A DNA stretch of 27,176 nucleotides. Origin: a virus (taxonomy: Duplodnaviria > Caudoviricetes). The DNA lies in IMG/VR virus record IMGVR_UViG_3300025103_000125, positions 1-27,176 of that record; one strand, 5' to 3'. The notes beneath the pieces were generated by a model that saw nothing but the letters and a program-made list of their open reading frames with translations, did no database searches and had not been told where the DNA came from. The position numbers and the translations under genes were made by a program. This document shows positions 1 to 27,176 of the stretch, piece by piece. How positions within the stretch are numbered: the stretch's first letter is position 1; each line of letters begins with the position of its first letter.

Positions 1-35
1 AGTTCTTTTTTTGTCATGTTGTTTGGGTTTTTCAT
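1..35 (-). CDS. 5' end of a truncated hypothetical gene (MKNPNNMTKKE...)
   Basis: ATG at 35..33 with GGTG shortly upstream on the minus strand; open frame runs off the window edge; not in the ORF track. Confidence 0.35.
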   Translation of the reverse strand, partial: MKNPNNMTKKE

Positions 36-48
36 ATCGACACCATTT

Positions 49-87
49 TGAGAAAAGAAAGTGAGGGGGCAACTTGCGCTGCCCCTT
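49..87 (-). terminator. Intrinsic terminator of the divergent gene
   Basis: Minus strand reads GGGGCAGC-GCAA-GTTGCCCC, then CTCACTTTCTTTTCTC, just after the TAA at 95. Confidence 0.75.
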
Positions 88-94
88 GTTGTTG

Positions 95-568
95 TTACTT
101 GCGCTTTGCTAAGAAAGCTGCGGTTGCCGCTACGCCTGTTGGCTTTCGCCCGCCTGTTTCTTTCGGGATATATTTAAAGCCTTGCGTGGTGGCAAAGCTT
201 TTGCGGGTGATGTCGCGCAGTAGCAGGAGTTGATTTACGTTAATCGCTTTCTCGTCGATCTTGCGTTGCAGTTCTTCCATCTCTTCGTCGTAGTTTGCTT
301 TGTTGGGGTTCTCCGCAAGTACAACCTTGTCAGCTTCAAAGGTGCTTAGTTGGTCTTGCTGATAGGGCAACATGAAATCCACCATGCGGCAAAGTTGGGT
401 TGCGATGTTGCGCCCTTGGTATTCGTCGCCACCTGCAAAGCACATTGTCAAAGCTTCGCAAGCTTCTAGTCCGATGCGGCGTTGTACGTCCGTGTTGATG
501 ACCATTTCATCTGAGGCAACGTTGGTGCTGCCGTCTGCGTTGTGCGTTTCTACATTCAATTTAGCCAT
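95..568 (-). CDS. Hypothetical protein, 157 aa (MAKLNVETHN...), divergently transcribed, probably early
   Basis: AAGGAG at 582..577 precedes the ATG at 568, which is preferred over the track start at 697; followed by a terminator; no recognisable family. Confidence 0.8.
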   Translation of the reverse strand: MAKLNVETHNADGSTNVASDEMVINTDVQRRIGLEACEALTMCFAGGDEYQGRNIATQLCRMVDFMLPYQQDQLSTFEADKVVLAENPNKANYDEEMEELQRKIDEKAINVNQLLLLRDITRKSFATTQGFKYIPKETGGRKPTGVAATAAFLAKRK

Positions 569-609
569 GATCTTAACTCCTTTATCTAGATCGGTTGCTG
601 TTTTTCTTC

Positions 610-931
610 GATTTGGCTTGACCCAAAGTCGGGGGTGGCCGCAGGTTCGTCTTAAAGCATCGGACTTGGCTGCACAGCAACGCGCAAGCGTTGCCACTAA
701 ACAGGGCGCAGCACAACTAAAACGCAGCTTCCAAGATCAACCTGATTTGCGGAAGGTTCATACGCCACCGTCTGCCCGACTCACACACGCCAAGACAAGC
801 CAAGAAGCACAACATGAGGGATAGCAGACGGAACACTAAGAATGTATGAAGGCCGCCAATCTGGTTGATCTTGGCAAGCCGTTGCTTTATGACGGTTCTG
901 CAACCCCCGACTTTGGCGTCTTAGCCAAATC
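610..931 (+). ncRNA. Candidate rod-like structured RNA of about 320 nt (long imperfect fold-back with one side branch)
   Basis: Nested pairings 610-618/923-931, 623-636/903-916, 641-663/879-901, 731-752/853-874, 757-763/844-850, 768-775/824-831; side hairpin GCAACGC-GCAA-GCGTTGC at 677-694; G-U and U-U pairs and the GNRA loop favour the + strand. Confidence 0.65.
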
Positions 932-939
932 TTTTTATT

Positions 940-994
940 AGAGTATTTTCGCAAGAAAATTCAGTATTCTTTTTCTTGTTTGTTTGATCTTTTT
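940..994 (+). terminator. GCAA-tetraloop hairpin followed by T-rich tract (possible terminator of the structured RNA)
   Basis: ATTTTC-GCAA-GAAAAT at 945-960, extendable by AGAGTA/TATTCT, then TTTTCTTGTTTGTTT; stem is AT-rich and weak. Confidence 0.4.
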
Positions 995-1046
995 AAAGGT
1001 CATTTGGTCAAGCTTAACAAGCTTGTCTCTCGGAAGAGCTAACGGA

Positions 1047-1184
1047 GTGACATGATTGGGACAATCATTCTTGTACACTGCATCAGGCAATGAACTGTGA
1101 ATAGCGTATCGCCTATCCTCACTAGGCCAATGCGATACTCACGGCCCACAGGCCGCAGAGACACTTGTGGCTCTGTCTTTGATG
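1047..1184 (+). ncRNA. Second structured element: hairpin plus four-way junction
   Basis: ATGATTG/CAATCAT (1052-1068); CATCAGG/TTTGATG (1081-1087/1178-1184) enclosing GTATCGC/GCGATAC, GGCC-CACA-GGCC and GCAGAG/CTCTGT. Confidence 0.45.
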
Positions 1185-1233
1185 AGTAGCGCGGTTTTGC
1201 AAAGAAGAGAGCGAAGCACAATTAAATGCAAAA

Positions 1234-1303
1234 TTGCCCCAAATTACGTCAATGCTTTTGGCAAGGTGTGACCCCACGTAATTGGCAAGGTTACGTTACG
1301 TCA
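1234..1303. promoter_or_regulatory. Cluster of TTACGT boxes (operator- or iteron-like)
   Basis: TTACGT at 1244, 1291, 1296 (+) and 1276-1281 (-); TTGGCAAGG twice (1258, 1282); AATTACGT/ACGTAATT inverted pair. Confidence 0.45.
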
Positions 1304-1306
1304 CTA

Positions 1307-1337
1307 TTGACAGCGCATTAAGGAATAGTGCTATCGT
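1307..1337 (+). promoter_or_regulatory. Possible sigma70-type promoter for terS
   Basis: Perfect TTGACA (1307-1312) and TGcTATCGT extended -10 (1329-1337); the 19-nt spacer is long; overlapped by CACTATT/AATAGTG inverted repeat. Confidence 0.4.
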
Positions 1338-1360
1338 GGGGGGAGAGAGGGAGAGGGGGG
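1338..1360 (+). repeat. Polypurine mirror repeat
   Basis: GGGGGGAGAG-AGG-GAGAGGGGGG: perfect 10-nt mirror arms, purines only. Confidence 0.85.
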
Positions 1361-1379
1361 CAAGCGAATGAGATATACA

Positions 1380-1475
1380 ATGAATCTTTCTTTATGATGC
1401 TTGCACCATCTAGCAAACACAGACAGCAACAGTTAGTTATGTGCGTGTCATCAGCATAGAAGAAAGGATTTTCAT
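1380..1475 (+). promoter_or_regulatory. Leader hairpin occluding the terS ribosome-binding site
   Basis: ATGAA/TTCAT, TCTTTCTTTATG/CATAGAAGAAAGG, TGCAC/GTGCG and CTAGC/GTTAG; the stem ends one base before the ATG at 1476. Confidence 0.55.
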
Positions 1476-1850
1476 ATGATTCCAGTGACCCGAAAGCTAA
1501 CCGATAAACAGACCGCTTTGGTAGACACCATTGTAGCAAAGGGATGCACATTGGCTCAAGCCGCAGAGCTAGCAGGATACAGTAAGGGCGAGTCTGGAAG
1601 AGTGACTGCTACCAAGACTATGAAGTTGCCCCATGTGCAGCAGTACCTGATGCAGAGGATGAATGAAGAATTTGGAATGAGTGCTACCCTAGCAGCTGGA
1701 ACTATTAGAAGGCTAGCAACAGGGGCTAAGTCTGAGTATGTCCAGTTGGAAGCCAGTAAGGATTTGCTGGATCGTGCAGGGTATAAACCTATTGACCGTT
1801 CTCAAGTGCAGGTGGCAGGAGACATACGTGTATCTATTGACCTTGGTTGA
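1476..1850 (+). CDS. terS: Terminase small subunit
   Basis: KLTDKQ...AAELAGYS...PHVQQY HTH pattern, C-terminal LEASKDLLDRAGYK; AAAGGA RBS; upstream of terL. Confidence 0.85.
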   Translation: MIPVTRKLTDKQTALVDTIVAKGCTLAQAAELAGYSKGESGRVTATKTMKLPHVQQYLMQRMNEEFGMSATLAAGTIRRLATGAKSEYVQLEASKDLLDRAGYKPIDRSQVQVAGDIRVSIDLG

Positions 1851-1989
1851 TCTTCGCTGCGTTTGCCAGAAAACGACCTGCAATGCTTGGGCTTAGGTAG
1901 GGGGGTGGGGGAAAAGTTGCGGTTGAAAACTGTAAGGGGGTCTACCACTCACATTATTTCCCTTCAGAGCTTGCCCACGAATGTGGGCT

Positions 1990-2029
1990 AATTTGTGCAT
2001 TGTCAAAAATATTTTTATCTGCATAAGGT
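1990..2029 (+). promoter_or_regulatory. Putative late promoter, copy 1 of ARTTTGTGCRTTG
   Basis: AATTTGTGCATTG at 1990-2002; TTGTCA-N18-TAAGGT; preceded by GCCCAC-GAAT-GTGGGC hairpin at 1973-1988. Confidence 0.6.
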
Positions 2030-2035
2030 TCTGAC

Positions 2036-2146
2036 ATGAGTAGATTTGATCGTACCCCAGAGAAGCAGCCAGAGAGGGCTGACATGACTGTCGCCAAGGC
2101 TGCTCTCAAGAGTGGTGGATACTTAAGGAAGAAAAAAGATGAGTAA
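2036..2146 (+). CDS. Small hypothetical protein, 36 aa (MSRFDRTPEKQPERADMTVAKAALKSGGYLRKKKDE)
   Basis: Translated by hand; below the ORF-track cutoff; fills the gap after the promoter motif and overlaps the next start. Confidence 0.6.
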   Translation: MSRFDRTPEKQPERADMTVAKAALKSGGYLRKKKDE

Positions 2147-2447
2147 GAAATTAAATCGTGCTGCTGTTGTTCGTCGCAAGCGCAATGAGATTCAACAGCA
2201 AATTTCCAGCCATGAATCCTTCCTAGATAAGCTTGAAGCAGGTTTTGATGTTGTTTCTCCATTTGAGCAGCAATCGGCAGCTAGGCACGCAAGGGATCAA
2301 ATAAAGTCCTTGAAGCTTAAGCTTAAGAAGCTAGGCGGCAAAGTGGTTAAGAAATCAAGCGGCAAAGGCGGCGGCGGTATGTACTCTCCTAGCAAGCCTC
2401 TCAAAGATCAGTCTTTGCTATCTATGGCTAAGAAGAGGCAGATGTAG
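2139..2447 (+). CDS. Small basic hypothetical protein
   Basis: AAGGA upstream; coupled to neighbours; Lys/Arg-rich. Confidence 0.75.
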   Translation: MSKKLNRAAVVRRKRNEIQQQISSHESFLDKLEAGFDVVSPFEQQSAARHARDQIKSLKLKLKKLGGKVVKKSSGKGGGGMYSPSKPLKDQSLLSMAKKRQM

Positions 2448-2713
2448 TGCCAAGTGGTAAGAATTATGTCCGCGATTATTCTATGTCTGGCGAGGGCAAG
2501 TACGACAAGTCGCCTAAACGGATGGCGGCTAACAGGGCAAGGAAGAAGGCTCGTTACAAGTTGGAGAAGTCTGGCAAGGCCAAGCGGAATGATGGCAAGG
2601 ATGTAGACCACAAGAATGGCAATCCGCAAGACAACTCTTCTAAGAATTTGCGCTCTATAGCTAGGGCGGCTAATCGGTCTATTAAAAGGAACGCTAAAGC
2701 AGGAAAGGCTTAG
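2447..2713 (+). CDS. Small HNH-type (His-Me finger) endonuclease
   Basis: DGKDVDHKNGNPQDNSSKNLR...ANRS motif; GTG start overlapping the previous TAG; between terS and terL. Confidence 0.75.
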   Translation: MPSGKNYVRDYSMSGEGKYDKSPKRMAANRARKKARYKLEKSGKAKRNDGKDVDHKNGNPQDNSSKNLRSIARAANRSIKRNAKAGKA

Positions 2714-2715
2714 TT

Positions 2716-2898
2716 ATGTGTGGCGGTGGTAAAAGCGCAGAAGACTACTATAAGGAAATGAAGATTGACTATGGCCCTCTTCCTTCTTTGCTTCAAAGCA
2801 AGATTAAAAGAAGCAAGCCTAAGATGAAGGATGTTCCAAAGCCAAGCGGCGGCGCGATGCAGTCTTCAATGCTTACAGCGCTAAAGAGTAAATACTGA
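2716..2898 (+). CDS. Small basic protein with Met-Cys start (MCGGG), possibly virion-associated
   Basis: In-operon, coupled to next gene (TGATG). Confidence 0.7.
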   Translation: MCGGGKSAEDYYKEMKIDYGPLPSLLQSKIKRSKPKMKDVPKPSGGAMQSSMLTALKSKY

Positions 2899-3197
2899 TG
2901 CCTAATCCACAAAAGCCAGAAGATCGTTTTAATTACCGCTATACCGTTTTGACTGATGCGGCTGACGCTATTGAGAATGAACTTAAAGGTAAATACCCTT
3001 ATAAAGCCAAGCGGCTTTTTGCGAGGTACTTTAAAGGCAAGAAGTTTGAAGACAACATGGAAGAAGCGAGGAAGCTTGGTCAAAGAACTATAACTGCTCG
3101 TCACCATTCTTTGCTACAGCGAATAAAAAAAATGGAACGGCAGATGTTTAAGTCTGACGCAAAGCAGCAAGAGGCTGACAGGGATAAAATACCATAG
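2898..3197 (+). CDS. Hypothetical basic protein
   Basis: Coupled start; co-oriented in the operon. Confidence 0.7.
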   Translation: MPNPQKPEDRFNYRYTVLTDAADAIENELKGKYPYKAKRLFARYFKGKKFEDNMEEARKLGQRTITARHHSLLQRIKKMERQMFKSDAKQQEADRDKIP

Positions 3198-3206
3198 GGA
3201 GGAATC

Positions 3207-3437
3207 ATGGCTTTTTATATTGCACACACTAACGAACTTTGGACTGGCGAAACCCATACGATTGCAGGGATTCATTATACTGGCAAGACGCGCATGGCTG
3301 ATAGCAAGCGTTTGGTTGAAGGGCCAGAGCCAGTGAAGGCAAGAACAGCCAAGGGGTCGTACAAGGCTGACAATCCTTCTACGCCTGACATTGATGAATC
3401 GAAAGCTGCGCCTAAAAAGAAAAAGAAAAAGAAGTGA
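3207..3437 (+). CDS. Hypothetical protein with poly-Lys C-terminus
   Basis: GGGAGG RBS; KARTAKGSYKADNPSTPDIDES segment resembles a motif I recall from small marine phage proteins. Confidence 0.8.
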   Translation: MAFYIAHTNELWTGETHTIAGIHYTGKTRMADSKRLVEGPEPVKARTAKGSYKADNPSTPDIDESKAAPKKKKKKK

Positions 3438-3634
3438 GCTTTACTTCTACAATTACTCAACAAGACCGTGATATGCTTCGCGGCATTGTTCGCAAGGTTC
3501 ATCTATCAAGCGTCATTGCAAAGCATGGGCATCACTTTGTTACCGACCATGAGTGCGATAAGCTGATTGATAGCATTGCCCCAGAGGTGGTTGAAAATAT
3601 GATTCGCTCTGGAGTGGACAAAGGGCTTAGATGA
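3434..3634 (+). CDS. Hypothetical protein immediately upstream of terL
   Basis: GTGA overlap with the previous gene and ATGA overlap with terL. Confidence 0.75.
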   Translation: MSFTSTITQQDRDMLRGIVRKVHLSSVIAKHGHHFVTDHECDKLIDSIAPEVVENMIRSGVDKGLR

Positions 3635-5151
3635 TAGACTTCAAATACAAACCCGATGGGGAAGTCCTCAAGGGATTTATGAAAGACGATACATTCTTTC
3701 GTGGCGTAAGAGGGCCAGTCGGTTCTGGCAAATCCGTTGGCTGTTGTGTAGAAGTGTTTCGCCGCGCAATCCAACAGGGCAAAGGGCCAGACGGAATCCG
3801 CAAAAGCCGATGGGCAATCATTCGTAATACCAATCCTCAACTTAGAACTACCACCATCAAGACATGGCTTGACTGGTTTCCAGAATCAGACTGGGGCAAG
3901 TTCACTTGGTCAGTGCCATATACGCATCACATTAAGAAGGGCGACATTGACCTTGAGGTTATCTTCTTAGCCTTAGACCGCCCCGAAGATGTGAAGAAAT
4001 TGCTATCCTTAGAACTGACTGGCGTTTGGATTAATGAAGCTAGAGAAATTGCCAAGAGCATTATTGACGCTTGCACTATGCGTGTTGGGCGTTTTCCTTC
4101 TATGCGTGATGGCGGCCCTACTTGGACTGGTGTCATTGCCGATACCAACGCACCCGAAGAAGATCACTGGTGGCCGATTATGGCAGGTGAAGTTCCAGTG
4201 CCAGATCATATACCGCGTGAGCAAGCTAAGATGTTGGTTAAGCCAGACAACTGGTCTTTCTATACCCAACCCTGCGGTATGGTTGAGAAGAAGGGTGAAG
4301 AGGGCGAGATAGAAGACTACGAGCCAAATCCTAAGGCTGAAAACACCAAGAACATGCTCAAGAGTTATTATTCCAATTTGATAAGGGGTAAGACTAAATC
4401 ATGGATAGATGTGTATGTGATGAATCGTCTGGGCCACATCCAAGATGGAAAACCTGTCTATCCGATGTTTGCAGCAGAAGTGCACATAGCAAAAGAAGAA
4501 ATACCAGTAGCTGCAAATTCTCCAGTATATGTTGGCGTGGACTTTGGCTTGACCCCTGCGGCAGTGCTTGGACAAAAGGTTCGAGGGCGATGGTTTATTC
4601 AATCCGAAATTGTGGCCGTAGACATGGGCATCGTGCGTTTTGCCGAAGTTCTTAGAAACGAGCTAGCTATAAGGTTTGCGGCAGCGTCGGAAGTAATAAT
4701 CTATGGCGACCCCGCAGGTGATTTCCGCGCACAGACTGATGAATCTACTCCATTTCACATCTTGCGCGGAGCAGGTTTGAGGGCGTTCCCTGCGCCTTCC
4801 AACTCCGTTGACCTTCGGCTTGAGTCAGTCTCCTCCCAATTGACTAAGATGGTCGAAGGTAAACCTGCTTTATTAATTGATCGCAGATGCCCACAGCTAA
4901 TCAAAGGCTTTGAGGGCGGCTATGCGTACAAGCGCATGGAAGTTTCTGGCGAAAGGTACGCAGACAAGCCAGACAAGAATATGTTTAGCCACGTTCACGA
5001 TGCTGCACAGTATCTTTTCTTGGGTGCAGGTGAGGGTCGAGCGCTTATGAATACACAAAAACCTGCAAAGGTATCTGTTGCAAGGCGTAGCTTTGATGTC
5101 TTTTCTAAGCAGTCACGCACTAAAAAGCAGGGGTTTTGGGCAAGAATGTAG
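3631..5151 (+). CDS. terL: Terminase large subunit
   Basis: Walker A GPVGSGKS, Walker B GVWINE, coupling motif DTN, RNase H-like nuclease VGVDFG ... HVHDA. Confidence 0.95.
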   Translation: MIDFKYKPDGEVLKGFMKDDTFFRGVRGPVGSGKSVGCCVEVFRRAIQQGKGPDGIRKSRWAIIRNTNPQLRTTTIKTWLDWFPESDWGKFTWSVPYTHHIKKGDIDLEVIFLALDRPEDVKKLLSLELTGVWINEAREIAKSIIDACTMRVGRFPSMRDGGPTWTGVIADTNAPEEDHWWPIMAGEVPVPDHIPREQAKMLVKPDNWSFYTQPCGMVEKKGEEGEIEDYEPNPKAENTKNMLKSYYSNLIRGKTKSWIDVYVMNRLGHIQDGKPVYPMFAAEVHIAKEEIPVAANSPVYVGVDFGLTPAAVLGQKVRGRWFIQSEIVAVDMGIVRFAEVLRNELAIRFAAASEVIIYGDPAGDFRAQTDESTPFHILRGAGLRAFPAPSNSVDLRLESVSSQLTKMVEGKPALLIDRRCPQLIKGFEGGYAYKRMEVSGERYADKPDKNMFSHVHDAAQYLFLGAGEGRALMNTQKPAKVSVARRSFDVFSKQSRTKKQGFWARM

Positions 5152-5190
5152 TTTGTGCATTGTGATTTATCTTGTTCTATGGTTACGAAT
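5150..5190 (+). promoter_or_regulatory. Putative late promoter, copy 2 of ARTTTGTGCRTTG
   Basis: AGTTTGTGCATTG at 5150-5162 directly at the terL stop, followed by an AT-rich spacer and TTACGAAT. Confidence 0.6.
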
Positions 5191-5212
5191 GTAAAAAATA
5201 AAGGAGCGCGTT

Positions 5213-5440
5213 ATGTGTTTTGGGCCTTCAAAAGAAGAGAAGAAAGTTGCTGCTGAACAGCGCGTTGAGGCAGATGCAGCGGAGCAAAAAGTAAAAGAAG
5301 TATCTGCTACTCAAAAGCGCGAAGACATCCAAGAAGCTATTGAGTCAGGCACTGAACGCCGAGGTGGTATGCGCGGTGGCGCAGGTCGCAGATCGCTTAT
5401 GAGAGCAGCTGGTCAAGGATTTTTAGGTAGGTTTAGCTAA
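5213..5440 (+). CDS. Small virion protein, T7 gp6.7/gp7.3-like by position and termini
   Basis: AAGGAG RBS; MCFGP start, GAGRRSLM near the C-terminus; directly before the portal. Confidence 0.6.
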   Translation: MCFGPSKEEKKVAAEQRVEADAAEQKVKEVSATQKREDIQEAIESGTERRGGMRGGAGRRSLMRAAGQGFLGRFS

Positions 5441-6981
5441 TGGCTGATGATCCAATTGCAAAAAAGTACATCGAAAAGTACAACAAGGCTAAAGCCTTAA
5501 GGGATAAATGGGTTCCGCTTTTTGAAGAGTGCTATGAGTATGCGTTGCCTCAACGAGAATCATTCTATTACGAAGAGGCAGGGCAGCGCAGAGATGAAAA
5601 AATCTTTGACGAGACGGCTGTAGTTGGAGTTCAAGAATTTGCTAGCCGTCTACAGTCTGGTATAGTTCCTAACTTTGCGCGATGGGCTGACCTTATGGCA
5701 GGGAGTGAAGTACCCAAGAGCGAAAGAGAAGCCGTAGACAATCAGCTAGATGAAGTAACTGAATATGTTTTTGAGGTTTTGCAAAACTCAAACTTTAGCC
5801 AAGAAGTGCATGAATCTTTCATGGATTTAGCAGTTGGCACTGGTATTCTTTGCGTAGAAGAAGGCGATGCAGTTAATCCTATTAACTTCTCGGCTATACC
5901 ACTTCCGCATATAATTCTTGAGAATGGTCCTAATGGACAGATTGACCACGTTTATCGTGAGCGCAAGAAGGTTAAGTTCGATCATCTTGAGCTAATGTAC
6001 CCGAAGGGCAAGTTTAGCCCAAAGGTGCAAGCCATGATGGGCAAAGAGCAAGAGACTACCGTTCTTGAGATTGTTTGTAGAGACTACTCCAAAAAGAACG
6101 AATACTCCTATCTCCATTACGCTATCTGCCTGACAACAAGCACCTGCTTATATACGAAGGAATTAAGCGGTCTGGGTTCTAATCCATTTGTTTGCTTTCG
6201 TTGGGGAAAGTGCGCAGGTGAAGTATATGGGCGAGGGCCACTACTTAATGCCCTGTCTTCAATCAAGACAACCAACCTTACCATTCAGTTGATACTTGAG
6301 AACGCGCAGATGTCGATCTCTGGCATATATCAGATGGAAGATGACGGTGTAATCAACCCTGACACGATAAACTTAGTGCCCGGCACAATCATACCGAAAG
6401 CTATGGGGTCAACTGGCCTTCAGCCTATCCAAGCAGCAGGTAAGTTTGATGTTGCGCAGCTTGTTCTTAGCGATATGCGTCACAACATTAAACAAGCTTT
6501 ATACAATGATATGCTCGGCAAGCCTGACACCACACCCGCAACTGCAACAGAAGTCGCAGAGCGTATGGCAGACCTGTCTCGCAGAATGGGCGCAGCTTTC
6601 GGCAGATTGCAAGCAGAGCTAGTTCAGCCAGTATTGCAGCGTGTGATCTATATTCTTAAGAAGCAGGGTCGCATTGAAGTGCCAACAGTTAATGGCAGAG
6701 AGGTTAAGGTTCGATCTGTATCCCCATTAGCCCAAGCACAAGCAAACCAAGACATTTCTAGCGTAGCAAGATTCCTAGAATTAGTTGGTGGGACGTTTGG
6801 CCCTGAGATGTTGCAGCTTCTAATTGATGGTGAGCAGACTGCAATTCACCTGTCTAAAAAGTTTGGTGTACCAGAAAGCTTGATTCGTGATGAAGAACAG
6901 CGTAAACAAATAGCTGCATTAGCGCAGCAAATGGCGCAGCAGCAACAGCAACAGGGACAGATGGTTGCCGAACAAGGTTAA
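5440..6981 (+). CDS. Portal (head-tail connector), T7 gp8/BPP-1 Bbp21 family
   Basis: 513 aa; DLAVGTG, GEVYGRGP, TATEVAER, RLQAELVQP and SPLAQAQ motifs. Confidence 0.95.
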   Translation: MADDPIAKKYIEKYNKAKALRDKWVPLFEECYEYALPQRESFYYEEAGQRRDEKIFDETAVVGVQEFASRLQSGIVPNFARWADLMAGSEVPKSEREAVDNQLDEVTEYVFEVLQNSNFSQEVHESFMDLAVGTGILCVEEGDAVNPINFSAIPLPHIILENGPNGQIDHVYRERKKVKFDHLELMYPKGKFSPKVQAMMGKEQETTVLEIVCRDYSKKNEYSYLHYAICLTTSTCLYTKELSGLGSNPFVCFRWGKCAGEVYGRGPLLNALSSIKTTNLTIQLILENAQMSISGIYQMEDDGVINPDTINLVPGTIIPKAMGSTGLQPIQAAGKFDVAQLVLSDMRHNIKQALYNDMLGKPDTTPATATEVAERMADLSRRMGAAFGRLQAELVQPVLQRVIYILKKQGRIEVPTVNGREVKVRSVSPLAQAQANQDISSVARFLELVGGTFGPEMLQLLIDGEQTAIHLSKKFGVPESLIRDEEQRKQIAALAQQMAQQQQQQGQMVAEQG

Positions 6982-7225
6982 TATTGGGATAGACGGAATA
7001 CAAAGACCCTCTGCTAAAGATGTGGAGGTAAGCCACAATATCGCCCATGTATTTAGTTCGCCCACAGGACAGGAAGTCCTGCGTTATCTGCGCTCCATTA
7101 CAATCGAAATGGTTAATGGGCCTAATGTGACTACAGAAGAGTTGCGACATATAGAAGGTCAACGTTATCTCGTTGGCCTTATTGAGCAACGTATCTCACA
7201 TTCGCACAGGAGTAAGAACAAATGA
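6965..7225 (+). CDS. Bbp19-like small protein
   Basis: FSSPTGQEVLRYL...EGQRYLV pattern between portal and scaffold; TTG start. Confidence 0.75.
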   Translation: MPNKVNIGIDGIQRPSAKDVEVSHNIAHVFSSPTGQEVLRYLRSITIEMVNGPNVTTEELRHIEGQRYLVGLIEQRISHSHRSKNK

Positions 7226-7956
7226 ACGAGACAGTAGCCGAAGCAACAGCCGTAGAAGCGCCTACAGAAGAGCGTGATTTCGTTGTAGCAGAAGACAGCC
7301 AACCACAACGACCAGAGTGGTTGCCCGAAAAATACAGCACAGGTGAGGACTTAGCTAAAGCGTATAAGGAGCTAGAGTCAAAGCTTGGCACAAAAGATGA
7401 AGACATTCGATCTAAGATCATCGAAGAGATTCAGACCGAAGCCTTTAGCGAGAGGCCAGAGTCAGCAGGTGATTATCAACTGCCAGAAAGCGTTGACCAA
7501 GAGTCTGCTGTAGACAATGAGCTTTTACAGTGGTGGGCTGAACATTCTTTTGAAAATGGGTTTTCTCAGGAAGAGTTTAATAAAGGCATTGAAATGTACT
7601 CCCAAGCTGTAGGAAACGCACAGCCAGACCTTGAGGGCGAAGCCGCAAAGCTAGGTGAAAATGCAAATGACCGTATACAAGCGGCATCTATGTTTGCCGA
7701 TAAGTTCTTTCCTACTGAAGCAATCCCTGCCGTAGAGCGCATGTGTGAAAGCTACGAAGGAATCCTTGCGCTTGAAACAATAATGGAAGCAATGAAGGAC
7801 GGTTCATTTGCAGCAGAAGCGCAATCAACAGCAGGTCAAAGTGAGGCCGATCTAAGGGAGATGATGAGTGACCCAAGATATCATAAAGACCGCGACCCTC
7901 ACTTCATCAAGCAAGTCACCGAAGGATACCAAGCCCTTTACTCAAGAAGAGGTTAA
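7222..7956 (+). CDS. Capsid assembly scaffolding protein
   Basis: Acidic; RPEWLPEKY, LAKAYKELESKLG and C-terminal MSDPRY motifs; position before capsid. Confidence 0.88.
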   Translation: MNETVAEATAVEAPTEERDFVVAEDSQPQRPEWLPEKYSTGEDLAKAYKELESKLGTKDEDIRSKIIEEIQTEAFSERPESAGDYQLPESVDQESAVDNELLQWWAEHSFENGFSQEEFNKGIEMYSQAVGNAQPDLEGEAAKLGENANDRIQAASMFADKFFPTEAIPAVERMCESYEGILALETIMEAMKDGSFAAEAQSTAGQSEADLREMMSDPRYHKDRDPHFIKQVTEGYQALYSRRG

Positions 7957-8467
7957 GATTTTAAAAAGGGGGCGTTATTATATGACCCCCTTTACCTTAC
8001 GTCATGTTGATGAAGTTGTTGCCAACTTGAGTAGGGAAAATAAAAGAGAGCTTGCCATCTTAGGTCACACTGACGTTGAGCAAGCCATCATTGAGATGTA
8101 CGAAACATCCGAGTGCTATCTTGTAAGGCGAGAAGGCGAAAGCTTTATAGCTGTTGGAGGTCTGTTCTTTACTGAAGATCAAGACTTTCCTCAAATGTTC
8201 TGCATGTTCTCAAATAAAATAAAAGAAAACTTCACTATGCTAGCGCGTGGATCAAGGATGTTGGTTAACTTCTTTGACAAGACTCAGCCCAACATGACCA
8301 TGACTATCCTAGCCGATTATGAGGGGATATTGCAGTGGGCAGCTTGGCTTGGCTTTGAACCTGTCGGCACTTCAGTGGTCGGAGAAAACAAGTATGTTGA
8401 ATTTGTGCGTTGCAATCCGAACAAAAAGAATGTTTACGATAGCTCATTACGGCCCATAATGCACTGA
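7868..8467 (+). CDS. GNAT-fold protein, T7 gp13/DUF2833-like (start uncertain: GTG 7868 or ATG 7982)
   Basis: LSRENKREL...G near the N-terminus and ILQWAAWLGF near the C-terminus, typical of gp13-like acyltransferase folds. Confidence 0.65.
   Translation: MTQDIIKTATLTSSSKSPKDTKPFTQEEVKILKRGRYYMTPFTLRHVDEVVANLSRENKRELAILGHTDVEQAIIEMYETSECYLVRREGESFIAVGGLFFTEDQDFPQMFCMFSNKIKENFTMLARGSRMLVNFFDKTQPNMTMTILADYEGILQWAAWLGFEPVGTSVVGENKYVEFVRCNPNKKNVYDSSLRPIMH
8400..8440 (+). promoter_or_regulatory. Putative capsid promoter, copy 3 of ARTTTGTGCRTTG
   Basis: AATTTGTGCGTTG at 8400-8412 within the GNAT gene; TACGAT at 8435-8440. Confidence 0.6.
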
Positions 8468-8514
8468 AAGGCCCGAAAGGATACCCTTATTGAAGTGCGA
8501 GAGTGGACACCCGT
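8449..8514 (+). promoter_or_regulatory. Structured capsid mRNA leader with a duplicated internal loop
   Basis: ACGG-C-CCA...TGG-ACAC-CCGT encloses GCACT/AGTGC and AAGG-C-CC-GAAA-GG-ATAC-CCTT. Confidence 0.7.
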
Positions 8515-8547
8515 TGTAAACTGCAACTTCAAACAAGGACTGTAAAA

Positions 8548-9357
8548 ATGGCTAATACAATTGACAATGCCTTTATCAAGCAGTTTGAAGCCGAAGTGCA
8601 TTTAGATTACCAACGTATGGGTTCTAAACTACGGAACACTTGTCGGTCTACAAATGTCACAGGTTCAACTGCTCGTTTCCAAGTAATCGGAAAAGGCGCG
8701 GCAACTACGAAATCTCGTAATGCCAACATAACCGCAATGGAACTGGCGCACTCAACCGTCGAAGTCACTATGGCTGACTGGTATGCTCCAGAGTACATTG
8801 ATAAACTAGATGAGTTGAAAATCAACATCAACGAGCGCCAAGCTGTAACAAAGTCTGCTGCTGCTGCGCTTGGTCGTAAGACTGATGAGCTTATCATTGC
8901 CGCACTAGACGCGGGTGCTAATAGCACTCAGGTCGCTGATACAGGTGGTGCGCTTGTAAAAGCAGACTTGCTTACTCTCTTTGAGACATTCGGATCAGAA
9001 GATGTCCCAGAAGATGGGCAGCGCTATCTAGCAATGTCTCCTGCGGGATTTGCTGATCTGTTCTCAATCACTGAATTTGCCTCCTCAGATTACGTTGGGC
9101 CTCAAAACCTACCGTTTGCAGGTGGCATGACAATGAAAGAGTTCTTGGGCTTTAAGATTTTCTCAACCTCAGCAGTAGCAGGGGGCAAGAACTTTGCCTA
9201 CCATACTTCGGCTGTTGGGCTTGGCATTAATGCTGATGTCCAAACTGAGATTAACTATGTCCCAGAGAAGGTCTCTCACCTTGCAACATCTATGATGTCA
9301 ATGGGGGCTGTCGTTATTGACGATGATGGCGTCTTTGAAGTCTTAGATAACAACTAA
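8548..9357 (+). CDS. Major capsid protein (269 aa, HK97 fold, Bbp17-like)
   Basis: MANTIDNAFIKQFEAEVH...YQRMGSKLR start with AAGGA RBS; AALGRKTDELII and VPEDGQRY motifs; synteny. Confidence 0.92.
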   Translation: MANTIDNAFIKQFEAEVHLDYQRMGSKLRNTCRSTNVTGSTARFQVIGKGAATTKSRNANITAMELAHSTVEVTMADWYAPEYIDKLDELKININERQAVTKSAAAALGRKTDELIIAALDAGANSTQVADTGGALVKADLLTLFETFGSEDVPEDGQRYLAMSPAGFADLFSITEFASSDYVGPQNLPFAGGMTMKEFLGFKIFSTSAVAGGKNFAYHTSAVGLGINADVQTEINYVPEKVSHLATSMMSMGAVVIDDDGVFEVLDNN

Positions 9358-9360
9358 GGG

Positions 9361-9380
9361 GTGGGGGCTTCGGCCCCCAT
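9361..9380 (+). terminator. Stable C-UUCG-G hairpin after the capsid gene, without U-tract
   Basis: GTGGGGGC-TTCG-GCCCCCAT, followed by ACTGCC-ATG rather than poly-T. Confidence 0.5.
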
Positions 9381-9386
9381 ACTGCC

Positions 9387-9971
9387 ATGCCAAGAGTAGC
9401 AGATTCCGCAATAGAAGTTGCAACCAACGCCTTATATCTTATTGGCGCAGATGCCATTACTGATTTTACGGCTGATACAGTAGAGGCAAAAGTTGCAAAC
9501 GCTCTTTATGAAGACATTGTTCGTACATCGTTTGCTTCTTTTCGGTGGCGTTTCGCGACTACACAATCCAATCTCACAAGATTAACAACAGCCCCTAAAG
9601 GTAAGTTTGATGCCGCTTATCACATACCTGCCTCCTGCATTACCGTAATAGGCGTAACGATTAACGATACTGCTATTAAATACGATATTTATGGGAACAA
9701 AATATTCTGTGATGCAACTTCAACAGATACTGTAGTCTTAGACTATGTTGAGCGTGAAGCTGAATCCAACTGGCCTTCTTACTTTACAACGCCAATTCAG
9801 TTTTTGCTTGCTGCATCGTTTGCAATCTCAATAGCTAGGGATGCGCAGTTAGCTGGCTTGATGGAGCAGAAAGCAGCTTCATTGTTTATGAAAGCTAGAA
9901 ACATTGACTCTCAGCAACAAACAACGCGCAAACTAAACACTTCGAGGTTTATTACTGAAAGGCGCAGCTAA
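9387..9971 (+). CDS. Tail tubular protein A (adaptor, T7 gp11-like)
   Basis: N-terminal NALYLIGADAI, RWRFA motif; size and position. Confidence 0.88.
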   Translation: MPRVADSAIEVATNALYLIGADAITDFTADTVEAKVANALYEDIVRTSFASFRWRFATTQSNLTRLTTAPKGKFDAAYHIPASCITVIGVTINDTAIKYDIYGNKIFCDATSTDTVVLDYVEREAESNWPSYFTTPIQFLLAASFAISIARDAQLAGLMEQKAASLFMKARNIDSQQQTTRKLNTSRFITERRS

Positions 9972-12208
9972 TGCAAAAGATCAGAATACCAATTAGCAGC
10001 TTTCAGTATGGCGAAGTAAGTGACTCTCTTATTATGAGAACTGACACTGCCGTCTACAATGCGTCAGCACAAAGTCTACAGAACATGGTTGTTATGGCAG
10101 AGGGGTCTGTCAAAAAGCGTTATGGCCTAAAGTTTATCTACGACTATAGCTTAAACAATCCTGCAAAAGAACAATCGCATTTGTTCCCATTTGTTTTTGA
10201 TGAAAACGAAGAATACATTATTTCGGTAGAACACCAGAAAGTAAGATGCTTTCGCCTTCTAACAGATGGTACAGTAAGTCTTGTTTCTACTATAACAGCG
10301 GACACAAGTAGCGCAGCGCTTCCCTTCGATCAAGATTATTTAAAAGAATACACTACATCGCAGTATGGTGATGTTATGTTTATCTGCCATCCACTCTTTG
10401 CGCCAAGGATGTTGACGCGAACAAGCCTTACTGCGTTTGAAGTTTCTACATATAGCTTTGACCAAAGGGCAGATAACAGCGATACGTTCCAACCTTACTC
10501 CAAGTTCCAAGGTCATGGCGTAACGCTTGATCCTAGCGCTACAACTGGAACAGGGATAACCTTAACAACAAGCGCTGCATATTGGGATACAACAGGCAGT
10601 CAGTCTGGTGGCAACTACGCTGACTCTCTGCATGTCGGCGTAGTGGTTAGATATAGCGGCAATGAGATTACAATAACCAGTGTTCAGTCTGCAACTCAGG
10701 CAACAGGTAATGTTGTAGATGAACTGTCAACTCGCCTGTCCGTTTTAAATCCATTTCGCACTATTGACGGAAGCACAACTGTAGAAGTTACTATGATAAA
10801 TCACGGCTTCTCAGGTAGTGAATCCATTACTTTTTCTGGGGCTTCAGCAACTGGCGGTATTAATACTGGCAACTTAAACGGGGCTAGAACTGTAAGCGGC
10901 ATTATCGACGAAAACACATTTACCTTTACTGCGGGTGGCGCTGCTTCCTCTGCTGAAGATGGCGGTGGTCAGGTAACTGTTGTAACCCATGCGCCTAGAG
11001 CAGATTGGGATGAGCAAGCTTGGTCAGCTAAGAGGGGCTATCCTGCGGCGGTAGAGTTCCATGAAAACCGCCTTTGCTTTGGCGGCACAATAGCAGAGCC
11101 AGATAATATTTGGATGTCACAGATTGGCGAGTTCTTTAACTTTGACGTAGGCGATGCAGCAGATACAGATTCTATCTCTATGGTAGCTGCAACAGGTGAT
11201 GTTAATGAAATAAGGTATCTTGTTTCAAACAGAGACTTGCAAGTCTTCACTGCATCTAATGAGCTTTATATTCCAACTTACCTTAATCAAGCCATTACGC
11301 CGACCAACGCACAGATAAGAAAGCAGACACCATATGGGGTCGAACACGTTGAGCCTACGTCAATAGACGGCGCAACAATCTTTGTGCAGAATAATGGTAG
11401 GATTATTCGGGAGTATATCTACACCGACACAGAGGAAGCCTATACAGCTACAGCTATCTCAACAATTGCCTCTCACTTAATAGATAACCCAAAGTATTTA
11501 GCCGTTGTTCATAGCGGCTTTGGCCTTCCAGATTCATACGCTGCCTTAACTCTTAACAATGGCGACCTTGCTTTGTTTTCCTCAAACAGAGCAGAGAAGA
11601 GAGCATCATGGACTAGGGTAGTAGCCAATGGCACATTTGGATCGGTTTGCAGCATTGAGGATCGCTTGTTTGCTAATGTCTATGATTCAGATGGTAACTT
11701 AAAGCTTTGTGAGTTTGATACTGAGGTTGGTTTGGATTTCTGGTTGTATGGTGCAATATCAACTAATGTTGTTGATGTAAGCGCTGTATATTCTTCTGGC
11801 GATTCTGTTGATGTAATTGCTATTAAAGACTCCACGCAATATTCGCTTGGAGCTTTTACTGTAAATGGAAGCAATCAGGTTGATTTGTCTGCGCACTCGG
11901 CATCAAGTTACACTCACGCCTATGTAGGCAAGAAGTACACAGCTAAAATAATAACAAATCCTGTTGATGTTGCTGTAAGCAATGGCCCTGCAACTGGCAG
12001 TGCGAGAGGAATTACCAACATTGTTTTAGACTTAAAGAACGCAAACTCAGTTAAGGTAAACAGCAGAACGCCAACGATGGCCTCTGGATTTACTGGTAAA
12101 AAAGAGTTTCGCTCTCTGGGTTATAGTCGTGACCCACAGGTTACAATTGAACAAGATGACCCGCTTACTATGCAGGTCAATGGAATAATCGCGGAGTTAA
12201 TAATATGA
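9971..12208 (+). CDS. Tail tubular protein B (nozzle, T7 gp12/P22 gp10-like)
   Basis: SFQYGEVS start, GSVKKRYG, QYGDVMFICH and GYPAAVEFHENRLCFGG; internal FCCH-like beta insert (NHGFSGSESITF...NTFTF). Confidence 0.9.
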   Translation: MQKIRIPISSFQYGEVSDSLIMRTDTAVYNASAQSLQNMVVMAEGSVKKRYGLKFIYDYSLNNPAKEQSHLFPFVFDENEEYIISVEHQKVRCFRLLTDGTVSLVSTITADTSSAALPFDQDYLKEYTTSQYGDVMFICHPLFAPRMLTRTSLTAFEVSTYSFDQRADNSDTFQPYSKFQGHGVTLDPSATTGTGITLTTSAAYWDTTGSQSGGNYADSLHVGVVVRYSGNEITITSVQSATQATGNVVDELSTRLSVLNPFRTIDGSTTVEVTMINHGFSGSESITFSGASATGGINTGNLNGARTVSGIIDENTFTFTAGGAASSAEDGGGQVTVVTHAPRADWDEQAWSAKRGYPAAVEFHENRLCFGGTIAEPDNIWMSQIGEFFNFDVGDAADTDSISMVAATGDVNEIRYLVSNRDLQVFTASNELYIPTYLNQAITPTNAQIRKQTPYGVEHVEPTSIDGATIFVQNNGRIIREYIYTDTEEAYTATAISTIASHLIDNPKYLAVVHSGFGLPDSYAALTLNNGDLALFSSNRAEKRASWTRVVANGTFGSVCSIEDRLFANVYDSDGNLKLCEFDTEVGLDFWLYGAISTNVVDVSAVYSSGDSVDVIAIKDSTQYSLGAFTVNGSNQVDLSAHSASSYTHAYVGKKYTAKIITNPVDVAVSNGPATGSARGITNIVLDLKNANSVKVNSRTPTMASGFTGKKEFRSLGYSRDPQVTIEQDDPLTMQVNGIIAELII

Positions 12209-12639
12209 GCGCTCAATTAGCATTAGGCTTAATGCAAGCTGGAGGTGCTTTAATCCAAGGGATAGGCGCTTATCAAACAGCAAAGCTTCAAACGTTTAAT
12301 ATTGGCACTGAATCTCAACTTGCAAATGCGCAAGGGATACAAACGCGCACAGCAGCGATAGGCGCATTTAAAAGCGCGGTTAAAAGTGCAGACGCTTTGT
12401 ATAGTAAATTTGGTCGTGATGTATCTGATCCATCTGCGTTAGCTCAAAAAAGGGCTGATAAAGCAGTTGTTGGGAGTGACATTTCAGATGTAGCAATTAT
12501 GGCAAGAATAAATCAGCTTGCTATGAAACAACAGGGTGCAGCCACAATGAGAAAAGGTCGAGAAAGCCTCTATGCTTCAATGATGGAAGCTGCAACGACT
12601 GGTGGTGAAGCCTACTTTGATTGGAAGAAGACTCAATAA
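12205..12639 (+). CDS. Small internal virion (ejection) protein, T7 gp14-like
   Basis: Hydrophobic Gly/Ala-rich N-terminus; Ala/Gln-rich helical body; position after the nozzle. Confidence 0.7.
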   Translation: MSAQLALGLMQAGGALIQGIGAYQTAKLQTFNIGTESQLANAQGIQTRTAAIGAFKSAVKSADALYSKFGRDVSDPSALAQKRADKAVVGSDISDVAIMARINQLAMKQQGAATMRKGRESLYASMMEAATTGGEAYFDWKKTQ

Positions 12640-15600
12640 TGGCTATTGTAAGACAACAAAAAAGATTTGGGATTGCGCCCATTGGCGTTACCAGAGTTCC
12701 AGTTGCAGGGCAAGAAATTGGTCAGGCTGTAAAAGAGTCAGCCGCCAAAATGAGAGCCAGAGCTTTTGAGTTTGAAAAAAACAAAGCTATTGAGTCAGGT
12801 GAGCTACAAGCAGCAGAGCTTGGAATTAATGAAATACTCTCCTTTGACCCAGATACCAAAAAACCAATTGCCTCTCAACAAGCAGATCACATGGGGGAGT
12901 TTCGGAAAAACGCTTTTGAGAGAGTTCTTCTTCAACGCTTCCAAACATCTGTAAGCGATCAAATATCAGCAAAAGCCAATGAGATTGCACAAAAGGTTTC
13001 TGTTGAAGACAATGCTCCAGAGTTATTTGAGCAGACCCTCAATGCTTACCTAGAAGGTATTGGGCAAGATGCGTCTGGCTATTACAAACAAGTCATTGTT
13101 GACGCAGGAGCATCAGCAAGAACCAGAGGCGAAAGCCAACTTGAAGTTTTGCAAATCCAAAAAATGCAAGAAGAAACAAGACTTGCTTACTCTCGGCTTT
13201 TAAATGACTTCTATGAGTCGGCTTATAACTCAGGTGCAAGTGGCGATGGTGACTTTCATGAGTTTTACCAAACACAAACCGCAGTTGGCACACAGTTTGA
13301 AGACTTCAAAACGCTAGGGATTGCGACTAACAACAAGTCTATAGAAGAGTTTAAAGCGGCAAAAACAGCTTTCCTTAAAGGAAGAATCTCAACTATACTA
13401 AAGCAGCCAGAAGTCGCAGAGTTTTCGGGCATGATACAAACCTACCTTCAAGTAGGCGGCAGCAAGGCAATAATGGATATACTGCCACAAAAAGCTCAAC
13501 ACGCGCTAAAGCAAGTTATGCTGCTCTCTGATGACTTTACACAAGCAGACTTTGTTTCTCTTTCTGCTGATCTGAATACAGAATTTAGCGCGGCTTCAAA
13601 TGTTGGCGCAGTGTTTGCCGAACAAAGAAGAATTGAGCAAGCGCGGATAGCCGAGGAACAAAAAGCTTTTGTCGCTGACCTTAAGCAGCAAGTTTTCGAT
13701 AACACTCAAATATTTGAAGACACATCAGCCGAAGCTTACATTAAGGGCAGAAATTTTACTCCAATAGAAGTAAAAAGCATTATGGCGCAGATGGATACTC
13801 TGCTTGATGAAGCTGCTTATTATCAGGCTGACATTGGCGCTGAAGCTTTTGGCAAACTAAAGACGGCAGTAATAAAGCAGAAAGAACAGCTTGCCGCAGG
13901 TCTTATGTCTCAATTGCTTTCTTTGCCTAGAAAGCCAAAAAAAGGACCAGCAAAAGGCGGTGTTAGCCATACTGTATTAAATAAAGAGCAGATTTCTTTT
14001 CTAATTGATGGGATTAAAGACCCAAAAGTTCTTTTTAGCATACTGCCAAAAGAACACGCTAATCTGTATTTTGACCTTATGATGGAGAACCCAACTCCAT
14101 TTAAGGATTTTTTAACTGGTCGGAAAAAAATAGCCACAACTGTACAGCAAGATAGAAAAGCTGCACTTTCGTTGGCTATGGATCGGCTTCAGACATCTAC
14201 TTTGCAAAGTATAAAGCTGAACACAACATCGTTAAGTGATGCAAAAGCAATTGCAGAGAAGTTTAAAGAAACATTTCGCTCAGAAAAGTTAATTGGGACT
14301 GAGTATCAAAGCGCTTGGAAAGAAATTTCAAACGCAATAACCGCTAAACAAAATGAAGATGATTTAGAAGGTTTTAAAGAATTTGCGTCAGGCCTTGTAG
14401 GTCGAGCTGGCTCTGGTGTAAAATTTAAAGATGTTGGGAAAGCTTTAGTAAGGGAGGGGGATGCGGTTGGGGCTAGTATAGATGTATTAACCTCACAGGC
14501 GCAAAAAATTGTTGATGATTATGCTGACTCTCAATTGAGAAAAACATTAGGGGGTCTTTCTCAAAATCCAAGCGAAAAAGTAGAATCTTTACAAAGGTTA
14601 GAAAGTTTTTTTCTAGGGGATGTTACAGTAGAGCTTACACAAGAAGAAAAGCTAATTGCTGACGCTGTAAATAAAGCTCAATTAAACATTAAAGGTACTC
14701 CTGTTCGTTTTAATAATAAACAAATTACATCTGTTCTTTCAGGTCTTGCCTCAAACGAAAGTGCAGATATTGATTCAGCACAAAAAGCGCGTACAAAAAC
14801 TGAGTTAGAGGCTAAAATTGACGCTAAAACACCATTTACTTCTGAACAATTAAAAGACCCAAGGGGTATTACAAACACTGCTGCTGAAATGCTTGGCCTT
14901 AATCCAAGTGACTTTCCTGATTTATACACAATGTCAAGTGAACAGATTTCAGAAATTAAAGGCATAGGCAATTTCTTAACTTACTCTAAGGGCAATCCGT
15001 ATTTTCCTAATATGCTTATTGTGGATTCTGCAAGAAGCCTTCTTGATGGTCAGTTAAATGACCAACAGGCAGAAAACTTTGCTATGCACTTAAGGGAAGA
15101 GTTCTTTTTTCTTCAAGATGGAAGGCTAAAAGTTAAACCTGCATATTTGGGTATTGATAGCGATCTAAGCCAAGAAGATATAGCCAAGCTCAAAGTGTTC
15201 TCAATGGCTGATTTGGTGTCAGCATCTTATCAAGGTGGTGTTGGCAGGTTTATAAATGAAGTTTTAATTGCCCAAAATTTAACTAAAGAACAGTTTAAAG
15301 GCATGACTAATTTTGAAGATGCTACTTCTTTGGCATTAGCCGCAAGTATTCCATCTCAATTAATTCCTAGCATTACTCCTGTTATTGAGGCTGCGGTTAT
15401 AGCAAATCAAATCGGGGGCAATAATTGGAAAAAAATTGTTAAGGGCATTTATGAAACAGGTTTTGTGGAAGACCCTAATGCTTATTCGATCTTTACTGGT
15501 GGCAGTGAGTTTTCGGCTCTTCATTGGACTGATTATCTTAGTGCGGATGACAAGCCAAAGTTTGATAGGTTTATAGCGCAAAAGCTCCAAAACATTAATA

Positions 15601-16406
15601 TTTTAAATATAGGCCAAGAAAGGCTTGTAAAATATTATCCAAACTCAAAAGTTACTGTGACTCAAATGAGGCACGACCCAGACATATATCCGATTCAAAC
15701 AACAAAGGATTTGTTTGGCAATCTAACGAATCACTTGGCTGAGTTAGATCAGGTTGATCGTGCTTTTGTTGGCGCTCACCCATCTAGCGATGCTGCAAAT
15801 CCTATATGGATGGTGTTTAGAATGAGGCAGGATGGAAGTGTTGACGAAGTTGTTGGCTCTGCTTTTGGCCTTAATGATTTGAAAGCATCTTTCGAGGCTG
15901 AACTTACTAACCTTGAGCAACAGTTTTATGGAGTTGAAGAACAGCCAGAAGTATATACTGAGTCTGGGGCCGAAGAAACAAATCTAGGTCAATTGGAGCA
16001 ACAGTTAATAACTGAATTTGGCGAAGAAAATTACAAAAATGCTGTAAAAAGCGTTGGAACTGCAAATGAGCAAGCTCTTATAAGCAAATTGCAAGACCTT
16101 TCGGGAGTAAAAACCGAAACAAAATCATTAGGTGATACGCTTATAGACCTTGTAACAGAGGGCGACGATAATGGCCTTACTTACACACAAAAAAATAGGC
16201 TGTCTCAAGTAAAAAGTAGAACGTTAAATTGGATCAGAACACAGAAAAAATACGACACAGGTTATGGGCCAAAGTCAAATGAGCTTGCTAAAGATTATAT
16301 AACTAGAGTTGACGCTTACAGAAAGCTTCTTGGCTATAAAAGTGTTGATGAAGTTCCTGACTTTATTTTAGATGAAATCCAGAAAATGTTGGATGGGGAA
16401 AAATAA
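12639..16406 (+). CDS. Large internal virion (ejection) protein, gp15-like position, 1255 aa
   Basis: ATG at 12639 in a TAATG overlap (preferred over 12621); long helical low-Cys protein; synteny. Confidence 0.7.
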   Translation: MAIVRQQKRFGIAPIGVTRVPVAGQEIGQAVKESAAKMRARAFEFEKNKAIESGELQAAELGINEILSFDPDTKKPIASQQADHMGEFRKNAFERVLLQRFQTSVSDQISAKANEIAQKVSVEDNAPELFEQTLNAYLEGIGQDASGYYKQVIVDAGASARTRGESQLEVLQIQKMQEETRLAYSRLLNDFYESAYNSGASGDGDFHEFYQTQTAVGTQFEDFKTLGIATNNKSIEEFKAAKTAFLKGRISTILKQPEVAEFSGMIQTYLQVGGSKAIMDILPQKAQHALKQVMLLSDDFTQADFVSLSADLNTEFSAASNVGAVFAEQRRIEQARIAEEQKAFVADLKQQVFDNTQIFEDTSAEAYIKGRNFTPIEVKSIMAQMDTLLDEAAYYQADIGAEAFGKLKTAVIKQKEQLAAGLMSQLLSLPRKPKKGPAKGGVSHTVLNKEQISFLIDGIKDPKVLFSILPKEHANLYFDLMMENPTPFKDFLTGRKKIATTVQQDRKAALSLAMDRLQTSTLQSIKLNTTSLSDAKAIAEKFKETFRSEKLIGTEYQSAWKEISNAITAKQNEDDLEGFKEFASGLVGRAGSGVKFKDVGKALVREGDAVGASIDVLTSQAQKIVDDYADSQLRKTLGGLSQNPSEKVESLQRLESFFLGDVTVELTQEEKLIADAVNKAQLNIKGTPVRFNNKQITSVLSGLASNESADIDSAQKARTKTELEAKIDAKTPFTSEQLKDPRGITNTAAEMLGLNPSDFPDLYTMSSEQISEIKGIGNFLTYSKGNPYFPNMLIVDSARSLLDGQLNDQQAENFAMHLREEFFFLQDGRLKVKPAYLGIDSDLSQEDIAKLKVFSMADLVSASYQGGVGRFINEVLIAQNLTKEQFKGMTNFEDATSLALAASIPSQLIPSITPVIEAAVIANQIGGNNWKKIVKGIYETGFVEDPNAYSIFTGGSEFSALHWTDYLSADDKPKFDRFIAQKLQNINILNIGQERLVKYYPNSKVTVTQMRHDPDIYPIQTTKDLFGNLTNHLAELDQVDRAFVGAHPSSDAANPIWMVFRMRQDGSVDEVVGSAFGLNDLKASFEAELTNLEQQFYGVEEQPEVYTESGAEETNLGQLEQQLITEFGEENYKNAVKSVGTANEQALISKLQDLSGVKTETKSLGDTLIDLVTEGDDNGLTYTQKNRLSQVKSRTLNWIRTQKKYDTGYGPKSNELAKDYITRVDAYRKLLGYKSVDEVPDFILDEIQKMLDGEK

Positions 16407-19400
16407 TGGCAGAACCATATATTCTAACGCCCGTTACTGGTCAGCGAACTTCATTCTTTAACCCTACGCTTACAAATTCTGTTTACAGTAACATTTCTTA
16501 TTGGAAAGACCCTGTTGTTTCAAATGGGCTTTATAATAGATGGGCTGAAAGAGAAGAGTTTGATCGTGTGGTAGAACCTTTCTATAAGCCAATTGAAGAA
16601 GACCTTATGCTTGCTGCCACAAAAGCAGAGTTTGATGTAAAGAAGGAGCTTTATTTAAAAAAGCAAGCAGATAGAGGCGTGACGAGCAAGGCTTCTGTAG
16701 GCCAGACGCTTGCCGCAGGTCTTCTTGACCCTCTTGCTGCTATTCCAGTTTTTAGGTTTGCAAGAGGCGTTACTGCTGCAAAGCAAGCAATAAACCTTGG
16801 AGGCACTGCAGCGGCTATTGCAGCAGGGGAAGAGGCTATTCGGTACTCAAGTATGCCTGATTACGATTGGCGCGAGGGTGCGGCTTATATTGGCGCTTCT
16901 GCGGTATTAGGAAGCGGCCTTGGGTTTGGCATCGCAAAAGGCAAAGGTATGTTCAACGGTGCAATGACTGATGCACACCGCCGAATACAAGATCACTCTT
17001 TAACTATTCTCGAAATGGAAAAATTTGGAGAGCTTCAAGCAAGATTGGCTTCTGGCGCAAAAATGGAAAGGCCGTTTAAAAGCTTTGGCGATCAAGAGCT
17101 AACAGCAGAAGTCCAGAATATGACCCAAAGGATTCACGGAATTGCAAAAACAATTGCAGAAGTGGAGGACGGGGTTCATCCTGTGTTGGGGTCTGAAACA
17201 TTAGATGGCTTAGTTTCCAGTTTAAATAAGACAACTAAAGAAAGAGATATTGTTATTGATGAAATGAACAAGAGGCGGTTAGATGAAGGTCTTACCGTTT
17301 CAGAAGACCCTTATAGTCTTGCTGCAAGTTTTCTTGATAAGCTAGACATTTTACCAACGCCAATAAAAACAATTGCTCGATTTAAGTTGCCTGAGAACGC
17401 TTCACCAGAGCTTAAGCAAGCCATAAATAGATTTAAGAAATCCTCATTGCTTTTAGCAGGTGATAGTTCTTTGCTTTACGCAGGGCAAAAACTAGGCATG
17501 ACTCTGCCGCCAAGTGTTCACATAAAAAACCAACTTAGAAGAGCAGACGTTATTCAGTTTGAGTCAGAGCTTACTCGAATCTGGAAGGAGGCAACTGACG
17601 CTCCACGCATTGCGCCAAATCTTGTTCGCAAGGCAACGCGCTCAAGTGTAAGTTTAGACAAGTGGGCTGAAAGAGCGCTTATAAAACATATTACTGGCGA
17701 AAACTTGACGGCTAAAGAGAAAGAAGCCGCAGAGTTGTTTCAAAAATACTTTGACCGAATGAGAAATGAGGCAACAGGGGCAGGTGTAATTGGCTCAAGT
17801 AATTTTTTACAATCAAGAATAATCCAAAAACAAAGCAAAATAGATCATGCCGAGGATAGGCTGCAAAGAGCAAAAGAAAACGGATATAAAGACGCAGAAG
17901 AATATTGGAGCGCCCAAATAATAAGAAATAGGGAAGACCTAGCAGAGCTTGAAAACAGTTTAGCATATGTAACAAGCGGCGACATTCGGCCTATGGGCAA
18001 AAAAGAACCCTACTTTATGCGTATGTGGGATCACAGAGCTATAGAATTAGATGAAAAAGGCTCTCAGACATTCAGAACAATACTTACAAACTGGATCAGG
18101 CAAAATCCGTTTGGAGTAAAGTACAATAATAAGACTGGTCTGCATGAAAAAGCAGATTTAACAGGTGATTTGGAGGCTCAAGATAAATACGTTGATTCAG
18201 TTATTCGCTCTATACTTAGCGATGACGTTCCTTCTGACATTCCGACATCTAAAAGCATTAAGTTCCCAAGCAGAGCTATTGCCATCCCAAACTCTGAGGT
18301 TGTTGACTTTATAAATACAAATGTCCGTGAGGTAATTCGGACATATAACACCAGAATGGGAAGCAAAATTGACTTTGCGAATATGTTTAAGCAAAATTAC
18401 GACGAGCTAGCAGACGAGCTTACTGGTGATTTGCTTTCTAATGGCATGAAGTTAGAGGATGTTAATGAGTTAAGGCAAAACCTTACAATTCTTTATAGGC
18501 GTGTAACGGCATCCACGCTTGATAATCCAACAAGCCTGTCTGCAAAAGCTGTGCAGTTCTTAAAAGAGTATGCTTCTTTGAATTATCTTGGCGGTGCAGG
18601 GATTACTGCAATTGGCGATATTCCAAAGATGGTTATGGAGCATGGCTTTAAAGATATATTCAGAGCATCGCTTGGTGCAATGGAAAGCGCTTCTGTTCAG
18701 CGTCAATTTCACGAAATAAAAGGAATCTATGGCGAGGCTGTAGAGCTTTCTTTAGGCATTGTTCAGCAAAGGGTTCTAGAAGAGACTGGTGTTAAGGTCG
18801 GTTCTGATATTTGGAACTCAGTAAAGAATATAGGCTTTATTGCAAACGGACTTGGCCCTATGACTGTTGGCCTAAAAACTATATCGGGAACTTTGTCCGT
18901 TCATAAGTTTATACAGATAGCCAAAAATGTAGAAGCAGGTAAAACGTCTAACTTTGAGCTAGAATTTGCTGCAAGGTATGGTCTTGACCCAAAGCATTTA
19001 AAAGCAATTGCAAAAGCGCCAACAGAAATGACAGACCGAGGCTTAAACGTTGGCAATATATCTGAGTGGGCAAACTCTGGCGTTCCAACAGAAACAATTG
19101 TGGCATTTAGGGCCGCTGTGTCTCAAAACATAGCAAATACAATTCTTACTTCTTCACCTGCTACTAGGTTTAAATATGCAGATGGCTCTGTGTTTCTTAA
19201 GATCAAAAATGCGCGTAAAATTATGCCAAATATACAAGAAGACCCAAGTTTTCCGGGCTATGCTCGGTGGGAAATGCCAATCGCTACACTTCCGTTTCAA
19301 TTTTACAACTTCTCAATGTCAGCAATGGCTAACATCTTGCAAACATCAGCCCAAGGCCAACTAAAGTCTAAGTATGCAGGTTTTGCGACTATGATTGGCA

Positions 19401-19819
19401 TGGGTTATTTAATCGCAAAGATCAAAACTCCATCTTGGGCATGGGAAGAGATGGATTATGACCAAAGATTTATGGCGGCAATCGAAAGAAGTGGTATATC
19501 TTCTGTTTATGGAGATGTTGCATTTAATTCTATCAGGGTTGGGGTTCAGCTTGGACTTAATGATCCAGATAATGACGCTGTTAGATTACCTTATTATGGT
19601 GAAGACGGATTTGCCGAAGGCATGATGACAATCATGGGCGCAGGGCCGTCTACCATAAAGGACTTTGTTGACGCAGGTGCTAAAATCGGTCAGCAAGAGT
19701 ATGCTGATGCCGCAAGGGAATTTTACTTTAGCTTACCATTGACTCAAGTGTTCTGGGCTAAGGAAGATTCCAAAGCGTTTATTGATTATGCAACTAAGTC
19801 TGCATTTGGGCGTCAGTAA
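16406..19819 (+). CDS. Large internal virion (ejection) protein, gp16-like, 1137 aa
   Basis: LLDPL plus Gly/Ala hydrophobic segments near the N-terminus; PFQFYNF and membrane-like C-terminal region; TAATG coupling. Confidence 0.75.
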   Translation: MAEPYILTPVTGQRTSFFNPTLTNSVYSNISYWKDPVVSNGLYNRWAEREEFDRVVEPFYKPIEEDLMLAATKAEFDVKKELYLKKQADRGVTSKASVGQTLAAGLLDPLAAIPVFRFARGVTAAKQAINLGGTAAAIAAGEEAIRYSSMPDYDWREGAAYIGASAVLGSGLGFGIAKGKGMFNGAMTDAHRRIQDHSLTILEMEKFGELQARLASGAKMERPFKSFGDQELTAEVQNMTQRIHGIAKTIAEVEDGVHPVLGSETLDGLVSSLNKTTKERDIVIDEMNKRRLDEGLTVSEDPYSLAASFLDKLDILPTPIKTIARFKLPENASPELKQAINRFKKSSLLLAGDSSLLYAGQKLGMTLPPSVHIKNQLRRADVIQFESELTRIWKEATDAPRIAPNLVRKATRSSVSLDKWAERALIKHITGENLTAKEKEAAELFQKYFDRMRNEATGAGVIGSSNFLQSRIIQKQSKIDHAEDRLQRAKENGYKDAEEYWSAQIIRNREDLAELENSLAYVTSGDIRPMGKKEPYFMRMWDHRAIELDEKGSQTFRTILTNWIRQNPFGVKYNNKTGLHEKADLTGDLEAQDKYVDSVIRSILSDDVPSDIPTSKSIKFPSRAIAIPNSEVVDFINTNVREVIRTYNTRMGSKIDFANMFKQNYDELADELTGDLLSNGMKLEDVNELRQNLTILYRRVTASTLDNPTSLSAKAVQFLKEYASLNYLGGAGITAIGDIPKMVMEHGFKDIFRASLGAMESASVQRQFHEIKGIYGEAVELSLGIVQQRVLEETGVKVGSDIWNSVKNIGFIANGLGPMTVGLKTISGTLSVHKFIQIAKNVEAGKTSNFELEFAARYGLDPKHLKAIAKAPTEMTDRGLNVGNISEWANSGVPTETIVAFRAAVSQNIANTILTSSPATRFKYADGSVFLKIKNARKIMPNIQEDPSFPGYARWEMPIATLPFQFYNFSMSAMANILQTSAQGQLKSKYAGFATMIGMGYLIAKIKTPSWAWEEMDYDQRFMAAIERSGISSVYGDVAFNSIRVGVQLGLNDPDNDAVRLPYYGEDGFAEGMMTIMGAGPSTIKDFVDAGAKIGQQEYADAAREFYFSLPLTQVFWAKEDSKAFIDYATKSAFGRQ

Positions 19820-19860
19820 TTTGTGCGTTGATCTTTCTTTGTTTTTATTGAACAAGGAAT
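19818..19860 (+). promoter_or_regulatory. Putative late promoter, copy 4 of ARTTTGTGCRTTG
   Basis: AATTTGTGCGTTG at 19818-19830 at the stop of the upstream gene, followed by a T-rich spacer; -10 not clear. Confidence 0.55.
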
Positions 19861-19877
19861 TAATATAGGAGATAAAT

Positions 19878-20249
19878 ATGGCAACTTTAGCAAACCGAGT
19901 ATACGACAACGGCTTGACCGTTTTAGATACAGAAGCAAATCGCGTTGATATTTGCAGTTCAGAGCCGTCAACTTACACTGCGGCAACGTCTACAAACACG
20001 CTTGGAAACACAACTAGCATTAGCATTTCTGCTCCTACTGATGGTGATACATCAGGACGTAAGGTCACGCTTAGTGCAATTTCTGGCGCGTCTGTAACAG
20101 CAACAGGTACAGCAACACACTATGCGATTACTGACACAAGCAATACACGCTTGCTTGTAACAGGTTCTTTATCATCTTCTCAGGCAGTTACATCTGGAAA
20201 TACATTTAGCTTAACAGCAGTTGATGTTGAGATTCCTGATCCGGCATAA
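19878..20249 (+). CDS. Virion structural protein (Ser/Thr-rich beta protein heading the fibre module)
   Basis: AGGAG RBS; ATGTATHYAI...GNTFSL pattern seen in phage fibre-associated proteins. Confidence 0.65.
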   Translation: MATLANRVYDNGLTVLDTEANRVDICSSEPSTYTAATSTNTLGNTTSISISAPTDGDTSGRKVTLSAISGASVTATGTATHYAITDTSNTRLLVTGSLSSSQAVTSGNTFSLTAVDVEIPDPA

Positions 20250-20259
20250 GGGCTAAACA

Positions 20260-23200
20260 ATGGCTGTTCTTAAAAACAGAGCAAAAATGTCAACGTCCAG
20301 TACTGGTACTGGAACCATTACTCTGGGTAGCGCTGAGACTGGATACCAATCTTTTGCTGATGCAGGAGTGGCTAATTCTGATGTGGTTCGCTATGTCATT
20401 GAGGATAGCAATAATTGGGAAATAGGAACAGGAACTTACACATCTAGTGGGACAACGCTCTCTCGTACTGTAAGTGAAAGTAGCAACTCTGGTTCTGCTT
20501 TAAACTTAAGTGGCTCTGCAACTGTATTTATTACTGCTGCCGCAGAAGACTTACCTAACCTTTATGCTGACAATCCTGTTTCTGCTGTTGCTCCTACAGC
20601 AAGTGGGAATAATGCGGTAGCAATAGGCGAAGAATCTACAGCGAGTGGAACAGATTCTATTTCGCTTGGCTCTGATAGTGACGCAACTCAAACTGAGTCA
20701 TCCGCTTTAGGTAAGTTTGCTCAAGCCACAGGAAGCGGCTCAGTTGCCCTTGGTGCTAGGTCAGTCGCAAGTGGCTCAAATTCAGTTGCTCTTGGTGGAT
20801 ACACAGATGCGACTAGCACTAACTCAATAGCGATTGGTTATCCTGCTCAAGCTGTTACTGGTAGTGGGGCTACTGCGATTGGTAATTCTTACGCTTCTGG
20901 TGCTGATAGTTTCGCAGCAGTAATTACTAATAACACAAGTAGTTACGGCGCTACTGGGCAGGGCGCAACCGTAATTGGCAATACATCAAAAGGGACAGGT
21001 GAAAGAACTGTAAGTATTGGGCAAGGTAATATTGCATCTGGTGCAAATGCTACTGCGATAGGATACTTAAATACATCTGGAACTACGTCATACAGCACTG
21101 CAATTGGTTATAATAATACCGCGAGTGCTGCTTGGGCGATGGCTCTTGGCAACGATAGCACGGCAAGTCATTCTAAAAGTGTAAGTATAGGGGACAGCGT
21201 TACGAGTACAGCCGCTAATCAAGTTAACATTGGTGGAAGCACTCAAGCTGTACGCATCTCAGAAAGTTATACCCTACCAACTGCTGACGGAAGCGCCAAT
21301 CAGGTGCTTCAGACAGACGGCAGTGGAGCCTTATCCTTTGCTACTGCAAGCGGTGGCGGTGGTGCAGACTTATATGCTGCCAACGAAAGTAGTCCATCAG
21401 CCCAACCCTCAGCCACGGGTGCAAATGCCGTGGCGCTGGGAGATAGCGCTGTATCAAGGGATACAAGTACCCTCGCAGGGCCACATAGTAGAGCGGATGG
21501 TGATTATTCGGTTGCTCTGGGAATTGCTAACAATAGTAGTTCTTATGGCGCTGGTGGAGACAACTCAATTTCCATAGGCTATCAATCAAGAGCCATGGCA
21601 CTTCAGTCGGCCACACTTGGGGCAGGCGCTTACGTCGATAGCGATAGTGGGCGTGGGCTTTCGTTAGGCGAAAATGCCTATGTCGAACAGATGGATTATG
21701 GTTCTGCAATTGGTGCAAACGCAAGAGTTCATGGGTCTAACTCCGCGACACATGCTGTGGCATTGGGAACTTCTAGGGCGGCTGGAAGTCATAGTTTTGC
21801 AGCAGCCACAACAAGTAACTCCAGTTCCTACGGCGCTACTGGCTCAAATAGTGTATCGATTGGACGGCGAAGCAAGGCAACTGGATCGACCAGTTTCGCC
21901 TTTGGCGGTTGGATAAATAGCACTGGTTCATATTCAGTCGGCATTGGCGACAGTAGTACCGCAAGTGGAAACTATTCATACGCGATTGGAAGCAGCAATA
22001 CAGCATCACACACTGCGTCTGTTGTAATTGGTAAGGGCGCTTCATCCTCTGCTTCAGATCAAATTACTTTAGGGCATACAAATCAAAGTGTACGAGTATC
22101 ATCTTCCTACACCCTGCCTTCGGCTGACGGTACAAGCGGCCAAGTTTTAACTACAGCGGGAGATGGAACTACAAGTTGGTCTACTGCTTCAGGCGGTGGT
22201 GGCGGCGACCCAGACCTCTACCGTGATAATCCAGTGTCCGCTACGACACCTACGGCGAGTGGTAATAATGCAGTCGCAATAGGCACAAACGCGCAGGCAA
22301 CAAGTACAAATGCCGTAGCCATAACAAGAAACGCCCTAGCCAGTGGAAATTCATCATTCGCAGCGGGAAATAATGCGGCGGCAACTGGCACAAATGCTGT
22401 GGCACTTGGCTCCAGTACGGATGCGGCAGAACGCGCAGTGGCTATTGGTAGCGGCTCTCAGGCAGTCCAGCAAAATACAACCGCAATTGGTACTAACTCA
22501 TCTTCTCAAGCCCCAGTTGCAGGTAAGTTCGGTGGCGGCGCAGGTGCCGTAGCCCTTGGTGGTTCGTACAGCGGGGGAACTGACAGTTTTGCGGCAGCCA
22601 TTGCTAACAACACTAGCAGCTATGGAGCGAGTGGTGACTACAGCGTGGCTGTTGGTAGGCAAGCAAAGGCTACTGGCGGCAGCGCAGTAGCTTTAAATTA
22701 CCAAGCAATCGCAAGCGGTTACGGCTCAGTAAGCACAGGGCAGAACAGCAACGCATCAGCCTCTTACTCCACTGTAATCGGTGGTCGTTATGGTGAGGCT
22801 AATGAGAAATCAAAGGTTACGTTTGGCGGTGGTAACTGGTTAAACGATGGTGGCGCGGTAAACCTTGCGCACCAAACTGGCTTATTTAATCTCGCAGGGT
22901 TCACAACCGATGGCACTGCTAAGACGCTAACAACTTATGACAGCACAGCTTCTAGTGATAACCAAGTAGTCCTGCCAAACAACTCTGCTTATGCCTTCAG
23001 CGGTACTATTGTTGCCCGTGAAAAAGCATCCGAGGGTACTGATTGTGCCGCTTGGGAAATCAAAGGACTTATCAGACGTGAAGGCAGCGCAGGGACAACA
23101 GTCCTAGTCAACAGCGCAACAACTGTCCTAGACAACACACCCAACTGGGGCATGGCACTAAGTGCCGACACTACAAACGGCTGCTTAAAAGTTGCAGTAA

Positions 23201-23268
23201 CTGGCGCAGCATCCACAAATATTCGTTGGGCTGGAACCATCACAACCTCAGAATTAACATACGCCTAA
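20260..23268 (+). CDS. Fibre/receptor-binding protein with YadA-like head (Hep/Hag) repeats
   Basis: Dozens of roughly 14-aa A.G..(S/A).A(I/L)G repeats in three modules joined by YTLP.ADG...QVL.T.G.G necks; N-terminal TGTGTITLG...WEIGTGTY anchor. Confidence 0.88.
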   Translation: MAVLKNRAKMSTSSTGTGTITLGSAETGYQSFADAGVANSDVVRYVIEDSNNWEIGTGTYTSSGTTLSRTVSESSNSGSALNLSGSATVFITAAAEDLPNLYADNPVSAVAPTASGNNAVAIGEESTASGTDSISLGSDSDATQTESSALGKFAQATGSGSVALGARSVASGSNSVALGGYTDATSTNSIAIGYPAQAVTGSGATAIGNSYASGADSFAAVITNNTSSYGATGQGATVIGNTSKGTGERTVSIGQGNIASGANATAIGYLNTSGTTSYSTAIGYNNTASAAWAMALGNDSTASHSKSVSIGDSVTSTAANQVNIGGSTQAVRISESYTLPTADGSANQVLQTDGSGALSFATASGGGGADLYAANESSPSAQPSATGANAVALGDSAVSRDTSTLAGPHSRADGDYSVALGIANNSSSYGAGGDNSISIGYQSRAMALQSATLGAGAYVDSDSGRGLSLGENAYVEQMDYGSAIGANARVHGSNSATHAVALGTSRAAGSHSFAAATTSNSSSYGATGSNSVSIGRRSKATGSTSFAFGGWINSTGSYSVGIGDSSTASGNYSYAIGSSNTASHTASVVIGKGASSSASDQITLGHTNQSVRVSSSYTLPSADGTSGQVLTTAGDGTTSWSTASGGGGGDPDLYRDNPVSATTPTASGNNAVAIGTNAQATSTNAVAITRNALASGNSSFAAGNNAAATGTNAVALGSSTDAAERAVAIGSGSQAVQQNTTAIGTNSSSQAPVAGKFGGGAGAVALGGSYSGGTDSFAAAIANNTSSYGASGDYSVAVGRQAKATGGSAVALNYQAIASGYGSVSTGQNSNASASYSTVIGGRYGEANEKSKVTFGGGNWLNDGGAVNLAHQTGLFNLAGFTTDGTAKTLTTYDSTASSDNQVVLPNNSAYAFSGTIVAREKASEGTDCAAWEIKGLIRREGSAGTTVLVNSATTVLDNTPNWGMALSADTTNGCLKVAVTGAASTNIRWAGTITTSELTYA

Positions 23269-23280
23269 AGGAGTTAACCA

Positions 23281-23589
23281 ATGGCTATTCAACACAATAT
23301 CACGGCTGAAAACAGTCAATACGGCATCGCCTTTAATGGCGCATACTACCGAATTGTAACAGCAAGCATCTCTCGTCAACGTGGGACTGATCCTAAGTTC
23401 TCAGTGATGATTGACCTGAGCGGATACGCGACAGGTTCAAACCTGACGGACGATACCAGAGAGGTCGATTTTAAAAGGATGAACGCAAACCTAGAGGACA
23501 TCAATGCAGCATCAGGCGATGCCTTCTTGGACAAGTGTTATTCTTGGGTCATGGATCAAGATGAAATGAACGGATCAACGGCGGTGTAA
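23281..23589 (+). CDS. Fibre-associated hypothetical protein (possible chaperone)
   Basis: AAGGAG RBS; directly follows the fibre gene. Confidence 0.65.
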   Translation: MAIQHNITAENSQYGIAFNGAYYRIVTASISRQRGTDPKFSVMIDLSGYATGSNLTDDTREVDFKRMNANLEDINAASGDAFLDKCYSWVMDQDEMNGSTAV

Positions 23590-23592
23590 ACT

Positions 23593-24156
23593 ATGTCTTT
23601 AACGATCAATCATCAGACAAATGATATCAGTGCTACCAGTGGTTCTGTCACGATTGACGGCGCTGCGGCTGGGGGTGGCGGTGGTGCGCTGGAGTTTGTT
23701 AGTAAGACAACGGTTAGTTCCTCTGTTTCACAGGTGGATTTTACTAGCCTTGATGATGACGCAGTTTATAGAATAATTGGTAAGTACGTTGTCTTTTCAG
23801 AAAGCACTTTTCCTAAGATTGACTTAATGAACGCAAGTAATGTTGTTCAAACAGGCTGTTGTGCTTATCGGAGAGACGGTACATCAACGTTAACTATAAC
23901 GTCAGGTCAAGATTTTATAAACTGTTACGTTACCGACACTGACCGACATGGGTTTATCCTAGATGTATCTACAAAAGCCAATGGGAACTGGGTCTTTTAC
24001 CGTGGTCATGCCCCCAAAAGTGATGGAGCTACAGTTATTCACGGCTCCTACGATTCAAACAACACAAGCACTAGAATTGGCGGGGTAAGGTGGAGACCTA
24101 ACGGTGGGACAATTAGTTCAGGTCAATTTCTTCTTTATAAATATAAGGAAAGCTAA
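23593..24156 (+). CDS. Short fibre-tip-like beta protein
   Basis: Poly-Gly hinge, then LEFVSKTTVSSSVSQVDF...ISSGQFLLYK pattern typical of marine phage fibre C-terminal domains. Confidence 0.65.
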   Translation: MSLTINHQTNDISATSGSVTIDGAAAGGGGGALEFVSKTTVSSSVSQVDFTSLDDDAVYRIIGKYVVFSESTFPKIDLMNASNVVQTGCCAYRRDGTSTLTITSGQDFINCYVTDTDRHGFILDVSTKANGNWVFYRGHAPKSDGATVIHGSYDSNNTSTRIGGVRWRPNGGTISSGQFLLYKYKES

Positions 24157-24365
24157 TGGACAAAATGGTAAATGGCTCATTAGTTAAAATGACTGATGAA
24201 GAAGTTGCAGAGTTTAATGCAAGACAAGATCAAAACGACTGGTTGCACAATCGAGTGGTCTCTTATCCACCTATTTCAGAGCAGCTAGACAAAATATATC
24301 ACGAAGGCTTGGATGCTTGGAAGTCTGATATCAAGGCTATCAAAGACGCCTATCCAAAGTCGTAG
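24156..24365 (+). CDS. Small tail-fibre assembly/chaperone-like protein
   Basis: YPPISEQLDKIYH...WK..I.AIK..YPK motif; TAATG coupling. Confidence 0.7.
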   Translation: MDKMVNGSLVKMTDEEVAEFNARQDQNDWLHNRVVSYPPISEQLDKIYHEGLDAWKSDIKAIKDAYPKS

Positions 24366-24374
24366 GAGTAATAC

Positions 24375-25580
24375 ATGCTTGGCTTCAGCCCATTAGCTTC
24401 AGCTACCCTTGCAGATGATGGGATTGTAACCACAGCAATCGGCACTAATGCTATTACAACAGGCGCTCCTACTGTTGAATCTTCAACAATAACTCAAAGC
24501 CATTCCCTTAATGCCTCTGCTGTAACAGGCAGCGCACCAGTTATCGACTCGCCTACTGTTGCAAGGCAACTACCTGCTGACTCAGTTACTTGCGGTACGC
24601 CTGTTGTTGATCCTATTTCTATCTCTTCTCAGCATCACATATTCAGAGAACATATAGGGGAGTTTAGAGTAAGTGCGTCTGGCGGTAAGTTTTACATACA
24701 AGATTATTCAAGTTTCCTTGGCATAGCGCGAGGCGCATACATTGAAACGCCAACCCTTGAACTGCATAGCGGAGTTTCATCCCAAGATCGGATGTATCGC
24801 TTTTGGCTAACTGGCAGTGGTATGTATTCTGGTGGTTCGGCTATACACGACTTTAGATTAAGAACACCTGATGGCACTGAGTATACTGATGGAGTTGTAT
24901 TTACTGGTGGCCTTGGAAGTGAGCGACTTGAATTAACTCTTGGCGCTAACCCACCAGAATATCTACAATATTATTGCGCTAACCATTCTGGTATGGGCGG
25001 CGATATATTTATTAAGATTGTTTCTACTGCGGCAGAGGGCGCTCTCAATACCCAGATTGCGACTAGCGCTCCAACAATTGATACGCCACAGATTACTGTT
25101 AATCATGTATTAACTGCGAACAGCGTCTCCGCAAGTGCGCCAACCATTGATAACTCAACTGCTGCTATAGATCATAGCTTTGACGCGGTTATTAATATAG
25201 GCGCTCCGTCTGTTGGTTCCCCAGTAATGACTGGCGTTCATAGCTTAACGTCAACAGATATTACAAACAGCGCACCAACAATTGATACCCCAACGTTAGT
25301 TGAAAACGTTGCTCTTACAGCAACAAGCATTACAACTAGCGCAGTTCAGATTGATACTCCTACAGCTAATGAAAGCAATGACTTTGTTGGTGTATCAATT
25401 ACAACTGGTGTGCCTCAAGTAGATCAGCCTACAGCTATTGCGGGCGCTCCCTTAATTAATCCTGACATTGATGGAGCTAACGACTTAATCATGACCACTG
25501 AAGTTAATACGGTTCGTATCTCTATTGGCGTCAATGATGCGATTGTTGATACAGAGATATTTCTTGCCAATGTCGCTTGA
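24375..25580 (+). CDS. Thr/Ser/Pro repeat virion protein with inserted cupredoxin-like domain
   Basis: MLGFSPLAS start; nine (G/S)(A/T/V)P.(V/I)D.P-like repeats; insert containing IHDF and YYCANHSGM. Confidence 0.7.
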   Translation: MLGFSPLASATLADDGIVTTAIGTNAITTGAPTVESSTITQSHSLNASAVTGSAPVIDSPTVARQLPADSVTCGTPVVDPISISSQHHIFREHIGEFRVSASGGKFYIQDYSSFLGIARGAYIETPTLELHSGVSSQDRMYRFWLTGSGMYSGGSAIHDFRLRTPDGTEYTDGVVFTGGLGSERLELTLGANPPEYLQYYCANHSGMGGDIFIKIVSTAAEGALNTQIATSAPTIDTPQITVNHVLTANSVSASAPTIDNSTAAIDHSFDAVINIGAPSVGSPVMTGVHSLTSTDITNSAPTIDTPTLVENVALTATSITTSAVQIDTPTANESNDFVGVSITTGVPQVDQPTAIAGAPLINPDIDGANDLIMTTEVNTVRISIGVNDAIVDTEIFLANVA

Positions 25581-25599
25581 TATGGAATAAGGAGAAAGC

Positions 25600-25923
25600 A
25601 TGACCTTCTATATTAAACAGAATGATACCAAGCCAATAATCAGCGCCACTTTAATTAATGGCGATGGTTCTGTTGCTAATTTAACTGGTGCTAGTATCGC
25701 ATTTAAAATGCGTAAGTCTGGTGAGTCATCATCTACTGTTGATTCATCAGCGACCATTGCATCTGCCTCAACAGGTGAGGTCACATATTCTTGGATAGCT
25801 GCTAACACTCAAACTGTTGGTAGTTATGAGGGGGAGTTCCAAGTCACTTATGCTGACGGTGGAATCCAGACCTTCCCGAATAGTAGATACATTGAAATAG
25901 AAATCGTGGACGATATAGCATGA
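25600..25923 (+). CDS. BppU N-terminal-like Ig-fold virion protein
   Basis: FYIKQNDT, NLTGASI.F.M, GEVTYSW and GSYEGEFQVTY..G.IQTFP motifs; AAGGAG RBS. Confidence 0.7.
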   Translation: MTFYIKQNDTKPIISATLINGDGSVANLTGASIAFKMRKSGESSSTVDSSATIASASTGEVTYSWIAANTQTVGSYEGEFQVTYADGGIQTFPNSRYIEIEIVDDIA

Positions 25924-26111
25924 CTAAACAGACTATAGCATCAGCGCATCAGCGTATCGACAAGATAGAAAAGCAGATTATTGCTATGAAAACTGAAATG
26001 GACATACAATTCAAAGACTTGTTTAACCGCGTCAAAAGAATAGAAGCTATTCTAATTGGCAGTAGCGCATTTATTATTGTGCTTCTTTTGCGGATGACAA
26101 TGACAGGCTAA
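25920..26111 (+). CDS. XhlA-like small coiled-coil membrane protein
   Basis: Coiled coil (AHQRIDKIE...RVKRIE) plus one C-terminal TM helix. Confidence 0.6.
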   Translation: MTKQTIASAHQRIDKIEKQIIAMKTEMDIQFKDLFNRVKRIEAILIGSSAFIIVLLLRMTMTG

Positions 26112-26554
26112 TGATTGATCCTTTAACAGCGTTTGCCGCAATAAAGGCCGCTGTTTCTGCGGGTCAAGAATTAGTAAACGTCACCAAGCAGATTGGTGAG
26201 TTCTTCGATGGCGTCGATGATCTGCGCAATAAACATAATAAGAAAAAAAGCAGCGCGTTTGGCAGTGAAGACGAAAACGCAATGGAAACCTTTGTTGCTT
26301 TGCAAAAAGCAAAGGATGCAGAGGAGGAGTTACGTGAATTAATAATTCATTTGCGTGGCTACTCTGCTTGGCAAGAATTGATTGCTATTAGAGCTAGGGT
26401 GCGGCGTGAAAGAAAAGAGCGTGAAGAAGAACAAGCTAGGCTAAAGGCTGAAAGGTTTGAGGCTATTGCCATATGGGGCAGCATTGGTTTAATTTTAACA
26501 TTAGTAACTGGCTTCGCCATTGTTGTTTTGCTTGGCGTAACAGGGAGAATATAA
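26111..26554 (+). CDS. Coiled-coil protein with C-terminal TM helix (lysis region)
   Basis: MIDPLTAFAA start; charged helix; hydrophobic C-terminus. Confidence 0.7.
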   Translation: MIDPLTAFAAIKAAVSAGQELVNVTKQIGEFFDGVDDLRNKHNKKKSSAFGSEDENAMETFVALQKAKDAEEELRELIIHLRGYSAWQELIAIRARVRRERKEREEEQARLKAERFEAIAIWGSIGLILTLVTGFAIVVLLGVTGRI

Positions 26555-26755
26555 ATGGCACACACTGTTATAGATGACTGGAAGATTGTACCCCGACTTA
26601 TGATGTTAGCCGTCACCATCCTGACCTATCAATCTGTCCACTGGTACATGTCATTGCCTGAACCCACCATACAGCAATCAGGTTTAGTATCTGTTTGTAT
26701 GGGGGCGCTCACAGGCTGCTTTGGAATTTGGATGGGTAAGGAGTCACAGAAATGA
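26555..26755 (+). CDS. Small two-TM holin-like protein
   Basis: DDWKIVPRLMM, two hydrophobic helices, charged tail. Confidence 0.6.
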   Translation: MAHTVIDDWKIVPRLMMLAVTILTYQSVHWYMSLPEPTIQQSGLVSVCMGALTGCFGIWMGKESQK

Positions 26756-27144
26756 TACAAGCATTAATAGGGCCGATAGCAGAATTAGCAGGTGGTTGGT
26801 TAAAGGGTAAGGCTGCTTCGCAAGCTGCTTCTGCAAACCTCAAGCTAGTCGAGGCAGAAGCGAAAGCGACCATAATGAAAAGCGCCGCTACGAGCGAAGC
26901 CGATTGGGAGCGCCTTATGGCTCAAGGTTCTCAGTCAAGCTGGAAGGACGAATGGCTAACAATTTTGTTTTCAATTCCATTGTGTCTCTCATTTTTACCG
27001 TTTCAATGGGCAGAAGATGCAGTGCAAAATGGCTTTGCTGCTTTGGAATCTATGCCCGACTGGTATCAATACACGCTTGGTGTTATTGTAGCTGCAAGCT
27101 TTGGTGTAAGGTCAGCAACTAAATTTTTCGGCAAAGGAAAATAA
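26752..27144 (+). CDS. Holin (GTA 3TM holin-like)
   Basis: SSWKDEW, MPDWYQY and AASFGVR motifs with TM helices. Confidence 0.75.
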   Translation: MIQALIGPIAELAGGWLKGKAASQAASANLKLVEAEAKATIMKSAATSEADWERLMAQGSQSSWKDEWLTILFSIPLCLSFLPFQWAEDAVQNGFAALESMPDWYQYTLGVIVAASFGVRSATKFFGKGK

Positions 27145-27152
27145 GAATTTTC

Positions 27153-27176
27153 TTTAAACAAAAAAAATCTGCGGTT
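27153..27176 (-). terminator. Possible 3' half of a convergent minus-strand terminator
   Basis: Minus strand reads AACCGCAGA-TTTTTTTT; the 5' arm would lie beyond the window. Confidence 0.3.

What the first reader, a model, noticed from the sequence alone, without database searches (positions are those of the whole stretch)
610..931. Viroid-sized rod-like fold-back between the early and packaging genes
Seen: six nested helices, roughly 80 bp in total, close a 322-nt element, including a perfect 14-bp CCAAAGTCGGGGGT/ACCCCCGACTTTGG. A side branch (669-730) carries a GCAA tetraloop hairpin, and the unpaired parts are strongly A/C-rich. Regular bulges, G-U pairs and U-U mismatches look like a selected RNA fold rather than a recent inverted duplication. 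Inference: an unrecognised phage ncRNA, such as a protein or RNAP decoy, packaged RNA, antiterminator, or RNase III-processed precursor releasing the inner domain. A ssDNA/cruciform role at an origin or genome end is an alternative. I do not recognise it as a known family.
Basis: partly seen in the sequence, partly recalled or inferred. Interest (0 to 1): 0.85.

Follow-up and report, generated by a model that had tools for sequence, protein, structure and literature searches.

The report
Single-strand promoter-like fold in marine phages
A 322-base fold-back just ahead of the first early gene of a marine tailed phage is kept by many relatives on the DNA strand that serves as template, and it likely acts as folded single-stranded DNA, probably a promoter like those conjugative plasmids use on entry, which would mean these double-stranded phages expose one strand early in infection.

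Summary
The fold is real (z -10.6) and selected: 15 pairs change on both sides between two alleles, and relatives, including Pelagibacter phage Hodr, carry 130-340-nt rods in the same slot. It is probably not an RNA. Pairing is kept on the + strand, the template of the leftward early gene (G·T 40 vs A·C 3). That strand is enriched in DNA-type C-GNA-G mini-hairpins (41 vs 15.7 expected), while RNA tetraloops and terminators are rare and no upstream promoter signal was found. A neighbouring 60-nt motif is homologous to sequence flanking both Frpo single-strand promoters of plasmid F, on the same strand and in the same order. The early operons carry DUF932, and ArdC in Hodr. Best reading: an Frpo-like ssDNA promoter (TTG-17/18-xA in the right arm), 0.5. 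Against: a generic promoter score is not enriched, the rods share no sequence with Frpo, one relative lacks the -10 arm, and how the strand becomes single is unknown. The scan noted Frpo-like hairpins in other tailed phages earlier (AI notes), none matching this DNA.

The parts
95..568 (-). First gene of the leftward early operon, 157 aa, all-helical hairpin protein of unknown function; distant homologues occupy this slot across the family
   Evidence: no Pfam/PHROG hit (7, 8); no fold match at E<=0.001 (130)
577..582 (-). Shine-Dalgarno-like site of the first early gene
   Evidence: sequence
610..931 (+). Branched rod, 106 predicted pairs; functional strand +, the template for the leftward gene
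612..627 (.). Alternative local hairpin in the left arm; it would lie near the 5' end of the predicted transcript; a counterpart is visible in relatives
   Evidence: sequence; role inferred
649..654 (+). Template-arm partner of the predicted -10 box; predicted start about 642 on the - strand, about 75 nt before the ATG
   Evidence: inferred
669..730 (+). Side domain on the template arm: GCAA hairpin 677-694 and a GCGCAGC DNA mini-hairpin at 706-712, where L002 has a 4-bp hairpin. It separates the template-arm -35 and -10 partners in double-stranded DNA
735..740 (+). Template-arm partner of the predicted -35 box
   Evidence: inferred
750..855 (+). Apical module (GGAAGGTTCATAC ... ATGAARGCC) with A/C-rich loop; found nested inside four other outer stems, with a covarying inner helix
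865..893 (+). Predicted non-template promoter boxes in the right arm: TTGATC (865-870), 17 nt, TATGAC (888-893)
   Evidence: function untested
932..1010 (+). T-rich tail and A/T tracts after the rod; a T-rich tail is present in only 7 of 58 elements
1133..1194 (+). Divergent copy of 'motif B', whose closer phage copies are homologous to sequence beside both Frpo rods of plasmid F
   Evidence: score 61 vs at most 43.5 in 300 shuffles; missed by the HMMs
1290..1360 (+). Conserved palindromes, TTGACA promoter-like site (1307) and G-rich tract (1338-1360) ahead of terS; likely late promoter region
1476..1850 (+). Terminase small subunit, first gene of the rightward packaging/structural arm

Best explanation
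The element is a conserved rod that keeps its pairing on the template strand of the first early gene, and it likely folds as single-stranded DNA into an Frpo-like promoter that is predicted to drive the early operon while that strand is unpaired. When the + strand is single, the right arm would pair with the left arm and the side domain would loop out. This would build a continuous duplex with TTG(-35) and an A(-11) box lacking T(-7), as many alphaproteobacterial promoters do. Host RNA polymerase would start at about 642 and run leftwards out of the stem through a short leader into the first gene and the DUF932/ArdC-type genes behind it, and the transcript could also prime the complementary strand. 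In double-stranded DNA the template-arm boxes are about 80 nt apart, so this promoter would be off. Shown: fold, conservation, covariation, strand, loop chemistry, flanking plasmid homology. Inferred: DNA rather than RNA, promoter activity, start site. Unknown: what makes the strand single (resection of the entering end, single-strand entry, or strand displacement in replication).
For: Strand: 1x1 mismatches inside Watson-Crick stems are G·T 40 vs A·C 3 on + over 61 non-redundant elements; 29 vs 3 distinct contexts, p 2.6e-6; + is the more stable strand in 53 of 62. DNA chemistry: xC-GNA-Gx' mini-hairpins number 41 in 30 of 58 elements vs 15.7+-3.6 in shuffles (max 26 of 200), 9 on the other strand, with the middle base free; about 20 vs 5 with one element per cluster. 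The side hairpin shrinks to a bare 2-bp GNA hairpin in several relatives. Only GNA loops form such DNA mini-hairpins, and they occur at ssDNA origins and N4 promoters (PMC13037366, passages). Plasmid cassette: motif B matches F at 77% over 62-67 nt, E 2e-8 to 9e-8, just beyond each Frpo rod on the template strand, in the same order gene-rod-motif (shuffled F best E 0.005). An HMM built from phage copies only finds both F copies. 1,670 plasmid records match, 1,545 of them conjugative or mobilizable. Genes: a DUF932 cluster in 42 of 80 terS loci; F has a DUF932 gene second behind one Frpo rod; Hodr has ArdC and SSB. Boxes: A at the -11 position for a 17/18-nt spacer after the right-arm TTG in 35 of 42 elements, the highest of 31 offsets (next 29), and in 16 of 21 clusters. 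Loss of T(-7) is common in Alphaproteobacteria (PMC8407463, abstract).
Against: A generic TTGACA/TATAAT score is no higher in the right arm than in the other three arm/strand choices (10.7 vs 10.5-10.7, p 0.13-0.91). The anchored test used hand-picked anchors after I saw the data, and 4 of 21 clusters fail it. The rods share no sequence with plasmid promoters. The F Frpo rods carry no C-GNA-G mini-hairpin on their template strand; only the rod before ardB does. Motif B is in only 9 of 74 intergenic regions by HMM, not in Hodr, and the window's copy is found only by pairwise alignment; 28 of 58 viral contigs with it show neither terS nor the first gene. L004 lacks about 60 nt of the right arm, including the predicted -10 box. 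Several relatives have decent ordinary leftward promoters beyond the rod. The right-arm boxes could simply fire rightwards in dsDNA. No route to ssDNA is shown for this phage.
Confidence: 0.5

Rival explanations
1. A + strand non-coding RNA, antisense to the early leader, that folds into the rod and acts as a regulator or protein/RNA-polymerase decoy.
For: G·T over A·C bias fits RNA as well as DNA. The window has a GCAA tetraloop and a U-run after the rod. Short variants are 6S-sized, 130-200 nt. Modules with A/C-rich loops swap in the apex.
Against: GNRA loops are 2 and cUNCGg 0 of 144 tetraloop hairpin contexts on +; a T-rich tail follows only 7 of 58 rods. The 60 nt before the rod score no better as a promoter than their own shuffles (11.06 vs 11.37), although they score above sequence deeper in the gene. 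DNA-type mini-hairpins are enriched. No Rfam match.
Confidence: 0.2
2. A single-stranded DNA signal for replication rather than gene expression: a priming site (ssi/sso type) and/or a roadblock acting on a displaced or resected + strand, with motif B and the apical modules as protein-loading sites.
For: Same strand and loop evidence. No polymerase, primase or helicase hit among the 20-22 Hodr and L002 proteins scanned, but exonuclease, SSB, resolvase and initiator hits in Hodr. Frpo-type rods also prime and stall replication (10.64898/2026.01.09.698686, passages). It does not need good promoter boxes.
Against: It does not explain why the rod always abuts the first gene's start (39 of 58 begin within 10 nt of the ATG; all 46 of 48 core-motif contigs with a first-gene hit have it 75-138 nt from that gene), nor the TTG/A(-11) spacing. 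It is not exclusive of the best explanation.
Confidence: 0.17
3. A one-strand hairpin extruded from supercoiled duplex DNA, as for N4 early promoters, so that no long-lived ssDNA is needed.
For: N4 promoters use GNA mini-hairpins on the template strand. This would explain the strand bias in a dsDNA phage.
Against: N4 hairpins have about 5 bp, not 60-100 imperfect pairs. No T7/N4-type polymerase motifs in the three largest proteins and no PDB match for the 1,261-aa protein.
Confidence: 0.06
4. A 5' leader of the early mRNA (- strand) that hides the ribosome site until RNase III or a protein opens it; or a symmetric cruciform.
For: The - strand also folds well (z -9.4). The basal helix covers the SD in 39 of 58 elements. 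Leftward promoter candidates exist beyond the rod in some relatives.
Against: Wobble pairs are kept on the opposite strand, also in the SD-proximal helix (G·T 16, A·C 0). A cruciform predicts no strand bias. SD hiding may still be a side effect that silences read-through transcripts.
Confidence: 0.05

Closest known systems
Frpo1/Frpo2 (ssp1a/b), ssp2 and ColIb-P9 ssi single-stranded DNA promoters of conjugative plasmid leading regions
   Same: Long imperfect rod of similar size directly upstream of a gene, folded on the template strand; -35/-10-like boxes predicted in the stem; a homologous 60-nt motif beyond the rod on the same strand; DUF932, SSB or anti-restriction genes downstream; a 17-nt match including GCGAAGC between four phage apices and the F rod before ardB (E 0.68, not significant alone).
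   Different: In a tailed phage, with no relaxase or transfer gene among the hits seen. No sequence homology of the rod. Three-way junction with side hairpin, swappable apical modules and many GNA mini-hairpins. Boxes lack T(-7). One copy at the early/late junction. Activity untested.
Single-strand origins and initiation signals (G4 ori, RSF1010 ssiA; ssoA recalled)
   Same: Strand-specific DNA folds with GNA-type mini-hairpins.
   Different: Those sit at replication origins of ssDNA or strand-displacement replicons; here the fold is tied to a gene start. No priming test.
Phage N4 virion-RNA-polymerase hairpin promoters
   Same: Tailed dsDNA phage using a template-strand DNA hairpin with a GNA loop for early transcription.
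   Different: Tiny hairpins read by a phage polymerase; none detected here.
6S RNA, STAXI and other Rfam families; viroids
   Same: Rod shape and size range only; STAXI is a motif near ssb/anti-restriction genes for which an ssDNA role was weighed (PMC2864571, passages).
   Different: No Rfam match for the element, for 20 related loci or for the F copies of motif B.

Membership tests
Frpo/ssp ssDNA promoters | Long intergenic stem-loop directly upstream of a gene | tested here: met
Frpo/ssp ssDNA promoters | Fold is selected on the template strand of that gene | tested here: met
   G·T 40 vs A·C 3; 29 vs 3 contexts
Frpo/ssp ssDNA promoters | -35 and -10 boxes rebuilt in the stem, facing the gene | tested here: inconclusive
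   generic score negative; anchored A(-11) 35 of 42, post hoc
Frpo/ssp ssDNA promoters | Sequence homology of the rod to Frpo/ssi/ssp | tested here: not met
   only the flanking motif B is homologous
Frpo/ssp ssDNA promoters | Lies in the leading region of a conjugative element that is transferred as ssDNA | tested here: not met
   terminase, portal, capsid and tail genes; no transfer gene among scanned proteins of window or Hodr; the window lacks most of the early arm
Frpo/ssp ssDNA promoters | Controls establishment/anti-defence genes | tested here: inconclusive
   DUF932 in 42 of 80 loci, ArdC and SSB in Hodr; first gene unknown; control not shown
Frpo/ssp ssDNA promoters | Transcribed by host RNA polymerase as ssDNA but not as dsDNA | not testable with these tools
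   needs in vitro transcription or start mapping
N4-type hairpin promoters | Virion-packaged RNA polymerase | tested here: not met
   no motifs; no PDB hit for the 1,261-aa protein
N4-type hairpin promoters | Short template-strand hairpin with GNA loop at a fixed distance from the start | tested here: inconclusive
   GNA mini-hairpins enriched but at several positions
Known RNA families (6S, ribozymes, STAXI, others in Rfam 15) | Covariance-model match | tested here: not met
   0 at E<=1 in window 1-3000; 0 at gathering in 20 loci
Phage ncRNA in general | Discrete transcript with own promoter and terminator | tested here: inconclusive
   no reads on the element; promoter test negative; T-tail 7 of 58
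Viroid-like circular RNA | Circular RNA form, self-cleaving motif | tested here: inconclusive
   no ribozyme match; no RNA coverage to test circles

The most novel reading that the evidence does not exclude
This family of marine podoviruses, which includes a cultured SAR11 phage, starts infection like a conjugative plasmid: the leading part of its genome is single-stranded in the new host, and a new class of modular, branched ssDNA promoter plus a plasmid-shared ssDNA motif switches on anti-defence genes and primes the second strand.
Probability: 0.3. Interest if true: 0.9.

Novelty: new variant of a known kind. Interest (0 to 1): 0.72.

Why it matters
Host-polymerase ssDNA promoters are established for conjugative plasmids, which enter as one strand. 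Tailed phages are assumed to be double-stranded from entry. A template-strand fold with DNA-type loops, a flanking motif homologous to the F Frpo cassette and leading-region-type genes suggests that this phage family (about 1,500 stored stretches match its terS) passes through an ssDNA state at its early/late junction. That makes a basic question testable in a cultured system, Hodr on Pelagibacter HTCC1062: in what form does the genome end reach the cytoplasm, and how are the first genes fired before host defences act? It also shows a 60-nt motif, absent from Rfam and not seen in the papers I read, shared by over 1,600 plasmids and by phages. It warns that strong rod folds in phage genomes need not be RNAs.

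Tried and rejected
Rfam: nothing for the window, 20 loci or motif B in F. RNA evidence: one run with a 0.06 share; two 151-nt contigs at 953-1103 and 1158-1308, none on the element, uninformative. Named phages: no DNA match for 1-2000, for the Hodr intergenic region (self only) or for motif B. Core motif in GTDB genomes: 0 exact matches, so no host or prophage clue. Two of the 13 metagenome hits to the apical pattern (L151, L153) look like chance matches. Generic promoter scan: negative. An apparent excess of + strand promoters before the rod vanished against same-window shuffles. My yes/no rod criterion was weak: 44 of 61 shuffles passed it, so conservation rests on excess energy and long-range pair counts (median 57 vs 19). 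Motif B folds no better than shuffles in F, L070, L159 and L160; only the window copy does (z -3.9). A mirror arrangement of motif B around terS was considered and dropped (20 copies + and left, 2 on -). dif/Xer, attC, LexA box, group II domain V, K-turn and retron resemblances were weighed by eye from recall and rejected for missing partners; no tool test. First early protein: 5 close homologues only, no Atlas hit (30), no plasmid hit for a family member (100), helical hairpin model with no fold match (116, 130); the profile search was never returned, so its wider family is open. Literature: no paper on Hodr found; no listing on ssDNA promoters in tailed phages.

Full report
Observation. The segment 610-931 folds into one branched rod: -148.3 kcal/mol, z -10.6 as + strand RNA and -9.4 as - strand; z -10.3 and -8.6 with DNA parameters. 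It has 106 pairs, 92 in the rod, including the perfect 14-bp helix 623-636/903-916; 75 of 110 unpaired bases are A or C; it is the strongest of 67 sampled windows in the contig. Rfam has no match at E<=1.

Context. The contig is the structural arm of a podovirus: terS at 1476, terL, portal, capsid, tail tube and internal virion proteins. The closest named phage is Pelagibacter phage Hodr (capsid 53%, terS 45%), which has the same divergent layout. The host of this phage is not known. The rod starts 42 nt upstream of the ATG (568) of a leftward 157-aa gene, the first of the early arm. That protein is a helical hairpin with no family or fold match; distant homologues fill the slot in relatives.

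Conservation. Four contigs encode close relatives of the first gene (L001 is identical to the window and may be its source). In L002 both outer arms differ while the fold is kept: 15 of 95 consensus pairs change on both sides. These come from only two alleles, so this is one comparison. The L002-type rod also occurs with a terS identical to the window's (L137), so alleles are exchanged. I took the best 80 of 593 confirmed terS loci. By my count, 46 of the 75 loci scanned (including L001-L004 and Hodr) have a 260-nt window with z<=-5, mostly next to the leftward gene; the window's own element scored only -3 there because 260 nt cuts it. After removing near-duplicates, 61 regions have a median of 57 confident long-range pairs against 19 in shuffles, but my yes/no rod criterion was passed by 44 of 61 shuffles and is not evidence. 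Rods measure 130-344 nt; 39 of 58 begin within 10 nt of the ATG. A common core at a three-way junction occurs in 48 viral contigs; 46 have a first-gene hit 75-138 nt away and 44 a terS hit, always in the same orientation. It has no exact match in GTDB genomes. The window's apical module nests in four other outer stems with a covarying inner helix. Against: L004 lacks about 60 nt of the right arm, and some loci show no strong fold.

Strand. Single mismatches inside Watson-Crick stems are G·T 40 times and A·C 3 times on the + strand (24 loci one way, 2 the other, 35 ties), or 29 vs 3 as distinct contexts, and 16 vs 0 next to the SD. The + strand is the more stable against shuffles in 53 of 62 (some domains there were drawn too wide). 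The + strand is the template of the early gene. This argues against an mRNA leader and against a cruciform.

DNA or RNA. Two-base-pair hairpins with a C-GNA-G loop occur 41 times in 30 of 58 elements on +, against 15.7+-3.6 in 200 shuffles (max 26) and 9 on -; the middle base varies (a few lie in over-extended domain ends). One element per cluster gives about 20 vs 5. In several relatives the side hairpin is reduced to such a hairpin alone, and the window's GCGCAGC (706-712) stands where L002 has a 4-bp hairpin. A review states that only GNA loops form these DNA mini-hairpins (Tm 70-76 C), that RNA counterparts are much weaker, and that they occur at the G4 origin, ssiA and N4 promoters (PMC13037366, passages). 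RNA-type loops are rare (GNRA 2, cUNCGg 0 of 144 contexts), and a T-rich tail follows 7 of 58 rods, the window among them. A promoter for a + strand RNA is not seen once composition is controlled. The only RNA run offered did not cover the element. So ssDNA is inferred, not shown.

Link to plasmid leading regions. I fetched the F leading region as a control. The rods share no significant sequence with it or with plasmids. A second motif to the right of the rod ('motif B') does: 77% over 62-67 nt, E 2e-8 to 9e-8, to two sites just beyond the two Frpo rods, on the template strand, in the same order gene-rod-motif; shuffled F gave at best E 0.005. I assigned the F rods to Frpo1, Frpo2 and ssp2 by position, from passages of PMC9849209 and PMC13478746. 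An HMM trained on phage copies (9 of 74 regions, all +) finds both F copies; its Xanthobacter and Massilia hits were chosen by BLAST and are not independent. 1,670 of 72,556 plasmid records match, 1,310 conjugative and 235 mobilizable, mostly enterobacterial. The window's copy (1133-1194) is divergent: it aligns to the L006 copy above all 300 shuffles but the HMMs miss it, and Hodr has none. Of 58 viral contigs with the motif, 28 show neither terS nor the first gene. The early arms carry a DUF932 gene in 42 of 80 loci, weakly similar to the F DUF932 protein behind one Frpo rod (19-24% in the five best hits, best E 2e-6). Hodr carries ArdC, SSB, a YqaJ exonuclease, RusA and an initiator, with no polymerase, primase or helicase hit among the proteins scanned. 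ArdC has an ssDNA-binding domain (PMC6222260, abstract listing).

Promoter test. In the Frpo geometry the right arm is the non-template strand. The window reads TTGATC-17-TATGAC there (865-893), L002 TTGCAG-17-TATACC, L058 TTGACA-17-CATGAC and Hodr TTGTTA-16-TATATT. On the template arm the partners are split by the side domain, so in dsDNA no leftward promoter forms. A generic score gives no support. Anchored on the conserved TTG, A falls at -11 in 35 of 42 elements, the peak of 31 offsets, and in 16 of 21 clusters; the anchors were chosen by hand. T(-7) is absent, as in most alphaproteobacterial promoters (PMC8407463, abstract). The result is inconclusive but leans positive.

Mechanism. Most likely (0.5): the + strand, when single, folds into a host-polymerase promoter that fires the early operon from about 642 and may prime the second strand, as Frpo/ssp do (PMC12672017, PMC11541004 and 10.64898/2026.01.09.698686, passages; Masai and Arai 1997 seen only as cited). 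Rivals: + strand ncRNA 0.2; replication-only ssDNA signal 0.17; N4-like extrusion 0.06; mRNA leader or cruciform 0.05. An ssDNA role of some kind is thus about 0.7. The weak step is the source of ssDNA. Resection of an entering genome end near terS would expose the + strand. 8 of 21 truncated contigs stop within 134 nt of the terS start, but the G-rich tract there could break assemblies, so this is only a hint.

Novelty. It works like an Frpo/ssp promoter but fails two membership features (rod homology, conjugative leading region), so I file it as a new variant, not a member. Searches for ssDNA promoters in tailed phages, for this RNA-like element and for Hodr found nothing relevant in the listings; the library lacks most subscription papers, and bioRxiv supplements were closed. 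The supplements of PMC2864571 were searched by term only. I reached the ssDNA reading, which showed that other agents of this scan had proposed Frpo-like hairpins in other tailed phages and an undescribed tail on Frpo repeats; those are unchecked AI notes. Look-ups by place, sequence and marine-podovirus words found nothing on this DNA.

Noticed in passing
window 1290-1360 and most terS loci: Conserved block before terS: TGACG..CGTCA-type palindromes (59 of 77 loci), a TTGACA promoter-like site and a G-rich tract (53 of 77); likely late promoter with operator, possibly near the packaging start.
   Followed up: partly
L005, L014, L015, L025, L049, L051, L073, L084: 8 of 21 contigs truncated within 1.5 kb upstream of terS end within 134 nt of its start; genome end or assembly break at the G-rich tract.
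   Followed up: partly
L004 (window equivalent about 883-942): About 60-nt deletion removes the right outer arm, including the predicted -10 box; real variant or assembly error unknown.
   Followed up: no
L158 6087-6186 and 11478-11574; L159 6011-6103; L160 6009-6114: Motif B, about 60 nt, beside both F Frpo rods and in 1,670 plasmid records; no Rfam family; in the Xanthobacter and Massilia plasmids no Frpo-like gene-rod layout is evident from the annotation.
   Followed up: partly
L161-L218: 28 of 58 viral contigs with motif B show neither this terS nor the first gene; several have a strong fold to its left, so other phage groups may carry similar cassettes.
   Followed up: no
L181/L184, L162, L183, L210, L211: Motif B on the opposite strand relative to terS; in L181/L184 directly downstream of terS.
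   Followed up: partly
L085 13573-14457 (Hodr): Unannotated ArdC anti-restriction gene in the early operon; also YqaJ exonuclease, SSB, RusA and an HTH-DnaT initiator, all deposited as hypothetical.
   Followed up: partly
L008, L055, L057, L064, L072 right arm: A clade with TTGACT, a 30-nt spacer holding a conserved 13-nt looped segment, then TAnnAT; looping out would give a 17-nt consensus spacing (read by eye).
   Followed up: no
right base of many rods, e.g. L016, L017, L028, L085: The right arm repeats the SD and ATG of the early gene on the + strand, giving tiny ORFs of variable length; probably just the stem extending into the gene start.
   Followed up: no
L008, L009, L055, L057, L066, L067, L072: A second long fold follows the first in the intergenic region.
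   Followed up: no
window 1851-2035: G-rich run and an AAAAATATTTTT palindrome (2005-2016) after terS; similar G/C-run plus AT-palindrome blocks lie near motif B in L162, L183, L184 and L210; possible packaging signal.
   Followed up: no
window 12621-16406: 1,261-aa probable internal virion protein with no Pfam, PHROG or PDB match.
   Followed up: partly
window 20260-23268: 1,002-aa tail-fibre-like protein with YadA head repeats.
   Followed up: no
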